Virus record (IMG/VR): IMGVR_UViG_3300009183_000050
Span: 1-64,000 of that record
DNA: 64,000 nucleotides
Direction: 5' to 3' (one strand)
DNA from: a virus
Part shown: one piece after another, positions 1-64,000 of the stretch
Layout: each line of letters starts with the position of its first letter
Numbering within the stretch: the first letter of the stretch is position 1
Program-made: the position numbers and the translations under genes
Notes under the pieces: generated by a model
Database searches by the model: none
What the model saw: only the letters and a program-made list of their open reading frames with translations
Told to the model about the DNA's origin: nothing

Positions 1-474
1 GTTTGCAGCCCTATCAAAGAAAACAAGCTGTTTGAGACTTTCGTTCCATATCCTAACGGTGAATGGGAATATGGTTGGTGCATAGAGAATTGGGGAACCA
101 AGTGGGATGTAACCGATGGCGACTTCAATCTCGAAGAAGATAACAAGTCTGGTATGGGTTTCTTTGATACTGCATGGTCAGCTCCAATTGGTTTCTATGA
201 GAAACTGACCGAGCAGGGCTTTGATGTTGATGCTACCTATATCGAAACTGGAATGTGCTTTGCCGGTTCATGGTCAAGTGAAGGTGGTGAAGATCATTAT
301 GACTATGACTTCGAAGATGAGAACTGGCGTGAGAACATCTTTAATCCTGATGTTCTAGAGATGCTCGAAGGTGAATACGAAGCTTGGCTCGAATGGCGAC
401 AGGAAGATGAGGAATATGATGACGACACAGACGAAGGAGTTCCTGTCGAAGGAACCACAGAAGGCACTAAGTGA
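1..474 (+). CDS. YubB/DUF1281-like ferredoxin-fold protein (5' truncated by window)
   Basis: Frame 1 is open from position 1; motifs ENWGTKWD and FDTAWSAP. Confidence 0.65.
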   Translation, partial: VCSPIKENKLFETFVPYPNGEWEYGWCIENWGTKWDVTDGDFNLEEDNKSGMGFFDTAWSAPIGFYEKLTEQGFDVDATYIETGMCFAGSWSSEGGEDHYDYDFEDENWRENIFNPDVLEMLEGEYEAWLEWRQEDEEYDDDTDEGVPVEGTTEGTK

Positions 475-652
475 TCTGAAAGATAGGTTGTATGAGCGGC
501 TGGAGTTCTGCCGCTCAATCACCGAATTAGAATATCCAGAGTGGTTGAATATCCATGACTATGCGTCTGGTCATTGGTTGGCTTTCCATAAGGCCGCATC
601 GAGCGATGTTAAGTGGCTTGAAGAAACTATCGATATGATAGAGAGGAGTTAA
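416..652 (+). CDS. hypothetical protein
   Basis: ORF 371..652, likely ATG at 416 after GAGGAAT; abuts next gene. Confidence 0.5.
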   Translation: MMTTQTKEFLSKEPQKALSDLKDRLYERLEFCRSITELEYPEWLNIHDYASGHWLAFHKAASSDVKWLEETIDMIERS

Positions 653-871
653 ATGATGGATGAAATCACCAAACTCAAACGAGAGAACAGGCGTTTGCAG
701 ATTTATCGTAAGTTAGCCCATGAGTTATGCGGTTACCGGCTGCGCGATGTTGAATATTACGTCATGGTGGTAAAGCAGGTTGTCGATTGGTATGAAGAAT
801 TATCTGATGAAGATATGGAAATCAAACTGAGAGATGATGTTCGTCTCACCAAAAAATCGACATGGTACTAA
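653..871 (+). CDS. hypothetical protein
   Basis: ORF with GAGGAG SD. Confidence 0.6.
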   Translation: MMDEITKLKRENRRLQIYRKLAHELCGYRLRDVEYYVMVVKQVVDWYEELSDEDMEIKLRDDVRLTKKSTWY

Positions 872-876
872 AATAG

Positions 877-904
877 TTGCCAAATCCTGTAAATGTGATA
901 GAAT
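877..904 (+). promoter_or_regulatory. sigma70-type promoter TTGCCA-N16-TAGAAT, probably giving a leaderless transcript of 911
   Basis: -10 box ends 6 nt before ATG 911; no SD. Confidence 0.55.
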
Positions 905-910
905 AGTTAG

Positions 911-1291
911 ATGTTGATTTACACACGGCAAAGTTCAGGTCGCAAAAAGCGGTCGAAGTCTAAACGCTTCCTACAGGCTCAGGTCGAGCACCAGAAGTTC
1001 CTTGAGTCTGTAGGCTTTTTTGGTAAACGCAAGAACGTAGATCGGTCATATAACATGCCTGATCTATCCGTAGAGAGTCGAGGTGCATCCACCTCTGACA
1101 ATCTTCATTTTGATGGTGGCTATAAGCGGTCGGTCGATGACTACAAGTGGAAACGTGATCGATCTGAGACTGTCGCTACAGCTAAAGAGATTGAACGTAA
1201 GAAAACAAAGACTGCACCTTTGTGGAATAAAGGTGGAATAATGTATATCACTGACAATGAAGATCCAACAACACTGGGGCGTAAGATATGA
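911..1291 (+). CDS. basic hypothetical phage protein
   Basis: 126-aa ORF with ATGA-type overlap onto the next gene. Confidence 0.65.
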   Translation: MLIYTRQSSGRKKRSKSKRFLQAQVEHQKFLESVGFFGKRKNVDRSYNMPDLSVESRGASTSDNLHFDGGYKRSVDDYKWKRDRSETVATAKEIERKKTKTAPLWNKGGIMYITDNEDPTTLGRKI

Positions 1292-1956
1292 AGCTTGGTA
1301 TTTTCTCTGATCTGCATCTGCATACGACGAATCCATATGAGTTTGAACCTGAAGATGGTGTGTTCTATATCAATGCAGGTGATGTGTCAGATAATATACA
1401 TATTCGACAAGCGTTCACGGAGAAGCATCAAAAATATATGTTCTCTGTGATGGGTAACCATGATTATTATCATGATACATTTCCAGAACATCCAGTTGAT
1501 TATATGAGTATGCGTCAAGTCGGTGATATCAAGATTGCAGGTGCGACTCTTTGGACTGATGTATCTAATCCTAGTGATTGGCTTGTCTATAAGAATGGTT
1601 TGATCGACACTACATATATCGATGGTATCACACCAGAGAATATGCAGGAGGCTCATGTAATGCATCGAGACTTCTTGTTTAACAGTGGTGCTGATATCAT
1701 TGTGAGTCACCACTGCCCCTCGGTGTTGTCTGTGGCCGGTCATTATAAAGATGATCCTTTGAATCCCGCATTTCACACCGACTACACAGATATGATACTA
1801 AATATGTCTAGTCCACCTAAGCTGTGGATTCACGGTCACACTCATGATGAATTTGACTATATGATCGGTAGCACTCGTGTTATCTGCCACCCTCGTGGTT
1901 ATCGTCATGAAAAACCGTGGTACATGGAATACAAACCTAAGATTGTGGAAATTTAA
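1288..1956 (+). CDS. calcineurin-like metallophosphoesterase
   Basis: SDLH, AGD, GNHD, SHH and HGHTH motifs. Confidence 0.9.
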   Translation: MKLGIFSDLHLHTTNPYEFEPEDGVFYINAGDVSDNIHIRQAFTEKHQKYMFSVMGNHDYYHDTFPEHPVDYMSMRQVGDIKIAGATLWTDVSNPSDWLVYKNGLIDTTYIDGITPENMQEAHVMHRDFLFNSGADIIVSHHCPSVLSVAGHYKDDPLNPAFHTDYTDMILNMSSPPKLWIHGHTHDEFDYMIGSTRVICHPRGYRHEKPWYMEYKPKIVEI

Positions 1957-2421
1957 ATGCAAATATTCTTAGACTGTGATGGTGTTCTAGCAGACTTCAA
2001 GAAAGGTGCTACCAAAGTTCTTGGTATGGATCCTACGAAGTATGAAGAAAAACATGGCAAGAAAGAGTTCTGGAAGCAAATCTATGCCGCACCAGATTTC
2101 TATTACAACCTCGAACCAATGTCTGATGCACACGACTTGGTGAACGCGGTTAAGCACCTGAAGCCAACCATTCTTACAGGTCGACCGGTTGGTGCATGGT
2201 CGACTCAGCAAAAGATGAACTGGGGTAAGAAGTATTTTCCTGACCTGCCAATGATTGTTTGTCTCGCCAAAGATAAGAATACATATGGTAAGGCTGGTGA
2301 TATACTGATCGATGATACTGTGAAGTATGAACACCTCTGGGCTCAGATGGGTGGTATCTGGATTACTCACACTTCAGCCAGAAACACAATAGCAAAATTA
2401 AAAAAGATGAAGGTGATTTGA
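1957..2421 (+). CDS. HAD-superfamily 5'(3')-deoxyribonucleotidase-like protein
   Basis: FLDCDGVLADF, LTGRP and ILIDD motifs. Confidence 0.85.
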   Translation: MQIFLDCDGVLADFKKGATKVLGMDPTKYEEKHGKKEFWKQIYAAPDFYYNLEPMSDAHDLVNAVKHLKPTILTGRPVGAWSTQQKMNWGKKYFPDLPMIVCLAKDKNTYGKAGDILIDDTVKYEHLWAQMGGIWITHTSARNTIAKLKKMKVI

Positions 2422-2672
2422 TGTATACGATCTACACTAAAGAAAACTGTGACTGGTGTATCAAAGTTAAAGCTTTGATGAAAAGCCTCAGCATCCCATA
2501 TAAAGAATTGAAGCTGGATGAGGACTATAACAAAGAAGAGTTACAGGCTCGTCTACCCTTAAGTCTACCCTTAACGGTACCTCAAGTTTTCAAGTTTGGT
2601 AGCCGCATTGGTGGTTATGAAGACCTAGCCGCATACTTTGAGATGCATGGCGTTATGGGCGCACAGCAATAA
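2418..2672 (+). CDS. nrdC: glutaredoxin
   Basis: CDWC, TVPQ, IGGYEDL. Confidence 0.9.
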   Translation: MMYTIYTKENCDWCIKVKALMKSLSIPYKELKLDEDYNKEELQARLPLSLPLTVPQVFKFGSRIGGYEDLAAYFEMHGVMGAQQ

Positions 2673-2687
2673 GTTTCTTATAGGTGG

Positions 2688-2716
2688 TTGCAGGTTACAC
2701 CTAGATGTTGTATACT
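2688..2716 (+). promoter_or_regulatory. sigma70-type promoter TTGCAG-N17-TATACT
   Basis: Intergenic, 17-nt spacing. Confidence 0.55.
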
Positions 2717-2748
2717 AACCTGTATTTTTATTATAAAGGTGATACACA

Positions 2749-3003
2749 ATGATGGATCGTTATAAACTGAAAGAAACCCTTGAGAGTGGTGTGGCTACTG
2801 TGACCTTCGAAAAGGTCGATGGTACTCTCCGCGAGATGCGTTGCACTCTTCAGTCTGATATGTTACCAAAGCAACTCTTGCGTGAAGAAGGTGATGCCTC
2901 TCAGCGCACAACTCCTGATACTGTTCTGGCTGTCTGGGACCTTGATCAAGGCGGTTGGCGGTCGTTCCGCGTTGACTCCGTTAAGAATGTGGTACTTGGA
3001 TGA
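2749..3003 (+). CDS. SH3 beta-barrel (WYL_2/DUF2693-like) phage protein
   Basis: VTFEKVDGTLREMRCTL ... WDLDQGGWRSFR signature. Confidence 0.8.
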   Translation: MMDRYKLKETLESGVATVTFEKVDGTLREMRCTLQSDMLPKQLLREEGDASQRTTPDTVLAVWDLDQGGWRSFRVDSVKNVVLG

Positions 3004-3287
3004 GTGCTGATAATGGAGTCTATGTTTTACAGACTTACGGTCCTGAGTTCCGAGTGGCCTATGCCCTCGGAATTGATAACATCTACGGAAAGTTTAATGA
3101 TGACACTCTACATTGGGATCCTAATGAAGAGATGATTCACGCCTTCTTCGATGAATCTGTTGTTTTTACGAATGTGGATATGGCACTTGACTTTGCTGAA
3201 GAACTCAGTTATAATTATGATTATCTTGAATACGGAATATGTTTGATTTCCGATTTCTCCGATTTGAAGTTCAACAAGGAAGAGTAA
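3000..3287 (+). CDS. hypothetical protein
   Basis: ORF with ATGA coupling. Confidence 0.65.
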   Translation: MSADNGVYVLQTYGPEFRVAYALGIDNIYGKFNDDTLHWDPNEEMIHAFFDESVVFTNVDMALDFAEELSYNYDYLEYGICLISDFSDLKFNKEE

Positions 3288-3288
3288 A

Positions 3289-4398
3289 GTGGCTAAAGCG
3301 GTTCAGAAGTCTCGTGGTAAGTTTCTTGATGAGAAATATCTTGGTTCAGAACCCGTTCTGATCGAAGGTTGCACACAGTTAGATTTGGCTAATGCCTATA
3401 ACTGGTATAACTATTTCTATAATTCCGAAGATGCCAAAGACTTCGCTCTTGCATATCTGAAGCAAATCAAATTCAATAAAGATAAGTTGAAGCGCCTTTC
3501 ACAGAATGAAAATTGGCACTTCAATTCTATTGGTTGGAGTTGCCGCATTCTTTCAAACAAAGGTCAGTTGCCTGACGGTGTTGAAACCGTCATGTTGCAA
3601 AAGGTTGATAAACTGTGTTCGAACAAGACTGAACAGGTTGATGATACACAAGTCGAACCGGTCAAGAACGTTGTATCGATTCAAGATCGTATTGCAAACA
3701 AAGCGGCCGACCTGATCGGCGATATCGAAGCTGAACTCGATAAGTTTCTGATCAACACCAAAGATACCTTCGAAGTTAAGAAGTGGTTCATTGCCAAGGG
3801 TATCAAACCACAAGTAGCCTCTAAGATTGCAGACTATTACAGGCCTCTATATGCTGAGGTGTTCGATGCTATGCAAGGTAAAGATGCACAACTGAAAGAA
3901 GCATATTCTCTCTGGAAAAAACCTGCTCTCAAGACATATCTCGAAACACTGAAAGAGATCATTGCACAGGCTGATTTCCAAGCTGAGATTGCCAAGGCTA
4001 CACGCAAGCCTCGTAAGAAGAAAGAAGTGCCTGCTTCGAAGGCTGTCGAGAAGTTACAATATCTCACTGCATTTGCCGAGATGGCTCTCACCAGCATCAA
4101 ACCTGTCGAGATCATTAAGAGTGAACAGCTATGGGTCTATAATGTGAAAACAAAAACGGTCACCGTCTATAATGCGATGGGGCCTGCTGGTCTAGGTGTT
4201 AAGGGGTCAACACTGATTGGTTTTGATGAAAAGACCTCTATTAGCAAACGTCTGCGTAAACCTTCGACACAGGTCAAACAGTTGATTGATGCTGGTAAGG
4301 TCAATCTCCGTAAATATATGGATTCTCTCACAACCACACCTAAACAAGCGACCGGCCGCATAAATAAGGATACGGTACTTGTAAGGGTGATTAAATGA
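3289..4398 (+). CDS. conserved T4-like myophage hypothetical protein (usually upstream of rnh)
   Basis: 369-aa ORF, C-terminal LGVKGSTLIGFD...GRINKDTVL; synteny. Confidence 0.75.
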   Translation: MAKAVQKSRGKFLDEKYLGSEPVLIEGCTQLDLANAYNWYNYFYNSEDAKDFALAYLKQIKFNKDKLKRLSQNENWHFNSIGWSCRILSNKGQLPDGVETVMLQKVDKLCSNKTEQVDDTQVEPVKNVVSIQDRIANKAADLIGDIEAELDKFLINTKDTFEVKKWFIAKGIKPQVASKIADYYRPLYAEVFDAMQGKDAQLKEAYSLWKKPALKTYLETLKEIIAQADFQAEIAKATRKPRKKKEVPASKAVEKLQYLTAFAEMALTSIKPVEIIKSEQLWVYNVKTKTVTVYNAMGPAGLGVKGSTLIGFDEKTSISKRLRKPSTQVKQLIDAGKVNLRKYMDSLTTTPKQATGRINKDTVLVRVIK

Positions 4399-4742
4399 AA
4401 AACATAGTCGAGTTTCCGAAGAATAAGATATTCCGTGATGCGCCTGTGAACATAGAACTTATAGAAAAAGCCAAAGAAAAAGCACTTGCCAGTTTTGCAG
4501 ATTCGGTCGTTGAAACGATGATCGATAATCTACTCGAAGGCCTCGATAACTTCGGCCTCGATACTCAAGAAGAAACATTCATCAAAGATTTCAGTCTGAC
4601 CGTTGATGCAATCCGTGCAACCGTATATCGTTCATTGGGTATTCCACACCAACTACATGAGTTCATCGATGATAACGTCAAGTTGATCAATCGTATAACA
4701 GGTGAGATAATAGACTCTGATGAGGTTGACAGTAAAGATTAA
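4395..4742 (+). CDS. hypothetical protein
   Basis: ORF beginning NIVEFP. Confidence 0.7.
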   Translation: MKNIVEFPKNKIFRDAPVNIELIEKAKEKALASFADSVVETMIDNLLEGLDNFGLDTQEETFIKDFSLTVDAIRATVYRSLGIPHQLHEFIDDNVKLINRITGEIIDSDEVDSKD

Positions 4743-4754
4743 TTGCTATATAAT
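4726..4754 (+). promoter_or_regulatory. consensus sigma70 promoter TTGACA-N17-TATAAT for rnh
   Basis: Perfect consensus hexamers with 17-nt spacer. Confidence 0.85.
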
Positions 4755-4777
4755 AAGTATAGCATGAAGGAAACATT

Positions 4778-5632
4778 ATGACAATCTTGATCGATCTAAA
4801 TCAGGTACTTATATCTAACCTGATGCAACAGATTAACTCAAATCCAAAAGTGAAGTTAGATGAGAATCTGATCCGACATATGGTTCTGAATAGCTTGCGT
4901 TCATACTCTAGACAGTTTCGATCCAAGTATGGTGAGATTGTTGTAGCCTGTGATAGCAAGAAGTATTGGCGCCGTGACGTATTTCCATTCTATAAAGCTC
5001 ATCGCAAGAAAGATCGTGAGAAGTCTGAGTTTGACTGGCACTTGATCTTCGAAACTCTCAATAAGATTCGTGATGAACTGAAAGAGAACTTTCCATATCG
5101 TGTTATCGAAGTGGAAGGTGCTGAGGCCGATGATGTGATCGGTGTGTTGACGGCTCGTCTTGCACCACATCAAGAAATTCTCATTCTGTCCTCAGATAAG
5201 GACTTTGTTCAGCTTCAGAAATATCCTAACGTCTCGCAATACAGCCCGATACTCAAGCGGTTTGTAAAGACTGAAGATCCACAGCAATACATCCGTGAGC
5301 ATATCATTCGCGGTGATCGTGGTGATGGCATTCCAAACTTCCTGTCACCTGATAATACCTTTGTGGCTGGTGAGCGACAGAAGGTTATCAGCAAGAAGAA
5401 GTTGACTGAATGGATTGATGCCGATCCAAAAGAGTTCTGCACTACGGATATTATGATGCGTGGCTATAGGCGTAACCAGATGTTGGTAGATTTAGACTAT
5501 ATACCAGAAGAGATCAAGATACAAATCGCGGTCTTGTATGATAGCATCAAACCAGCTAACAAGCAAAAGATGCTAACATACTTCATTGAAAACAGGTTGA
5601 AAAACCTAATCGAGGTAATAGATGAGTTTTAA
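4778..5632 (+). CDS. rnh: T4-type RNase H (5'-3' exonuclease)
   Basis: ILIDLNQ, YWRRDVFPFYKAHRKK, EADDVI, SSDKDF, GDRGDGIPN. Confidence 0.95.
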   Translation: MTILIDLNQVLISNLMQQINSNPKVKLDENLIRHMVLNSLRSYSRQFRSKYGEIVVACDSKKYWRRDVFPFYKAHRKKDREKSEFDWHLIFETLNKIRDELKENFPYRVIEVEGAEADDVIGVLTARLAPHQEILILSSDKDFVQLQKYPNVSQYSPILKRFVKTEDPQQYIREHIIRGDRGDGIPNFLSPDNTFVAGERQKVISKKKLTEWIDADPKEFCTTDIMMRGYRRNQMLVDLDYIPEEIKIQIAVLYDSIKPANKQKMLTYFIENRLKNLIEVIDEF

Positions 5633-5634
5633 TC

Positions 5635-6069
5635 ATGTCAACTAAAAATTTATATGAAATCTTCGAAGAGTTTGAAAAAGCTGAGAGTGATTATGATAAG
5701 TTATGTGTCCTGCGATTCAACGAAAGCTGGGCACTGAAGAACGTCCTTCGAGGTGCCTTCGATCCAAACGTTCGATTTGTGATTGAACGTGTTCCATATT
5801 ACAAACCTTCCGATGCACCTATCGGGCTAAGTTACACTTCGATCACTCAAGAACTAGGTCGGGCATATCTCTTCGAGGATGGTAATCCGAGAGTAGAACC
5901 AACCTTAACATATGATAGAAAAGAAAAGCTTCTCATTCAGATTCTCGAATCATTAGAAAAGCGTGAGGCTGAAGTCTTTATGAACATGTTATTGAAAGAC
6001 CTGAGAGTGAAGAACTTGGATTATCGTATCGTAACAGAAGCTTTTCCAGATTTAATTCCTCTGCAATAG
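5635..6069 (+). CDS. conserved T4-like hypothetical protein (DUF6433-like)
   Basis: KEKLLIQILESL..EA motif; position after rnh. Confidence 0.7.
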   Translation: MSTKNLYEIFEEFEKAESDYDKLCVLRFNESWALKNVLRGAFDPNVRFVIERVPYYKPSDAPIGLSYTSITQELGRAYLFEDGNPRVEPTLTYDRKEKLLIQILESLEKREAEVFMNMLLKDLRVKNLDYRIVTEAFPDLIPLQ

Positions 6070-6078
6070 GGTCAATAA

Positions 6079-6282
6079 ATGAAACCGGTAAAGGTGAATC
6101 CTCGTGAAGAAGATGACATTGAAGTCGATGACATTTTGGGTAACCGTCATGAGAGGTCGAGAAAAAAGAAAATACATCTCGTACCTGACGAACGTAGACG
6201 GCCCGTTAAAAACTGGACGAAAGTTTGGACGGATCATAGCACCGATTACGACGAAGTAGACGATTTCTTTCAAAAAGCCTAG
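6079..6282 (+). CDS. hypothetical protein
   Basis: 67-aa ORF. Confidence 0.6.
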   Translation: MKPVKVNPREEDDIEVDDILGNRHERSRKKKIHLVPDERRRPVKNWTKVWTDHSTDYDEVDDFFQKA

Positions 6283-6321
6283 TCATGCATTCCGTGCATG
6301 GTTGATATGCGAAAATAATAC

Positions 6322-6350
6322 TTGACCTCCGTTCCTAACCGTGCTATATT
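6322..6350 (+). promoter_or_regulatory. early sigma70 promoter TTGACC-N17-TATATT with A-rich UP element
   Basis: Intergenic; extended TG; GGAG SD downstream. Confidence 0.8.
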
Positions 6351-6381
6351 TACAGCATAAGTTGAGAACGGAGATTTTGTT

Positions 6382-7002
6382 ATGAGCATCACTAAGACAA
6401 CCCACAGCTACCAAGGTAGCGAATCAGTTTCGACCGCCGTCACCTCTGCGGTTGGTACCACCCTCAAGGTCTACTATGACTATGTTCAGGTCATGTCCGA
6501 TGAATGGGCTTCTACCCTACATGCCAAGTATTGGGACGGCGAGTTCGTCAAGACTGAAATTTGGGTTGATTCCGCCACTGTGGATGCGACTCCAGAGGTT
6601 CTGGCCGCTGTAGAGAACTTCTATTACAAACATGCGGTCGAGGCTTTGGTCGAGCAAGCCAAAGCGGAAGCACTGGCCATCAAGACTGAATCCGTTGTGA
6701 AGGTCGTTGCTGGCCGCGACAACAAAGGCGTGTCTGGTAAGGTCGTGGTTCAGATTGAACGCCCGTATGGCATGGGTTACCGCTCGGTGCTAGCCACCAA
6801 GCTTGGGATTGCTACCAGTGAAGATAAGCATAATGTGGTTGCCAAGAATGGCAAAACCTACAGTAACTATAAGGACGTGGTATGGGCATGGGCGCGGAAC
6901 GTAGTTCTGGTGTCTCCTCCTGAGCCCGACCTTTCTGGAGTTGAGGAGATAGCCCGTGACAAGGCGAAACGGTCACTTAAAGAAGTCTATAAAGCGGCGT
7001 GA
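6382..7002 (+). CDS. hypothetical early protein
   Basis: 206-aa ORF with GGAG SD. Confidence 0.75.
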   Translation: MSITKTTHSYQGSESVSTAVTSAVGTTLKVYYDYVQVMSDEWASTLHAKYWDGEFVKTEIWVDSATVDATPEVLAAVENFYYKHAVEALVEQAKAEALAIKTESVVKVVAGRDNKGVSGKVVVQIERPYGMGYRSVLATKLGIATSEDKHNVVAKNGKTYSNYKDVVWAWARNVVLVSPPEPDLSGVEEIARDKAKRSLKEVYKAA

Positions 7003-7114
7003 CATGCTAGCCAAGGCGCTCTCCAATGGCGCCTTCCACCAACGGATTGTGAAGTCTAAGAAGCTTTACAAACGCAAGCACCACAATAGTGGCATTCCTG
7101 CAACATTAGACTAA
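6956..7114 (+). CDS. small basic ArfA-like protein, 52 aa (not in ORF track)
   Basis: GAGGAG-N7-GTG start (alternative ATG 7004); MTRRNGHLKKSIKRRDMLAKALSNGAFHQRIVKSKKLYKRKHHNSGIPATLD. Confidence 0.6.
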   Translation: MTRRNGHLKKSIKRRDMLAKALSNGAFHQRIVKSKKLYKRKHHNSGIPATLD

Positions 7115-7142
7115 GGTCTAATCTGAATTATGCCGATTTTGG

Positions 7143-7170
7143 TTGCAATCTTCCGTGGTTAGTGTATATT
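7143..7170 (+). promoter_or_regulatory. early promoter TTGCAA-N16-TATATT
   Basis: Intergenic; GAGGAG SD downstream. Confidence 0.65.
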
Positions 7171-7204
7171 GTTCCTGTAAGTTAGTGATGAGGAGACATT
7201 CGAT

Positions 7205-7612
7205 ATGGCATTCATGAATCAAGAAAAGAAAGCGGCCCTTGCGCCTGCTATCAAAGCGGCCCTTAAAAAGTATGGTATTAAGGGTTCTCTCGCGGTTGAC
7301 AACTATTCGACTCTGGTGTTGAACATCAAGTCTGGTCCCATCGATTTCATTCAGAACTATAATGAGACCGTTGGTCAGCAACCTGGTGGTTTTCGTAACG
7401 GTAGCCCTGCTGCCAGTTGCATTCAGGTGAACCGTTACTGGTTCCGTGAACACTTCAGTGACAAGGCTAAGAACTTCTTGACCGAGGTCATTGAAGCCAT
7501 GATGAAAGGCAACCACAACAACAGTGATGCCAGTATCGACTATTTTGATGTTGGTTGGTATATCGATGTTAACATTGGTAAGTGGTCGAAACCATATATT
7601 TTGGAGCGTTGA
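7205..7612 (+). CDS. hypothetical early protein (LPD29-like)
   Basis: C-terminal NNSDASIDYFDVGWY motif; strong SD. Confidence 0.7.
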   Translation: MAFMNQEKKAALAPAIKAALKKYGIKGSLAVDNYSTLVLNIKSGPIDFIQNYNETVGQQPGGFRNGSPAASCIQVNRYWFREHFSDKAKNFLTEVIEAMMKGNHNNSDASIDYFDVGWYIDVNIGKWSKPYILER

Positions 7613-7613
7613 T

Positions 7614-7787
7614 ATGAGTAAGATGAAAGACTATCTGTTGGATATCCAGGAGTTGGTGATCAAAGCGATGTTGTCTGGTGCTAAGACCGACAATGATCTT
7701 TTTGCCTTCGTTCAGATGTATATTCCTGAAGCTACTGAAGGCACCGTCAAATATGCCACACAACAAATCTTCAAAGAAAACGCTTGA
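7614..7787 (+). CDS. hypothetical protein
   Basis: MSKMKDYLLDIQE; GGAG SD. Confidence 0.65.
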   Translation: MSKMKDYLLDIQELVIKAMLSGAKTDNDLFAFVQMYIPEATEGTVKYATQQIFKENA

Positions 7788-7811
7788 CTTCTCCACGGAA
7801 TGATATATAAT
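7784..7811 (+). promoter_or_regulatory. sigma70 promoter TTGACT-N16-TATAAT
   Basis: Near-consensus hexamers. Confidence 0.75.
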
Positions 7812-7851
7812 ATCCGTATAGTCAATGATACACACACAAAGGAAAATACAC

Positions 7852-8322
7852 ATGCCAATAGTCAAATCTTCGAACGGCGTTCGCCCTGAGTTCCGCGCTC
7901 TTGCGGCCATCAAACTTAATACACCAGTGACTCCAACCGAGATCAATGATTTTGTTGGAACTGGTGATTATGCCGCAAAATATATCTCCTTTCTTCGCCG
8001 TGATGGTTTCGTGTTCGATACCACCAAGGTCGAGCGTAAGATTGTGTCTTACACCTTGATCGCCGAGCCAGCCAATGCTGAGTATTTCCGCAATTTGCAA
8101 CCTAAGAGCAAGCCTGTCAAACAGGCCGTTGCCAAGGTTGGTCGGGTTCAGCCTTCGAAGCCTGTGACTGGTAAAGTTATTCGGTCTAAGCCTGTGTTCG
8201 ATATTGGGCGAGATGAAGTGTCCAAGACTTTTGGTTCGACCGGTGAGATCGCCTCGGCTTACTCGATTGATTCCGATTGGGACTCGATGGATAATGTTGA
8301 TGTTCGTGACTTCTTGCGTTGA
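7852..8322 (+). CDS. hypothetical protein (possible winged-helix N-terminus)
   Basis: AAGGA SD before ATG 7852. Confidence 0.7.
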   Translation: MPIVKSSNGVRPEFRALAAIKLNTPVTPTEINDFVGTGDYAAKYISFLRRDGFVFDTTKVERKIVSYTLIAEPANAEYFRNLQPKSKPVKQAVAKVGRVQPSKPVTGKVIRSKPVFDIGRDEVSKTFGSTGEIASAYSIDSDWDSMDNVDVRDFLR

Positions 8323-8327
8323 GGTGA

Positions 8328-8531
8328 ATGATGATCGAAAATGATGCTATTCAAGACTATATCCCCTATATCCCATATAGAGATAAGAAATTTACGGATC
8401 TTCAAGAGCAAAATAAAAAACTAATCACCATGAACGCCGCTTTGATACATAGTTTAGAAATAAGAATCCGTGAAATGATCGTATTAGTGGAGCAGATGAA
8501 GGTACAACTACAGGTGGAGTTAGGTGAATGA
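8328..8531 (+). CDS. hypothetical coiled-coil protein
   Basis: GAGGTG SD. Confidence 0.6.
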   Translation: MMIENDAIQDYIPYIPYRDKKFTDLQEQNKKLITMNAALIHSLEIRIREMIVLVEQMKVQLQVELGE

Positions 8532-8857
8532 GCTACTACCAACCTGACTGCTGGGTCGTGCTGAAATTGCCAGAGTGCTACAAGGTCCTCGCTGGGTGGT
8601 CAGGTGGGTATCTAGACGGCAGTGCATGGCGCTTGAACAGCGGCATCACTAGTGTCGAGAAGAATATTGACTGGAAAGACGATAAGCACTTTGTGTTCTA
8701 TGGGCATACAGGATCACAATACTGGTGCCGCCCCGAGACTTATGGGTTCAACGCCACGGCATTCGGCATCTATAACTCGCTGTGTGAGCAGGCACCGGGT
8801 ATGGTCGAGTTGATGAAGTCTGATACTGATTGGATGAACATGGAGTGGAAGATATGA
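8528..8857 (+). CDS. conserved phage hypothetical protein
   Basis: YKVLAGWSGGYLDGSAWRLNSGI motif common in myophages. Confidence 0.75.
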   Translation: MSYYQPDCWVVLKLPECYKVLAGWSGGYLDGSAWRLNSGITSVEKNIDWKDDKHFVFYGHTGSQYWCRPETYGFNATAFGIYNSLCEQAPGMVELMKSDTDWMNMEWKI

Positions 8858-9162
8858 GTCAAGAAGATGATGACGTTGACGTATTAGAATACCTTGAGGA
8901 TGCATACTCGTTCTTGCAGGATCCTGCTATTGGTAAGGCTATCGACGAGATCAAGAAACTTCGCAAGGTTCGCAATGATCAGGCTAACATCCTTCGTCGC
9001 CTGACACCAGACAAGTTCCCTGATACATACTTCGTTCATTCAGGTCTAGGTGAGAAAGATAAGAATGGCATGCCTGAAAAATTGCTGGTATGCCCTGCAT
9101 ATGGAGTTGACTTCTCATACATATATGAGTATACTGGTAAAACAACTACAACGGAGTGGTGA
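8854..9162 (+). CDS. hypothetical protein
   Basis: ATGA overlap with previous gene. Confidence 0.6.
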   Translation: MSQEDDDVDVLEYLEDAYSFLQDPAIGKAIDEIKKLRKVRNDQANILRRLTPDKFPDTYFVHSGLGEKDKNGMPEKLLVCPAYGVDFSYIYEYTGKTTTTEW

Positions 9163-9163
9163 T

Positions 9164-9868
9164 ATGCTGAATAATCCATGGATAGCTACAGAAACCAGCC
9201 CTTATCAATACTATGATGCGGGGCTTAGAAAATATCTATTATCTGTATTCAATTATATGACGATGGCACTAAGTATTAGTGGTATTGTCGCCTATGCGGT
9301 TGGAGTCAGCCCAGAACTGATGCAGGCCATATGGGGAAGCCCCCTCAAGTGGCTGGTGATGCTGGCACCTATCGGTATGGCACTCGCCATAGGGTTTCTT
9401 ATCAATGATATGAAAACTCACACAGCTAAACTATGCCTAGCTATATTTGCAGGCCTGATGGGACTAAGCCTTAGTAGCATCTTTGCCGTGTTCACCATGG
9501 CATCTATCTCTCAGGTATTTTTTATCAGTGCAGCCACATTTGGAACCACTGCAATATGGGGGTATACCACTAAACGTGACCTTAGTAATTTTGGTTCGTT
9601 TCTAATGATGGGATTGATCGGTATCGTGATTGCTGGATTGGTCAACATCTTTCTACAAAGTAGTGTATTGCAGATGGTATGTAGTGCATTAGGTGTAGTG
9701 ATCTTCGTTGGATTTACAGCTTATGATATGCAACAAATCAAACAAGCATATTATGAAACAGTCGGCGAAGAAAGAGAGAAGTCCGGAGTGATAGGTGCAT
9801 TGAATCTATATCTTGACTTTGTTAATATCTTTACAAGCCTATTGAATCTCATCGGAGACAGGAAATGA
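9164..9868 (+). CDS. yccA: Bax inhibitor-1/YccA family membrane protein
   Basis: About 7 TM segments; YDAGLRKY, GYTTKRDLS, TAYDMQQIK, GALNLYLDFVNIF. Confidence 0.9.
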   Translation: MLNNPWIATETSPYQYYDAGLRKYLLSVFNYMTMALSISGIVAYAVGVSPELMQAIWGSPLKWLVMLAPIGMALAIGFLINDMKTHTAKLCLAIFAGLMGLSLSSIFAVFTMASISQVFFISAATFGTTAIWGYTTKRDLSNFGSFLMMGLIGIVIAGLVNIFLQSSVLQMVCSALGVVIFVGFTAYDMQQIKQAYYETVGEEREKSGVIGALNLYLDFVNIFTSLLNLIGDRK

Positions 9869-10431
9869 ATATCTTCTATCTTGATAATGACCCTCAGAAA
9901 TGTGCTGAATATATGGTCGATAAGCATGTGGTCAAGATGATCCTTGAGACTGCACAGCTTCTATCGACCGCTCACCGTGTCCTAGACGGAGTAGAGTCGG
10001 TTGAACAGAGGTGGGTTGACGGCTCATTGCCTGCTCGATACCGCAAGGTGAGGCGTTGGAAACTTTCGGATGAGCGTGAAGATGTTCTCTATCAAGCTAC
10101 TCATATGAACCACCCCTCCGCTGTCTGGTGCCGAGAGAACCACCAGAACTACACATGGTTGTTCAACCATTTCCTGTCACTTATCTCTGAGTATGGTTTT
10201 CGCTACGGTAAAGATCACAAGTGCATCGATATGGTCAATGAACTCTTTAATCCACCTAAGAACATTTCAAAGAAAGCCTTCACGCCTGTCACACCAGCCA
10301 TGGCAGCCGAGTATCTTGTATCGAAAGATTCGATTGAGAACTATCGAAACTATTATAAGCTAGGCAAAACTCACCTACATAAGTGGACGAAGAGAAATCC
10401 GCCTGATTGGTTGAACACTCAGGTTGCATAA
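9865..10431 (+). CDS. pyrimidine-dimer DNA glycosylase/endonuclease V-like protein
   Basis: MNIFYLD..DKHVVKMILETAQLL, THMNHPSAVW, YRNYY. Confidence 0.8.
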   Translation: MNIFYLDNDPQKCAEYMVDKHVVKMILETAQLLSTAHRVLDGVESVEQRWVDGSLPARYRKVRRWKLSDEREDVLYQATHMNHPSAVWCRENHQNYTWLFNHFLSLISEYGFRYGKDHKCIDMVNELFNPPKNISKKAFTPVTPAMAAEYLVSKDSIENYRNYYKLGKTHLHKWTKRNPPDWLNTQVA

Positions 10432-10434
10432 ATA
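10427..10434 (+). promoter_or_regulatory. T4-like late promoter variant CATAAATA
   Basis: One mismatch to TATAAATA, just upstream of 10444. Confidence 0.5.
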
Positions 10435-10443
10435 AGGTCAACA

Positions 10444-10707
10444 ATGCCAGTATATTCATTTGAGAATCCAAAGACAGGTGATGAGTATGAACTCACCATG
10501 TCCTATAATGAGCTAGAAGCATACCTCAAAGAACATCCTGAGGTTAACCAGACTTTTCGTATGAACTTAGTTGATCCAGTAGGTATCGGTGTTACCAAAC
10601 CACCAGCAGACTTCCAGAAGTATGTCTTGGGTAAGGTCAAAGCCTCTGCGCCTGGTGCCAACAAAGACGTATTCGAGAAGAGATGGCAAATAGCAAAAGA
10701 GATTTGA
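10444..10707 (+). CDS. FmdB-like small protein (no Cys)
   Basis: MPVYSFENPKTGDEYE; usual neighbour of phoH in T4-like phages. Confidence 0.7.
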   Translation: MPVYSFENPKTGDEYELTMSYNELEAYLKEHPEVNQTFRMNLVDPVGIGVTKPPADFQKYVLGKVKASAPGANKDVFEKRWQIAKEI

Positions 10708-10750
10708 TTGAGTAAGATCAATTCAAAATATAGAAATCGAAATACCAAAA

Positions 10751-10785
10751 GAAGGTGCACCGAAAGGTCGCCTTCTTTTGCTTTT
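10751..10785 (+). terminator. hairpin plus U-tract upstream of phoH
   Basis: GAAGGTGCACC-GAAA-GGTCGCCTTC followed by TTTTGCTTTT. Confidence 0.55.
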
Positions 10786-10797
10786 AAAGGAGCAACC

Positions 10798-11514
10798 ATG
10801 TCCAAGAAGCCTAAAAAGCCAATCAACACAAACACACAGCAACAGCACCGTCCAGTGAATCATTTTGAATTGAGAAGCATCAAACCTCTCACAGTTAACC
10901 AAGAGAACACCTTTGATGCATATCACGATGGTTACAATCTAATGTTACATGGTTATGCAGGCACAGGCAAAACATTCTGCGCTCTATATCTCGCATTGAA
11001 AGATATTCTATCCGGCCGTTCTGATGCGGAGAGAATCATCCTAATTCGTTCTGTGGTTCCATCTAGAGATATGGGTTTTCTTCCAGGTTCTATCAAAGAT
11101 AAGATCAAAGTCTATGAAGAACCATATAAAGAAATTTGTGATGATCTATTTGGTCGCGGAGATGGCTATGACATATTGAAGATGAAGAAACTGGTTGAGT
11201 TTACAACCACATCATTCCTTAGAGGTTTGACATTCAACAATGCCATTGTTATCGTGGATGAAACCAATAACATGCTCATGTCAGAACTGGATACAGTCAT
11301 GACCCGAATGGGCAATAACTCTCGTATCATCTTCTGTGGTGACTATCGTCAGACAGACCTGAACAAGCCTCATGAAAAAGAAGGCATCACACAGTTTATG
11401 AAGATTACCCATAAAATAAATAGTTTCAGACACATTGAGTTCCAGAAAGAGGATATCGTCCGCTCTGGAGTTGTCAAGGACTATATCATCCAGAAAACGG
11501 AAATGGGACTATGA
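10798..11514 (+). CDS. phoH: PhoH-like ATPase
   Basis: GYAGTGKT, MGFLPG, FLRGLTF, IVDE, CGDYRQTDL, DIVRSG; AAGGAG SD before ATG 10798. Confidence 0.95.
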   Translation: MSKKPKKPINTNTQQQHRPVNHFELRSIKPLTVNQENTFDAYHDGYNLMLHGYAGTGKTFCALYLALKDILSGRSDAERIILIRSVVPSRDMGFLPGSIKDKIKVYEEPYKEICDDLFGRGDGYDILKMKKLVEFTTTSFLRGLTFNNAIVIVDETNNMLMSELDTVMTRMGNNSRIIFCGDYRQTDLNKPHEKEGITQFMKITHKINSFRHIEFQKEDIVRSGVVKDYIIQKTEMGL

Positions 11515-12074
11515 AAAAATTCAAAGAATATATCAAAGAACAGGCGGATGACCCTATGCTGGCCTTCCGCAAGAAGAAGAAAAAGGAACACCTAGAAGAA
11601 GGTAATCCTCTCTCCCGTATGACTAAGCTTGATGCTGAAGGCCGTCATTCTATCGTCATGTCCGCTGAAAGACATAACTTGACACCTGATGAAAATGGTG
11701 CTAGAATGGCTGAGTTGAAGAAGCAATGGAAAGACCGTGGTTACGGATTTCGCAAGACTGAAGGCAAGTGGGATGAAGGTGGCGGAGTAGGCAGAGAGAA
11801 CTCCATCCATGTTTTTGCTAAAGGCTCTAAGAAAGAAGATAGTGCTGAACTGCTAAAACATGCGAAAGAACTTTCGACACACCACAACCAAGATGCTTTC
11901 ATTCATCGTTCACCGACCGGTAAAGGCACTGCGGTCTACACAGGCACAGAGAAGAAGGGTGAGAAGGTTAGCTACGGTAACACTGCTTATAATGCAAGAA
12001 ACCCATATGGTGAAACGCAATATAAGAAGAACAAGCCAGAAGCTAAGAGACCATCCTTTACGTTTAAGGAGTGA
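11511..12074 (+). CDS. probable internal head protein (capsid-targeting N-terminus)
   Basis: MKKFKEYIKE resembles the T4 internal-protein CTS MKTYQEFIAE; HLEE possible gp21 cleavage site. Confidence 0.6.
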   Translation: MKKFKEYIKEQADDPMLAFRKKKKKEHLEEGNPLSRMTKLDAEGRHSIVMSAERHNLTPDENGARMAELKKQWKDRGYGFRKTEGKWDEGGGVGRENSIHVFAKGSKKEDSAELLKHAKELSTHHNQDAFIHRSPTGKGTAVYTGTEKKGEKVSYGNTAYNARNPYGETQYKKNKPEAKRPSFTFKE

Positions 12075-12262
12075 TTATGAACATTGGTGATAAAGAATAT
12101 CGTGAGAAGCTAAAGCAATATTTTGAAGAGGTGGGTCCAAACACAGGCACTAACATGGCTGGTAAATGGGCTTGGCACATCACTCAAGAGAAAGCATTTC
12201 GTAAGACATTGAAAGAACGTAACATCGAGGTCGGCAAAGAGCATATAAAAAGCAACAACTAA
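12071..12262 (+). CDS. hypothetical protein
   Basis: AAGGAG SD; TAATG overlap with next gene. Confidence 0.65.
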   Translation: MIMNIGDKEYREKLKQYFEEVGPNTGTNMAGKWAWHITQEKAFRKTLKERNIEVGKEHIKSNN

Positions 12263-13017
12263 TGCAAAGATATAAAAGCGTATTCATATCTGATGTTCAC
12301 TTGGGCACCAGAGGTTCCAAGTCTGAACTTTTACTAGACTTCTTAAAAGATGTAGAATGCGAAAATCTCTTCTTAGTCGGCGATATCTTTGATGGTTGGC
12401 GACTAAAGAAAGGCTGGTATTGGCCTCAAGAACACTCAACTGTAATACAAAAGATCCTTCGTATGTCTCGCAAAGGTACGAAGGTCTTTTATATTCCTGG
12501 AAATCATGATGAGTTTATGAGACAGTTTCTAGAGCATTCATTTGGTGCTGTTGAACTGCATGATGAGATGATCTATGAAAGTGTTCTAGGTAAAAAGTAT
12601 ATCATCATTCATGGCGATAAGTTTGACTTCGTTACTATGAATATGTCTTGGCTCTCTCATATCGGTGATTGGGCTTATACTGGCTTACTAAACATAAACA
12701 CACTGGTACATAAGATACGTTCATACTTTAGACTACCTTATTGGTCATTATCAAAGTGGGCAAAGCAACGAGTTAAAGAAGCTGTCAACTTTATAGGTAA
12801 CTATGAACATTCTCTCACGCATTACGCTAGAATTAAACACGTTGATGGTATTATCTGCGGGCATATTCATTCGGCTAATATGGATATTATAAATGGTATA
12901 GAATATATGAATTGTGGTGATTGGGTTGAATCATGCACCGCATTGGTTGAACACTGTAATGGTCGATTTGAAATCATTCATTGGAGACAAAATGTCGAAA
13001 ATCCTGATTGTATCTGA
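12262..13017 (+). CDS. plcP: PlcP-like Mn-dependent phospholipase C (LpxH2-like metallophosphoesterase)
   Basis: FISDVHLGTRG, LVGDIFDGW..WYWPQEH, PGNHDE, HGDKFD, ICGHIH, YMNCGDWVESCTALVE. Confidence 0.8.
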   Translation: MQRYKSVFISDVHLGTRGSKSELLLDFLKDVECENLFLVGDIFDGWRLKKGWYWPQEHSTVIQKILRMSRKGTKVFYIPGNHDEFMRQFLEHSFGAVELHDEMIYESVLGKKYIIIHGDKFDFVTMNMSWLSHIGDWAYTGLLNINTLVHKIRSYFRLPYWSLSKWAKQRVKEAVNFIGNYEHSLTHYARIKHVDGIICGHIHSANMDIINGIEYMNCGDWVESCTALVEHCNGRFEIIHWRQNVENPDCI

Positions 13018-13987
13018 TACATGGTCACCACATATCAACGGTGTGGTGACCACTCTCAAGAAGATAGAAGAGTATGCAAAGGGTGAGGTTGAATTTGTTA
13101 CACCACACTCATTCAAAACACACGCAAACCCATTCTATCCAGAACTCCGACTCGCCTTTCCCAATCAAAAAGAGATTCAAACAGTCGTCGATTCTATTCA
13201 ACCTGAGTTTATTCACATTGCAACCGAAGGTCCTATCGGTTATGCAATGCGTAAGTGGTGTGTGAGAAAAAAAGTTAAGTTTACTACTAGCTATCACACA
13301 AAGTTTCCTGAATACTTCAAAGCATACTTTAACATACCCACATGTATCACCTATCCATATTTCAAATGGTTTCATAATGCAGGTAAAGGTATATTTGTTG
13401 CAACCGAGTCGCTACGTCTTGACCTTGAGAAGAAAGGTTTCAAGAACTGCATGGCTTGGGCAAGAGGTGTTGATACGGAATTGTTTTGGGATTATGATAA
13501 CCAACCAAAAGCAGATCCTAAATTTGCGTTGTTTGTTGGTCGAGTATCTAAAGAGAAGAACATCGAGGCGTTTCTCAATCTCAAGTATAATGGTGTGAAG
13601 GTCGTTGTTGGTGATGGACCGCAACTCAAAGAACTCAAGAAAAAGTATCCTGATGTTCAATTCAAAGGTTCGATGACGGGTGAGTTTCTTGCATGGTATT
13701 ACCAGAATGCTGAAGTGTTTGTTTTCCCTAGCAAGTCAGATACCTTTGGTTTGGTTATGCTAGAAGCACTGGCCTGTGGAACACCTGTAGCCGCATATAA
13801 CGTAACGGGACCAAAAGATGTGATCATTCCATCTGTTGGCTGTGTTGATGATGACTTGCAAAAAGCACTTGACACAGCCGTCCATTGTGATAGAATGGTC
13901 TGTAGAAATTATGCGGAACGATTCAGTTGGAAGAAAGTGGTTGATATCTTTATCAAGAAAGTGAAATATGAAAACGTTCCGTCATAA
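12992..13987 (+). CDS. GT4 glycosyltransferase, Agt-like (diacylglycerol glycosyltransferase)
   Basis: KILIVSDTWSPHINGVVTTL, IHIATEGPIG, TTSYHTKFPEY, VGRVSKEKNIEAFL, FPSKSDTFGLVMLEALACGTPV; GGAG SD at 12983. Confidence 0.85.
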   Translation: MSKILIVSDTWSPHINGVVTTLKKIEEYAKGEVEFVTPHSFKTHANPFYPELRLAFPNQKEIQTVVDSIQPEFIHIATEGPIGYAMRKWCVRKKVKFTTSYHTKFPEYFKAYFNIPTCITYPYFKWFHNAGKGIFVATESLRLDLEKKGFKNCMAWARGVDTELFWDYDNQPKADPKFALFVGRVSKEKNIEAFLNLKYNGVKVVVGDGPQLKELKKKYPDVQFKGSMTGEFLAWYYQNAEVFVFPSKSDTFGLVMLEALACGTPVAAYNVTGPKDVIIPSVGCVDDDLQKALDTAVHCDRMVCRNYAERFSWKKVVDIFIKKVKYENVPS

Positions 13988-14654
13988 GACAAACTTGGTC
14001 AAACTAGAACCGCTGCCAGACGAGATCATTGATGGTAAGCGGTTCTACACTGCACCAAGCGGTAACAAGCTACCCTCCGTCACCACCGTGCTAGGTCACT
14101 TCAAGAAGCAAAAACTTGTCGAGTGGCAGGACAAGGTCGGCTTAGAAGAAGCTGAACGTATCAAGACTCGTGCAAGCCTTCGTGGTACCAAATTTCATAA
14201 CATGATGGAAAAGTATCTGCTAAACGAAAGCAAGCGTATCATCTTTGAAGATGTTATGCCTGATATGAAACAGGCCTTCAATGATGCTAGACCATATATT
14301 GACAAGATCGACGAGATACATTATATTGAATCTCCATTGTATTCGGAGGCTCTCGGATTGGCTGGTCGAACCGATGTGATTGCCGAGTATGATGGTGTGC
14401 CTTCAATCATCGACTTCAAGACCTCGTTGAGGATTAAGAAAGAATCGTGGATCGAAAACTACTTTGAACAGGGAACAGCCTACTCACTAATGTATGAAGA
14501 ACTAACTGGTATCAAGATCGAACAGATTGTGATTATCATATCGGTTGATCATGAGGATAAACCTCAAGAGTTTATCAAGAACCGAAATGACTATGTTGAC
14601 TCACTGATGGATAAAATCGAAGCCTATAAAAAGGAACATTCTAATGTATATTGA
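13968..14654 (+). CDS. PD-(D/E)XK (Cas4-like) exonuclease
   Basis: LPSVTTVL, RGTKFH, AGRTD..IIDFKTS, Q..AY. Confidence 0.9.
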   Translation: MKTFRHKTNLVKLEPLPDEIIDGKRFYTAPSGNKLPSVTTVLGHFKKQKLVEWQDKVGLEEAERIKTRASLRGTKFHNMMEKYLLNESKRIIFEDVMPDMKQAFNDARPYIDKIDEIHYIESPLYSEALGLAGRTDVIAEYDGVPSIIDFKTSLRIKKESWIENYFEQGTAYSLMYEELTGIKIEQIVIIISVDHEDKPQEFIKNRNDYVDSLMDKIEAYKKEHSNVY

Positions 14655-14835
14655 AATTTGGGCTATCCCTATCTTCGCATGTCTCTTCGGTTATTGTGCT
14701 TTGTGGAATAGAAAGCATGGTAAGATTGATGGCATTGAGTTAACGGTGAACTACCTATGTGATAGGGGTATCATCAAACTCCCCGGTGAGCAAGTCTTAG
14801 AGGGAATGGGCTTTCGAGTTAAAATTAAAGAGTGA
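14644..14835 (+). CDS. small membrane-anchored hypothetical protein
   Basis: AAGGA SD; hydrophobic N-terminus. Confidence 0.6.
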   Translation: MYIEIWAIPIFACLFGYCALWNRKHGKIDGIELTVNYLCDRGIIKLPGEQVLEGMGFRVKIKE

Positions 14836-14842
14836 GATTATC

Positions 14843-15022
14843 ATGAATATGACTTGGAAATTGTTCAGTGGTTTTGTAATCGGGTTTCTGTTTCTTCCAC
14901 TGATAGTGATGCTTGACAAATATGTAGGACCTGGAGCAGGATCCATCGCTATTGCTATGCTTGGAATGGGTATCTGCGTAGCGGCCTGTGTTTGGTTGAT
15001 TGAAAAGATGAGTAAACTCTGA
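14843..15022 (+). CDS. 59-aa two-TM membrane protein (not in ORF track)
   Basis: MNMTWKLFSGFVIGFLFLPLIVMLDKYVGPGAGSIAIAMLGMGICVAACVWLIEKMSKL; fills the gap before the tmRNA promoter. Confidence 0.55.
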   Translation: MNMTWKLFSGFVIGFLFLPLIVMLDKYVGPGAGSIAIAMLGMGICVAACVWLIEKMSKL

Positions 15023-15024
15023 GG

Positions 15025-15055
15025 TTGCCAACAGAGGCCACTTGTGATATAAATA
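15025..15055 (+). promoter_or_regulatory. composite promoter for ssrA: TTGCCA-N17-TATAAA overlapping late TATAAATA
   Basis: Both motifs visible directly upstream of the tmRNA. Confidence 0.7.
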
Positions 15056-15060
15056 TAGAT

Positions 15061-15360
15061 GCTAAGGTTGTTGATAATGACATAATATACGGAAGAGACC
15101 TCGGGGCAGTACCGAGCGGGTCCACCATAGATACATAGAAGGTTGTTGACCTTTTAAGGCAGTTAGCTAATGCCACCTGAGTAGAAGTCTCGGCTATGTA
15201 TCTTTGATGGGCCCGAAATAGAATCGATCTACGAGTAAAAGTCAGAGTAGACCAAGGCAAAACATAAATGCAGCAAACGATAACTTTGCATTTGAGACAC
15301 GCCTAGCGGCTTAATCTCATTGGGTATGGGTTCCACCTCGAAACAGAACGGGCCCACTTT
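15061..15360 (+). ncRNA. ssrA: circularly permuted (two-piece) tmRNA
   Basis: T-arm plus CGGGTCC-A-CCA ending 15127 precedes GGGCCCG at 15209 (7-bp acceptor stem with G3:U); tag ORF 15270-15314 AANDNFAFETRLAA*. Confidence 0.93.
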
Positions 15361-15362
15361 AT

Positions 15363-15433
15363 GTCGCTGTCGGTGTTGATGGGAAACACAGATCGATAAG
15401 ACTAGGACTTCCGTTCGAATCGGAACAGCGGCG
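15363..15433 (+). ncRNA. tRNA-like element (no proper anticodon arm, no CCA)
   Basis: GTCGCTG/CAGCGGC acceptor, GTGT/ACAC D-stem with GG loop, TTCCG-TTCGAAT-CGGAA T-arm. Confidence 0.55.
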
Positions 15434-15461
15434 CTTTGACACACAAACACAGGAGACTATC

Positions 15462-15695
15462 ATGTCAAAAACACCATTCGAGATTCGTTTAGAACTCTTG
15501 AACCTCGCTAAAGATATCCTCACAGAAAAAGCATTCAATGAACGTAACCGTCTTGAACAAGATTGGTTTGCGAAGCGTGAAATTTGCACGAAAAACAATG
15601 ATTCTGTGCCTGCTTTTCCAAAGACGCCCACTATTGATGAGGATGAAATTGCACAACTTGCTAAGAAGCTGAACGACTTTGTATCCAACGGATAA
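15462..15695 (+). CDS. conserved T4-like hypothetical protein
   Basis: MSKTPFEIRLELLNLAKD...PT.DEI...A..LNDFVS; AGGAG SD. Confidence 0.8.
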   Translation: MSKTPFEIRLELLNLAKDILTEKAFNERNRLEQDWFAKREICTKNNDSVPAFPKTPTIDEDEIAQLAKKLNDFVSNG

Positions 15696-15702
15696 GGAGA
15701 TT

Positions 15703-15728
15703 GGGAGAGGTGAAAGCCTCTCCCTTTT
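15703..15728 (+). terminator. intrinsic terminator
   Basis: GGGAGAGG-TGAAAG-CCTCTCCC-TTTT. Confidence 0.8.
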
Positions 15729-15733
15729 ACATC

Positions 15734-15967
15734 ATGGCAAATAAAGAAGAAATCACCAACTTTTCATTAGAGATCGAAGAACTTGTATGGGAAAAAGATA
15801 TTTCATATATGGAAGCTATCGTCTTGCACTGCGAACAAACAGGCCTTGAAATTGAACTAGCCGCCAAACTAATCTCTGGTGCGCTCAAGTCTAAGATCAA
15901 GCTTGAGGCTGAAGAACTGAACTTCTTACCTAAGTCTAATACTGCGAAACTTTCTATCTGGGGTTAA
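15734..15967 (+). CDS. gp33: late transcription coactivator gp33
   Basis: FSLEIE..ISYMEAIVLHCE...LKSKIKLEAEELNFL; upstream of gp59/gp32. Confidence 0.88.
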   Translation: MANKEEITNFSLEIEELVWEKDISYMEAIVLHCEQTGLEIELAAKLISGALKSKIKLEAEELNFLPKSNTAKLSIWG

Positions 15968-15970
15968 AAC

Positions 15971-16705
15971 ATGGCTGTAGATATTGACAACTTGATTCGA
16001 ACTAAAACTGTAGGTCCCGCCATATGGACTTCTACAGGTACAGGTGGTACACCTCCGAACACTGGTGTTGGTACATCACTAAACGGTATGAGTGGACATT
16101 ATCAGACCTATGATGACCCTATGAAACCTGCATCAGCGTTTAACTCTATGGAAGAATTTAACATTAAGCTGGTCAAAAGTCGAGCCAAAGAAATTTGTGC
16201 CGATCTCGACTTCACTAGACAGATGTTCAGAGGTATGCAACCAAGGTATACATTAGCTGGTGGTTGTTTTGCTTCTATGTTTCTCAACGAACGACCTAAA
16301 GACTATGATATCTTTTTTCTAGACTGTGATGAAAATATGGCTGTGGCAGAAAAACTCAACACAAATGAAATTAAATTTAGTGTAATAAGAACCAAAGAAC
16401 AACTAGACTATCTCAAGAACAAGAACATCACAGCAATCGTCGATCATAGTATTGGTGATATAGATTACCAATTCATCTTCACCAAGTATAGAACTCGTCA
16501 GGAGTTGATTGCTCACTTCGACTTCTTACATGCATGTGTTTCATATGTTCCACATGATGATAAACTTTATATCTCAAGATCCACATACGACTCGATAATG
16601 AGTAAGAAGCTGGTACCTAATCCAACAGCACCTTATCCTAGCACATGGCGTTTCGACAAATTCTTAAATAAAGGTTGGATTACCGATGAGACTTTCAGCC
16701 TTTGA
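15971..16705 (+). CDS. poly(A) polymerase/CCA-type nucleotidyltransferase-like protein
   Basis: LAGGCFAS....PKDYDIFF and HFDFLH resemble the class II NTase head motifs. Confidence 0.65.
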   Translation: MAVDIDNLIRTKTVGPAIWTSTGTGGTPPNTGVGTSLNGMSGHYQTYDDPMKPASAFNSMEEFNIKLVKSRAKEICADLDFTRQMFRGMQPRYTLAGGCFASMFLNERPKDYDIFFLDCDENMAVAEKLNTNEIKFSVIRTKEQLDYLKNKNITAIVDHSIGDIDYQFIFTKYRTRQELIAHFDFLHACVSYVPHDDKLYISRSTYDSIMSKKLVPNPTAPYPSTWRFDKFLNKGWITDETFSL

Positions 16706-17363
16706 TACATTCTGCATGTTCATGGCTCTCAAGAACCACTTTACAACCGAGAGTTATGACTTTGTGAAATATAAAGGTAAGGTGAGGTTTACACAAGAAA
16801 CCTTCCTGTCTAATAAAGATAAATTGCACTATCAAAGACTCTCTAGGATTTGTGACGAGAACGATATGCACGATTATCTTATCGCCACATTCATTGCAGA
16901 TAAGAGATGGATCGGTCACTTTCTAGATGAAGAGGCTAAAGACCGCTTCACCGAGTATCGTAAGCGCAAGCAATCACTAGGATATATGTTTGGTAATGAA
17001 CTTGATAAGTTGTTCTTTATACAAGCACCTGAACTGGCTTTCAAGCCTACCGACAACTATGCTCTGCCTATTCGAATGTATATGCAGGGTGATATGTCAC
17101 TTGAAACCTTTGCACTGCTAAGTAAGTATCTAGGCCTCACAGAATCCTATGATGCTAAGTATGGAAAAGATGATATTGTTTGGGGTAGGATGAGTATGCT
17201 TATCAGAAAATTCACATCGTTCTTAGTGTGTGATGATAAGAAGATGAAATCCATTTTGAAGGATAAGATCAATGAAAACATTTCCAGAAAAGAACAAGAG
17301 CCGAGCCAAACGGCGTATATCGGAAGCCAAGAAGTTCAAAAAGGCCATGAAGGTTGCCGATGA
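16686..17363 (+). CDS. gp59: helicase loader gp59
   Basis: MALKNHFTTESYDFVKYKGK, SLETF; synteny. Confidence 0.9.
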   Translation: MRLSAFDTFCMFMALKNHFTTESYDFVKYKGKVRFTQETFLSNKDKLHYQRLSRICDENDMHDYLIATFIADKRWIGHFLDEEAKDRFTEYRKRKQSLGYMFGNELDKLFFIQAPELAFKPTDNYALPIRMYMQGDMSLETFALLSKYLGLTESYDAKYGKDDIVWGRMSMLIRKFTSFLVCDDKKMKSILKDKINENISRKEQEPSQTAYIGSQEVQKGHEGCR

Positions 17364-17532
17364 TGTATTCCAATACACAAACAATGACGAATGGAAACTA
17401 GCATGGGTTCGTAGGCATGCCAACAACTTAAAAGCCTGCTCATGCTGGATGTGCTGTAACTCTAGAACCAATGGTGAGATTACGGTGCAAGAAAAGAAAT
17501 TTAAGGAAAGCCTTAAATGCGAAGCCGAATGA
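17272..17532 (+). CDS. small basic protein with CSCWMCCN motif
   Basis: Recurrent phage motif CSCxMCxN.R...T.QE. Confidence 0.7.
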   Translation: MKTFPEKNKSRAKRRISEAKKFKKAMKVADDVFQYTNNDEWKLAWVRRHANNLKACSCWMCCNSRTNGEITVQEKKFKESLKCEAE

Positions 17533-17533
17533 G

Positions 17534-17572
17534 GCTAAATAACTTGACAGAACGAGAAAGTTCTGTTACTAT
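17534..17572 (+). promoter_or_regulatory. tandem late (GCTAAATA) and sigma70 (TTGACA-N17-TACTAT) promoters of gp32
   Basis: Motifs at 17534-41, 17544-49 and 17567-72. Confidence 0.7.
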
Positions 17573-17607
17573 ACAACATATACACTGTAACATACGGAGA
17601 ACATACT

Positions 17608-18531
17608 ATGTCAAACTTTGCAACACTCAAGAAGTCCTCAAACTCCCTCGACCGTCTCACCAAAGAAATCGAAAAGCTGAACACACCTGCATCCTCAAAT
17701 GAGAGCAAGGGTGATGACCGCTTTTGGAAACTCGAACGTGATAAGTCAGGCAATGGTTCAGCGGTCATCCGCTTCCTGCCTACTCCTGCGGTAGATGGTG
17801 ATGATGGTCTGCCTTGGGTTCGTTATTTCGACCATGGATTCAAAGGCCCAACCGGTAAGTGGTATATCGAAAACTCTCTCACCTCTCTTGGTGATAAGAC
17901 AAAAGATCCACTCGGTGAGTTCAATTCATATCTCTGGAATCTTTCAGATGATGACAACTCGTGGTCTCGTAAGCAGGCCCGTGCCCAAAAGCGCCGCTTG
18001 CACTATGTTTCAAATATTATGGTCATCTCTGACCCTAAGCACCCCGAAAACGAAGGCAAAATCTTCCTCTATAAGTTCGGTAAGAAAATCTTTGATAAGA
18101 TCACTCTTGCAATGAACCCTGAGTTCGAAGGTGATAAGCCAGTCAATCCATTTGATTTATGGAAGGGTGCAAACTTCAAGCTTCGCATTCGGACTGTTGA
18201 TGGTTATCCAAACTATGATCAGTCATTGTTTGATGCTGTTAACCCATTGAATGATAATGATGATGAACTTGAGCGTGTTTGGAACAAAGAGTATTCTCTG
18301 AGGGAGTTTACTGATAGTGGTGCCTATAAGTCATATTCTCAACTCAAGGCTCGCCTTGATGAAATCTTGGCTGAAGATCGTGGCTATCAAGACTTCTGTG
18401 GTAATACTCGCCCTGCGGCACCTGTTGCGGCCCCAGTCGCTAAGGCGGTTGCAGCAAGTGAACCTTCATGGAATAATTCATCTACTGAAGATGATGACGA
18501 CCTTGAAGCCTTCCGTAAATTGGCGGTCTAA
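17608..18531 (+). CDS. gp32: single-stranded DNA-binding protein gp32
   Basis: DDRFWKLERDKSGNGSAVIRFLP, WYIENS, FGKKIFDKI, GANFKL; acidic tail. Confidence 0.97.
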   Translation: MSNFATLKKSSNSLDRLTKEIEKLNTPASSNESKGDDRFWKLERDKSGNGSAVIRFLPTPAVDGDDGLPWVRYFDHGFKGPTGKWYIENSLTSLGDKTKDPLGEFNSYLWNLSDDDNSWSRKQARAQKRRLHYVSNIMVISDPKHPENEGKIFLYKFGKKIFDKITLAMNPEFEGDKPVNPFDLWKGANFKLRIRTVDGYPNYDQSLFDAVNPLNDNDDELERVWNKEYSLREFTDSGAYKSYSQLKARLDEILAEDRGYQDFCGNTRPAAPVAAPVAKAVAASEPSWNNSSTEDDDDLEAFRKLAV

Positions 18532-18535
18532 GATT

Positions 18536-18562
18536 AAAGGGGACCTTCGGGTCCCTTTTTTT
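18536..18562. terminator. bidirectional intrinsic terminator between convergent genes
   Basis: AAAGGGGACC-TTCG-GGTCCCTTTTTTT. Confidence 0.9.
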
Positions 18563-20708
18563 ATGATACTGTTGCTGATGATGAGAAGTGATTGCCTGAT
18601 GCGGAATCACCAGAGATATCAAATCTAGCCCTTGACATAGCACGATGGAAGCTAGGGTCTTTGAACATGTTATCGGTCAGAGTTAAGGTTGTATCAAAAG
18701 AACTCATGCCGCTACTCTCTGGGATTGGCACTTGCGACTGTTTAAAGGTAGACTGCTGGTCTAGTGACAGTTCTTGGCCGCCATCATCTTCTTTTTTGGC
18801 ATTATTATTAGTGGCATTATTATCAACATTCTCTTTCTTGGCATTAGGATCAACTGAGACCTTGCCTGTATTTGGATCGTAGTTAGCAGATTCTTCTTTG
18901 GTATTCATGGTGAAGAGTGGTTTACTGTCTTTATCTACAACGACCGAGTTATCGTTCTTCATAGCACCAATTGGTAGTGCTTTAATCTCACCTTCATTGA
19001 CATTAGCCTCACCACCTTCAGCCATTGCGGGGATAGGTTCACCGGTTTGAGGTTCTGGTTGAGGCATGCCACGAGTATACAAATCTTGATATGCTCTCTT
19101 TGACATATGAACACCGTCTTGTGCATCGGCTGTCACAGATGAGTTGTCAACATATCTGAATCCATTGGTTCTAGCTGAATCACCTAATAGCTGATTAACA
19201 GTACCAACATTGCCTGACCATTGTTTACCATTCGATTGGTGCGGACCATGAATACTTACATTGAGACCGCGCTCTTCGGCAATCTGTTTGAGTTCCGCCA
19301 TTCTAGCTTCATAGGTTTTAGGATCTAGTCGATTGCTGGCCGCATCATTGGTACCAGCATAAAGTTGGACTGTAGAACCCTGTGGCACATTCTTTAATTG
19401 TTGAACCATTCTAGGGTCAGTAAACATTAGACCACCTTGAGCCACACTCGGTGTTTTATTTGATTGACCTACACCCACACCAATACTATCACCAGCGGTG
19501 TAAATGGTTTGACCTGTTGTTGCACGTTCTCTACTCTGAGGGTCAGTATTATTGTTTCTCTGAGTATATTCTTGTTTCTGACCCTCATTTCTTTGGATGG
19601 ATAGAGCCAGATTCTTCTCACGTTCTAGACCCATCTCACCTTTTCTCGCGGTGATTTGTTCCTGCGTAGGTTCAGCACCTGTTGGTATAATAGTGCCTTC
19701 CTGAACCGACATTTGTTTCAAATGGCCCATACGGTTTCTTACACCACCGGCCACATCTCTAGGTCTTTCGAAGTCACCTACAACCGTATTCATTCTTTGT
19801 TCGGTGGTGAGATTTTCATCGTTCAGGTCACGCCATGATTTACCGTAATGAGACTTCATTTCCCAAATAGCCGCTTTAGTCTGTTGAGCGACTGTCATCT
19901 CTTGTGGGTATTGACCAAACTGTTCTTTGATTCTTGCCGCACGAGTTTGATCCCACTGAGCAATACCATGAGCTTTCTGATTTGGATTACTACCAGAAGG
20001 ATCGGGGTGAACATCTTGAGGTACATGTAGACCTTCACCAGATAGGTTAGCAACTAGAATCTTAGCCGCACTATCAGATAGACCTTCTTGTCTGGCTGCC
20101 GCATAAGCCTCTTGCTGGTTCTGCTTTAACGTGCCACCTTTGGTGCCTGCTGTTCTATTCTTTAAATCTTCGGTAACTTCAGCTTCGGATATCTGTGTTC
20201 CTTTATATGATAACTTACCATCTTCACCTGTAATTTTTTCAATACCAGCCTTCTTCAAATCTTCAGGTGATAGCTTCTCTAAGAATTTCAATCGAGGATC
20301 GTCGGCGGAAACTTGACCATTTTTCAATTCTTCGTAAACTTTTTTCTGTTCATCGGAAAGATTTGCCAGTTTTTCTTTGGCGGCTACTGTTGAAGTTTTT
20401 TTACCTGTAGAAGGATCAAATTTAGATCCGGATTTATCCAACTGATCGACACTCATCTGTTGATTGGCTTCACGACGACTCAATGGTTTAAACTCATCAG
20501 ACATAACACTCTTCAGAGCCTTACCAACGTCAGGCAGTTTCTCTTGATAGTATCTTGGAAATAGACCAGGCAACTGAGAAGGATCTACATTCGCTAAGAT
20601 GTTTAGACCATCTTGTGATTGAGCTAGTCTCAGCCTCTCGGTAACGGACATTTTACCGAGCATAGTCTTATAATCTACAGATACCGTAGACAGTCTTTTA
20701 GTAGCCAT
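18561..20708 (-). CDS. tape-measure/hub-like protein with phage tail lysozyme and SGNH hydrolase domains
   Basis: NLSGE..AHGIAQW..FERP (lysozyme2); GDS..GTND..DGVH (SGNH); PAMAEGG; follows gp26/gp51. Confidence 0.7.
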   Translation of the reverse strand: MATKRLSTVSVDYKTMLGKMSVTERLRLAQSQDGLNILANVDPSQLPGLFPRYYQEKLPDVGKALKSVMSDEFKPLSRREANQQMSVDQLDKSGSKFDPSTGKKTSTVAAKEKLANLSDEQKKVYEELKNGQVSADDPRLKFLEKLSPEDLKKAGIEKITGEDGKLSYKGTQISEAEVTEDLKNRTAGTKGGTLKQNQQEAYAAARQEGLSDSAAKILVANLSGEGLHVPQDVHPDPSGSNPNQKAHGIAQWDQTRAARIKEQFGQYPQEMTVAQQTKAAIWEMKSHYGKSWRDLNDENLTTEQRMNTVVGDFERPRDVAGGVRNRMGHLKQMSVQEGTIIPTGAEPTQEQITARKGEMGLEREKNLALSIQRNEGQKQEYTQRNNNTDPQSRERATTGQTIYTAGDSIGVGVGQSNKTPSVAQGGLMFTDPRMVQQLKNVPQGSTVQLYAGTNDAASNRLDPKTYEARMAELKQIAEERGLNVSIHGPHQSNGKQWSGNVGTVNQLLGDSARTNGFRYVDNSSVTADAQDGVHMSKRAYQDLYTRGMPQPEPQTGEPIPAMAEGGEANVNEGEIKALPIGAMKNDNSVVVDKDSKPLFTMNTKEESANYDPNTGKVSVDPNAKKENVDNNATNNNAKKEDDGGQELSLDQQSTFKQSQVPIPESSGMSSFDTTLTLTDNMFKDPSFHRAMSRARFDISGDSASGNHFSSSATVS

Positions 20709-20908
20709 TAGTTTCTCTTATTCTGTTTGATTGAGGCTTGATCACGCATTTGTTGTTCTACCTGTGCTATATGTGCCTTCAGAAGGCTTATATAGATATA
20801 TCTTTCCCATGGTATCATGTTTTCCAAGTCTGAAAGACTATATTTGTGGTGGTGCATCAATGCGAAGTTGGTCTTATAATAAGATTCCAAATTCTCGTAA
20901 CCAAGCAT
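20708..20908 (-). CDS. gp51: baseplate hub assembly protein gp51-like
   Basis: YYKTNFALMHHHKYSLSDLENMIPWERYIY. Confidence 0.85.
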   Translation of the reverse strand: MLGYENLESYYKTNFALMHHHKYSLSDLENMIPWERYIYISLLKAHIAQVEQQMRDQASIKQNKRN

Positions 20909-21633
20909 TAGTAAAAAAAACTTTCGAAATCCGAGTATTCGATAGAGTGATTATAACCACACTTACCACATATCTTTTCTAGATTGACGGCAAAATATGG
21001 GAAGTTTGAAGTGAAACTCTCCAGCTTCTTATAGTTCTCTTCAGTTAGATTCTCGACGAACTCTCTCAAATCTTCTTTGGTGTAGTCTTTGGTTGAATAG
21101 ACCTTCTCACCCTTGACAATCTGATCGATACAGTTAACGATGACATTGATCTTACGCTCAAGCGGATTACCCTTTGCATCAATCACCTTTAAGATAGAAT
21201 AGCTAGGGTATTTCATCTTGACAGAGACCTTACCACCTAATTCAAACACCATTGGTGTATCTGGTTTAATGATCTCTGCATTGGAGATATCAATCTCCGC
21301 ATTAAATTCGTGATTACATGTAACACCTGTCTCAGGTACCACATGTTTACAGGCGAAACCAATCTCAACCGATTCTGATATAGACTTGGCCCTCAATGCA
21401 ATGAACAAGTAATCAATATCAAAGAACGGCAGCTTATCTATATCCACATCACCTTCAATTACACAGTTACTAATGATCTGCTTGGTTGTTCTGATGATCT
21501 CGTTAATGTCATTAGATTCTGCTGCCATTAACAGTAGTTTTTCTTCTTTAACCAGAAAAGGTCTAATCGTGATCTCTTTTCCGCTAGATGGTATTCTCAA
21601 CTCATAGGTAGGTACATCGACCGTAGGTAGCAT
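20908..21633 (-). CDS. gp26: baseplate hub subunit/chaperone gp26
   Basis: PTYELRIPSSGK.IRPFLVKEEKLLL, FDIDYLFIALRAKS, CxxC. Confidence 0.9.
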   Translation of the reverse strand: MLPTVDVPTYELRIPSSGKEITIRPFLVKEEKLLLMAAESNDINEIIRTTKQIISNCVIEGDVDIDKLPFFDIDYLFIALRAKSISESVEIGFACKHVVPETGVTCNHEFNAEIDISNAEIIKPDTPMVFELGGKVSVKMKYPSYSILKVIDAKGNPLERKINVIVNCIDQIVKGEKVYSTKDYTKEDLREFVENLTEENYKKLESFTSNFPYFAVNLEKICGKCGYNHSIEYSDFESFFY

Positions 21634-21662
21634 TATAAATCAACCTCTCATTAAAAAACGTA

Positions 21663-22304
21663 TTAAACGTATTTGTTATAGTATGTTACGATATCAGGTA
21701 CATTTATGGGACCGCCACTAGCCAACTTATTGGTCGAGTCATCCATGCGAGGCCTGACCCATTTGTTATATGTGAATGTGATACCGAGTCTAAGGAACTG
21801 GTCATCTGCCCATGTTAATTGCTGTGGGTTAACTAGCACTGGAAATGCATCCAGTAGTGAGAACTGATAGTTAACTTTATTATCATCACCATACTGAAAT
21901 ATCTGAATCTCACATGAGTATTGGTCACGATAGCTAAAGTCATATGTAGTGGTTGGATTGATGAGGTTCATCCAGTCATCAAAGAACTTACGCTCAGGTG
22001 ACTCAGCGCGACACAGAAAGGTCAGCGTCATATCTTCGTATGAGGTCTGAAAAGGCACCTTGAAATTGCTACCGTAGTAGCGGACATCCATTGTATTCAG
22101 ACCACGACCTGGATATTCAGCCGCCTCACACAGATATATAAGGTCTCTTATGATATCACCATATTGGGCTAAGTATGAACTGGATGGTATAATACGAACA
22201 GCAAATTTACATGACTTAGCCAAGCCACCAAATTTTTCAGAAACAGACTTGAAGTCAAGCATGTTGAAATCTTTATGCACATTTACAAAATTAAATATTG
22301 CCAT
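21663..22304 (-). CDS. tail tube initiator gp54/gp19-like protein
   Basis: LCEAAEYPG, YEDMTLTF, FFDDW, LLDAFP. Confidence 0.75.
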   Translation of the reverse strand: MAIFNFVNVHKDFNMLDFKSVSEKFGGLAKSCKFAVRIIPSSSYLAQYGDIIRDLIYLCEAAEYPGRGLNTMDVRYYGSNFKVPFQTSYEDMTLTFLCRAESPERKFFDDWMNLINPTTTYDFSYRDQYSCEIQIFQYGDDNKVNYQFSLLDAFPVLVNPQQLTWADDQFLRLGITFTYNKWVRPRMDDSTNKLASGGPINVPDIVTYYNKYV

Positions 22305-22316
22305 TTGTTTTAACCT

Positions 22317-22823
22317 TTATTTCCTATAAACAAATTGTGCTACAGGTAGATTGATAGCTTTTTCCCACTCTTCTGGTAGCACCTCAATAAACTTACTATA
22401 GCAATGGTCAAACAGATAACGCTTGATGCATGGTCGAGTGGTATTGGACAGTTTCTTGGTTGATTGAAGAAGGTCATAGGTCAGATTCAATACAGTGGAT
22501 CTGTCAAACATAGCATTATTTGAGAATTTTGACAGACGCCCTAACAACCATGATCTTTCACTCTCAGCTAGATAGTGTAGATTCAATCCTAAGAAACCAT
22601 TACCATATCTCTCAATAGGGAATACCAAAGGAAAGTTATCATATACTGGTAGCTTATCCTTATACTTCGGATCATATGCAAAGAAATACATCTTACCAAT
22701 AACGGTGTGATCACGACCACGAGTATCGTTATGGATAATGTTCTTTCTATAGCCAGCCGCAGAGCGAGCCTTGTCTATAAACCAGTCAGTAGATTCTTTT
22801 GTTTTTTGCGTTTTTGTAGCCAT
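22317..22823 (-). CDS. gp2: DNA end protector gp2
   Basis: MYFFAYDPKYKDKLPVYDNFPL, GLNLHYL, CIKRYL. Confidence 0.92.
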   Translation of the reverse strand: MATKTQKTKESTDWFIDKARSAAGYRKNIIHNDTRGRDHTVIGKMYFFAYDPKYKDKLPVYDNFPLVFPIERYGNGFLGLNLHYLAESERSWLLGRLSKFSNNAMFDRSTVLNLTYDLLQSTKKLSNTTRPCIKRYLFDHCYSKFIEVLPEEWEKAINLPVAQFVYRK

Positions 22824-22830
22824 AATCTAT

Positions 22831-23277
22831 TTATTTAATCCCTAGATGGTCTTCCGTGATAATTGCAAATTCCCAGCCTCTATTCTCACAAAAATCTCTA
22901 GCATACTGCCACTTAGCTTGGTTCACAGCCCATGTAGTGACCTCTGTGATATATCGCCTGGTTTTATTGGCCTGCACTTTAGGTTCTTTGGTCTGTGCCT
23001 TTGGTTTGACCTCAATGACGACAGTCTTGATACCACCATCTGGCTTACGCATCTTAGCCACAAAGTCAGGGAAGTATCTATGCTTCATACCATCAACTGG
23101 TGAGATATAAGGCACGATTAATTCTTCGCTAGACCACTCAAGGACGTTAGCGTTTTCATCTAAATATCTCATGACCCTAAGTTCCCATGTTGATCGCCAG
23201 ATGATATTCATCGGATCACCATTGTATTTGGCTGGATTCTTTGGGCTGAATCTTCCTTTGTATGCTTTGTGTGCCAT
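22831..23277 (-). CDS. gp4: head completion nuclease gp4
   Basis: KNPAKY.G....WRSTWE, WSSEE, RYFPDF, IEVKP. Confidence 0.93.
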   Translation of the reverse strand: MAHKAYKGRFSPKNPAKYNGDPMNIIWRSTWELRVMRYLDENANVLEWSSEELIVPYISPVDGMKHRYFPDFVAKMRKPDGGIKTVVIEVKPKAQTKEPKVQANKTRRYITEVTTWAVNQAKWQYARDFCENRGWEFAIITEDHLGIK

Positions 23278-23290
23278 ATAAATATGTATA
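23277..23290. promoter_or_regulatory. overlapping divergent late promoters (+ TATAAATA 23277-84; - TATACATA 23283-90)
   Basis: Located at the strand switch between gp4 and gp48. Confidence 0.7.
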
Positions 23291-23316
23291 ATACGAGAAA
23301 AGGATAAATCCCTTCA

Positions 23317-24411
23317 ATGCTTATTTTAGATGCTTTAGAAGAATATGCTCGATCTGGTCAGGTTCCATTGCCAACCGCTGAGATGGCTGGTAATAACGTA
23401 GCACCAAACCTTAGTTCACCAATCTTAGGTAGATCCAACCAGTATGATTTTGAGTACCGTGTATTCCCAAGCGATCTTGGTACTGATGCAAACAAACACT
23501 ATGTGGTGTTCAATATCAATGTACCAATTCATTCTACAGGACCTAATAAAGGTAAACCTAAAAATGGATCATATGATACGGCCGACTTCACATCTATAAA
23601 AACAACAGGTGATTTTTCTAAGGTCGATCAATTAAGAGGTGCTAGTTTTTTTTCTAACCTTGGTGCCGATGGCGCCAACGCCAATGTACCGAGATACACT
23701 ATGCGTATTGCAGAATCTATTGCAATGCACATGCCAACACCTTTAACATTCACATCAACCAATATATATGAAGATATTTCATTGACACAATTTGCTGCCG
23801 GCACTGGTAAATTTGCAGCTAGTCTGGTTGGTAAAGCGATGATTGAAGGTGGCAACGCAAGAAAAGTGTTTGATCGGTTTGGTAATGTTATTTCTGCTAG
23901 TGGTGACCTTCTTGGTTCCGCATTGAAATTGGGTGGTAATCCAATCAATCCTCGTATCGAAGTTCTATTTGCTAATACATTACAGAGACAGTTTGCATTC
24001 GAATTTCTAATGGCTCCTCGCACAGAAGAAGAGTCATATGTGATGGACAGAATCATCCGCACATTCAAATTTCACTCGGCACCGGCTATTAATCAGGCGA
24101 ATCTAGGAGATGTTGATTTTTTAGACTCGGCACCCGGTAGTTTCGAGGGTCTTATTGCTGAGTTCGGCAAGTATCTCATTCCTTTCTATGTACCTCCAGC
24201 AGAATTTGATATTACATTCTTCAATAATGGTGTAGAAAACGATAGAATACCGCGCATCAATACATGCGTCTTAGAAAGAATTGAAGTGGATTATGCACCG
24301 CAGGGTATGTATGCGACCTTCAGTAATGGTTATCCAGTAGCCTGCCGTCTATCCATGTCATTCAGAGAAACCGAAGTTGTTCATAAACAGCGCGTTGCAC
24401 AGGGCTTCTAA
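23317..24411 (+). CDS. gp48: baseplate tail-tube cap gp48
   Basis: INPRIEVLF...RQFAFEF.MAPRTEEE..IIRTFKFHSAP; LSMSFRETE. Confidence 0.88.
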   Translation: MLILDALEEYARSGQVPLPTAEMAGNNVAPNLSSPILGRSNQYDFEYRVFPSDLGTDANKHYVVFNINVPIHSTGPNKGKPKNGSYDTADFTSIKTTGDFSKVDQLRGASFFSNLGADGANANVPRYTMRIAESIAMHMPTPLTFTSTNIYEDISLTQFAAGTGKFAASLVGKAMIEGGNARKVFDRFGNVISASGDLLGSALKLGGNPINPRIEVLFANTLQRQFAFEFLMAPRTEEESYVMDRIIRTFKFHSAPAINQANLGDVDFLDSAPGSFEGLIAEFGKYLIPFYVPPAEFDITFFNNGVENDRIPRINTCVLERIEVDYAPQGMYATFSNGYPVACRLSMSFRETEVVHKQRVAQGF

Positions 24412-25349
24412 TGTCTAATTTTTTTGATAAGTTCCCAAAAATACCATATAACATCTCAGGTGATAAGCTTGGTAATTATCAGGCTGTCACCAATATTATG
24501 TTCCGTTTTGGATTTCTTCGAGATGTTATTAATAATGTGTCTGCATATGAAAGCTATGAGATTCAAGAAGGTGATACACCCGAAATCTTGGCTCACAAGT
24601 ATTATGGAGGATCTGAAGCCTACTGGCTCATTCTCTATGCTAATGACATATATGACCCACAATATGACTGGCCACTAGACCGCAGAAGCTTTGTTAATTA
24701 CATCGAAAGTAAATATGGTTCAACAGCCAATGCACATGCTCAGATACATCATTATGAAAAGGTTGTTGGTCGTCAGGTAGAAAACACACAAGAGTTCTTC
24801 TTTGATAAGTATGAGATTGATTATACACCTGTGACTATTACAATCATTGATGTGGCCACATATACTGGTGCATTAGATCCTAATGATATTGTATATCAGA
24901 GTGCAGATCGAACCTATGCAAATTCATCTTTCACCGGCAAGATTGTAAACTTCTCAGGCTCGAACAATATCATGTTCTTAGCCAATACAGTTGGTAATTA
25001 CTTAGTTGCATTGCCTACATATAACTATACAAAGGCTGGTTCACCGGCGGCTAATGTTTCATCTCTAGGGTTCACATCTAACGAAGTATTATACCCAGAC
25101 CCCGATGTTCCTCACGATTTCTATGTCAATCTACCAGCCACACCAACCTCTACTGATTATACGCTAGATGGTAAGACAATCACCGAAGTCATTGGTCGCC
25201 GTGCTATAAGTTGCTATGACTATGAGAATGAAAGAAATGAGGCTAAGCGTAGTATTAAACTTATTCATAAACAGTATCTAGGTCCAATTATGTCCGAATT
25301 TGGTAAACTTACTAATTCTATTCCAGGTTATTTAAGAAGGTTGAAGTAA
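24411..25349 (+). CDS. gp53: baseplate wedge gp53
   Basis: FFDKFPKI.Y, EGDTPEILAHKYYG..YWLIL..N..DWP, YENERNEAKRSIKL. Confidence 0.92.
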   Translation: MSNFFDKFPKIPYNISGDKLGNYQAVTNIMFRFGFLRDVINNVSAYESYEIQEGDTPEILAHKYYGGSEAYWLILYANDIYDPQYDWPLDRRSFVNYIESKYGSTANAHAQIHHYEKVVGRQVENTQEFFFDKYEIDYTPVTITIIDVATYTGALDPNDIVYQSADRTYANSSFTGKIVNFSGSNNIMFLANTVGNYLVALPTYNYTKAGSPAANVSSLGFTSNEVLYPDPDVPHDFYVNLPATPTSTDYTLDGKTITEVIGRRAISCYDYENERNEAKRSIKLIHKQYLGPIMSEFGKLTNSIPGYLRRLK

Positions 25350-26582
25350 TTGGCAGGCTTAACTGAACCCACCAACTGGAATGAGGTAATGGCTCATTGT
25401 GGCATCGAGATTACCGGTGCCACTGAAGCAGAAATGGAAGACCTCAGCGTTGTCGAAGTCATGCTGGGTGAGAGTCTATTAACTCCAGGGTTACAGACCT
25501 CGGTGAGAGTGCAAAGCTACACACAGAATTTGCGTGTTAAGAACTATGATAACTTTAAGAAGTCTGATTTATCGATATCGATAAAGAGGCCTATTCTAGA
25601 GCGTTACAATTTCATAGATACTATTGATGTTATACAGACTGTTTATCGTGTTGATAAACGTAGGTTGATCAGTAATACTACAGAAGAATTTACTATTCGT
25701 GCATGTGACCCTTCGTTGCTTAATGATGCTGAAACACTGGTGTCCAAGTCATGGAAATGCACCACACCATCAGAGATTGTTCAACATGTATTGGGATCAT
25801 GCGTAGGGGCCACTAACCCTGATATTGAATTTTCAGATCCGGCCAGAGATTATATCGCAGAGAATATCCATCCGTTTCAGGTTATTCAACAGCAGGCTAA
25901 TTATGCTCTAGCAGATGGTTATGATCCATCATTCTTGCATTATATGACATATGAAAACTACGGTACGCATCACTTCAGGTCATTATCAAGCCTTTGCTCA
26001 GGTAACCCTATCGCTACATTTATCTATAACGAAACTGGTTCAACCTATCAGAATCCGCACTCAGCACTCACATATAATTTCCCATGCGATTTTGATATCT
26101 TAGCTGATATCCTTAACGGTGTCGATGCATCTGGCCGTAATATCAGCACCGTAGCACTGTTTGACCCTAATCTCAAAGCGTTCAGTTTGATGGGTGACAC
26201 CACATTTGGATGCGGTAATGGTGCTGGCGTATTCAGATATGCTATTACCAATCAAAACTCAGCAATGAGTATGGATGCCTGCCCCGATTATGCAAAAGAA
26301 TACCTGCTAAAGAGGCAGGCTAGAATGGGCCTACTAGAGAAAGATCGCATCGCACTACGCTTGGTTGTACCATTCAATGCATCACTCCATGCTGGCAAGA
26401 TCATCCGTTTCGAGATATATAATAAAGACCAGTTACTACAAGGAAATGGTGGTGATGAGACATATAATTATGGTTCAGGCGATTATCTAATATTAAATAT
26501 GTTTCATCATTATACGGCTGGTGGTTATGCAACAACTGTAATGGATTGTGTATCGACCAATATTGGATTTACTGGGTTATAA
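25350..26582 (+). CDS. probable baseplate hub protein (gp27-like)
   Basis: Synteny between gp53 and gp5; SGDYLI..H motif. Confidence 0.55.
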   Translation: MAGLTEPTNWNEVMAHCGIEITGATEAEMEDLSVVEVMLGESLLTPGLQTSVRVQSYTQNLRVKNYDNFKKSDLSISIKRPILERYNFIDTIDVIQTVYRVDKRRLISNTTEEFTIRACDPSLLNDAETLVSKSWKCTTPSEIVQHVLGSCVGATNPDIEFSDPARDYIAENIHPFQVIQQQANYALADGYDPSFLHYMTYENYGTHHFRSLSSLCSGNPIATFIYNETGSTYQNPHSALTYNFPCDFDILADILNGVDASGRNISTVALFDPNLKAFSLMGDTTFGCGNGAGVFRYAITNQNSAMSMDACPDYAKEYLLKRQARMGLLEKDRIALRLVVPFNASLHAGKIIRFEIYNKDQLLQGNGGDETYNYGSGDYLILNMFHHYTAGGYATTVMDCVSTNIGFTGL

Positions 26583-26593
26583 GGGAGTAGAAT

Positions 26594-27811
26594 ATGTTAC
26601 CAAGAAGTTCAGCGAGTAGTTCACAGGTATATGGTATCGTTGTTGGTGGTCATGATAATGATCCTGCTGGTGATGAATCAGGCAATCTTCGTGTTTATTT
26701 TCCCGGAATACATGGTAGAGATGTTAATGTTCAGCACTTGAATTTCAGCCCACGATTGATGAGCCCAACTAAGTCAACTCAGCAAGAATTTCCAGGTGGT
26801 CTAGACCCCGGTACTCTAGTTGTGGCTATGAAAGACACTGGTTCCAACTATTGCCAGATCATCGGTGTGGCTAATGATACCAACCTCAGCGAGAATCAGA
26901 TTGCTGGTAATACAGACTTATTACAGTTTGTTCGTATGTTTCTCAGCACCAATATTAATGTTCGCATACCTCCGACCATTCAAGAAACTATGGTGGGTGG
27001 TGTTAGAGTTCGTAAGGCTGTAGAAAAAGGTCAGTTGCATAATCATAATCTATTGCAGGGTTTGCCAACTCACGGTGCATTATATCCAATGTCTGGCTCG
27101 GTGCTACCTCGTGTGTCTGGTGTTAATACCGCACAGACTGGTTTTGATAGCCTCATGTCAGGCGATATTCTTGGTGCAATTCCAGGTGTATTCATGACAC
27201 TAGGTAAGATGTTCAGCATCTTACAGTCAACAGGTGCATTGAGAAACCTGAAGGTATCGAGAGAAGTTGGTCTAGCATTAGGTAGTATTAGCCTGCTTAT
27301 TCAGCAAGTTGAGACGATGGAGAAGGCTGGCTTCAATGTTGGTGGTCGTGTGCATCAAGATACATATCTTAGCAATGCCACGCAGTTACTATCACAAGCT
27401 CAAACCGTATCGGATATCACACGTTCACTAAGCAGACTACAGAATGATAGAACATTATTTGGCCACAGTAATCTAAAAAATGGTATCAAATCTCAGAATA
27501 CTCATTATGGAAGCAGTAAAGTGTCGATATCACCTACTGGTTCTATTATGCGCTACTTACCACCTCAGACTAGACAGGCTATCAGTGCTGGTTTCCAAGT
27601 TCTATCATTGATTAATAGTGTATATCCAGGTCAGAAGATATTTGGTGATTCGGCCGCTAAGATATACAGGATGATCAACAGGCTTACACCATTATCTCTA
27701 GCCTTTCTGTTATTCAATCTAGCAAGGCAGAATGTTGGACCTCAGGCTATCCGACACGGAACTATTAATACTATCACCAATACGGGTGGAAACCCGTTTC
27801 TAATACCATAA
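26594..27811 (+). CDS. gp5 N-terminal (OB-fold)-like baseplate protein
   Basis: GIVV...DP...G.LRVYFPGIH resembles the gp5 OB fold. Confidence 0.6.
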   Translation: MLPRSSASSSQVYGIVVGGHDNDPAGDESGNLRVYFPGIHGRDVNVQHLNFSPRLMSPTKSTQQEFPGGLDPGTLVVAMKDTGSNYCQIIGVANDTNLSENQIAGNTDLLQFVRMFLSTNINVRIPPTIQETMVGGVRVRKAVEKGQLHNHNLLQGLPTHGALYPMSGSVLPRVSGVNTAQTGFDSLMSGDILGAIPGVFMTLGKMFSILQSTGALRNLKVSREVGLALGSISLLIQQVETMEKAGFNVGGRVHQDTYLSNATQLLSQAQTVSDITRSLSRLQNDRTLFGHSNLKNGIKSQNTHYGSSKVSISPTGSIMRYLPPQTRQAISAGFQVLSLINSVYPGQKIFGDSAAKIYRMINRLTPLSLAFLLFNLARQNVGPQAIRHGTINTITNTGGNPFLIP

Positions 27812-27820
27812 AGGTTTATA

Positions 27821-29023
27821 ATGGCTACTGAGAGTGAAATTGCACAGGTAAAAGAGTATTACGGCAATCAGGCTGAAGCTGGTACCTATCAGCTTGATGG
27901 TAAAAACATTGAATATGGTGGGCCATCCGCTCAACCAACCGCAGATAGCACCGCTGAAGATATAGATAAGAAAACCACACCAGATTCATGGGATGGCCCT
28001 GAAGATGCTCGTTCGATGGAAGGTGCTGGTCAATACCCTAATTATTATTCACATAAGACCCGTTCTGGTCATCTCTTTATGATGGATGATAGTAATGGTG
28101 CAGAGCATGTCACAGTGCAACACCGCACCGGTTCTATGATACAATTTGGTCCTGACGGTAAAGTTAATATCACCTCACATAATGGTCAGTATAATATTGT
28201 TTTTGGTGAGAATCGTATGCTAGTCACAGGCGCACATGATATTACCGTTAATGGTGATGCCTCACTCAGAGTTGATGGTGATTATAATGTGGCTGTTCAA
28301 GGTGATGTTAATTTCTCAGCGCAAGGTGATATAAACTTCACCTCTAAGAATGTCAATACAGTCGCTCGTGGTAATATCGATATCTCAGCTATCAACAGAA
28401 GCGAGAAAGTATCAGGTTCTATTACACAGCAGGCTCAGGGTGCTATGAGTATTCTAGCCGAGACTGGTATGACTATTGGTGCAACCACTGGTGGTGTCGC
28501 CATAATGGCAGGGACGATGATTGGTATGGTTGCTAAGGCTGGTGCCATCATGATGAAAGCACTGGCCTCTATTAGTATGAAAACCGAAGGTTACTTCTCT
28601 AGTGAAGCTAAAGGTGCAACCTCTATTGAATCTATAGGTGCCGTTATTATCAATTCTGGTGCTGAAACTTCTATTGGCGCACTAGGTGCAGTAGCGATTG
28701 AAGCAGTCGGTGTAGTGTCCGTTTCATGTGAAGGTGCTATTGGTATCGAGGCATCAGGTGCTGTAGATATTCTGGCTGGTGGTATAGCTTCTTTCGGAGC
28801 CGAAGGTGTGGTCAATATCGATTCGGGTGCGGCCTTAAATCTATGGGGAACTCCAATATTACAGAATGTGGCTCCCGCCACAATAGGACCTATCTATATA
28901 CCAGCTTTACCTTCTATACCAGCATTAGACCCACTGGTAGCTTTCGTTCACTTGCCTGCACCACCTGCTATCCCGGATCCAGAAACAGTCTTATCGGCCG
29001 CTGGTAAGTTCGGTCGAAACTAA
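27821..29023 (+). CDS. gp5 C-terminal spike (beta-helix) protein
   Basis: YPN...TRSGH...DDSNGAEH...HRTGS; V.GD repeats. Confidence 0.8.
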   Translation: MATESEIAQVKEYYGNQAEAGTYQLDGKNIEYGGPSAQPTADSTAEDIDKKTTPDSWDGPEDARSMEGAGQYPNYYSHKTRSGHLFMMDDSNGAEHVTVQHRTGSMIQFGPDGKVNITSHNGQYNIVFGENRMLVTGAHDITVNGDASLRVDGDYNVAVQGDVNFSAQGDINFTSKNVNTVARGNIDISAINRSEKVSGSITQQAQGAMSILAETGMTIGATTGGVAIMAGTMIGMVAKAGAIMMKALASISMKTEGYFSSEAKGATSIESIGAVIINSGAETSIGALGAVAIEAVGVVSVSCEGAIGIEASGAVDILAGGIASFGAEGVVNIDSGAALNLWGTPILQNVAPATIGPIYIPALPSIPALDPLVAFVHLPAPPAIPDPETVLSAAGKFGRN

Positions 29024-29050
29024 CCTCTAACAGGTAATCTAAATAATCAT

Positions 29051-29449
29051 ATGGCAATCACAGCAAGAAAATACAATTACTCTGATCTGGATCTAGACTT
29101 CATCGCACACCCTGCCACAGGTGATGTGGTTCGTAAGTTTGGTCAAGATGCTATCAAGCGTTCACTTCGTAATCTTGTTCTTACAAACTTCTATGAGAAA
29201 CCATTTAGACCTGGTATTGGTTCAAATGTAACCAAGCTATTGTTCGAGAATGCTACACCGATTGTATCTAATCTTATTTCCGATGCTATCAGAAACATAG
29301 CTATGAACTATGAACCTCGTATCGATATTCAGCAGGTATCAGTGAAGTTTAGTGATGCCGAAAATGGCTATAATGTCTCAATCGTTTTCGTCATACTTAA
29401 TAGAAATGAACCAGTAAATATAAACCTTTTCTTAGAGAGAATCCGTTGA
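29051..29449 (+). CDS. gp25: baseplate wedge gp25
   Basis: YSDLDLDF, AIKRSLRNLVLTNFYEKPF.P.IGS, YEPRI. Confidence 0.95.
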   Translation: MAITARKYNYSDLDLDFIAHPATGDVVRKFGQDAIKRSLRNLVLTNFYEKPFRPGIGSNVTKLLFENATPIVSNLISDAIRNIAMNYEPRIDIQQVSVKFSDAENGYNVSIVFVILNRNEPVNINLFLERIR

Positions 29450-29450
29450 T

Positions 29451-31529
29451 ATGACTACAGCAAACACAGCACTCAGAGTCACAGAACTGGACTTTGATTC
29501 AATCAAGAACAACCTCAAGACCTATCTAAGAAGCCAGACAGAGTTTCAGGACTTTGACTTTGAAGGTTCTGGTATGGGCGTATTGCTGGATATCCTAGCC
29601 TATAATACACATTATATGGGCTACTATCTCAATATGACAGCCAATGAAATGTTTCTTGATACCGCACAGCTTCGTGGTTCGGTTCTCTCTCATGCTAAGA
29701 TGATCAATTATATTCCTACAAGTCGCCGTGGTGCGAAGGCTGTGGTCAATATTCAGGTCACACCTTCAATCACAGAAGATAGATTAACCAATACAATTAC
29801 CATACCAAAATATAAGAAGTTTATCGGCAGTGATATCGACGGTCAGAACTATGGTTTCGTTACACTATCAGCAAACGTTGCATCAAAAAGTTCAAACACA
29901 TTCATCTTCAGCAATGTAGCCATCTATCAGGGTGATGTTGTTACACGACAGTTCATCATGGATCCAGGCAATACAAAAAGATCATTCCCCTTACCATCTG
30001 CTAACATTGATACTAGCACACTTACTGTAACAGTTCAAGAGTCAACATCAAATACATTCACATCAGAGTATTTCATTGTAAATGATATCACTAGCATCAC
30101 ATCAAATGCTGAAGTATACTTCATCGAAGAAAATCAAGATTTAAACTATACCATATATTTTGGTGATGACGTTATCGGTAAGAAACCTAAGAATGGTAGC
30201 GTCATCACCGCTACATATCTAGATACAATCGGCGAGAGAAGCAATAACATCTCTAAGTTTGTGGCCAGCGGCGGTATTGCACAATATACTGATAATGTTT
30301 CTATCACCTCTATTCAGTCATCATTTGGTGGTAGAGAGAAAGAGACAATCGAGCAGGTTAAATTCCGCGCACCATATTACTTTGCAACACAGAATCGTGC
30401 GGTTACCGCTGATGACTATGCGGCTATTCTCACCAAAGACTATCAGAATATTGATTCGGTATCTGTATGGGGCGGTGAGCAGAATGATCCACCTGTATAT
30501 GGTAAGGTCTATATCTCACTCAAGATGAAGAATAACTTCTATCTAACTAATATCGAAAAAGAAACCATCAAGCAAGAGTTGATCAATACCAGAAACGTCT
30601 TGACAGTTACACCCGAGATTGTCGATCCAGATTATACATTCATTCTTGTCAATGGTAATGTTTATTATAATCCAGCACTGACAACGGCCAGTGTCGATAC
30701 TATCCGCCAGTTTGTTGTTGCATCGGTTGTCGATTATGAAGCGGCTGAATTGAACCGTTTTAACTCTACATTTAGAAAGTCGAAACTACAGAACTATGTG
30801 GAGGCGGCTGAGAAATCTATTACAGGTTCAGAAATCAGAGTGTATCTACAAAAGAGAATAGTTATTGATCCTACCATTACAACAAACTATTATATCCAGA
30901 CAAAGGTACCTATTAAGAGGGGTGATCTTGTCATATCTCGTATCTCGTCATTCCCACAGGTTAATGTGTATGATGCCAGTAGTGTTCTTCGCCCAGTATT
31001 CTTCGAAGAAGTTCCGGAAGTTCTAACAGGTTTAGATTCGATTACTGTTAAAACAACTGGTCAAAGTTATAGATCAGTACCAACTGTTACCATTATTGGT
31101 GATGGGTCAGATGCTACGGCAGTGGCTAAGGTGGTTGGTGGTCGTGTTACAGGTATTGTTATCACAAACCCTGGAACAAACTATACCAGAGCCGCCATAA
31201 GTATTACTGGTGGTAATGGTTCTGGTGCATCAGCCACATCTATTCTACAATCAAAAACAGGTAGACTTAGAACATATTATAATAAGAATACTGGTGAAAA
31301 GATCATTGTAAATGGAAATGCTGGTTTGATCAACTATGACACAGGTCTTATTCAGCTTACTGCACTAAACACAACTGGTACAGTCACTAACGATCTATAT
31401 GATACTAATGTATTAACATTCAATATTCCTATTGATAGAGAAGTTATTTCACCGTTGAGAAATCGTATTCTGTCAATCGACCAGAATAATCCATTCAGCG
31501 TTCAATTACAAGTCGTACCTGAAGCATAA
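29451..31529 (+). CDS. gp6: baseplate wedge gp6
   Basis: LDFDSIKNNLK..FQDFDFEGS, QNRAVTADDY, WGGE..PPVYGKV. Confidence 0.95.
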   Translation: MTTANTALRVTELDFDSIKNNLKTYLRSQTEFQDFDFEGSGMGVLLDILAYNTHYMGYYLNMTANEMFLDTAQLRGSVLSHAKMINYIPTSRRGAKAVVNIQVTPSITEDRLTNTITIPKYKKFIGSDIDGQNYGFVTLSANVASKSSNTFIFSNVAIYQGDVVTRQFIMDPGNTKRSFPLPSANIDTSTLTVTVQESTSNTFTSEYFIVNDITSITSNAEVYFIEENQDLNYTIYFGDDVIGKKPKNGSVITATYLDTIGERSNNISKFVASGGIAQYTDNVSITSIQSSFGGREKETIEQVKFRAPYYFATQNRAVTADDYAAILTKDYQNIDSVSVWGGEQNDPPVYGKVYISLKMKNNFYLTNIEKETIKQELINTRNVLTVTPEIVDPDYTFILVNGNVYYNPALTTASVDTIRQFVVASVVDYEAAELNRFNSTFRKSKLQNYVEAAEKSITGSEIRVYLQKRIVIDPTITTNYYIQTKVPIKRGDLVISRISSFPQVNVYDASSVLRPVFFEEVPEVLTGLDSITVKTTGQSYRSVPTVTIIGDGSDATAVAKVVGGRVTGIVITNPGTNYTRAAISITGGNGSGASATSILQSKTGRLRTYYNKNTGEKIIVNGNAGLINYDTGLIQLTALNTTGTVTNDLYDTNVLTFNIPIDREVISPLRNRILSIDQNNPFSVQLQVVPEA

Positions 31530-31532
31530 AAA

Positions 31533-34136
31533 ATGACAGCAGCCAATACACGCATATCAAATCTCATTAGTAGTCAGGTACCGTTTTATGTTAGAAACGA
31601 TCACCCGAACTTTATCCGTTTCTTAGAGTCATACTATGAATATCTAGAACAAGAGAACAAAGACCTTGATACACTCAAGAGTATGCGTGAATACTCGGAT
31701 ATTGATACAACACGAGATGATTTTCTAAACAAATTCTATAATAACTTTATGAAATTGTTTCCTGATGGTACAGTTGTCGATAAGACTCTTGTCCTGAAAC
31801 ATATCAAAGAGTTCTATCAGTCTAGAGGTTCAGCTAAGTCCGTTAAGTTCTTACTTCGTATTCTCTATAACCAAGAGATTGAAGATATCTATCTACCAAA
31901 GCAAGATATTCTTAGAGCCTCTGATGGTAAATGGCATATCGAGAAAGTATTGCTGTTAGGTGATGTTCAGGTCAATAACATATCTAATTCGATGGCCTCA
32001 ACGATTAATTACTTCGTGGCCAACCGAGTTGTAGGTCAAACATCAAACGCATTTGCTATTGTTGAAAAAGCATCATCATACTATAACCGTGACTTTCTAA
32101 TCAATGAACTTTCTATCTCAAACAAATATAGAAACTTCGATGGCGGTGAGAAAATCTATTGCTTCTTTGAAGAGAATGGCCAACAGAAATTTCTCTCAGC
32201 TAACCTATTCTCTGGATTTATCGACACTGTTAGTGTAATCTATGGTGGCACCGGCTATTCGGTTGGTGATAATGTTGTCATCGAAAGCAATACAGGCTCA
32301 GGTGGTCTTATCGTTGTCGATACAGTAATGACAGGTAACGTTAAGACGATATATCCTGATGTTAATCCTGAATTGCGTGGTGCAGGCTTTCAAGTCAATC
32401 AACAGATATTGTTTACTGGCGGTAGCGGTGGCTTCGGTGCTAATGCTCGTATCTCAGCCGTATTAGCGGATTCATCTGTTCATCCTAATTCATATGTTAT
32501 GATCGCATCTGTTATCTCAGATGAGGTCAATACACGCATCGGAAATACTATTATCTCATATGAAACTTTTGCATATCAAAACCTAGCTACTCAATATATT
32601 CGATCATCAAATCTAACGATTGGCACAGGCACAGGCAATTCTGTTAACGTAATCAATCTCAGCGCACAGAAAGCTAACTCAAATACATTCTTTGAAACAT
32701 ATGATAGTTTGAATGTCAATGGTGTTATTGTGTTGGTTACATCATCCAATACAATCGCCAATACGATTACAGTAAGACCTGGTCTCACCGGTAATTTAAT
32801 AGCCAATTCTTTCATTGTTATTAAGAAAGCTAATGATTACACCACTATCGCTAATGCGGTTGTGAGTTATGTCTATGCTAATACTGGCCCTATGGATCAA
32901 TTACAGCTAGTAGCACATGGCGATTATTATCTGACCACTCCAGTAACTTCAGTTGTAGCCAATACACGAATTAGATCACTTGGTGTATTAGGTAGAATGA
33001 AGATTCATAATGGTGGTACCGGATATGCGGTTGGTGATACGATTACCTTCACTAATGTTCCATTTGGTTATGGAACTGGGGCGGCCGCCAATGTTACGAG
33101 TGTGGCTGCAAACGGTATGATTCGACAGGTTAGATTTAAACCTGTCACAGGTCAGATCACCGGTGGTTCTGGTTATGAGATGAACTTCTTACCTCTGGCT
33201 AGTGTAACATCCGCTAATGGTAATGGCGCCAACATTATGGTGACAACACTACTAGGTCAAGGTGAATCTATATCAACCATCATGAATAAAGCTGGCACAT
33301 TGATGACACTAGCTGTTGTGGCATCCGGATCTGGATATGATACAATACCGACTTTGAATCTATCTAATAGCGGTGACGGTACCGCTCAGGCGGCCGCCAC
33401 AATAATCAAGGGTGAATATAATTACCCCGGTCGTTACCTCAATGATGATGGCCATATATCTGGTTATAACTTCATTGAGGATAGAGATTATTATCAGTCC
33501 TTCTCATATGTTGTTAAGTCTCGCCAGTCCGTAGATTCATATCGTCAAGCACTTAATCAGCTTGTTCATCCATCAGGTATGAAGCTATTTGCCGAATATC
33601 TATATGATAATACTGGAGACAATAATAACGTCTCTATCCAGTCGTCCAATGGTATATACAACCAGTCAACACGCAGTGGTAAATATGTGGCGACAAGTAA
33701 TGCCAATGGTATCACAATCGTGGTTAATGCCGACTCTAATACAATCAATTTGACCTCATTATCGAACGTATATATCGAGTTTGTTACAGGTGATATGGTT
33801 AACTTGAGCAATGCAATCTATAGAGCGAATGTCATTAATACCACCTCATTCAGCGTCTATAGGGCGAATGTTCGAACAGGTACCGTAAGAGCTAACTCAG
33901 GTAATGGTAACACATTCTCACTAATGGGTACCGGAACAAACTTCAAGTCTGATCTAGCTGTTGGTGATGTGATCAAGATTGGTGGTTGGTCTAATACATT
34001 CTATGTTGGTGTTTTATCGAACGCCAGCAATCTGTATGTTACAGATACATTACCTCCATACATCACAGGTAATACATATGGTAGAGTTTACACTCCTTCG
34101 AACAGTAGCGGTACAATCTACTTTACCAGCATATAA
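31533..34136 (+). CDS. gp7: baseplate wedge gp7-like
   Basis: HIKEFYQSRGS, ILRASDGKW, DYYQSFSYV, LVHPSG. Confidence 0.85.
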   Translation: MTAANTRISNLISSQVPFYVRNDHPNFIRFLESYYEYLEQENKDLDTLKSMREYSDIDTTRDDFLNKFYNNFMKLFPDGTVVDKTLVLKHIKEFYQSRGSAKSVKFLLRILYNQEIEDIYLPKQDILRASDGKWHIEKVLLLGDVQVNNISNSMASTINYFVANRVVGQTSNAFAIVEKASSYYNRDFLINELSISNKYRNFDGGEKIYCFFEENGQQKFLSANLFSGFIDTVSVIYGGTGYSVGDNVVIESNTGSGGLIVVDTVMTGNVKTIYPDVNPELRGAGFQVNQQILFTGGSGGFGANARISAVLADSSVHPNSYVMIASVISDEVNTRIGNTIISYETFAYQNLATQYIRSSNLTIGTGTGNSVNVINLSAQKANSNTFFETYDSLNVNGVIVLVTSSNTIANTITVRPGLTGNLIANSFIVIKKANDYTTIANAVVSYVYANTGPMDQLQLVAHGDYYLTTPVTSVVANTRIRSLGVLGRMKIHNGGTGYAVGDTITFTNVPFGYGTGAAANVTSVAANGMIRQVRFKPVTGQITGGSGYEMNFLPLASVTSANGNGANIMVTTLLGQGESISTIMNKAGTLMTLAVVASGSGYDTIPTLNLSNSGDGTAQAAATIIKGEYNYPGRYLNDDGHISGYNFIEDRDYYQSFSYVVKSRQSVDSYRQALNQLVHPSGMKLFAEYLYDNTGDNNNVSIQSSNGIYNQSTRSGKYVATSNANGITIVVNADSNTINLTSLSNVYIEFVTGDMVNLSNAIYRANVINTTSFSVYRANVRTGTVRANSGNGNTFSLMGTGTNFKSDLAVGDVIKIGGWSNTFYVGVLSNASNLYVTDTLPPYITGNTYGRVYTPSNSSGTIYFTSI

Positions 34137-34139
34137 ATA
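34132..34139 (+). promoter_or_regulatory. late promoter TATAAATA
   Basis: Exact T4 late consensus before gp8. Confidence 0.75.
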
Positions 34140-34162
34140 TAATGGAATAATAGGATATAAAA

Positions 34163-35494
34163 ATGCCGTCCATCTTTACTGAAAATCTTCGTGTCTATAA
34201 TGCTGAACAGTTCAAACAGTCAATCTCTGATGTGGGACCGACTAATATCTATTTGACATTTGGTAGAACTAGACCTTGGGATAATGAGAGTGTTCCACCT
34301 CAGGCCAACTCATCTGTTGAAGGGTTCAATGATGTATGGAGAAACATGATCGGTGCAAAACTGGTCACAGGTAATGATGTTCGCCATGCTATTCCTAGAC
34401 GCGATTGGACCTCAGGTACAACTTATGCTATGTATGATAACGAAGAACAGGTTGGATATCTATTTTCTGATAATGTATCTTTTTTCGTTGTCACATCGGA
34501 TTGGAATGTATACAAGTGTCTGATGAATAACTATGGTAAACCATCGACGGTCATGCCAACTCAGACCATTCTGAACTCACCTGTTAAAGAATCTGATGGT
34601 TATATTTGGAAGTATATGTATACTGTTGCGGCTGAAGAAAGACTTAGATTTACAACCAGTGCATATATTCCTGTTAGAACACTGGTCAATAATAACAACT
34701 CGATGCAGTGGAGAGTCCAACAAGCCGCAAGAGAAGGCACTATTGATGTTGTAGAGGTGATCAGCGGTGGTTCTGGTTACATGAATGCTAATACGATCAT
34801 TGTCACTATTACTGGTGATGGTCTCGGCGCTCAAGCATTTGCTAGTATCAATACTATATCAAATACAGTTAATACTGTTACAATCACAAATCCAGGTACC
34901 AATTATACATATGGTTTCGTTGATATTGTTGATTCAGGAACAGGAGCTAATGCTATTGCTAAACCTCGCATTCCTCCTCCAGGTGGTCATGGTAGTGACC
35001 CTATGAGAGAATTAGGTGGTTCATATATCATTATCAATCCGAGAATCATTAGAACTGAAGATGGTCAGTTACCTGTCACGAACGAGTTCAGACAGATTTC
35101 TATCTTGCAAGACCCTCATGAAAGAGTTGCAGATAACGTAGCTAATTCTCTAGTCTATACACAGACAACTAGAATGATCCTAAGTACCGGTTCAGTGGAC
35201 TATTACCATGATGAAACGGTCTATCAAGGTTCATCTCTAGCTGAAGCATTATTTACAGGTATCGTATGTGCATGGGATGCTCCAAATAATTTCATTCAAT
35301 TAACAAATACAACAGGAACTCCGGCAGCGGACGTTCTTGTTGGTGCTAATAGTGCGGCAGCCCGATTCGTCGAATCTATTACAGATAAAGAACTAAAAGA
35401 CTACTCAGGTCATCTACTATATACCGATAATATCAGTCCTATCACTCGTGCAAACGATCAGACCGAGGACTTTAAGATCGTATTGAAATTCTAA
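34163..35494 (+). CDS. gp8: baseplate wedge gp8
   Basis: VYKCL.N, DGYIWKYMY, PPGGHGSDP.RELG, QTEDFKIVLKF. Confidence 0.92.
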   Translation: MPSIFTENLRVYNAEQFKQSISDVGPTNIYLTFGRTRPWDNESVPPQANSSVEGFNDVWRNMIGAKLVTGNDVRHAIPRRDWTSGTTYAMYDNEEQVGYLFSDNVSFFVVTSDWNVYKCLMNNYGKPSTVMPTQTILNSPVKESDGYIWKYMYTVAAEERLRFTTSAYIPVRTLVNNNNSMQWRVQQAAREGTIDVVEVISGGSGYMNANTIIVTITGDGLGAQAFASINTISNTVNTVTITNPGTNYTYGFVDIVDSGTGANAIAKPRIPPPGGHGSDPMRELGGSYIIINPRIIRTEDGQLPVTNEFRQISILQDPHERVADNVANSLVYTQTTRMILSTGSVDYYHDETVYQGSSLAEALFTGIVCAWDAPNNFIQLTNTTGTPAADVLVGANSAAARFVESITDKELKDYSGHLLYTDNISPITRANDQTEDFKIVLKF

Positions 35495-35511
35495 AAAGGA
35501 ACGATAAGAAA

Positions 35512-38500
35512 ATGGTTGATCCAGTATTAACAGCCGCACAGAACGCCTCTGGGAACACTACGAATCTAGGAAACACGGGGTTAACGACTAACTTTAACGT
35601 CACACCCTATTATGATGATTATGATCCCAATGATCAGTATTATAGAATCTTGTATAAACCAGGATTTGCAGTGCAGGCTCGTGAACTCACTCAGATGCAA
35701 TCAATGTTGCAGAGCCAAATCTATAGAATGGGTCGGCATGTATTCAAAGATGGTACTATTGTTCTTCCAGGTGGTTTTCGCGTTCGCACCAATGCTGGTG
35801 AGAAAAAAGGTGAACCCATCGACTATGTTAAGATTAAGACAACGAATGCTTCAAACGTTTCTGTGAATGTTAATGATCTTGTTGGTTCAACGCTTACTGG
35901 TGCAACCAGCAATATTAAAGCCTATGTTATTGATGTGGCCGATAGCGATGGTACAACACAAAATACAAAGACAGTCTACGTCAGCTATATGAGTGCGTCA
36001 TCCGTTGATTCAAATGTTCGCACATTTCTTGCTGGAGAAACTCTAACAAGTGCAAATAATGGTGGTGCTATTGTTCTCGATAGTGATCCTGTAGCCAACA
36101 CAGGATATGCTGGTTGGTTCCAGATTCAAGAAGGTGTTTACTTTGCTAAAGAACATTTCATCTATTTCCCAACTCAGTCGGTGGTTCTTGACCGCTACAA
36201 TCCTAATCCAACCTGTAAGGTTGGCTTCATTGTATCAGAAGAAATTGTCAACTATAACCAAGATTCAAATCTTCTTGACCCCGCTCTTGAAGCATCTAAC
36301 TATTCTGCCCCAGGTGCTGACCGATTTAAACTTGCATCAACACTTAGCGTTCTAAGTATTGATGATGCAGCCGGTCTACCAGATTTCGTGACATTGTTTA
36401 CCATTAAAGATGGTATTATGCAAATATCTCGTGAAAAGACTGATTATAACATACTTGGTGATGCTATTGCTGAAAGAACCTATAATGAGTCAGGCGATTA
36501 TGTTGTTCGCGGACTTAACGTTCAGGTTCAAGAGCATGATCGTGTAGAATCTCCTGTCAATAACCAAGGGAGATATGCTAACGGTAACAATCAACTTCTT
36601 ATTGTTAACGTAGATCCGGGTATTGGCTATGTTAAAGGTTATCAGATCAGCAACCAAGACATTGTTTCTATCGAAGTTGAAAAACCTACAGAATATAACA
36701 ATGTCGCATCTCAGATCACATCAACTTCGATGGGTCAATATCTAAGAGTTAATGAAGCTGTCGGTTCATGGCAACTCGATCAAGGTGCTAGAGTTAACTT
36801 TTATGATGTGGTTCAGAAAAGAATCACTAATAATGATGTGACAACAGGTCAAAAATGGTCAGTTGGTGCCCAGACTGGTAACCTTATCGGTTCCGCTGTC
36901 GTTAACTCTGTCCAGTATACGGGTTCAGGCACCCTTGGCTATGACGCTCAATATGATATCTTCTTATCAGATATCAAGATGATCGGCGCTAATAGCACAG
37001 CAAACATTCGAAGCCTGTATTATGATAACACTCCACACTCAGATGTTGGTGCTGACGTTGTTGGTGCAAGTAATTCAACATCAAATACTACGCTCAGAGG
37101 TCTTGATCAAGCAGCATTACTTTATTATGTAGGATCAAACTCTGTAAAAACTGCTAGAGATATTAATGGTAATCCTACTACAATCTATAACTTCAATAGA
37201 ACTGACGGTATTGCGGCGGCTCTGACATTCAGCACAAGCGGTACAACAACTATCACTCTTTCGGGCAACACAACTTCCCAGATTCCATATGGAACTGTAG
37301 CGTCATTGTCACAGGCCGATAAGACACAAGATTTCTTAGTGACACTGAATCAGACCTTTAATATTGGACCTCTCTGGTCAGCAACTATAACATCAAACGG
37401 TACAAGATATCTAACTAGTGCTAATGCTAACTTCACTAGAATGAATGTCGGTGATAAGATCGAACTTGCAGGAAACCCAAATACATGGTATATCTCAGCT
37501 ATCTCTGATGATAATCATATCATGGTATCAAACACAGTTCCTTCATATGCTTCAGGCAATCTTGCTTTCAAAGCCTACAAGACCGGCGACATTATCAATA
37601 TGTCAGGTAAAGGTGTGCTTGTTGGTACTGAAAGAAATATTGCCGCAACACCGACTAGCCTCGCATTTGATCTGAAAGAAACTTTCCCATCAACTGTAGC
37701 GGCCACAATCACATATCAGATTGCATCAAAACAGTCTACAGAAGTTGCTAAAATCTTGAAACCAAACCGCTTCGTCAAGATTAACTGCTCAACGGCAGGT
37801 ACATCTGGACCATTCTCTCTTGGTTTTGCTGATGTGTATCGGATTCGTAATGTTATTAAGAAAACTGGTTCAGCACCGAGTTCACTATCTGATGGTACAA
37901 ACGTAACTAGATACTTCACTCTCGACAATGGTCAGAAAGATACTTTCTATGATATTGCCAAGCTGAAGAAATTTAATGGCTACACTCTCGGCGCCACAGA
38001 CTTCTTGCTAATCGAACTCGATTACTTCGAACCAAGTTTCTCAGGTCGTGCAGGTTTCTTCACTGTAGATTCATATCCAATTCAGGATAATGATGCTAAT
38101 AGTTCAAATTCAACTATCAGAACCGAAAATATTCCACTATACATCTCACCAACTACTGGTCAGAAGTATGACTTGCGTAATAACATCGACTTCAGACCTA
38201 TTAAGGCTGCAACTGCTACCGATACAACTGTTGTCGCTTCTGCTACAATCAATCCATCATCTAACTCATCTACATATAGCTTCGGCGCAAGTGGTCTAAA
38301 ATTCCCTGTGCCTTCAACCGAAGTTATCTATGATTACTCATACTATCTCGGTAGAAAAGATGTTGTTATAGGCACAAAAAATAATAGATTTGCTGTTGTT
38401 AAAGGTGCATCATCAGCGACTCCATTGATTCCAGAAACATCCGATAACAATATGATTCTTGCGGTTATCAATGTTCCTCCATATCCAACTGTATCACCAA

Positions 38501-41500
38501 CATATGGTAATAATCTTGGTAGAAGAGACCTTGCCTGTTCTGTTCAGAAGGCCTCAAATCGTAGATATACCATGCGTGATATTGGTGTTCTAGAAAATAG
38601 AATCAAAAACCTTGAGTATTATACAGGGTTAACGATGCTTGAAAAAGATGCATTGAATCTGAAGATCACTGACGATGCGGGTAATGATCGTTTCAAAAAC
38701 GGTATCTTCTTAGACACATTTAAGGACACCTCGCTCTCTGCTAAAGGTGCGAATCCAGATTTTAGAATTGTTGTTGATCCTAATGAATTGAGCCTTGTGC
38801 CTCTATATGTTCAAGAATCATGGAAGCACGAATATCTTTCAGGCTCTACAACTGGTACGGCTGTTGCTGTTAATAATAATATCATAACCTTTGCATATAC
38901 AGAAACTTCACAGTTCGTGCAACCAAAAGTTACTGATCATAGATTGCTTGAAAGAGGTACGTTCCTTTATAGAGGAGCATTAAATATTCTTCCAAATCAA
39001 GATATGTGGATTGATACGACTTATGCTCCTGATGAAATAGTTAAAATTGAAGCAAATAACTCCGGACTAAGTATCAGTGTAGGCAATTCAGCAAACGGCT
39101 GGACTGATGATAAAGACGCACAGGTCACTAAGAGTCTTCTGAATACCGACTGGGAATCTTGGAAACAACACATTACTGGTTATAAGCTCTATAAAGGTGA
39201 AGGCGCTTCTAAGGTTCTTTATGGAACGTATGCAAATGAAGAAGAGGCTAGGGACGCTGCCGCTACTTGGACAACAAAACAAAATCAAGGTTCGGCCACA
39301 CTCGAAACACTTTATTATAATGATAGAATTGGCACAAGCTACTACGCCAACTATAGCACAGATGATGCCGCCGGCTCATATAAGATGATCTCAAGCACGA
39401 AGATTCCATATATTAGACCTCAGACACTCTATGTTATAGGTGTAGGTCTGAAACCTTATAGTAAAGTCAAAGTATTCTTTGATGGCGTTAGCGTATCTGC
39501 TTATTGCAGGCCTTTGACCTACAAACAATTCGCGGTGCTTGCGGCCGGTTATTCGCCTATTGTAGGTGAATATTATGGAAGTCTTGGTGATCCGCTAATT
39601 GTTGATGATATTGGAAGAACTTTCTTTGAGTTCCATCTCACACAGGATGGTCCTCGTTTTAGAACTGGCGAAAGACGACTGTATGTTCTCGATGGTGATC
39701 AGATTGATCCTCAGCAAATCTCAGCCGAACTCGATGCATCTACAACCGCATCCGGTATCTTCGTTGCTGATGGTACTGCTCAGACATTACAGAGAACAGT
39801 CTATTCAACGTCAGGTTATGAAAGAACATATGGACCTGCATATGACAGGGCAAAAGAAGAATCTTCATATGCGGTTATGCCTAATACATGGACACCACCA
39901 CCCAAGCATGGTCACTGTTGCTTCAATCCAGAAGCTAAGGTTCTCATGGCTGACAAGACATGGAAAGCTATCCAAGATATTGTAGAAGGTGAAAAAGTTC
40001 TTGGTGATAATGGTCAGGTCAATACTGTTCAGAAGGTTAATGCACCTCGTATCGAAGATAGAAAACTGATCAAATTTGAAGGTATTGATGGTACCACATT
40101 CTTCTCAACCGATGATCACTTGTTTATGACCGACAAAGGTTGGAAAACATGGGATATTGAGGCTGTTAAGAAGTCTTATGATGATGGATTCAAGATCGAT
40201 TATGTGTTCTTGGAAAATGACAACAAGACATGCAGCATCGACCATAATGACAAACTGAAAGTTATTAAACCTGAAACTCTATCTTATGACTTCGTTCCTT
40301 ATGAAGGTGAGATAGGTATGCATGGTTATACCTCAGAAGATTTGGTCTATGACTTGACTCTTGACGGTAATATGACCTATATCGTTGAAGGTTATGTCGT
40401 TCATAACTGTTGCGTAGCATATGTTGTGTTCATCAAAGCACCTGATGAAGAAGAAGGTATATTCGTAACAAGTATGGATGTATTCATACATTCCAAATCT
40501 ACAACAAGAGGCCTATGGTTTGAAATCAGGGAAGTTGATAAGGGTGGAGGTATTACACCTACAACAATTCCAGGAAGTTCGGTACACTATGAGAATGCAG
40601 ATATCGTCGTTTCACCAAACGGTAAAGATAGCCCAATGCATGTTGTGTTCCCAAGACCAGTATTCTTGTTCAAGGACACCAACTATGCATTTATCGTCCA
40701 TTCCGATAGCCCAAGCCCGCTTGACGTTGATCCTGACACTTCAATCTGGATCTCTAGACTTGGTGAGACTGATATTAACACTGGTCAGAAGGTATCTGAT
40801 AGGCAAGCTACAGGTACATTCTATCAGACACTCAATAACCGCTCATGGGATCTAATTGATGGTCTAGACTTGACCTGCAACATCTATAGAGCCGTGTTCC
40901 CGAAAGATACTACAGCCAACTTCATCATTGGTAATGAACCAGTCGAAAAGTTCTTCATGGCCAATGCTTCTACTTCACTGAGTGGTAAAGTTGGTAGCTG
41001 GTTTACAACAGGTGATACTCTGACTGTAACTGGTGCTAACGGAACTATCGCTCTAACAGATAGAGTTCAAGGCAATACCTCAGTAGCTAATGCTAACGGT
41101 AATGTCGTAAATGTTATTAGTGCGACACAGTTTGCTGTATCTAAAACAAGATATCAGATTGGTGAGAAAGTAAACATCTACTATTCATCAAATAGCACAT
41201 ACAAGTGTTCTGCTACTGTTACAGCCATCTCAAACAGTTCAGCTAAGTTGTCTTACTATAATGAATCGGCCTCTAGTATCTACGGTGAGTTTAAAAATTC
41301 TACTGGCGGATTCAAAGTAGGTTCTGTGATTAGTGATATGATAGAAGGTACTACATATAGTGCCCAAGTAACTACTATTGATGATTATGCATATGGCGCC
41401 TTCAGTTATGAGCCAACTGTTCTCGACTTTGTTAAGACAAATATAAAATATGAAATGAGAACATATGCTAACGGTTCAACCTCAGTAGGCAGCTATAATT

Positions 41501-42147
41501 ATATCAGCCCTTCTGATACAACATATCTCTCTGATGAAAGGTCACTCTATAGCAGAACAAATGAATTGATCAATATTGGTGGTAACAAGTCAAACCAAAT
41601 CAGAGTGACTCTTATCACAAACTCTGAATATGTTTCACCCGTATATGACCTAGATACTTCACATACAATTTTCTTAGATAGTCAGATTAACTCAGACTAC
41701 TCAGGTGAAGATGGAAAATCTGGTGGTAATGCCATCAATAAATACATCTCACAGATTGTAACTCTTGCTGATGGTCAAGATGCGGAAGACCTGAAGGTCT
41801 ATCTGACAGCATATAGACCACCAAATACAGATGTTAAGGTCTATGTCAAGTTGCTTCATGCAAGTGATACCGATCCTTTCGACCAGAAATACTGGATTGA
41901 AATGACCAAAAATGGTACTGGCGAGTCATTATATTCATCTATCTCCGATAGAAATAACTTCAGAGAGTTTGTATATAACTTACCAACCTCAGTAATGGTC
42001 GGACCTGATGGGCAATCTCAATATACTAGCAATGGTATAGCGTTTAACGGCTACAAACAGTTCGCTGTTAAAGTTGTATTGCTTGGCGACAACTCAGCCG
42101 TCTATCCAAGAGTTGCTGATTTGAGATGTATCGCGGTACAGATGTAA
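35512..42147 (+). CDS. large virion structural protein (DUF4815/VrlC-like) with intein
   Basis: NVTPYYDDY..ILYKPG.AVQARELTQMQS, APGADR, RYTMRDIG.LE.RI.NLEYY, RFKNG, PRVADLR.IA. Confidence 0.88.
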   Translation: MVDPVLTAAQNASGNTTNLGNTGLTTNFNVTPYYDDYDPNDQYYRILYKPGFAVQARELTQMQSMLQSQIYRMGRHVFKDGTIVLPGGFRVRTNAGEKKGEPIDYVKIKTTNASNVSVNVNDLVGSTLTGATSNIKAYVIDVADSDGTTQNTKTVYVSYMSASSVDSNVRTFLAGETLTSANNGGAIVLDSDPVANTGYAGWFQIQEGVYFAKEHFIYFPTQSVVLDRYNPNPTCKVGFIVSEEIVNYNQDSNLLDPALEASNYSAPGADRFKLASTLSVLSIDDAAGLPDFVTLFTIKDGIMQISREKTDYNILGDAIAERTYNESGDYVVRGLNVQVQEHDRVESPVNNQGRYANGNNQLLIVNVDPGIGYVKGYQISNQDIVSIEVEKPTEYNNVASQITSTSMGQYLRVNEAVGSWQLDQGARVNFYDVVQKRITNNDVTTGQKWSVGAQTGNLIGSAVVNSVQYTGSGTLGYDAQYDIFLSDIKMIGANSTANIRSLYYDNTPHSDVGADVVGASNSTSNTTLRGLDQAALLYYVGSNSVKTARDINGNPTTIYNFNRTDGIAAALTFSTSGTTTITLSGNTTSQIPYGTVASLSQADKTQDFLVTLNQTFNIGPLWSATITSNGTRYLTSANANFTRMNVGDKIELAGNPNTWYISAISDDNHIMVSNTVPSYASGNLAFKAYKTGDIINMSGKGVLVGTERNIAATPTSLAFDLKETFPSTVAATITYQIASKQSTEVAKILKPNRFVKINCSTAGTSGPFSLGFADVYRIRNVIKKTGSAPSSLSDGTNVTRYFTLDNGQKDTFYDIAKLKKFNGYTLGATDFLLIELDYFEPSFSGRAGFFTVDSYPIQDNDANSSNSTIRTENIPLYISPTTGQKYDLRNNIDFRPIKAATATDTTVVASATINPSSNSSTYSFGASGLKFPVPSTEVIYDYSYYLGRKDVVIGTKNNRFAVVKGASSATPLIPETSDNNMILAVINVPPYPTVSPTYGNNLGRRDLACSVQKASNRRYTMRDIGVLENRIKNLEYYTGLTMLEKDALNLKITDDAGNDRFKNGIFLDTFKDTSLSAKGANPDFRIVVDPNELSLVPLYVQESWKHEYLSGSTTGTAVAVNNNIITFAYTETSQFVQPKVTDHRLLERGTFLYRGALNILPNQDMWIDTTYAPDEIVKIEANNSGLSISVGNSANGWTDDKDAQVTKSLLNTDWESWKQHITGYKLYKGEGASKVLYGTYANEEEARDAAATWTTKQNQGSATLETLYYNDRIGTSYYANYSTDDAAGSYKMISSTKIPYIRPQTLYVIGVGLKPYSKVKVFFDGVSVSAYCRPLTYKQFAVLAAGYSPIVGEYYGSLGDPLIVDDIGRTFFEFHLTQDGPRFRTGERRLYVLDGDQIDPQQISAELDASTTASGIFVADGTAQTLQRTVYSTSGYERTYGPAYDRAKEESSYAVMPNTWTPPPKHGHCCFNPEAKVLMADKTWKAIQDIVEGEKVLGDNGQVNTVQKVNAPRIEDRKLIKFEGIDGTTFFSTDDHLFMTDKGWKTWDIEAVKKSYDDGFKIDYVFLENDNKTCSIDHNDKLKVIKPETLSYDFVPYEGEIGMHGYTSEDLVYDLTLDGNMTYIVEGYVVHNCCVAYVVFIKAPDEEEGIFVTSMDVFIHSKSTTRGLWFEIREVDKGGGITPTTIPGSSVHYENADIVVSPNGKDSPMHVVFPRPVFLFKDTNYAFIVHSDSPSPLDVDPDTSIWISRLGETDINTGQKVSDRQATGTFYQTLNNRSWDLIDGLDLTCNIYRAVFPKDTTANFIIGNEPVEKFFMANASTSLSGKVGSWFTTGDTLTVTGANGTIALTDRVQGNTSVANANGNVVNVISATQFAVSKTRYQIGEKVNIYYSSNSTYKCSATVTAISNSSAKLSYYNESASSIYGEFKNSTGGFKVGSVISDMIEGTTYSAQVTTIDDYAYGAFSYEPTVLDFVKTNIKYEMRTYANGSTSVGSYNYISPSDTTYLSDERSLYSRTNELINIGGNKSNQIRVTLITNSEYVSPVYDLDTSHTIFLDSQINSDYSGEDGKSGGNAINKYISQIVTLADGQDAEDLKVYLTAYRPPNTDVKVYVKLLHASDTDPFDQKYWIEMTKNGTGESLYSSISDRNNFREFVYNLPTSVMVGPDGQSQYTSNGIAFNGYKQFAVKVVLLGDNSAVYPRVADLRCIAVQM
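39919..40407 (+). mobile_element. 163-aa mini-intein/Hint domain (no homing endonuclease)
   Basis: C1 CFNPEAKVLMAD; block B TDDHLF; VYDLTLDGNMTYIVEGYVVHN then +1 Cys. Confidence 0.85.
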
Positions 42148-42156
42148 GGTGTGATT

Positions 42157-42354
42157 ATGAGTATTAAGACTGATGTTCCTGGTGTCTATAAAGATGGTGA
42201 GGGAGTTCTTATAAATAAAGATAACGAAGCCCTTCGCGCTTATAGACACCAGAAAATGCAACGAAATAAGTATGTTGAGATTGAAGAAGAGGTGAAGGTC
42301 ATCAAAAGTGACCTTCACGAGATAAAAGAACTTCTAAAAGGATTGATAAAGTAA
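42157..42354 (+). CDS. conserved small T4-like protein
   Basis: IKSDLHEIKELLK; usual position after the DUF4815 gene. Confidence 0.75.
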   Translation: MSIKTDVPGVYKDGEGVLINKDNEALRAYRHQKMQRNKYVEIEEEVKVIKSDLHEIKELLKGLIK

Positions 42355-42999
42355 ATGGCAATCGCAAATGTAACGCTTAATGATACGTTCGATGAGTGGA
42401 GAACGAAAACTAACCAGCTTATCAATATCTATGATGAGACAAATCTTCTTGCGAGATCGTCATACAATGCTACCAATCTGTCTGTTGCAACAGCGGCTAA
42501 TATTGCGGCTAACATTCTCGTAACAAACACTATCTATACAAATATTATCTATACTGCTACGAATACAGCACTACCAATCGTTCTAACATCTAATACACTA
42601 CTGATTGCTACGATTGGTTCTTATGTCAATACAGCGGCTAACAACTTCCTATCTAACTCGAACCTAGGGCTTGCATGGCGTGGTGCCAATACCGCTCAGA
42701 CAGTTGCTAATCTAGCATTTGATAAGGCCAACACCGCAGGTCTCATCGCTAACCTAGCCTATGACAAAGCTAACACAGGCGGAGGTGGTGGAGGTGGTGT
42801 TGGTGGTTACTTCGTAGGTAATGATGGTCGTGTTGGTGCGGCTAATACGGTCAATAACATCTTCACTATTACAACACCATATCTAAACACTAATGTATAC
42901 TTCTCAACTGCTGAAAACTCATTCGCTGTTGGTCCTATCTATTTGAATGCGAATGCTTCAATCACAATCAATACTGGCGCCAGAGTCGTTATTATCTAA
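42355..42999 (+). CDS. fibre/structural protein
   Basis: DTFDEWRTKTN N-terminus, AYDKAN repeats, VGPI C-terminal domain. Confidence 0.7.
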   Translation: MAIANVTLNDTFDEWRTKTNQLINIYDETNLLARSSYNATNLSVATAANIAANILVTNTIYTNIIYTATNTALPIVLTSNTLLIATIGSYVNTAANNFLSNSNLGLAWRGANTAQTVANLAFDKANTAGLIANLAYDKANTGGGGGGGVGGYFVGNDGRVGAANTVNNIFTITTPYLNTNVYFSTAENSFAVGPIYLNANASITINTGARVVII

Positions 43000-43016
43000 A
43001 GAGGTTATAGAAACAA

Positions 43017-43796
43017 ATGTCAATTTTAAGAGTAGATAGTTTACAACTCAATGCCGCAGGCAATGCTGGTGTTTCTATATCAAATACTTGGAATGTATCG
43101 ATTAGTGCAGGCGGTCTAGAAGGTCTAGTTGTTCAGACAACTGGTGATGTTGTTGTTAATAACCGACTGATCATCAAAGCATCAGGTCTTAACTATGCTG
43201 TCAACACAGCTATCGAAAGCGCATTCAGCACAGCAAACACAGCACTATCTGTAGCCAGCAACTCTGGTGCAACTATTGCTATTGCGGCTTTTAACCAAGC
43301 AAACGTAGCATCTGCATCAAACCCTGTGGCGAATGCTGCATATACTCAAGCCAATGCGGCTTATGCTCAGGCTAACCTTGGCGGTAACAAACTCGGTGTT
43401 TCAGGTTTCTTCAACTTCAATGATGTTGAGCTTGGTGAAAACGTAAACATTTGGTCTAAGAACTTCACAGTAAGCATTGTATCAGCCAACAATGGTTCAG
43501 GTAACATCACAGCAAACGCTCATACATTTGTTGTCAATGATGTGGTTCAGTTCACCTCAACAGGCGGTACACCAGCTAACGTTAATACGAATGCTAACTA
43601 CTACATCGTAACATCTACCTCCAATGTCATTCAAGTGTCATCGACAAGAGCAGGTTCAACACTAAATCTACAGAACATTGGTTCAGGAACAATCGTAATC
43701 TACAAACCAGTCAATGCTTCTGCTGTAGGTCCAGTTTCACTCGCTAACGGATTTACTATCAATGTGGCCACTGGCTCCACACTAGCTGTATTGTAA
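43017..43796 (+). CDS. fibre/structural protein
   Basis: AYAQAN repeats; C-terminal NASAVGPV domain. Confidence 0.7.
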   Translation: MSILRVDSLQLNAAGNAGVSISNTWNVSISAGGLEGLVVQTTGDVVVNNRLIIKASGLNYAVNTAIESAFSTANTALSVASNSGATIAIAAFNQANVASASNPVANAAYTQANAAYAQANLGGNKLGVSGFFNFNDVELGENVNIWSKNFTVSIVSANNGSGNITANAHTFVVNDVVQFTSTGGTPANVNTNANYYIVTSTSNVIQVSSTRAGSTLNLQNIGSGTIVIYKPVNASAVGPVSLANGFTINVATGSTLAVL

Positions 43797-43805
43797 GAGG
43801 ATTAA

Positions 43806-44198
43806 ATGAGTACCTTTAAAGTAGACGTATTACAAAGCAGAAGTGGTGGAGCTACCACATTTACTGGTCAATATACAGCAAAAGCATGGGTAAACCTTAA
43901 TGCTTCATCAGGAACACCTACCGCTCGTTCTAGTGGAAATGTTACCAGTTTAACCGATAATGGTGTTGGAGATTTTACTACAAATTTCACAAACGCACTT
44001 TCAAGCGCAAATTATTCTGTGTCAGGATCTGCTAGTGTTTTTTCCGTTGGGGCTGGCGGGGCTACTGTTGTGGAAATATATGATGCGGCAGGAGGAGGGA
44101 CTAACCCTACTACGACTACCCTTCGGATTTATGTTCATCGTAGCGGTGTAAGTGCTGTAGACCAAACATATGTTTGTGTTAACATTATAGAAAATTAA
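43806..44198 (+). CDS. small fibre protein (AKAW domain)
   Basis: AKAWVN..SLTDNGVGDFTTNF. Confidence 0.7.
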   Translation: MSTFKVDVLQSRSGGATTFTGQYTAKAWVNLNASSGTPTARSSGNVTSLTDNGVGDFTTNFTNALSSANYSVSGSASVFSVGAGGATVVEIYDAAGGGTNPTTTTLRIYVHRSGVSAVDQTYVCVNIIEN

Positions 44199-44207
44199 GG
44201 AACCGTT

Positions 44208-44597
44208 ATGTCTACATTCAAAGCAGATTACATCATCGCAAGACAGGAAGAAATAGCTGGTAACACCAGCTCTATTCCAGTGAAAACCGTTGTCAATGGT
44301 ACAGCAAAAGCATGGGTAAACTTTAACGGAACTGGTACGATTGCGATTAGATCGAGTTTCAATACTTCAAGTATTACAGATGGTGGTGTTGGTATATACA
44401 CATCAAACTTCACAAACGCATTGAGTGATGCTAACTTTTGCCCAAGTGGTTCTGCCGGAGTGCCAGCAGGGTCAATAGGACAATTTCAGACTTACTGGGT
44501 AGCACCCACCGCATCGACTTGTAGTGCTTCTAGTCGCAACAATGCCGGTTCGTTTGCGGATTTTGATTATGTTGCCTTGTTGATTATGTATCGCTAA
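44208..44597 (+). CDS. small fibre protein (AKAW domain)
   Basis: AKAWVNFNGTG..SSITD.GVG.Y..NF. Confidence 0.7.
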   Translation: MSTFKADYIIARQEEIAGNTSSIPVKTVVNGTAKAWVNFNGTGTIAIRSSFNTSSITDGGVGIYTSNFTNALSDANFCPSGSAGVPAGSIGQFQTYWVAPTASTCSASSRNNAGSFADFDYVALLIMYR

Positions 44598-44627
44598 TAA
44601 ATATAAGAAAGATTCAGGAGTAAGTTA

Positions 44628-46265
44628 ATGTCAATTACAATTAGTGGTTCATCAGGTATCGTAGGTGCAAACGGAAGTGCAATCGCACCAGCCTTAACTG
44701 GTGGTGATTTTGATAGTGGCATTTTCTTTCCAAATCCAAATACAGTGGCCTTTTCAGCAGGTGGTACTGAAGTGTTTCGGGCGAATACTGGCGGGCTTTT
44801 TTCATCAACGACTGGTCTAATAGTTGGTGCCTCAACCAGTGTTATAGCCGATTATTTTAACGGTACAGGCTCTCAGACAGCATTCACACTTTCTGGAAAT
44901 CCAGCAACTAAAAACAACACAAGCGTGTATATTAGTGGCGTGTATCAGGCTAAGTCAACATACAGCCTAAGCACAACAACATTGACCTTCTCGACAGCAC
45001 CTCCTTCTGGCACATCTAACATTGAGGTTGTGTGGAATCTACCGCTTTCTATTGGCACACCTAGCGATGGCACAATAACAGACGCAAAGATCAATTCTTC
45101 TAGTAAACTTTACAATCGAGTTAATGATATTATTAGCGTTAAAGATTACGGTGCTACGGGTGATGGAAGCACAGATGATTCTGTTGCTATTCAAAACGCT
45201 ATTAACGCAGCCGCAAATAAATGCTTGCACTTTCCTGCTGGAATTTATTTTTGTGGAACAGCATCGTTTTCAATTACATCGCCAATTGAAATTAAAGGTG
45301 TTGGCGGTCCAGCTTCATGTAAATTAGTCAGAAGTTCAAATTCTTTTGGCAATTCATTATTTTATGCAACTAATGTTACTGGCGTTAACATCCGTGATAT
45401 ATGGTGTCATTATTCAAATGCTGCAACTGTTGTAAGCGCAGATCATGCAGCCATTCAAACATACACTTGTAACAATGTTCTTATTGAAAACGTATGGGTT
45501 ACTGGCCTTTGGTATGTTGGCATTGAAATAAGCAATTGCACAAAATCTGTAGTCAATAAATGCTCAGTTCGCGGTGTCCATAATCGCGCAATATATTGCT
45601 ACCAAGCCTGTAAAGACACTATTTTTTCCAATAACCATATAGATGGCGCAATTTATGGTGGTTCAACAAAGACAACAAGTTACGGAATAAATGTCAATCC
45701 AGCTTTAATAGGTACTATAAATAACATAGTAATATCAGATAATACAATTCGTAATACAGTTTCTCAAGGAATTTCTACTGCTGAACAAACTTATGGAATA
45801 ACTATTGTTGGCAATTCAATATCTGATGTTGGCACTTCTCATGGTATTCTTGTGCAAAAAGCTAATGGTTTTTCTACTACTCAAGTAATAGTGGTTGGTA
45901 ACAACGTAAGTGGATGTGGGCAATATGGAATTTATTTGACCGAAAGTTATTACGTTACTTGCACTGGAAACGTATCACAAGGAAACACATTAGCAGGAAT
46001 AGCTGGTAATTTTATTCAAAATTCTGTAATAAGCGGGAATATATTAGATGGTAATGGTGGAGATGGAATTTATTTAGGTAATAATTCTAATCGCAACATA
46101 GTTACTAGCAATATGTGTGTTGTGAATGTAGGTTATGGGTTAAAAATAGATGGAGCTACTAGTTTTTACACTAGATATAATGATAACTATTTTTACACAA
46201 ACACTGCTGGATCAGTTTCCGATACAGGAACAGGTTCTAGTGCCGGAACAAATCTAACAGTTTAA
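44628..46265 (+). CDS. tailspike-like right-handed beta-helix (pectate-lyase-like) protein
   Basis: SVKDYGATGDGSTDDSVAIQNAI..FPAG.Y followed by GI/N.I beta-helix repeats. Confidence 0.85.
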   Translation: MSITISGSSGIVGANGSAIAPALTGGDFDSGIFFPNPNTVAFSAGGTEVFRANTGGLFSSTTGLIVGASTSVIADYFNGTGSQTAFTLSGNPATKNNTSVYISGVYQAKSTYSLSTTTLTFSTAPPSGTSNIEVVWNLPLSIGTPSDGTITDAKINSSSKLYNRVNDIISVKDYGATGDGSTDDSVAIQNAINAAANKCLHFPAGIYFCGTASFSITSPIEIKGVGGPASCKLVRSSNSFGNSLFYATNVTGVNIRDIWCHYSNAATVVSADHAAIQTYTCNNVLIENVWVTGLWYVGIEISNCTKSVVNKCSVRGVHNRAIYCYQACKDTIFSNNHIDGAIYGGSTKTTSYGINVNPALIGTINNIVISDNTIRNTVSQGISTAEQTYGITIVGNSISDVGTSHGILVQKANGFSTTQVIVVGNNVSGCGQYGIYLTESYYVTCTGNVSQGNTLAGIAGNFIQNSVISGNILDGNGGDGIYLGNNSNRNIVTSNMCVVNVGYGLKIDGATSFYTRYNDNYFYTNTAGSVSDTGTGSSAGTNLTV

Positions 46266-46277
46266 AAGGAATATGCT

Positions 46278-46622
46278 ATGTTCGCTCTTGTAAAAGATCA
46301 AAAGATATTAGCGGTTGAGCATAGTGAACTTGCTCTTGCCCCTGAGATAGAACTTCATGGCGGAAAAATACTTCCTGTAATTCAATTTGTTCCACCGACT
46401 GATCATATTGCAGATGGTTCTGCTTGGTACGAATTATCAGGTGATACAGTCTATCAAAAAGCAAACTCAGTTTTTGCATTTTCCAATTATGCAGAAGCAA
46501 GAAAATTAGCATATCCCCCAATCACTGATTATATAGACGGCATTGTGAAAAATGATACGGCGCAAATAGCTGCGTATATATCTGCATGTTTAGAAGTGAA
46601 AGTTAAATATCCTAAATCTTAA
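46278..46622 (+). CDS. tail fibre assembly/chaperone protein
   Basis: R..AYPPI.D.ID...VK.KYPK motif. Confidence 0.7.
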   Translation: MFALVKDQKILAVEHSELALAPEIELHGGKILPVIQFVPPTDHIADGSAWYELSGDTVYQKANSVFAFSNYAEARKLAYPPITDYIDGIVKNDTAQIAAYISACLEVKVKYPKS

Positions 46623-46644
46623 TTTTGCACTGGAGGCTAAGTAA

Positions 46645-47736
46645 ATGGCACTGACACAAGTAACCAACTCAATGCTAGCCTTTGATGGTGGCCCTCTTGG
46701 TATGCGCAACCGCATCATCAATGGGAACATGGCAATTGATCAGCGCAATGCTGGGGCGCAGATTACAGCGGCTAATTTGACCAGCAGCACATATATGGTT
46801 GATCGCTGGCAGTATTTTTCGTCTCAAGCTGCAAAATTTACCGCGCAGCAAAACGCTGGAGCTGTAACAACGGCGGTAGGTTTTCCAAACTATCTTGGAA
46901 TGACGGTTGCATCCGCAGTCACTGTTGGCGCAACTGATTATTTTTCCATTAGTCAACCAGTCGAAGGGTTTAACTTTGCAGATTTCGCATGGGGAACGGC
47001 AAGCGCAAAAACCGTAACTCTTTCATTTGTTGTTTATAGCTCTTTGACAGGAACTTTTGGCGGCACTTTAAAAAATTCTGCCGGAACAAGGTCTTATCCA
47101 TTTACATATTCAATCCCGTCTGCAAACACTTGGACAACAATATCAGTAACAGTTGCAGGGGACACAAGCGGCACATGGGTAGGGGCAACCAATGGGATCG
47201 GATGTTATGTTCAATTTGGTCTTGGGGTTGGTTCAACTTACAGTGGCACGGCGGGTGCTTGGGCGGCAACAAACTATGTATCAGCCACTGGCGCAGTCTC
47301 CGTAGTCGGCACTGCAAGCGCAACATTCTACATCACAGGCGTTCAGCTTGAAGTTGGCTCTGTTGCTACCCCATTTGAACGCAGACAGTATGGTCATGAA
47401 ATCACTTTGTGTCAAAGATATTATCAAAAAAGTTACAATATTGATGTGGCCCCAGGTACGGCAGGTGCTGCTGGAGCCATAGGTAGTATATTAAATTCAG
47501 GAGGAGCTGGATATACAACCGCTCATCTTAAAGTGCCTATGCGAACAACTCCAACAACAGTAACAATATATAATGGATCGTTTACAGGTTCAACCGGAAC
47601 GTGGACGGACGGTGGAGCCGGAGCTCCCGCGACCAGCGCAAATCTTACTGGTGCAAGTAACATTGTATTTTATACAACTGGTGGTGCCGGATCATCAACA
47701 GTATTTGGCCATTTCACAGCAGCCGCGGAGCTTTAA
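46645..47736 (+). CDS. tail fibre protein with carbohydrate-binding-like domain
   Basis: RNRIINGNMAIDQRN, VDRW, GVQLEVGSVATPFE..E..LCQRYY. Confidence 0.8.
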   Translation: MALTQVTNSMLAFDGGPLGMRNRIINGNMAIDQRNAGAQITAANLTSSTYMVDRWQYFSSQAAKFTAQQNAGAVTTAVGFPNYLGMTVASAVTVGATDYFSISQPVEGFNFADFAWGTASAKTVTLSFVVYSSLTGTFGGTLKNSAGTRSYPFTYSIPSANTWTTISVTVAGDTSGTWVGATNGIGCYVQFGLGVGSTYSGTAGAWAATNYVSATGAVSVVGTASATFYITGVQLEVGSVATPFERRQYGHEITLCQRYYQKSYNIDVAPGTAGAAGAIGSILNSGGAGYTTAHLKVPMRTTPTTVTIYNGSFTGSTGTWTDGGAGAPATSANLTGASNIVFYTTGGAGSSTVFGHFTAAAEL

Positions 47737-47738
47737 TT

Positions 47739-47918
47739 ATGTATTCAAATGCAAAATATATTAAAACGATGGGTCAAAATGTAGTCATTGAAGTTCAGTT
47801 TAATAACGACATTATTTGCGTTCCTATATATGATGAAAATCCTGTTTATCAAGAGATTATGCAACTTGTTGAAGAAGGCAAACTTACAATCGCACCAGCC
47901 GATGAGGTATCTAACTAA
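47739..47918 (+). CDS. 59-aa fibre chaperone-like protein (not in ORF track)
   Basis: MYSNAKY...VPIYDENPVYQEIMQLVEEGKLTIAPADEVSN; TAATG overlap with next gene. Confidence 0.7.
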   Translation: MYSNAKYIKTMGQNVVIEVQFNNDIICVPIYDENPVYQEIMQLVEEGKLTIAPADEVSN

Positions 47919-48466
47919 TGTCCACGATCAGAACACAATTTGTAGGTCCTCTAACAGGTAACACAACACCGATTGGTGCTGTTTCTCCGACATTGATGGA
48001 TGCACAGGCATCTACTAGTGGAACAGCTATCAACTTTACAAGCGTCATTCCTACTTGGGCAAAACGAGTTACAATAGCGTTTAACGGTGTATCCACAAGT
48101 AGCACAAATAATCTTATTGTTCAATTAGGCGTAGCTGGCACCTATGTAATTACAGGTTATTCCGCACAAACCACTGGTATTGCAAGTTCAGTTGGGGCAA
48201 CATCTTCTTCAACCGTTGGCTTTCCCATTTATCACAATGTCGCAACATACGCTTGGTCTGGCGTTATTACATTGCAAAATGTTTCTAGTAACATTTGGGT
48301 AGCATCAGGTATTCTTGGTAACGCGACTACCACTCCACTTTCTGCAATGACCTCTGGGGTTATATCATTAGCGGGTGCTTTGGATAGTGTCCGTGTAATT
48401 GCTAGCGCAACAGGATCGCCATCAGATACTTTTGATGCCGGCTCTATCTCTGTAATGTATGAATAA
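47918..48466 (+). CDS. small fibre protein
   Basis: STSGTAINFT.IP.WAKRVT..GVST, DTFDAGSI.VMYE. Confidence 0.7.
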   Translation: MSTIRTQFVGPLTGNTTPIGAVSPTLMDAQASTSGTAINFTSVIPTWAKRVTIAFNGVSTSSTNNLIVQLGVAGTYVITGYSAQTTGIASSVGATSSSTVGFPIYHNVATYAWSGVITLQNVSSNIWVASGILGNATTTPLSAMTSGVISLAGALDSVRVIASATGSPSDTFDAGSISVMYE

Positions 48467-48480
48467 AAAGGGTATATATT

Positions 48481-48969
48481 ATGAATCTACTAGATAGATT
48501 AATGTGGGCTTCTGAGAACCTAGAACCAGTTCAGACAAAGTATAGGATCGTCTATGAAGATCCATCTTTCCCTGATGAAGTCGCTAAGGTTGTTGTAGCA
48601 TCTGGTGAATGGTTAGCATGTGCTTTGCATGGCGGACTACTCCCACCAGTCGAGTCATATCATAACATGACTCTTGAATTGGTCACAGATACAGGTGAGA
48701 AGATCGTCTGCAATTACTTAGAAGCACAGCAACATCGACTAGATCATAAGATTGTTGGTGAGAGAGTTCTTAATGACCCCTGCAATACAGATGAACCATT
48801 GGGACCTATGACTGAAGAAGAAGCGATTGAGTATCTTCTGATGAAAGATGTTCCAACCAGAGTATGGTCATCTGATTATAAATACAATAGAACGTTGTTT
48901 AAGATTTGCACAATAGAACAACTACCACAGACAAGAAATTATCGGAACGCTTGGAAGCTGGCGGCATAA
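48481..48969 (+). CDS. conserved phage protein associated with fibre genes
   Basis: GPMTEEEAIEYL.MKDVP..VW; RNAWK. Confidence 0.7.
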   Translation: MNLLDRLMWASENLEPVQTKYRIVYEDPSFPDEVAKVVVASGEWLACALHGGLLPPVESYHNMTLELVTDTGEKIVCNYLEAQQHRLDHKIVGERVLNDPCNTDEPLGPMTEEEAIEYLLMKDVPTRVWSSDYKYNRTLFKICTIEQLPQTRNYRNAWKLAA

Positions 48970-49021
48970 TGCATATAAGTTGGCTGCCAAAACTTATCAT
49001 GGTGAATATGCAAGTTTTTAA
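48965..49021 (+). pseudogene. remnant of the AP2-domain C-terminus of an HNH-AP2 homing endonuclease
   Basis: Intergenic DNA reads HNAYKLAAKTYHGEYASF* with no start codon. Confidence 0.55.
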
Positions 49022-49048
49022 AAGCATACAGATTAAGGATAAAAGAAC

Positions 49049-49399
49049 ATGACTACCTACATTCAGGTAAACGGGCAAACGGTAGACGCATCAGCGGTTA
49101 CAGTCCCAGCAAATAGAAAATTCAGAGATGCTTGGACCTTGTCAGGTGATGTTATCTCTATTGATGTTGATAAAGCAAAAGACATTTGGAAAGACAAGAT
49201 GAGAGCGGCTAGAGCCGAAAGACTCGTTGCTCTCGATGCACAGTTCTTCCTTGCTCTCGAAAATAGTGATGATGTAAAGAAGGCTGAGATTACAACTAAG
49301 AAACAACTTCTTAGAAACGTAACAGAATTGCCTGAGCTTCTTAATGCAACGACAGTGGAAGAAATCGAAGCCGTTTGGCCATCATACCTGAACGCATAA
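49049..49399 (+). CDS. tail fibre assembly chaperone-like protein
   Basis: FRDAW..IDVDKAK..R.AR...LD..F..KQLLR..W P. Confidence 0.7.
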   Translation: MTTYIQVNGQTVDASAVTVPANRKFRDAWTLSGDVISIDVDKAKDIWKDKMRAARAERLVALDAQFFLALENSDDVKKAEITTKKQLLRNVTELPELLNATTVEEIEAVWPSYLNA

Positions 49400-49409
49400 G
49401 GATCAGTCA

Positions 49410-51104
49410 ATGTCAACCCTAAGCGTTAATAAGATTACCGATCTTACAGACTTCACATTCCCACCTACGACGACACTTAGTTTGGTCGGTTTTAATGCCA
49501 GTGGTACCATTAACACGGCTAATTTAAATATCACAAGTACCAGTGGTCGTATCACTGGTGACTTCGGTAATGCGACAAATGCTAACCGTGTTATATTCCA
49601 AAATAGCACGGTTAATGGTGGTTCGCGTGTCAGCGTTATGCCAAATGGCACAGCATCAAGCTCAGGTTTTGAGGCATACAGCGGGCCAAGCACCGATCCT
49701 AATAATGCTTCTATTGCCGTAATGGCGGCGCAAGGAACAACAGATGCTCGTTTTTCGTCAACTATTTCTGGCACAGGCACATATCTGCCTATGACCTTCT
49801 ACACTGGCGGGTCAGAGCGTGTGCGTATTGACACCAGCGGCAACGTGGGAATTGGCACCCTCTCTCCAACCTATGCCTTAGATGTCTATAGATCAGCGGC
49901 CGCTGTTAAACGCATTTATTCTGACACATCGGCAACTTCAATTATTGCAAACTATTCCACCGATACCGTTGGTGGGATAGCGGCATTTTATAAATACCGG
50001 GGTACTAATGCAGCACCAACAACGGTTGTAAACGGAGATATTGCAAGTCGGGTTGTATCTTATGGATACGATGGAACATCGCTTGGGCAAGTTGCTGAAA
50101 TTCGGTCAAACTTAGATGCTACGGTTGGCACTGGTAGCACTGCTGGACGGTTAACATTTTACACCACATCAAGTGGATCTAACACTGTTACTGAGCGTAT
50201 GCGCATTGATTCCAGCGGTAATATGGGTATTGGAATGACTCCATCTCTTCCTCTAGATATTACGGCGACAACGGGAAATATACGTTTAACCTCTTCAACA
50301 GGCACAAATTACGCTCAATTACAAACCATCAACGGAAGTGGTACGGCTCGTTTTGGCGTAGAGGGTTCTGGTGGAGGTAGTATTACTGCAAATTCTACTG
50401 CGTATTCCGCTGTAGTAAACCAAGCAGGCGCATATAGTTTGCACTTTGGTACAAATAATACTGTTCGTGCAACCATCGACTCCAGCGGTAATATGGGTAT
50501 TGGAACAAATTCGTTAGGTGCAGGATACAGAGTTTCGATTGTTGGTTCTGCCGCATCATCTGTACCGCTTTATCTGCATTCTGATGCAACTAATGGATAT
50601 GTGTATTCTCCAAATCCTCTAGTTATTGGATCTACTGGTGCATATACACTTAGTTTAGTAACTAATAATACCACAAAATTCTTAATTGGTTCCGCAGGCC
50701 AGCTAGGTATTGGTGGCGCAACATATGGTACATCAGGTCAGGTTCTAACCTCTGGTGGTGCAAGTGCCGCTCCTACATGGTCAACCGTTTCTGCCGGATC
50801 AAGTGCAAAAGCATGGGCGCGTTGGGATGGTGCAAGTGGAACCAGAACATCATCTTATAACGTAAGTTCGATCACACGAAGTAGTGCCGGTCAGTATATT
50901 GTAAACTTCACCACGGCGATGGCAGATGCTAACTATGCTCCAATTATGTCATGTGCGGGCGATTCCACTGTGTATAATGGGTATGGAGTTTTTCCAGGTA
51001 TGACTTCTGCTCCAACCACTACTAGCTTTGCTATGTGGACTAAATCTTATAATGGGACGGCTACTGATCCCGCCAGTGTTCAAATTGCAGTATTTGGGAA
51101 TTAA
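49410..51104 (+). CDS. tail fibre protein
   Basis: Repeated ERMRIDSSGN(M/V)GIG units, GTSGQVLTS, C-terminal AKAW domain. Confidence 0.85.
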   Translation: MSTLSVNKITDLTDFTFPPTTTLSLVGFNASGTINTANLNITSTSGRITGDFGNATNANRVIFQNSTVNGGSRVSVMPNGTASSSGFEAYSGPSTDPNNASIAVMAAQGTTDARFSSTISGTGTYLPMTFYTGGSERVRIDTSGNVGIGTLSPTYALDVYRSAAAVKRIYSDTSATSIIANYSTDTVGGIAAFYKYRGTNAAPTTVVNGDIASRVVSYGYDGTSLGQVAEIRSNLDATVGTGSTAGRLTFYTTSSGSNTVTERMRIDSSGNMGIGMTPSLPLDITATTGNIRLTSSTGTNYAQLQTINGSGTARFGVEGSGGGSITANSTAYSAVVNQAGAYSLHFGTNNTVRATIDSSGNMGIGTNSLGAGYRVSIVGSAASSVPLYLHSDATNGYVYSPNPLVIGSTGAYTLSLVTNNTTKFLIGSAGQLGIGGATYGTSGQVLTSGGASAAPTWSTVSAGSSAKAWARWDGASGTRTSSYNVSSITRSSAGQYIVNFTTAMADANYAPIMSCAGDSTVYNGYGVFPGMTSAPTTTSFAMWTKSYNGTATDPASVQIAVFGN

Positions 51105-51107
51105 AAC

Positions 51108-51500
51108 ATGACACAAGTTATTATATACACCAATGAAAATGGCAATGTCTCGGTTTGCTATCCGACCGGCGAGTTACCGATTGAAGATGTATTGACAAAA
51201 GATTGCCCAGAAGACGCGATCATTATCGATGCCGACACTTTGCCACAGAGCGATAATGATTTCTTCGATGCTTGGCGACTAATCAATGGTGTAGTTGTTG
51301 TTGATCTTGAGGCGGCAAAAAATATACTGTTTGATAAGTTGAATGCACTTGCAAAAATGACGGTTGATCAACGCAACATGAATAAGGCCATCGGTATAGA
51401 AAACGTAGTGTCCGATGCTGACTTTATCGCCAGCCTGACCGCTAAACGCGCCGCTATTGCGGATGCTACATCGACTGCCGAACTTCGCACTATACTATAA
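51108..51500 (+). CDS. tail fibre chaperone-like protein
   Basis: IIYTNENG.VSVC.P..KD.P..DFFDAW. Confidence 0.7.
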   Translation: MTQVIIYTNENGNVSVCYPTGELPIEDVLTKDCPEDAIIIDADTLPQSDNDFFDAWRLINGVVVVDLEAAKNILFDKLNALAKMTVDQRNMNKAIGIENVVSDADFIASLTAKRAAIADATSTAELRTIL

Positions 51501-51503
51501 ATA
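51496..51503 (+). promoter_or_regulatory. late promoter TATAAATA
   Basis: Exact consensus. Confidence 0.7.
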
Positions 51504-51523
51504 TATAAAAATCAGGTAATCTA

Positions 51524-51862
51524 ATGGCATCATATGTAGAACTTTATGTAGATCAAGGCACAAACTTCAAGAACGTCATCTATATTACAGATGACTTGAC
51601 GAACGCCTATGTCAATATCTCTGGTTATGTCATAAAGAGTCAAATTCGCCGTTCATATTACTCAGCAAATACTTCAGCCAATATTAATTGCCAGATTACC
51701 GATGCCGCTAACGGAGAGATCACTCTAACACTAGCACCAGGCGTCACATCAAACATCAGAGCTGGTCGATATCTATTCGACGTTACTGCAACAGATTCAA
51801 ATCAATTTTCTTCTAGGATACTTGAAGGTCTCATAACACTTACGCCAAGGGTTACAGTATAA
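51524..51862 (+). CDS. conserved virion structural protein
   Basis: VDQGTNF, SQIRRSY, GRYLFDV, RILEG. Confidence 0.75.
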   Translation: MASYVELYVDQGTNFKNVIYITDDLTNAYVNISGYVIKSQIRRSYYSANTSANINCQITDAANGEITLTLAPGVTSNIRAGRYLFDVTATDSNQFSSRILEGLITLTPRVTV

Positions 51863-52183
51863 ATGAGAATAGTCTTAGGTTCTGAAGCAAATAGACTACA
51901 GATTAGAACTGTTACAACCAGACCTGAAACTCCGGTTACATATCTCTATGGTCTGTATGATGTTGACTTTGATAGATTTGCATTATCTAACGGGCAAATA
52001 CTCATATATAATACAGAGAGTGAAAAGTGGAATGCGGTTGACAGATTTGTGGCAGCCAGTTTACCACCAGATGAACCGCACTATGGTGATATATGGTATT
52101 ATACCGTAGAAAACAAACTGCTCATGTGGGTTACAGATGGTGTTGGTGAGTTCTGGTTTGACTTTTTACCTCCCATAGAATAA
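51863..52183 (+). CDS. hypothetical structural protein
   Basis: L.DVD...NGQIL.YN...KW and GDIWY fibre motifs. Confidence 0.65.
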   Translation: MRIVLGSEANRLQIRTVTTRPETPVTYLYGLYDVDFDRFALSNGQILIYNTESEKWNAVDRFVAASLPPDEPHYGDIWYYTVENKLLMWVTDGVGEFWFDFLPPIE

Positions 52184-52196
52184 GAGTGCGTATTAA

Positions 52197-55100
52197 ATGG
52201 CTTTTCCTTCCCCCGCGACAAACGGTCAAAGATATGATGACGGTAAATATATTTACCAATACAATTCTACGCTCAAAAGTTGGTCAAAAGTAACCGCTTC
52301 AAATCCTACACCTCTAGGAAACACAACAAACGTTGTCTTTGCGTCTACGAATGCTGTTTTTGCGGCAGCCAATACAACAGCTAACACTCTAAACACAACT
52401 TCTAATACTGTAAACTCAGTATATCGTACCGCTAACAATACGGCTAACACTCTCAATACAGCCTTCAATGCGGTCAATTCTTCTTTCAGTGCCGCCAACA
52501 GTGCGGCTAACACCGCTAACGCCGCCTACAATACAACAAATTCAGTATACACACTAGCAAATACGGTGAATGCGGCGGCTATCAATGCTTCTAGAACCGC
52601 AAACCTTTCTTATGGTGCGGCTAATGCCGCTACAACTCTAGCCACAAACGCTGCTAACGCCGCATCAGCCGCATATACCACATCAAACCTATCCTATGCA
52701 GCCGCCAATACAGCGGCTGCTCTAGGTCGTGATGCGGCCAATGTTGCGGCGGCAGCTTTTACCAGCACAAATCTTGCAATTTCATCCGCCAGTTCAGCCG
52801 GCAATACCGCGGTCTCAGCCTTTGCGGCAACCAATGCATCTTTTAGCACAGCGAATACCGCTAGTGCTACGGCCGCAGCCGCTTTTGGTGTTACAAACGC
52901 ATCATACACAGCAGCCAATACAGCGGCCGCTGTTGGTCGTGATGCGGCTAATGTGGCCTCAGCGGCATATACTACAACAAATCTATCATATGCGGCCGCC
53001 AATACAGCGGCAGCCGTTGGTCGTGATGCCGCAAATACGGCTGGTCTAGCCTATGGTGGTGCTAACTCTGCTTATAGTGCCGCCAATACATCTGCAAACA
53101 TAGCCGTTGCATCATATAATACTTCAAACTTAGCATTCAATAAAGCTAATGCGGCTAATGTTCTAGCTAATGCTGCATATGCGGCCGCTAATACTAAACT
53201 ATCACTGACAGGCGGCACGGTTACAGGTGATGTTAATATCATCGGCAGTTTATTTCTTTATGGCAATACATTTGTGGCCGATGTTACAACACTTCGTGTC
53301 GATGATCCTCTCATCTATCTTGCAGGTAATAATTACTCAGCCGATATTGTTGATATCGGTTTTATCGCAAACTATGTCAATGCGAATAGCGTAAACGTCC
53401 ATACAGGTCTTGTCAGATATCATACCAACAAAGAATATTATCTATTTCAAGAATATCCTACTGAACCATTAAACAATCAGGTTGATGTTACAGCCAACGG
53501 CTTTACACTAGCCGTTCTTAATGCTGATATTATCACTAGCAACTTGACACTTGCGGGGTATAACGCCGCCGCAAAGATTGCATCTATTGAGCAATCAGCA
53601 GGTTCGGGTACCGCCTCTATCATCTTTAGCAATATTACACCTAGCGTACCTGATTCTCAGCAGCCTTGGTTCAATCCGGTAGCGAATGTATTATACGTTT
53701 ACAATAGTTCTAATAACATAAACACATATGTTGCTGTCTCTGGTGCTACAGGTGCCACAGGACCTGGAGGTGGTGCAACTGGCGCCACTGGTATCGCAGG
53801 ACCTTCTGGTGCTACTGGACCTGACGGTAAAGGTGGTGTTCCATCATATAGACAAGTTTTCACTGGTGCAGGTACCGATACATATGGTCCTTTGATCAGA
53901 ACTGCCAACTCACCTAATAATATCATCGTATCGGTTAGTGGTTCTGTAAAATTACCATTTAATGATTATAACTTAGCGACTGTAGCAAATAATCAATACA
54001 TTCTCTTCAGCGGTCCTGTAGCAAGTGGCCAGATTCAGGTTATGTATTTTGATGGTGCCGCAGCCGGTCCTGCAGGTTCAACTGGGCCAATCGGTCCAAC
54101 AGGGCTAAGAGGCCTGCAAGGCATACAAGGTATTACAGGATCTCAAGGTCCTTCTGGGCCATCTGGTGCAACTGGTCCCGCAGGCGGCCCATCAGGAGCA
54201 ACTGGTTCTACAGGACCAGCAGGAACTCCGGGTGCAACCGGTCCTGCTGGCGGACCTACTGGTTCTACAGGCGCAACAGGCTTACTTGGCTCTACTGGTT
54301 CAACAGGACCTCAAGGCACAACAGGCATCATGGGTGCAACCGGTCCCGCAGGCGGACCAACAGGAGCAACCGGCGTAACAGGACCAGCAGGTCCATCAGG
54401 AGCAACTGGTCCCGCTGGTGGTCCCACTGGTGCAACAGGAGCATCCGGTGCTACGGGTTCTCTCGGTCCATCTGGACCGCTAGGTCTTAGCGGCGGAACA
54501 GGACCTCAAGGTCCTTCTGGACCTACCGGTGCCACTGGTGCGACCGGAATACAAGGCACAACAGGTGCTACTGGCGCCACAGGTGCTAACGGCGCCACAG
54601 GTGCTACCGGTGCAACCGGTGCAACTGGTCTACAAGGTACCACCGGTGCAACTGGTGCCAATTCTATAGTTCCAGGTCCTACTGGTGCAACAGGCATTCA
54701 AGGCACAACAGGACCGCAAGGTGTAATAGGTGCCAGTGGTGCAACTGGCCCCGCTGGCGGTCCTACTGGCGCAACAGGTATAACTGGTTCTACAGGTATT
54801 CAAGGTGCGACCGGCGCAACCGGTCTACAAGGAACAACAGGTGCTACTGGTGCAGCCTCAACGATTGCTGGTCCAACAGGTATAACAGGGCCCACAGGTA
54901 TAACCGGCTTAACAGGCCCAACAGGCCCAACTGGCGCAACAGGTGCTGCCGGTCAATCGATTCAAATTACAGGTGTTGTTGCTAATCAGGCCTCGCTTCC
55001 ATCAGCCGCTGGTGTTCCTAACTTTGCTGGTTATCTAACGGCAGATACAGGCAATCTATATGTTTCAAATGGTACAACATCAGGCGGTAGTGTTGGTAAT

Positions 55101-56066
55101 GGCTGGACTAATCTTGGTGTAGTTCGTGGTCCAACTGGACCAACAGGTATTCAAGGTACAACGGGCCCTCAGGGAACAACAGGTGCTACAGGTGCCGGCG
55201 GTGTTCCAATCGGTAGAAACTCATGGGGCTATCCAGACGTTGATGGTACGGTGAATCAGTTCATATTGACACCACCAGCAGGCATTGTAAGCCCAACTGA
55301 TGTTTCAGTTATTGTATATGTAAACGGTCTAGTTATACCTCCAACAGGCATCTTGGTCGATTCAGTAAACTATAGCAACTCATACTCAATTATTGCCGGA
55401 TATCTTGTATTCACATATCCACCTTCAGCAGGTTCATATGTTGAACTTGTCTGGTTCAGTGGAGGTCCTGCTGGTGCGACTGGTGCTGTAGGACCAACAG
55501 GCATACAAGGAACAACTGGACCTCAAGGTGTCCAAGGTGCTACAGGTTCTCTTGGTGCATCTGGTGCAACAGGACCACAAGGAACAACTGGACCTCAAGG
55601 TTCTACAGGACCTCAAGGTGCAACTGGTATAGGCGCAACTGGCGCAACCGGTCCTCTAGGTCCTACAGGTGCTACAGGACCTCTTGCTTGGTCATACGCA
55701 TATGTCACATTCAGACAAACAGGTACAATTACTACAACTCCAATTCCTGCGGTAGTAAGATGGTATCCTATTCAAAATGTATGGATCGATATGGTCGACG
55801 CCTATTCATCAACACCAGCCGGCGGCAATACAGGTCTCTCATTTAAGCTATATAAATATACAGCATCAAGTAATGCATATGCAGATTTACCAACAGGCAC
55901 AGGTAGTAATTTGATCACCATTTCAACTGGTTCGAACAGATCAACGCCAATTACTCTTAGCGGTAATGGAATCTATACAACAGCTAACGACTACTTACAG
56001 TTCTCGATTGAATCTGGTACAGGATCAGATGTTGGGCTAAGAGTCAGATATCATATAACAGGATAA
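52197..56066 (+). CDS. collagen-like long fibre protein with Ala/Asn-rich coiled-coil N-terminus
   Basis: AANTA repeats, then long Gly-X-Y (GAT/GPT/GST) tracts. Confidence 0.88.
52690..53050 (+). repeat. intragenic repeats encoding [16 protein letters not shown]
   Basis: Three copies of GCCAATACAGCGGC...GGTCGTGATGC. Confidence 0.75.
54060..54950 (+). repeat. main collagen Gly-X-Y repeat tract
   Basis: Near-continuous GXY triplets. Confidence 0.85.
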
Positions 56067-56081
56067 TCGGAGTTAATTTAA

Positions 56082-57566
56082 ATGGCTAGTAGAACGAATG
56101 TAAGCACAAATCTAGATTATGTATCATGGAGCGCCGGCGATAGTGGTATTGCCATTTTTGCTCAGGTTCATGCATCATTGCTCGCCCATGGTTGGACACA
56201 ATCTTCATCAACTAACGGCACTGCCGGAAATACTTTTGATCCAACATATGCATCACCAAGCGCAATCGACTATAGACGAGTGTATCAGGCAGCATTGACT
56301 ACTACAAATGCTACCACTAATCCAGCAGGTCCTTTCTACGGATCTGGTCTTACAACTAAGTATGTTATGGTCAGAATATTCAAAACTACTCCTGATGCTA
56401 CCGCAGTTTATGCATGGCAGTCACAGACCAATGTGTGGTATATTCAAATAATCCCATTCATCTCTTGGAATAGTGGAACAGATGTTGGCACCACTCAGAC
56501 TGGTGCAATTCTTACTTCTACAAATGGTTTGAATGGTATTTATGATCAATCTAATCCTAATAATGTTAATGGCCCAAGCGGCGGCGGTGGAATATTTGCA
56601 CAATATCCAAACACTTGGATCAGCACTACCGTTAGTGGTTTCTTGTACATAGCAGTTTCTGCTAAGTGGATTTGCATGTGGCCCTACTTTTTGAATAGCA
56701 CAGTATTCAATGGACCAAGAAATGGTGTTCTTTTGTATGGTGAAATTGCAGAAGATTTTGCTTCTTACACAGGTGTAGCTCCGGTATTTGTAACCACTAT
56801 GCAAAGATTGGCTTCATGTTGTGGTGGCCCTAATGACCCAACATCATATGTGAATGGTAGCCAAAGTTATGCAGCTATGCCAATGGGCCCTCAGTTTTTG
56901 ATGCCAGCTACTCCAGCCTCTACAACCGGATATACCGGAATATCTAATACTATCAGAAGTGGTTATCAGGCCATGGGGACCACAAAGGTTATGCTAGGGC
57001 ATTATGGATGGTATGGATGGGAAGGTGCAAACTGGAATCTTGACGCCAGTGGTAGCTATATCTATCAATCTTATTATAATAGTCCGCAATATTTTGGTGC
57101 ATGCCCAGTACCTATGATTACTGCTATCTATAATAATTCATATGGTTCAGGTAAGCACGGAATATCACAACAAAATGATCCTGTAGCCGGTGTATACAAC
57201 CGACAAACTTATCGTCCTTCTAGAGCAGAAGCTCTAGGGCAAAAAGCACTAAACACTACCAACCTTAAAGGTATCGAATTGATATTTGGTGGAGGTGGTT
57301 TTGGTAGTAACTACACAGGTTATGCAGCTAACCCGTATCCTATGTATTGGGTACTTGGTAGAGCATTTGGTCTTAAATGGGTTGGTCAAGTAACAGGAGC
57401 TACAACCCTTGACACCGTTTCAATGACAGTTGATGCTAATGGTTTCTATGTTAGAACTGGAGGAACTGCTACGGATCATATTCTTATAGGATTTGCACCA
57501 ATTGGTGGTCTTGTATGTGAAGCTCCGGCCACTTCTGCTGATCTATTCTTTGCGCTTCCTAAGTAA
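56082..57566 (+). CDS. hypothetical virion protein
   Basis: 494-aa G/T/Y-rich ORF with GGAG SD. Confidence 0.7.
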   Translation: MASRTNVSTNLDYVSWSAGDSGIAIFAQVHASLLAHGWTQSSSTNGTAGNTFDPTYASPSAIDYRRVYQAALTTTNATTNPAGPFYGSGLTTKYVMVRIFKTTPDATAVYAWQSQTNVWYIQIIPFISWNSGTDVGTTQTGAILTSTNGLNGIYDQSNPNNVNGPSGGGGIFAQYPNTWISTTVSGFLYIAVSAKWICMWPYFLNSTVFNGPRNGVLLYGEIAEDFASYTGVAPVFVTTMQRLASCCGGPNDPTSYVNGSQSYAAMPMGPQFLMPATPASTTGYTGISNTIRSGYQAMGTTKVMLGHYGWYGWEGANWNLDASGSYIYQSYYNSPQYFGACPVPMITAIYNNSYGSGKHGISQQNDPVAGVYNRQTYRPSRAEALGQKALNTTNLKGIELIFGGGGFGSNYTGYAANPYPMYWVLGRAFGLKWVGQVTGATTLDTVSMTVDANGFYVRTGGTATDHILIGFAPIGGLVCEAPATSADLFFALPK

Positions 57567-57584
57567 TAGAAAAGAAAAACTCAT

Positions 57585-57947
57585 ATGGCTGAGGCGAATA
57601 ATACAATAGGTTCTGGTCGAGGAGATAGTGAATCTGGATTTACTATTTCTTCCACCAACTTCTCTTCTTCATTAGGAGCGAGTAGCACGGCTGTCGCCAA
57701 TAATGAATTTATCGTTCTGGTACTAACTACTCCTCCATCTACTAGAGGAGATAGTGAATCTGGATTTATTATCTCCAATACCAACTTCTCATCTTCATTT
57801 GGTGCAAGTAGCACGGCTGTCACCAATAATGAATTTGTTATTTTCTTTTCAGGAAATGCTCCTATCGCTCGTGGTGATATAGTCGCAGTTGACTACGGCG
57901 GTCTTAAAGCAACTCAAACAACATCTTACCAATTAGTTGAAGGATAA
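57585..57947 (+). CDS. Ser/Thr-rich protein with 42-aa tandem repeats
   Basis: RGD at 126-nt spacing (57618, 57744, 57870). Confidence 0.65.
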   Translation: MAEANNTIGSGRGDSESGFTISSTNFSSSLGASSTAVANNEFIVLVLTTPPSTRGDSESGFIISNTNFSSSFGASSTAVTNNEFVIFFSGNAPIARGDIVAVDYGGLKATQTTSYQLVEG

Positions 57948-57950
57948 ACA

Positions 57951-58310
57951 ATGTCTACAAATTATGATGATCTAGCTCTGTTTCACGATCCACTTGATAT
58001 GTGGTATTTTACTGGTGTGACCAATATGGAAGCCGCATTACAATACATGTATTCCCATGCACAGGGAAGCTTTACTCATTCTGCTATCTTTACGCCTAAT
58101 GAAGATGGTGTAGGAGCAAGAGCGGATGAACAAACTGTATGGTTTATGTTTGTTGATCACGATCTTCCTACTGAATACTTCACAAAATATGAATTGACAG
58201 CGGATGGTCTGGCCACAAGAGATGCGATGAGAGCCGAAAAAGCAGCCGCTATTCAAGCTTCGATTGATGCGTTGCAGAACTTGCCGCCGATTGCAAATAC
58301 TAGTAACTGA
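57951..58310 (+). CDS. hypothetical protein
   Basis: AAGGA SD, 119 aa. Confidence 0.65.
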   Translation: MSTNYDDLALFHDPLDMWYFTGVTNMEAALQYMYSHAQGSFTHSAIFTPNEDGVGARADEQTVWFMFVDHDLPTEYFTKYELTADGLATRDAMRAEKAAAIQASIDALQNLPPIANTSN

Positions 58311-58337
58311 CATTCTGCTAACTGAAAGAATTATATT

Positions 58338-60014
58338 ATGAGATTTCATGTCTTGGGGTTACCTCACACGGTAACAAATAAAGAATATTCTGCATGTGCC
58401 TATACTCAGAAGATTGTCAAGTTTGGTAAGATGATGAAAGCCCGTGGGCATACAATCATCCACTACGGTCATGAAGATAGTGTGTTAGATTGTGATGAGC
58501 ATGTTACAGTTCTTACGAACAATGACCTAGAAATCTCATATGGTAATCATGATTGGAGAAAGAACTTCTTCAAGTTTGCCATGGAAGATCATGCGTATCA
58601 GACGTTCTTTAAGAATGCAATCGTAGAAGTTGGCACCAGAAAACAACCAAATGATTTTATCTTGCCATTCTGGGGTCAAGGTGTAAGACCTGTTACTGAT
58701 GCTCATCTCGATCTTATCTGTGTAGAACCTGGAATTGGTTATGCAGATGGTCATTGGGCAAGATTTAGAATCTATGAGTCATATACCATGCACGCCGCTG
58801 TTAACGGTCTTGACAAAGTTAGATCATGCACACAAGACTGGTATCACTCAGTAATACCGAACTACTTTGATCTAGATGACTTCGAGTATAGCGAACAGAA
58901 GGATGATTACTTCCTGTATCTTGGCCGAGTCTATGAAGGCAAGGGTGTTCATGTCGCAGTCGAGATGACCAAGAAACTAGGCAAAAAATTGATCATTGCA
59001 GGTCAAGGTAGTCTTGCTGATATGGGTTATACAGAACCACCTGAGCATGTAACTGAAGTTGGTTATGCAGATTTTGAACTTCGCAAGAAGCTAATGTCAA
59101 GAGCGCAAGCACTGTTTATCGGTAGCACATATGGCGAACCATTTGGTGGTGTTCAGATCGAAGCAATGCTCTCTGGAACACCTGTCATTTCTACTGATTG
59201 GGGTGCATTCTCTGAGTTCAATGTCAACGGTTATACAGGCTATCGTTGCAGAACATTTGATGATTTCTTAGAGGCTGGTCGTAACATTCACCTGATCTCA
59301 CCTAAGAATTGTAGAACATGGGGTGAAAACTTTTCACTTGAAAAAGTTGGTTCTATGTATGAGAAATACTTTCAAGATGTTCTGAATGTCTATACAGGTA
59401 ATGGTTGGTATGAAGAAGGTAACGGCAATATAGATTGGCTGACCAAGAAGTTGCCAAACCATGAAGTTACCGATAAGTTTGATTATGAACTTATTGAACG
59501 AGAAGAGAAACCTTTCTTCAATAGACTAGCTTCTTGGGTAGCCGGAGAAATCAGACCTACTCAGGCGATAGATTTAGGTTGTGGACCTGGAATGTTTGTT
59601 CACTCTCTTAGAGATAATGATATCAGCGCATATGGTATTGATACAGATAATATTGTTTCAGGTAGATTGCACTTACAGCAAAAAAGTTTGTTTGAGAGAA
59701 ACCTTGGTCGATATGATCTCGTCTCATGTATCGAGGTTGCTGAACATATTGAAACTGATATGAATAATCAGATAGTAGATGCGGTCTATGACTATATCGA
59801 AAACCAAGGTAAACTGATTTGGTCGGCTGCAAGACCAGGTCAAGGCGGTGTCAATCATATCAACTGCCAGACAAAAGAATATTGGTCTGACAAGTTTATC
59901 GAGCGTGGCCTAACCAGAAACTATGAACTTGAGCAAGAACTAGAAAGTTACCTTAAAGAAGGTGTCTATATGGGATGGTTCATGAACAACTTTATGATTT
60001 TTGATAGGCAATAA
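58338..60014 (+). CDS. GT4 glycosyltransferase fused to a class I SAM methyltransferase
   Basis: LGRVYEGKG, EPFGGVQIEAMLSGTPV; IDLGCGPG, CIEVAEHI, GQGGVNHIN. Confidence 0.9.
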   Translation: MRFHVLGLPHTVTNKEYSACAYTQKIVKFGKMMKARGHTIIHYGHEDSVLDCDEHVTVLTNNDLEISYGNHDWRKNFFKFAMEDHAYQTFFKNAIVEVGTRKQPNDFILPFWGQGVRPVTDAHLDLICVEPGIGYADGHWARFRIYESYTMHAAVNGLDKVRSCTQDWYHSVIPNYFDLDDFEYSEQKDDYFLYLGRVYEGKGVHVAVEMTKKLGKKLIIAGQGSLADMGYTEPPEHVTEVGYADFELRKKLMSRAQALFIGSTYGEPFGGVQIEAMLSGTPVISTDWGAFSEFNVNGYTGYRCRTFDDFLEAGRNIHLISPKNCRTWGENFSLEKVGSMYEKYFQDVLNVYTGNGWYEEGNGNIDWLTKKLPNHEVTDKFDYELIEREEKPFFNRLASWVAGEIRPTQAIDLGCGPGMFVHSLRDNDISAYGIDTDNIVSGRLHLQQKSLFERNLGRYDLVSCIEVAEHIETDMNNQIVDAVYDYIENQGKLIWSAARPGQGGVNHINCQTKEYWSDKFIERGLTRNYELEQELESYLKEGVYMGWFMNNFMIFDRQ

Positions 60015-60018
60015 GTTG

Positions 60019-60026
60019 TATAAATA
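60019..60026 (+). promoter_or_regulatory. late promoter TATAAATA
   Basis: Exact consensus, intergenic. Confidence 0.75.
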
Positions 60027-60057
60027 TGAAAAGAAGAGTTTTAAGGATTTGTAACAA

Positions 60058-60459
60058 ATGTCAATTCTACAAGTAGCAAACGTTCATTTCGAATCAACTG
60101 GCTCAAACAGGATCGATTATGTTGCGGGCAATAGTCTGCTTCGAATCGTTGCTACTGGCGGTGTTTCTATTCCTGCTGGTACCACAGCGCAGAGACCTAC
60201 AGCTAATGTCACCGGTACATTTCGCTATAACACAGATATTGCAGACTTCGAAATCTATACTGATACTGTGACAGACTGGAAGAAAATCTCAGGTGCTCGT
60301 GGTGGTTCAACCGATAAAATCTTCTGGGAAAACGGAACCAATGTGACTGCTAACTATGCTATTTCAACTGGTTATAATGCTGGTACATTCGGTCCTATCA
60401 CAATCAACAACAATGTCGCAGTAACGATTCCAGATGGTTCGTCATGGACAGTAGCATAA
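60058..60459 (+). CDS. fibre/structural protein
   Basis: IPAGTTAQRP..G.FRYNT, IFWEN..NAGTFGPITI domain. Confidence 0.75.
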   Translation: MSILQVANVHFESTGSNRIDYVAGNSLLRIVATGGVSIPAGTTAQRPTANVTGTFRYNTDIADFEIYTDTVTDWKKISGARGGSTDKIFWENGTNVTANYAISTGYNAGTFGPITINNNVAVTIPDGSSWTVA

Positions 60460-60487
60460 ATAATTTTAAGAATAGAGAGAGAAATTA

Positions 60488-61606
60488 ATGGCTGCTTCAA
60501 TCAAACTCATTTCACCTGCTGGAGGTTCGGTCACTCTCTCTGTGCCTATGACCGTAGATAACATATCATATGATATTGGCGGTGGTGTTTCTGCTAATGG
60601 AATGAATATCACTGGCAGTGCAAGCATCACTGGTAGTGCAAACATCTCAGGTAATTTGAATGTCAGCAGTAATCTTGTTGTTATAGGATCAGCTAATGTT
60701 GCCAATCTATCAGTAATAGGTACCTCTAATGTTGGTAATCTTGTTGTTAGAAGCACCGCCAACATCACAACTGCTAATATTGTTACAGCTAATATTACAG
60801 CCGCAACTATTACGGTAGCCAATGTTACTGCCGCAACTATTACTATGGCCAATGTTACTGCGGCTAGTATAGCCAACGTAAGTATTCCTAATGGTGGTTT
60901 AACTGTCGGCGGTACAAACATTACCGGTTCTGCTGGTAGCGGTTTTACTAATATGGCGGTCGCAACAACCACTGCGGCTTCAAACTCCACAGGCAGTTCG
61001 CTCGTTTGGAACAGCACAGGCTCACTGACATGGACTGTGCCAACTGGTATTACTACAGCTAAAGTCACTGTTATCGGCGGTGGCGGTGGTGGCGGTGGTT
61101 CTGGTGGTGTCGCAGGAGGCGGCGGTGGGTCCGGCGGGTCCTCTATTAGAGTTATTACGGGTCTTACCCCCGGTGGAACTGTCGCTGTAACTGTAGGTGC
61201 CGGCGGAACCGGCGGCGCGGCCGCCAGTGGGACGGGAGGAACTGGCGGTTCTTCTTCCTTCGGTGCTTATGCTACCGCAACAGGTGGCGCCGGTGGCGTG
61301 TATGCTGCCGCCGGCGGTGCTGGAGGAACTGGGGCCAGTGGAAATTTAAATGTTTCTGGTGGACCTGGAGGCCCTATTGTATATCTTGGTACCGCACCTG
61401 CGGTTTATATTGGTGGTTCCGGCGGGAATACAATTCTTGGCGGCGGGGGTAGAGGCGGCGCCGCGTCTGACGCAACCTATCAGGTCGGCTTGGTGGGCGC
61501 ATCAAACACCGGTGGAGGTGGAGGTGGAGCAGGATTTAATACTACTTTATCCGGAACTGTCGTTGGTTATGCCGGCGGAACGGGCGTTGTAATTATTGAA
61601 TGGTAA
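60488..61606 (+). CDS. fibre protein with glycine-rich C-terminal domain
   Basis: WTVPTG..KVTVIGGGGGG...GGTGVVIIEW. Confidence 0.8.
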   Translation: MAASIKLISPAGGSVTLSVPMTVDNISYDIGGGVSANGMNITGSASITGSANISGNLNVSSNLVVIGSANVANLSVIGTSNVGNLVVRSTANITTANIVTANITAATITVANVTAATITMANVTAASIANVSIPNGGLTVGGTNITGSAGSGFTNMAVATTTAASNSTGSSLVWNSTGSLTWTVPTGITTAKVTVIGGGGGGGGSGGVAGGGGGSGGSSIRVITGLTPGGTVAVTVGAGGTGGAAASGTGGTGGSSSFGAYATATGGAGGVYAAAGGAGGTGASGNLNVSGGPGGPIVYLGTAPAVYIGGSGGNTILGGGGRGGAASDATYQVGLVGASNTGGGGGGAGFNTTLSGTVVGYAGGTGVVIIEW

Positions 61607-61612
61607 AGTAAA

Positions 61613-61834
61613 ATGAAAAAAGCATTAATTTCTCCAAATGAACAAGTCTATTCTTATGATAATACGTTGCTCGGCGAGCGTGTTGCAGAAGTAAGAGATA
61701 CATCTTTTGAAGTTGCAGGTCCATTGTTCTGGGTCGATTGCACTGATGATGTATTAGCAGATCAATACTATTGGTCGGGTTCAGAATGTATATCGATTCC
61801 TGTACCACCATCAGCTAACACAGCCAATGTTTGA
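61613..61834 (+). CDS. small fibre chaperone-like protein
   Basis: RVAEV..FEVA.PLFWVDC.D. Confidence 0.65.
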   Translation: MKKALISPNEQVYSYDNTLLGERVAEVRDTSFEVAGPLFWVDCTDDVLADQYYWSGSECISIPVPPSANTANV

Positions 61835-61865
61835 TAACTCAGTAAATATCGTAAAAGGATAAGAG

Positions 61866-62432
61866 ATGACTGGTACGTTAAAGACCGCATATATTCAAAA
61901 CCCATCCGCGTCTGATAGAAACATCAGTCTCTTTGCGAATAACAACGCATCCTTTGCGAACAATATCACTGTGGCTAATAACGTAACAGTCAGCGGCAAT
62001 ATCACTGTCAGTAACATCTCTTTTACAGGCACAATCACAGGTAACATCACCGGTGCATTATCTAACGCACTATCAGGAACAACTACTGCAAATAACTTGG
62101 TTGTTTCTGGCGCCGCATATCAGGCGATTGACAGTCTCACAGACAACACCACAATTCAGATTGATATGAGTCTAGGTAACAACTTCAACGTTACACTAGG
62201 TGGTAACCGCACACTAGGTACTCCAACAAATCTAAATCCAGGTCAGTCTGGTATTATCTACGTCTCACAAGATGCTACAGGTTCTAGAACCCTAGCCTAT
62301 GCATCATGCTGGAGATTCCCATTAGCCACCGCACCAACGCTTTCAACTACCGCCAATACAGTCGATGCTCTAGCATACTCAGTCAGAACAACATCCAATA
62401 TTACGGTTCAATTCATTCAGAATATAGGTTGA
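61866..62432 (+). CDS. fibre/structural protein
   Basis: NNFNVTLGGNRTL..PTN..GQSG...QDATGSRTL. Confidence 0.75.
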   Translation: MTGTLKTAYIQNPSASDRNISLFANNNASFANNITVANNVTVSGNITVSNISFTGTITGNITGALSNALSGTTTANNLVVSGAAYQAIDSLTDNTTIQIDMSLGNNFNVTLGGNRTLGTPTNLNPGQSGIIYVSQDATGSRTLAYASCWRFPLATAPTLSTTANTVDALAYSVRTTSNITVQFIQNIG

Positions 62433-62435
62433 TTT

Positions 62436-64000
62436 ATGACTCTTCCTGTTGAAATTAACCCATTATTAGCATCATCTAGCAGTTACACGATTGCTCGTAG
62501 CGTTCGTCTACGTTCATCCAATAGCGCAAATCTGACGAGAACTCCAATCACAACAAGCGGTACAGCAAATTGGACATTTAGTTGTTGGGTTAAACGCGGA
62601 ACTCTAGGTGTTTTACAGTATATATTTTCTGCCGGAGTATCATCAGTTAATCAAGCATCGTTGTTCTTTGATAGTTCTGATAGATTAAATCTATATGCAA
62701 TGGATACAAGCATACTTCGCACCAATCTTGTCACAACTCAAGTATTTCGTGACCCGTCTGCATGGTATCATATTGTTGCTGTCTATGATGAGACCAACGC
62801 AACAAGTTCTGAAAGAGCGAGATTATATGTAAACGGTCAAAGGATAACAGCACTTTCTACAGCAACATATTCGGCCGGCGGCGCCGGCACTTATATAAAT
62901 TCAGCTAATATACATATGATAGGTAGATATATAGTCACCGCAACAAATTATTTTGATGGTTATCTAGCTGAAATCAATTCTATTAGTGGTACAGCACTAA
63001 CACCATCTAGCTTTGGCTACACAGACACCAATGGTATCTGGCAATCTAAATCCTATACAGGCATATATGGAACGAATGGGTTTTACCTGAATTTCTCAGA
63101 TAACTCGGCGGCAACAGAGGCCGCTCTCGGTAAAGACAGTTCAGGTAATAGTAACAACTGGACACTGGCAAACATCTCAGTGACAGCCGGTATTACATAT
63201 GATAGTATGCTCGATAGCCCAACTGTAAACTATGCAACATGGAATCCAATTAATCATGATGCTGGAACAGGAACACCAGTAGTAGCCAGAAGCTTGACTG
63301 ATGGAAATTTAGGTCTTGCATATGATGCTACCAGCTGGTCTGGATATCGATCAACCTTTGGTATGAGAAGCGGTAAATGGTATATGGAAGTTAACTGCTC
63401 GGCAGGCGGAGGAGGTTTCAATACAGCTTTACAAATTATAGATGCCTCACAGGCTACAGGATCCGCTCTCATTGTTGGAATTTCTCCAACTGCTGGTTCA
63501 AATATATTAGCTATCGCCTTAGATGTTGATAATTCAACCTTTAGCACATATAGGAATAATACACTCATATCAAGTGGCACTATCGTACCCTCTTCGTCAT
63601 ATCCAGAATATATGTTTAGATTGACTAATGGTAATGGTGTGAATACTTTCGCAAACTTTGGCCAGCGGCCGTTTACATATACACCACCAGCAGGATATAA
63701 TGCGGTGAACAGTAGTAATCTATCTACACCAACCATTAACAATGGTGCAAGTCATATGGCGGCAAGCACATATACGGGAAATGGCACAACTCAGTCTATT
63801 GTAAACAACGGCAACAATGCAAGCTCGACCTCGATTAGACCTGACTTCGTTTGGATTAAAAATAGATCATCAGCTTTACACCATTATCTTAATGACTCTG
63901 TGCGTGGTGTGTATAAAACATTGTATTCGAGCTTAACATCTGCTGAATATGATGGAACATCATTTAATGATGGTGTTAGTGCATTTAACAACAATGGATT
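62436..64000 (+). CDS. LamG/concanavalin-A-like fibre protein (3' truncated, not in ORF track)
   Basis: MTLPVEINP...WTFSCWVKR, FRDPSAWYHIV, YGTNGFYLNFSD, PDFVWIKNR; open to the window end. Confidence 0.8.
   Translation, partial: MTLPVEINPLLASSSSYTIARSVRLRSSNSANLTRTPITTSGTANWTFSCWVKRGTLGVLQYIFSAGVSSVNQASLFFDSSDRLNLYAMDTSILRTNLVTTQVFRDPSAWYHIVAVYDETNATSSERARLYVNGQRITALSTATYSAGGAGTYINSANIHMIGRYIVTATNYFDGYLAEINSISGTALTPSSFGYTDTNGIWQSKSYTGIYGTNGFYLNFSDNSAATEAALGKDSSGNSNNWTLANISVTAGITYDSMLDSPTVNYATWNPINHDAGTGTPVVARSLTDGNLGLAYDATSWSGYRSTFGMRSGKWYMEVNCSAGGGGFNTALQIIDASQATGSALIVGISPTAGSNILAIALDVDNSTFSTYRNNTLISSGTIVPSSSYPEYMFRLTNGNGVNTFANFGQRPFTYTPPAGYNAVNSSNLSTPTINNGASHMAASTYTGNGTTQSIVNNGNNASSTSIRPDFVWIKNRSSALHHYLNDSVRGVYKTLYSSLTSAEYDGTSFNDGVSAFNNNG

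Follow-up and report, generated by a model that had tools for sequence, protein, structure and literature searches.

We identified a 52-residue mini-gene at positions 6956-7114 (plus strand) of a 64,000-nucleotide stretch of viral DNA (IMG/VR record IMGVR_UViG_3300009183_000050, positions 1 to 64,000; the window) as a real, conserved gene, on sequence support that goes far beyond chance. As judged by sequence comparison, its product belongs to the ArfA superfamily as a divergent, phage-borne representative and falls in the protein family phrog_20887, which overlaps both DUF7230 and ArfA. Remote homology to the ribosome rescue factor ArfA is supported at the level of the family, and we interpret the protein as a putative release-factor-dependent rescue adaptor.

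The mini-gene starts with GTG and ends with an in-frame TAA (7112-7114). A Shine-Dalgarno sequence, GAGGAG (6943-6948, plus strand), can be read within the 3' coding part of the upstream gene, and a 7-nt spacer (6949-6955) separates it from the GTG at 6956. The start of the mini-gene shares 47 nt with the 3' end of the upstream 206-residue ORF (6382-7002), relative to which it lies in the +1 frame. Among its 52 residues the product has 15 Lys/Arg and 4 His against 2 acidic residues. The sequence thus bears out the description in the first-pass annotation of a basic 52-residue ORF with its own stop codon and with GAGGAG 7 nt ahead of GTG. A family HMM built without the window ORF picked out this ORF at 61 bits (E 1.2e-17) from the 3,815 stop-to-stop segments of the 140-kb phage genome, the runner-up segment reaching only 6.6 bits. 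The GTG and the GAGGAG are identical in three close relatives (L016, L027 and L028), and the start codons of the distant syntenic copies (L002, L020, L023 and L029) also lie within the 3' end of the upstream gene. In relatives, conservation extends through a C-terminal TLD motif as far as the stop codon. An in-frame ATG at codon 17 (7004-7006, plus strand), situated 1 nt past the upstream stop, was used as an alternative start by one gene caller, giving a protein of 36 residues (P0001). We rejected this start. The ATG is not conserved, the equivalent residue being Ile in L002 and Pro in L027, and both the family alignment and the PHROG alignment already start ahead of it. Since Met17 is replaced by Pro in L027, the ATG cannot be the general start. 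Public gene callers passed over the mini-ORF in L023, L027 and L028, and called P0001 as 36 residues only.

The phrog_20887 profile matched residues 13-42 of the window ORF (E 1.4e-5, 25.9 bits), and it matched 85 of the 86 family members with a best E-value of 3.6e-19. The family comprises at least 416 representative clusters at E<=1e-3 (clustered at 50% identity), with a median length of 52 residues. DUF7230 (PF23876) was matched by 39 of the 86 relatives at E<=1 (best 1.6e-7), while this model, with its cut-off of 27 bits, gave no match to the window ORF. phrog_20887 and DUF7230 are both annotated as being of unknown function, and the window ORF differs from the family consensus in having Asp-Met in place of Asn-Pro. 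Family members are present, annotated as hypothetical, in Roseobacter phage CRP-13 and in the Acinetobacter T4-like phages ZZ1, Ac42 and 133. NCBIfam searches returned no meaningful match for any family member. The first-pass annotation had named a lack of conservation in related phages as grounds against its reading. Such a lack is contradicted by at least eight related T4-like contigs, in which the mini-ORF keeps its overlapping position behind the 206-residue gene. The gene order RNase H, DUF6433, 206-residue gene and then mini-ORF is found in L002, L016, L020/L021, L023, L027, L028 and L029. In L026 the order is inverted, with the mini-ORF just upstream of the 206-residue homolog, and in L016 the upstream gene stops early with the mini-ORF intact. 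A megablast search of positions 6300-7700 against GenBank phages gave no match, and tblastn of the 52-residue ORF against the same phages gave only chance-level matches (E>=2). A word-indexed homolog search with the mini-ORF returned one near-identical call, the 36-residue P0001, and no relative was confirmed when 185,579 species genomes were scanned for the pattern KSKKLYKR. The mini-gene is absent from Methylophilales phage Melnitz, which, judged by its RNase H (56% identity), is the closest cultured relative.

We characterized the relationship to ArfA by comparing profiles with known structures and domain models. A profile built from viral sequences only (A1), searched against 177,635 PDB sequences, had ArfA as all of its best six matches (E 0.03-0.09). 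A second profile (A2) matched ArfA at E-values of 1.9e-4 to 6.8e-4, and its next match stood at E 3.6. The profile similarity to ArfA that the first-pass annotation had proposed as a check is thus present, ArfA alone being returned from the PDB. The Pfam ArfA model (PF03889) was matched by 32 of the 86 family members, and two of the ten members checked individually, P0203 (37.5 bits) and P0252 (26 bits), scored above its curated cut-off of 25.5 bits. Alignment of A1 with an ArfA comparison set (A3), which contained enterobacterial sequences only, gave a probability of 83% in hhalign. In the reverse direction, the median score of the family HMM was 21.9 bits over 120 true ArfA sequences, with reversed ArfA sequences at no more than 3.4 bits and shuffled ones at no more than 2.5 bits. 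An earlier alignment to E. coli ArfA by eye was reproduced by BLASTP, which aligned the window ORF over 45 residues at 38% identity with a gap at GKG (E 0.005 as a single comparison). The window ORF alone matched no Pfam model, ArfA and DUF7230 included, even at E 10; PF03889 had no match in any of the six frames of the phage record, and phmmer with the window ORF alone returned nothing from the PDB. Thus, the ArfA-like identity given in the first-pass annotation stands for the family, as seen in the PDB profiles, Pfam, hhalign and the controls, and does not extend to a Pfam ArfA match for the window ORF on its own.

The alignment covers both halves of ArfA. Residues 13-32 of the mini-protein (6992-7051, plus strand) correspond in hhalign and HMMER alignments to ArfA residues 11-30, where ArfA has its A-site strand and the minidomain that contacts RF2. 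Residues 33-43, the basic tail KSKKLYKRKHH (7052-7084, plus strand), align to ArfA K31-H45 minus the three-residue GKG loop. In ArfA, RF2 is bound by a hydrophobic patch (Leu19, Leu24 and Phe25) and a strand at residues ~26-30, Pro23 contacts A1492/A1493 at the decoding center, and the K31-H45 region occupies the empty mRNA channel (PMC5378476, PMC6299226). No single residue of the ArfA tail is essential (PMC6299226), and the protein remains active when cut back as far as Asn47, its minimum length (PMC5378476, PMC6299226). In the window, Phe27 aligns to ArfA Phe25 and Leu22 is also present; Gly25 stands for Pro23 and Ala26 for Leu24. The equivalents of ArfA R28, K31, K33, K34, Y39, R41 and K42 are kept. 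The KGKGS motif has become KSKK-L through a three-residue deletion, which agrees with the earlier observation that the GKGS segment is missing. The tail (K33-H43) is followed by nine further residues and extends beyond the equivalent of ArfA Asn47. An ArfA-like length had also been noted previously, and indeed the 52 residues equal those of mature ArfA as well as the family median. Across 150 family representatives, the position equivalent to Phe25 is aromatic in 145, and the residues corresponding to Y38 and R40 of the mini-protein are found in 149. In the closest syntenic relatives, this position, occupied by Phe in the window, carries Gly (L002), Leu (L023) or Cys (L026) at the residue matching Phe25. 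This variation argues for a relaxed or different release-factor contact within the syntenic clade.

The upstream gene (6382-7002, plus strand) is a conserved neighbor of the mini-gene in the T4-like phage clade. The 206-residue protein has at least 150 homologs, none of which carries a functional name, and tblastn against GenBank phages gave no match. Its AF2 model (pLDDT 91.5) contains a KOW/SH3-like β-barrel at residues ~99-177. In VIA-align, this model matched KOW domains from eS4, DSIF/Spt5 and NusG with Z-scores of 6.9-7.2, which lie under the level that the tool regards as safe, and Foldseek returned nothing for the model at E<=0.001. Ahead of the two genes lies a sigma-70-type promoter-like site (6322-6350, plus strand), consisting of TTGACC, 17 nt and TATATT with TG, which matched 10 of 12 positions in a consensus scan. 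Both boxes (-35 and -10), together with an A/T-rich stretch upstream, are retained in relatives with ~50% identical 206-residue proteins, and we infer that this site functions as a promoter. A conserved promoter of this type fits early expression, as the first-pass annotation had supposed in assigning the mini-gene to an early transcription unit. The next promoter-like site (TTGCAA, 16 nt, TATATT; 7143-7170, plus strand) is a weak one with 9 of 12 matches, ahead of the gene at 7205-7612, and may perhaps mark the end of the two-gene unit.

ArfA is seen as a back-up system of narrow distribution, silenced by tmRNA. The phage encodes a tmRNA of its own, ~8 kb downstream of the mini-gene. This is a circularly permuted, alpha-type tmRNA at 15021-15358 (plus strand), detected with the Rfam models alpha_tmRNA (91.9 bits, E 1.1e-23) and tmRNA_permuted (79.5 bits); unlike Rfam, ARAGORN did not report it. 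The alpha type hints at a link to Alphaproteobacteria. In a survey of 15,259 genomes, arfA was found in 742, belonging to Gamma-, some Betaproteobacteria and a few Bacillus species, and in none of 2,376 Alphaproteobacteria genomes (PMC11633108). We found neither SmpB nor a release factor (RF-1 domain) in the phage record, implying that a host release factor would be needed.

We propose, with a probability of roughly 55%, that the mini-protein is a release-factor-dependent rescue adaptor. The early promoter at 6322-6350 would give rise to a two-gene message, on which the mini-gene would initiate at GTG 6956 from its own GAGGAG. When a ribosome has stalled at the 3' terminus of a truncated message, its empty mRNA entry channel would take up the basic tail (residues 33-43 and on). 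Residues ~13-32 would lie in the A site, with the short strand and hydrophobic patch (Leu22 and Phe27) offered to a class-I release factor of the host, most probably RF2. The release factor would then bring about peptidyl-tRNA hydrolysis without a stop codon. An arfA-type regulatory hairpin was sought and rejected, the folding of positions 6930-7210 being no better than that of shuffled sequences (z 0.14). Together with the gene's own stop codon, this suggests that the factor would be produced constitutively during infection, in parallel to the phage tmRNA and not only upon failure of trans-translation. The likely benefit would be the recycling of ribosomes trapped on messages cut by phage- or defense-induced RNA cleavage. 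That the protein binds ribosomes and recruits a release factor, when it is expressed and how the phage would benefit are inferred here by analogy.

The alternative that survives best, although we regard it as unlikely, is that the ArfA-like tail binds the mRNA channel and the protein recruits no release factor, occupying vacant 30S or 70S ribosomes and thereby biasing initiation or protecting ribosomes during host shut-off. Such a plug or modulator would be in keeping with the tail positions being the best conserved part of the family, and with the altered contacts to the decoding center and RF2, both in the window (Pro23 to Gly, Leu24 to Ala) and at the variable Phe25 position of its closest clade. 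However, across the wider family the N-terminal half (Asn-Pro-x-Ala-x-x-Leu plus an aromatic residue) is equally conserved and aligns with the RF2-contacting half of ArfA. A plug would also block the translation of the phage itself, and ArfT functions even though its Phe25 position carries no hydrophobic residue (PMC6299226).

There is a small chance that the mini-protein and the 206-residue protein together form a two-component ribosome- or RNA-directed device, the activity of which is not RF2-mediated release. The ArfA-like ORF adjoins the 206-residue gene in 9 of the 11 distinct loci with a member of the 206-residue family (window counted), in an overlapping and probably coupled arrangement, and their adjacency persists despite the inverted order in L026. 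The KOW-like barrel is the fold of ribosome- and RNA polymerase-binding proteins, but the match to it is only at Z ~7. L024 and L025 have the 206-residue gene without the mini-gene, and conversely no 206-residue homolog lies within the 3-6 kb flanks of the family members from other phage types, in L003-L013, L019, L022 and CRP-13. Each gene thus occurs without the other, indicating that neither needs the other in general.

It appears improbable that the protein is a generic basic nucleic-acid-binding peptide with a compositional or convergent likeness to ArfA, as has been argued for ArfT. A short, very basic protein and the modest E-values of the ArfA link (best 2e-4 against the PDB) could be read in this way, but reversed or shuffled ArfA sequences score ~0 bits against the family HMM where true ones have a median of 22 bits, and other basic proteins in the PDB do not come close (next E 3.6). 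Moreover, some members exceed the curated Pfam threshold for ArfA, and the alignment spans both ArfA halves in the same order. Finally, the 47-nt overlap in the +1 frame and the omission by several gene callers might suggest a chance ORF or a C-terminal extension of the 206-residue protein by frameshifting, which is hardly credible for a large, mostly free-standing family with a conserved Shine-Dalgarno sequence and GTG, a separate copy upstream of its partner in L026 and an intact copy behind the shortened gene in L016; we rejected the frameshift fusion, as inspection of the overlap by eye shows no slippery site and the family has free-standing copies in other genomes.

The rescue adaptor reading has wider implications, since an ArfA relative within a large phage family of unknown function could mean that numerous phages bring along a way of their own to release ribosomes stuck on broken messages. 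We tentatively suggest, at less than even odds, that phrog_20887/DUF7230 is a large unrecognized family of phage ArfA-type rescue factors, constitutive through their own stop codons. Phages would supply these factors, in this phage alongside a phage tmRNA, to release ribosomes stalled on messages that phage nucleases or RNA-cleaving defense systems have truncated, including in hosts that lack arfA such as Alphaproteobacteria; in the T4-like clade, the factor may work with the co-translated KOW-like protein. If the phage family is active, ArfA-type rescue would be far more widespread than thought, and mobile, and phages would employ it without the tmRNA-linked control. Ribosome rescue would then be a phage-supplied function beside phage tmRNAs, and could bear on host shut-off and on escape from defense systems that cleave mRNA or tRNA. 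Activity would also provide a functional name for one PHROG and one Pfam DUF now without any, and natural ArfA variants without the KGKGS loop or Phe25 as tools to dissect RF2 recruitment. The rescue idea lends itself to direct testing, since suitable E. coli genetics and reconstituted translation systems already exist.

ArfA homologs are known from a few cultured phages. Pseudoalteromonas phage J2-1 has a protein annotated as ArfA (ATN93434.1), Salmonella phage Arash encodes a homolog annotated as 'ribosomal protein L2' (gp99c), and Pseudomonas phage pf16 contains an unannotated ORF. Citromicrobium phage RXM g10, known here from its annotation only, is also annotated as ArfA (PMC8953757). We found no experimental test of these four in the literature searched. 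Like the window ORF, the J2-1, Arash and pf16 copies are phage-borne, have the length of mature ArfA and each end in a stop codon of their own. As with the window ORF, the gene of J2-1 overlaps the one upstream of it and its product has no GKG loop, whereas the Arash and pf16 copies have a canonical KGKGSY and match E. coli ArfA directly in tblastn, neither of which is true of the window ORF. ArfT of Francisella, the only genus from which it has been reported, and BrfA of Bacillus are release-factor-dependent systems that resemble the product of the window ORF in being small and in having a basic tail, for which sensing of the empty mRNA channel has been proposed or shown. No BrfA chain was among the PDB matches of the family profiles at E<=10, and ArfA was the sole rescue factor returned. 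Bacterial arfA is made from non-stop mRNA, through a hairpin cut by RNase III or through a terminator, and is repressed by tmRNA. In contrast to E. coli arfA, the window gene is phage-encoded, overlaps its upstream gene and has its own stop codon with no RNase III or terminator hairpin, and hence has no tmRNA-dependent control. The product differs from E. coli ArfA (YhdL; PF03889; PDB 5MDV, 5U4I, 5H5U and 5MGP) in the absence of the GKG loop of KGKGS, in Gly for Pro23 and Ala for Leu24, and in scoring below the Pfam threshold. It matches the mature length of E. coli ArfA (52-55 residues) and has equivalents of L20, F25, Q27, R28, K31, K33, K34, Y39, R41 and K42. The two proteins share the same order of parts: first the hydrophobic N-terminal half, next the Phe-containing A-site strand, and last the Lys/Arg tail.

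The phage record to which the window contributes the first 64 kb is 140,865 bp long (G+C 41%, 17 tRNA genes), with a CheckV completeness of 85%. Because its RNase H/flap endonuclease (4778-5632) shares 56-58% identity with the counterparts in cyanomyophages and in the Methylophilales phage Melnitz (Kyanoviridae), we assign the phage to the T4-like myoviruses of the marine/freshwater group. The ArfA-like mini-gene lies at 6956-7114 (+), with a GTG start at 6956 and a TAA stop at 7112-7114; of the 52 residues encoded, 15 are Lys or Arg, 4 are His and 2 are acidic. A GAGGAG Shine-Dalgarno sequence (6943-6948, +) precedes the GTG by exactly 7 nt, in full agreement with the basic 52-residue ORF described in the first-pass annotation. 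The mini-ORF, in the +1 frame, covers the final 47 nt of an upstream 206-aa ORF (6382-7002, +).

A search of IMG/VR for peptide patterns taken from this ORF identified 11 viral contigs with a common motif, Asn-Pro-x-Ala followed by an aromatic residue and then KSKKLYKRK. A viral-only profile (A1) built from these contigs retrieved 416 clusters at E<=1e-3 from 1.84 billion representative proteins; the best 150 of these have a median length of 52 aa, 99 of them being no longer than 60 aa. A family HMM constructed from 85 of the relatives found, leaving out the window sequence, was run against 3,815 stop-to-stop segments from the phage and gave 61 bits (E 1.2e-17) for the window ORF, the second-best segment reaching 6.6 bits. 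The corresponding PHROGs entry, phrog_20887 ("unknown function"), matches residues 13-42 of the window ORF (E 1.4e-5) and is matched by 85 of 86 relatives. The mini-gene is a real gene, belonging to a large family that is "unknown" in databases. Conservation in related phages, a point left to check on the first pass, was found in this HMM match and in syntenic contigs.

The gene order RNase H, DUF6433, small gene, 206-aa gene and overlapping mini-ORF recurs in the comparison contigs L002, L016, L020/L021, L023, L027, L028 and L029, whose 206-aa proteins range from 97% down to about 49% identity to that of the window. The mini-gene is directly 5' of the 206-aa homologue in L026, and the mini-gene is missing from L024 and L025, which do carry the 206-aa gene. 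No 206-aa homologue was found in the flanks fetched around family members in other phage contexts, and the pairing of the two genes is specific to the clade of the window. In L016, a strain near-identical to the window, the 206-aa gene has a premature TGA (TGG to TGA, L016:380-420), 16 codons short of its normal end and just 5' of the mini-gene Shine-Dalgarno sequence, and the mini-ORF is intact.

L016, L027 and L028 share exactly this GTG and GAGGAG, and a start codon, ATG or GTG, stands at the equivalent upstream position in the remaining relatives. An in-frame ATG at 7004, one base past the stop of the 206-aa gene, was ruled out as a general start, since the corresponding Met17 is replaced by Pro in L027 and Ile in L002. 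At the other end, Thr-Leu-Asp immediately before the stop is retained in L023, L027 and L028, which indicates that the mini-protein is translated as far as its own stop. In A/T-rich viral contigs (L003, L005, L007-L012), the ArfA-like frame continues without a stop a long way 5', across a Lys/Arg-rich stretch in which none of the codons ATG, GTG and TTG comes before the Met of Asn-Pro-Met-Ala; the Asn-Pro preceding this Met is nevertheless conserved. Translation there may start elsewhere, or the ORF may be fused to an upstream gene or reached from it by slippage.

Similarity to ArfA profiles, a check named on the first pass, holds at the level of the family but not for the window ORF alone, which matched nothing in Pfam, even at E 10, or in the PDB. 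Against 177,635 distinct PDB sequences, the top six hits of A1 were six ArfA constructs (E 0.03-0.09), and with a broader family profile these six constructs came up at E values from 1.9e-4 to 6.8e-4, ahead of a next match at E 3.6. Scanned singly, 32 of 86 members matched Pfam ArfA and 39 matched DUF7230; two proteins lacking the GKG loop, P0203 (37.5 bits) and P0252 (26 bits), exceeded the curated ArfA cut-off of 25.5 bits. Alignment of the viral profile to 12 enterobacterial ArfA sequences with hhalign gave a probability of 83%. BLASTP of the window ORF reproduced the earlier by-eye alignment to E. coli ArfA, gap position included, at E 0.005 and 38% identity across 45 residues. As a composition control, the family HMM was applied to 120 genuine ArfA sequences (median score 21.9 bits) and to reversed and shuffled versions of them, which reached no more than 3.4 and 2.5 bits, respectively. 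In a language-model look-up, the nearest named neighbours included clusters of DUF7230 and of ArfA (scores 0.91-0.92), which weakly supports this kinship. From these sequence comparisons we conclude that this family and ArfA are homologous. The ArfA-like reading is backed as a case of remote homology, and it makes a reasonable model of mechanism.

ArfA residues 15-31 contact RF2 and residues 31-48 occupy the empty mRNA tunnel, truncation at Asn47 being tolerated; a short ArfA strand extends the RF2 beta4-beta5 sheet, Phe25 is housed in the RF2 Val198/Phe217 pocket, Leu19, Leu24 and Phe25 meet switch-loop Trp319, and Pro23 packs on A1492/A1493 (PMC5378476, PMC6299226). In our alignments, window Phe27 corresponds to ArfA Phe25, Gln29-Arg30 to Gln27-Arg28, Lys33 to Lys31, Lys35-Lys36 to Lys33-Lys34, Tyr38 to Tyr39 and Arg40-Lys41 to Arg41-Lys42. 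ArfA Pro23 and Leu24 are replaced by Gly25 and Ala26, and the GKG(S) segment already noted as absent appears as a deletion of three residues (GKG). Among 150 family representatives, Ala19, Tyr38 and Arg40 are each retained in 149, and 145 have F, Y or W at the Phe position. Among the nearest syntenic relatives this position is F, G, L or C, and its variability is the chief reason for caution in assuming that RF2 would be gripped just as ArfA grips it. The rescue factor ArfT functions without a hydrophobic residue at the Phe25 position (PMC6299226).

In contrast to bacterial arfA, non-stop/tmRNA control is absent here, as the first-pass annotation had argued from the stop codon, because the mini-gene ends at its own TAA and the folding of the surrounding RNA does not exceed that of shuffled sequence (z 0.14). 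In front of the 206-aa gene stands a sigma-70-type promoter-like site (6322-6350, +) whose -35/-10 boxes are retained in relatives with about 50% protein identity, and another promoter-like site (7143-7170, +) follows the mini-gene. From these sites we infer an early two-gene unit read by the host polymerase, in keeping with the earlier assignment to an early transcription unit. Both belong to a plus-strand series before successive short gene groups, with further sites at 4726-4754 (a perfect TTGACA, 17 nt, TATAAT) and 7784-7811, in a layout resembling the early region of a T4-like phage. Just 5' of the 206-aa gene promoter, an inverted repeat at 6283-6320 (CATGCA, 5-6 nt, TGCATG), conserved in the window, L027, L028 and L029 (alignment A5), may be a terminator or operator.

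The window also contains a circularly permuted alpha-type tmRNA (15021-15358, +; Rfam alpha_tmRNA 91.9 bits, tmRNA_permuted 79.5 bits), which ARAGORN did not report; Melnitz, of the same phage group, is reported to encode a two-piece tmRNA of this kind (PMC9004378). Neither SmpB nor an RF-1/ArfB domain was found in the phage record at its 85% completeness. Any release activity must therefore rely on a host factor.

The 206-aa protein has at least 150 homologues, all unnamed, in large phage contigs, and an overlapping ArfA-like gene usually comes after its gene. A confident AF2 model (pLDDT 91.5) predicts an N-terminal beta-sandwich, a long helix, a KOW/SH3-like barrel and a C-terminal helix. 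For residues 99-177, structural alignment to the KOW domains of eS4, DSIF/Spt5 and NusG scored Z 6.9-7.2, and the weak Foldseek matches were mainly to ribosomal-protein chains; these scores lie under what the tool rates as safe. By eye, residues about 105-125 resemble the glycine-/lysine-rich KOW motif; Pfam gave no KOW match at E<=1. Further downstream, a 272-aa multi-pass membrane ORF (9050-9868, +) without a PHROGs match resembles, by eye, the BAX-inhibitor/YccA family.

A survey detected arfA in 742 of 15,259 bacterial genomes, with no case among 2,376 from Alphaproteobacteria (PMC11633108). In a literature search of incomplete coverage, no experimental study of a phage-encoded ArfA came up, nor did any mention of DUF7230. 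Melnitz has no ArfA-like gene; a ribosomal protein S21 homologue lies by a tRNA near its RNase H gene (MZ577097.1 35389-35661). ArfA homologues ending at their own stop codons are present in a few cultured phages. Salmonella phage Arash gp99c (L032:1417-1641), mis-annotated as "ribosomal protein L2", and an ORF of Pseudomonas phage pf16 (L031:1486-1638), unannotated on that strand, are both canonical, with KGKGSY and their own stop. Separately, g10 of Citromicrobium phage RXM was named ArfA in its genome paper (PMC8953757). Unannotated copies of the window's subfamily are found in Roseobacter phage CRP-13 and Acinetobacter phages ZZ1, Ac42 and 133. The 51-aa protein annotated as ArfA in Pseudoalteromonas phage J2-1, likewise ended by its own stop, is like that of the window in lacking the GKG loop and overlapping the upstream gene. 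Missing two hallmarks of ArfA, the KGKGS loop and non-stop regulation, the mini-gene is best described as a phage-borne, constitutively terminated, loop-less ArfA relative, for which an ArfA-type mechanism is a reasonable model.

Follow-up and report, generated by a model that had tools for sequence, protein, structure and literature searches.

A T4-like, freshwater, lytic-type phage carries two overlapping genes, one for a metallophosphoesterase and one for a GT4 glycosyltransferase, which we take, with a probability of about 0.72, to be phage-borne versions of the PlcP-Agt pathway by which bacteria renovate their lipids. The pair is intact and phage-adapted. It lies in a stretch of 64 kb (here called the window) that forms part of a 140.9-kb, 85% complete record of a T4-like virus.

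The two genes belong to a tight co-directional block on the plus strand, which runs from phoH through a SAM-lyase-like gene and a 63-codon open reading frame (ORF) to the metallophosphoesterase and the glycosyltransferase. The first gene, phoH (10798..11514), encodes a PhoH-like ATPase (Pfam PF02562, 152.6 bits); an AAAGGAG ribosome-binding site stands in front of its ATG, and its stop overlaps the start of the SAM-lyase-like gene (11511..12074; PF23780, 32.1 bits against a cut-off of 28), which is common to the related contigs L160 and L161. The 63-codon ORF (12071..12262), read from the ORF list and the sequence, had no match in a Pfam search; a 63-aa gene occupies the same position in L160–L162, and the stop of the ORF overlaps the start of plcP (TAATG). 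The PlcP-type metallophosphoesterase, a putative phospholipase C of 251 aa, is encoded at 12262..13017, and the Agt/GTcp-type GT4, a putative diacylglycerol glycosyltransferase of 331 aa, at 12992..13987. The frame of the latter extends over 12914–13987, and its ATG at 12992 (MSKILIVSD...), preceded by GGAG, makes the 26-nt overlap given in the preliminary description exact. A PD-(D/E)XK (Cas4-like) nuclease gene (13968..14654; PF12705, 24.3 bits) overlaps the end of the glycosyltransferase gene by 20 nt and is a conserved downstream neighbour, a homologue of which also follows the pair in L027, L031 and L160. Like the SAM-lyase-like gene between phoH and plcP, it stands outside the lipid chemistry. 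Upstream of the block, some 20 nt ahead of phoH, a stable hairpin with a T-run (10748..10791, plus strand) may be a terminator-like element or a 5'-UTR structure; its fold of -22 kcal/mol (z -4.2) was equalled in stability by 0 of 200 shuffles, and in L160 a compensatory change preserves its stem. No plus-strand terminator-like site was found between phoH and the phosphoesterase gene, which are 747 nt apart, in agreement with the roughly 750 nt and the uninterrupted stretch described earlier.

The metallophosphoesterase matched Pfam Metallophos far above chance (47.5 bits) and carries the full metal-motif set of the calcineurin-like metallophosphoesterase fold (DxH, GD, GNH(D/E), H and GH(x)H). 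Its metal-binding residues D11, H13, D41, N81, H82, H117, H201 and H203 were invariant across 14 phage and bacterial homologues. The PlcP-type signature that the preliminary description had read in this gene was present in full (SDVHLGTRG, GDIFDGW, WYWPQ, GNHDE, CGHIH and GDWVESCTA). The same fold is shared by LpxH, and the gene could in principle encode a divergent LpxH acting on UDP-2,3-diacylglucosamine, which together with an LPS or polysaccharide glycosyltransferase would alter lipid A/LPS synthesis. Homologues are indeed annotated 'UDP-2,3-diacylglucosamine pyrophosphatase LpxH' in their source records, and virus surveys file the gene as lpxH under LPS biosynthesis. The AF2 model (pLDDT 78) likewise combined a metallophosphoesterase core with a helical insert, which is of low confidence at about residues 118–191 (pLDDT 47–67), and its top structural matches were LpxH-lipid X structures, at about 20% identity.

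Scores and phylogeny argued against LpxH. The window protein stayed below the family cut-offs, with 54.6 and 52.8 bits for the LpxH model NF003743 (cut-off 134) and 49.4 bits for TIGR01854 (cut-off 190). LpxH-model scores were cleanly bimodal in 61 Pseudomonadota genomes: true LpxH reached 213–361 bits and a second full-length set 36–55 bits, and five of these genomes carry one protein of each kind, so that the bacterial relatives of the window protein co-occur with true LpxH. A PlcP-type HMM trained on the phage protein together with its closest homologues scored the window protein at 464 bits, the second-set loci that were fetched at 291–429 and LpxH at 24–49. In the tree, a branch with a support value of 100 parted 13 LpxH rows from 74 PlcP-type rows, with the window protein on the PlcP-type side. 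That clade includes the only such gene of A. tumefaciens together with Methylocystis and Roseibium homologues, and the viral PlcP-type clades fall outside the sampled cellular clade. For both enzymes, orthology was anchored on the A. tumefaciens genes and these Methylocystis and Roseibium relatives, the trees being built without the reference proteins SMc00171, MED193_17359, PB7211_983, PA3219, Atu2297 and PB7211_960. Many Alphaproteobacteria reportedly have LpxI instead of LpxH (Metzger and Raetz 2010), which would also speak against an LpxH. Judged by its sequence, the window phosphoesterase is a PlcP-type paralogue and not LpxH, and a role in lipid A/LPS synthesis appears highly improbable.

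The glycosyltransferase, a GT-B-fold protein, matched Glycos_transf_1 (78.4 bits) and Glyco_transf_4 (55.9 bits) far above chance, and an Agt/GTcp GT4 is expected to have about 330–350 aa. A single A. tumefaciens protein aligned with it over the full length of both (46% identity, E 1e-88); the next-best GT4 of the same genome gave E 1e-5. Some 604 kb separate the gene for this protein from the plcP homologue of A. tumefaciens, which would fit the spacing of atu1649 and atu2297. In the tree, the viral glycosyltransferases were nested in the Agt clade, and other GT4s sat on branches of 9–10 changes per site. The Agt-type signature noted previously (ILIVSDTWSPHINGVVTTL, HIATEGPIG and TTSYHTKFPEY) was present. 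The residues essential in GTcp are a His, the Arg/Lys of GRVAxEKN, the Asp of FPSxTDTFG, a Glu and a Trp (Wei et al. 2021, PMC8231724). All were found in the window protein at the published spacing, E258 and W313 among them. Its His-Asp dyad consists of H102 in SYHTKFPEY and D250 in FPSKSDTFG, an Asp where GT4 enzymes usually have Glu, and keeps a constant offset of -6 to the other GTcp residues. The UDP-sugar motifs GRVSKEKN (183–190) and FPSKSDTFG (245–253) differ from GRVAxEKN and FPSxTDTFG by two conservative substitutions (A to S and T to S), and a Gly-rich INGVV (15–19) lies near the N-terminus. Among the GTcp diacylglycerol contacts His104, Thr162, Arg163 and Trp320, three are kept as H102, R158 and W313; the position of Thr162 is taken by Ala157 in the window protein, by Ser in Agrobacterium and by Thr in the relative L005. 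By sequence, the window glycosyltransferase belongs to the Agt/GTcp clade, distant from other GT4s; its clade and its Asp-for-Glu dyad also argue against an LPS enzyme.

The pairing itself follows a bacterial pattern. A glycosyltransferase homologue lay directly 3' of the PlcP homologue in 63 of 80 alphaproteobacterial loci, and the plcP-then-agt adjacency has been reported for the bacterial operon (PMC4796936; PMC9239053). Phage and bacterial proteins shared 50–57% identity for PlcP and 43–49% for the glycosyltransferase; experimentally verified orthologues share 51% and 43%, respectively (PMC9239053), and identities at this level were therefore counted for the PlcP-Agt assignment. Known members of the pathway include PlcP of Sinorhizobium meliloti (SMc00171), Phaeobacter MED193 and SAR11 HTCC7211, Agt of Agrobacterium tumefaciens (atu2297), GTcp of HTCC7211, and the plcP-agt genes of Methylosinus trichosporium OB3b and Pseudomonas aeruginosa. 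The phage pair resembles them in both protein families, in the tight plcP-then-agt coupling and in the catalytic motifs, which bears out the likeness first suggested. It differs from them in its lytic-type T4-like carrier, its phage-like GC content and phage-specific clades, its position behind phoH and a SAM-lyase-like gene with no intergenic Pho box found, the Ala at the Thr162 position, and a PlcP without the variable C-terminal tail seen in many bacterial copies.

All nearest named homologues of the pair are bacterial, as they would be if host DNA had been fused to the phage contig by misassembly or binning. However, the pair has a GC content of 37–40%, compared with 41% for the phage genome and 58–69% for the bacterial homologues, and its GC3 is also phage-like. 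Phage genes flank it on either side, their starts and stops overlapping, and viral sequences form clades of their own in both trees. Three independent contigs (ENA, JGI and Logan) repeat the gene order beside late-transcription genes and genes like T4 gp59. In freshwater metagenomes from two studies, Logan contigs span the phoH/SAM-lyase, ORF63/plcP, plcP/glycosyltransferase and glycosyltransferase/PD-(D/E)XK junctions. These results make an origin from stray host DNA hardly credible and settle the question of assembly continuity that had been raised.

PlcP-type proteins were found in at least 536 IMG/VR stretches. About 30 of 39 close viral loci showed the PlcP/Agt-type pairing, and an Agt-type glycosyltransferase lay downstream in 35 of the best 73 viral plcP loci with room there. 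T4-type baseplate genes share a contig with the pair in four relatives, and in a second phage clade (L027, L031 and L035) phoH is immediately upstream of the pair. In the L197 lineage, a GT2/GT21-like gene overlaps the start of plcP; this recurrence of plcP with a lipid-type glycosyltransferase of another family argues for functional coupling.

Such coupling bears on the possibility that the glycosyltransferase modifies something other than a lipid, be it phage DNA, a polysaccharide or a virion protein, and that the phosphoesterase cleaves an unrelated substrate, the adjacency being inherited and the pathway unused. T4-like phages encode glycosyltransferases for other acceptors, and the window carries a second glycosyltransferase at 58338–60014. 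The Thr162-to-Ala change and the lack of an Agt-type neighbour at about half of the best 73 viral plcP loci point the same way. Against this, both genes are under strong purifying selection (dN/dS relative to a related contig, 0.05 for plcP and 0.096 for the glycosyltransferase), the essential GTcp residues and three of the four diacylglycerol contacts are retained, and the L197 lineage pairs PlcP with a lipid-type enzyme of a different family. We consider unrelated substrates quite improbable.

Two cultured T4-like phages also encode PlcP-type proteins. Pelagibacter phage Mosig EXVC030M has a 'putative UDP-2,3-diacylglucosamine hydrolase' (QOI69083.1) with 48% identity to the window PlcP, and Synechococcus phage S-SRM01 has a homologue with 36% identity (QPX48289.1). 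Unlike the window, neither has an Agt-type glycosyltransferase adjoining plcP, and both proteins are annotated as lipid A enzymes. In Mosig, the plcP homologue stands back to back with a phosphate ABC-transporter (pstS-like) gene. The preliminary description had not known the pair as a described phage system; this holds for the literature searched, in which we found no description of PlcP-Agt lipid renovation by phages, but the gene itself was already deposited (Mosig) and surveyed as lpxH, a label that is probably a misfiling.

The pair very probably converts phospholipid into glycolipid in the infected cell. We infer the following course of events, from expression timing through activities and substrates to benefit. 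Expression of the pair would accompany that of phoH, both lying in the co-directional early/middle region of the T4-like genome. The metallophosphoesterase would act as a phospholipase C on PE, PG or PC of the inner membrane, yielding diacylglycerol and a phosphorylated head group; the GT4 would then use a UDP-sugar to glycosylate the diacylglycerol with glucose or glucuronic acid, and the product would be phosphorus-free MGDG or GADG. The bilayer would thereby be preserved while lipid phosphorus is freed into the cytoplasm. The most likely gain would be an added source of phosphorus from which the phage makes nucleotides and DNA in lake water poor in this element, and the phage copy, unlike the host operon, may act without awaiting PhoB. 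Since both enzymes are present as intact, phage-adapted copies, the phage probably draws phosphorus from the host membrane.

Direct signs of phosphate regulation were sought in the phage. With a Pho-box consensus of two CTGTCAT-like repeats at 11-bp spacing, which is the enterobacterial/rhizobial one, no intergenic match was found upstream of phoH or plcP; a scan of the whole window gave 10 weak matches, compared with 6.75 in shuffles, and none was intergenic. pstS was not found in the 140.9-kb record (85% complete), nor did the phage show a phosphatase that could split phosphate off the head groups once PlcP has released them. In the absence of a Pho box and pstS, the link to phosphate stress rests on the linkage to phoH and on what the pathway does in bacteria.

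The same lipid swap, which could shift the make-up of the outer or inner membrane, might instead have been selected for a change in the envelope, serving superinfection exclusion (at adsorption or DNA entry of competing phages), membrane stability or lysis timing. The pair occurs in this genome without a Pho box, pstS or phosphatase, and 2.4 kb upstream there is a gene for a BI-1/YccA-like membrane protein, which has homologues near plcP in five other viral contigs. Lipid composition alters phage attachment in roseobacters (PMC9938194) and is expected to affect Pseudomonas phage receptors (PMC9804370). On the other side stand the linkage of the pair to phoH both here and in a second phage clade, the back-to-back arrangement of plcP with a pstS-like gene in Mosig, and the fact that the pathway is a phosphorus-sparing response in every bacterium studied (PMC4796936; PMC9239053). 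Our analysis thus leans towards phosphorus supply as the main selective benefit of the pair and makes an envelope purpose in its place unlikely; the two purposes are mutually compatible.

The pair has a parallel in pstS, phoA and phoH of T4-like cyanophages and pelagiphages, which are likewise host-derived genes in the T4-like variable region of phages from nutrient-poor waters. Phage pstS and phoA, which serve phosphate uptake, are textbook cases of virus-reshaped host metabolism in such waters. The resemblance extends to linkage, with phoH for the pair in the window and with a pstS-like gene for plcP in Mosig. In contrast to these genes, which raise the uptake of external phosphate, PlcP-Agt would free internal phosphorus from membrane lipid and rebuild the membrane. 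If so, this would be a different phage route, in which the phosphorus of the host membrane is mined and a second enzyme maintains the membrane. The idea is testable now because the cultured phage Mosig carries the first enzyme and bacterial assays and mutants exist.

Lipid remodelling shifts the susceptibility of bacteria to antibiotics and phages, and a phage that triggers it could therefore alter superinfection and cell-surface properties. With slightly less than even confidence, we suggest that virus-driven lipid renovation is a widespread, unrecognised strategy, shared by hundreds of phages of fresh and marine waters, T4-like and jumbo phages among them. During infection these would switch on, independently of PhoB, the lipid programme with which the host answers phosphorus starvation, draw on membrane phospholipid as a store of phosphorus for the DNA of their virions, and leave behind cells and lysates rich in glycolipid. 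If the reading is correct, some of the 'lpxH' reads and of the glycolipid signal in aquatic surveys would be viral, and a share of the phosphorus-free glycolipid in lakes and oceans may be a virus-controlled product.

The source virus is, judged from its sequence, a T4-like myovirus. The IMG/VR record comprises 140,865 bp with a CheckV completeness of 85%, and its first 64 kb, the window, gave PHROG matches to the baseplate wedge subunit gp6 (547 bits), more baseplate and virion structural proteins, tail fibres and a tape-measure-like protein. Genes between ~7.8 and 18.5 kb are co-directional and densely packed. On the plus strand, this stretch carries phoH (10798-11514; Pfam PhoH, 152.6 bits), a SAM-lyase-like gene (11511-12074; PF23780, barely above the cut-off), a 63-codon ORF (orf63, 12071-12262), a gene for a 251-aa metallophosphoesterase (12262-13017), a gene for a 331-aa GT4 glycosyltransferase (GT; 12992-13987) with GGAG ahead of its start, and a PD-(D/E)XK nuclease gene (13968-14654). 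Adjoining genes of the block overlap by 1 to 26 nt, an arrangement that fits translational coupling. The SAM-lyase-like gene, which separates phoH from the phosphoesterase gene, is kept in the viral relatives L160 and L161 and may have an anti-restriction or methionine-cycle role. All motifs quoted in the preliminary description were found in the sequence, the 26-nt overlap between phosphoesterase and GT genes is exact, and, as had been claimed, the interval from phoH to the phosphoesterase gene is free of plus-strand terminator-like sites. Further upstream, a 188-aa protein (9865-10431, plus strand) matched Pyr_excise (pyrimidine dimer DNA glycosylase, DenV-like; 26.8 bits), apparently with an insertion, its residues 1-121 spanning the 81-position profile. 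A BI-1/YccA-like membrane protein gene (9050-9868, plus strand; Pfam Bax1-I, 189 bits) lies 2.4 kb upstream of plcP, and five other viral contigs (L187, L197, L198, L199 and L206) carry homologues with 54-61% identity, there on the downstream side of plcP at 1.2-1.9 kb; this gene may be a recurrent membrane-related neighbour of plcP.

Automatic annotation names the phosphoesterase family LpxH, the lipid A enzyme. The phage protein scored 54.6 bits (cut-off 134) and 49.4 bits (cut-off 190) on the curated LpxH equivalog models. When 61 Pseudomonadota genomes were searched with the LpxH model, the hits fell into two score classes, true LpxH at 213-361 bits and a second full-length set at 36-55 bits, and five of these genomes contained one copy of each. 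An HMM of the PlcP type, built from the phage phosphoesterase and 13 homologues, scored the phage protein at 464 bits, the fetched second-set loci at 291-429 bits and true LpxH at 24-49 bits. In a maximum-likelihood tree, which like the GT tree was computed without Sinorhizobium and Pelagibacter reference sequences, 13 LpxH and 74 PlcP-type rows stood on opposite sides of a branch whose SH-aLRT support was 100%; the window protein grouped with three viral contigs, and the PlcP-type group also held the sole Agrobacterium tumefaciens homologue and those of Methylocystis, Roseibium, Bradyrhizobium, Sphingopyxis and others. The metal-binding residues D11, H13, D41, N81, H82, H117, H201 and H203 were invariant in the homologue alignment. 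The 25 best PDB matches of an AlphaFold2 model (mean pLDDT 78) were LpxH-lipid X complexes at ~20% identity. In the model, residues 118-191 form a helical insert in a metallophosphoesterase core; the insert, modelled with low confidence, resembles that of LpxH, a lipid-binding enzyme. Taken together, the LpxH scores, the PlcP-type HMM and the tree split assign the phosphoesterase to the PlcP type and not to LpxH, as the preliminary description had proposed.

The phage GT contains both GT4 domains. In each of two A. tumefaciens genomes it matched one gene end to end, with 46% identity (E 1e-88 and 1e-87), and the next-best GT4 had an E value of ~1e-6. The matched Agt-type gene lies ~604 kb away from the plcP homologue, which fits the atu1649-atu2297 distance according to C58 numbering. 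The Agt/GTcp clade of diacylglycerol glycosyltransferases is marked by a His104-Asp256 dyad, with Asp replacing the usual Glu, and by the motifs GRVAxEKN and FPSxTDTFG; identity is 46-58% within the clade and < 25% to other GT4s (Wei et al. 2021, PMC8231724). The phage GT has H102, GRVSKEKN, FPSKSDTFG (D250), E258 and W313 as its key residues, and its numbering keeps a constant offset of 6 to that of GTcp over the stretch that begins with the Arg/Lys motif, includes the Asp and ends with the Glu. At the position of Thr162 of GTcp, which contacts diacylglycerol, the phage GT has Ala157 and Agrobacterium has Ser, and a close viral relative keeps Thr. In the GT tree, 20 viral GTs formed one group (support 82) nested in the Agt clade, and other Agrobacterium GT4s lay on branches of 9-10 changes per site. 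The tree, the A. tumefaciens match and the GTcp motifs identify the enzyme as belonging to the Agt/GTcp type, the placement that the preliminary description had anticipated.

A plcP-agt arrangement is known from SAR11, Erythrobacter and Methylosinus (PMC4796936; PMC9239053). Among 80 alphaproteobacterial loci retrieved by the phosphoesterase, 63 had the GT homologue directly after the phosphoesterase homologue; the Agrobacterium and Rhizobium loci did not. The phage pair has the gene order of the bacterial operon, and its identities to the bacterial partners (50-57% for PlcP and 43-49% for the GT) are in a range like that between the experimentally verified orthologues of OB3b and HTCC7211 (51% and 43%; PMC9239053). 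Several lines of evidence show that the pair in the phage is not host DNA of recent origin. The GC contents of the two genes (plcP 36.9%, GT 40.5%) lie near the 41.3% of the phage genome and well below the 58-69% of their bacterial homologues; the viral sequences make clades of their own in both trees; and dN/dS against a related contig was 0.05 for the phosphoesterase, 0.096 for the GT and 0.048 for phoH. Assembly continuity, which the preliminary description wished to see verified, was found in three independent assemblies (ENA, JGI and Logan), where phoH, the SAM-lyase gene, orf63, an extra 73-codon ORF, plcP, the GT and the PD-(D/E)XK gene stand in the same order, followed downstream by T4 gp59-like and late-transcription genes. 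In freshwater metagenomes belonging to two studies, Logan contigs bridged the gene junctions; habitat was judged solely from runs carrying the label 'freshwater metagenome' or 'metagenome', and run shares < 0.2 were not used for naming it. In a single contig of sequencing run X2, position 12308 is followed directly by 13210, so that 901 nt covering most of plcP and the beginning of the GT gene are missing; with only 23 letters on one side, under the trust limit, the joint could represent a deletion variant or an artefact.

A two-piece permuted tmRNA of the alphaproteobacterial type was identified by Rfam at 15021-15358 on the plus strand (alpha_tmRNA, 91.9 bits, E 1e-24; tmRNA_permuted, 79.5 bits), ~370 nt downstream of the PD-(D/E)XK gene. 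ARAGORN reported no tRNA or tmRNA and missed this one. In run X2, relatives have 15127-15203 and 15358-15446 replaced or skipped. The tmRNA type suggests an alphaproteobacterial host and agrees with the alphaproteobacterial affinity of the pair.

The viral-database survey proposed in the preliminary description found the pair repeatedly. When the 3.2-kb block was compared by megablast with 50,697 phage records, no match was obtained, relatives there being detected only at the protein level. A scan of IMG/VR for close relatives yielded 39 loci, ~30 with an Agt-type GT directly downstream. With a profile search, at least 536 viral stretches encoding PlcP-type proteins were recovered; among the best 73 of these loci with room downstream, 35 had an Agt-type GT there. 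The linkage to phoH is repeated in a second phage clade, where L027, L031 and L035 have phoH immediately upstream of the pair. T4-type gp6 was present on the contigs of four relatives (82-162 kb, one 98% complete), and other carriers look like pieces of far larger phages (59-116 kb at 16-32% completeness). Two cultured phages also encode PlcP-type genes: that of Pelagibacter phage Mosig (48% identity) stands back to back with a pstS-like phosphate-transporter gene and has no accompanying GT, and that of Synechococcus phage S-SRM01 has 36% identity. L197, whose plcP locus adjoins a ribonucleotide reductase gene, has a GT of another family beside PlcP: a 233-aa GT2/GT21-like gene (2303-3004) overlaps the start of the PlcP-type gene (3001-3777) by 4 nt. 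In L165, just a SegE homing endonuclease follows plcP. SegE-type GIY-YIG homing endonuclease genes directly 3' of plcP (L165 3725-4144, L197 3891-4400) may offer a route for shuffling the locus between phages. The PlcP is 80-82% identical to the L004-L007 copies and the neighbouring GTs only 44-55%; the corresponding values against L160 are 96% and 86%. The greater divergence of the GT reflects either faster evolution or exchange.

Scanning the window for two CTGTCAT-like repeats with 11-bp spacing revealed no convincing Pho box; a weak match at 11642 was rejected, being inside the SAM-lyase-like gene and poorly positioned relative to a promoter-like site at 11679-11707. A family search of the whole 140,865-bp record, itself 85% complete, found no pstS. 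With neither found in this genome, expression of the pair may follow the infection programme rather than host PhoB. A sigma-70 promoter scan was uninformative (15 sites, 18.4 expected). T4 late promoters (TATAAATA) were enriched in the window (10 versus 4.7 expected), all on the plus strand and all except that at 15048 within the structural region; none is close to the phoH-plcP-GT block, which we take as a hint that the block may not be late-transcribed. A stable hairpin with a T-run (10748-10791, plus strand) lies ~20 nt upstream of the start codon of phoH, which leaves no space for a promoter in between. It is conserved in the relative L160 with a compensatory stem change, and could be a terminator with read-through or a 5'-UTR structure. 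A 240-nt lake metatranscriptome contig (run X20) that spans the orf63/plcP junction is 100% identical to 12115-12354 and may derive from a transcript; since DNA can occur in RNA libraries, it was given no weight as evidence of transcription.

By homology, the PlcP-type enzyme would convert glycerophospholipids to diacylglycerol and a phospho-head group, and the GT would add a sugar to the diacylglycerol, giving MGDG or GADG. In bacteria, the PlcP-Agt pathway spares phosphorus under starvation (PMC4796936; PMC9239053). The enzymes and operon as bacterial biology, and phosphate-related auxiliary genes in phages, are already known. No description of a phage-borne PlcP or PlcP-Agt pair was found in the open-access papers searched, and within that literature the statement that this is not a described phage system holds; two virus surveys name 'lpxH' among viral LPS genes and say no more. 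The main rival keeps the same chemistry and places the benefit in altered envelope properties, e.g., superinfection exclusion; effects of lipid composition on phage attachment are known (PMC9938194, PMC9804370). The linkages to phoH and pstS point toward phosphorus supply, and the two readings are compatible. Because a T4-like phage of ~140-165 kb needs many genome copies from a host in phosphorus-poor lake water, we infer that phosphorus supply would be the simplest reading of the pair's role. The reading of these genes as a phage PlcP-Agt system is directly testable.
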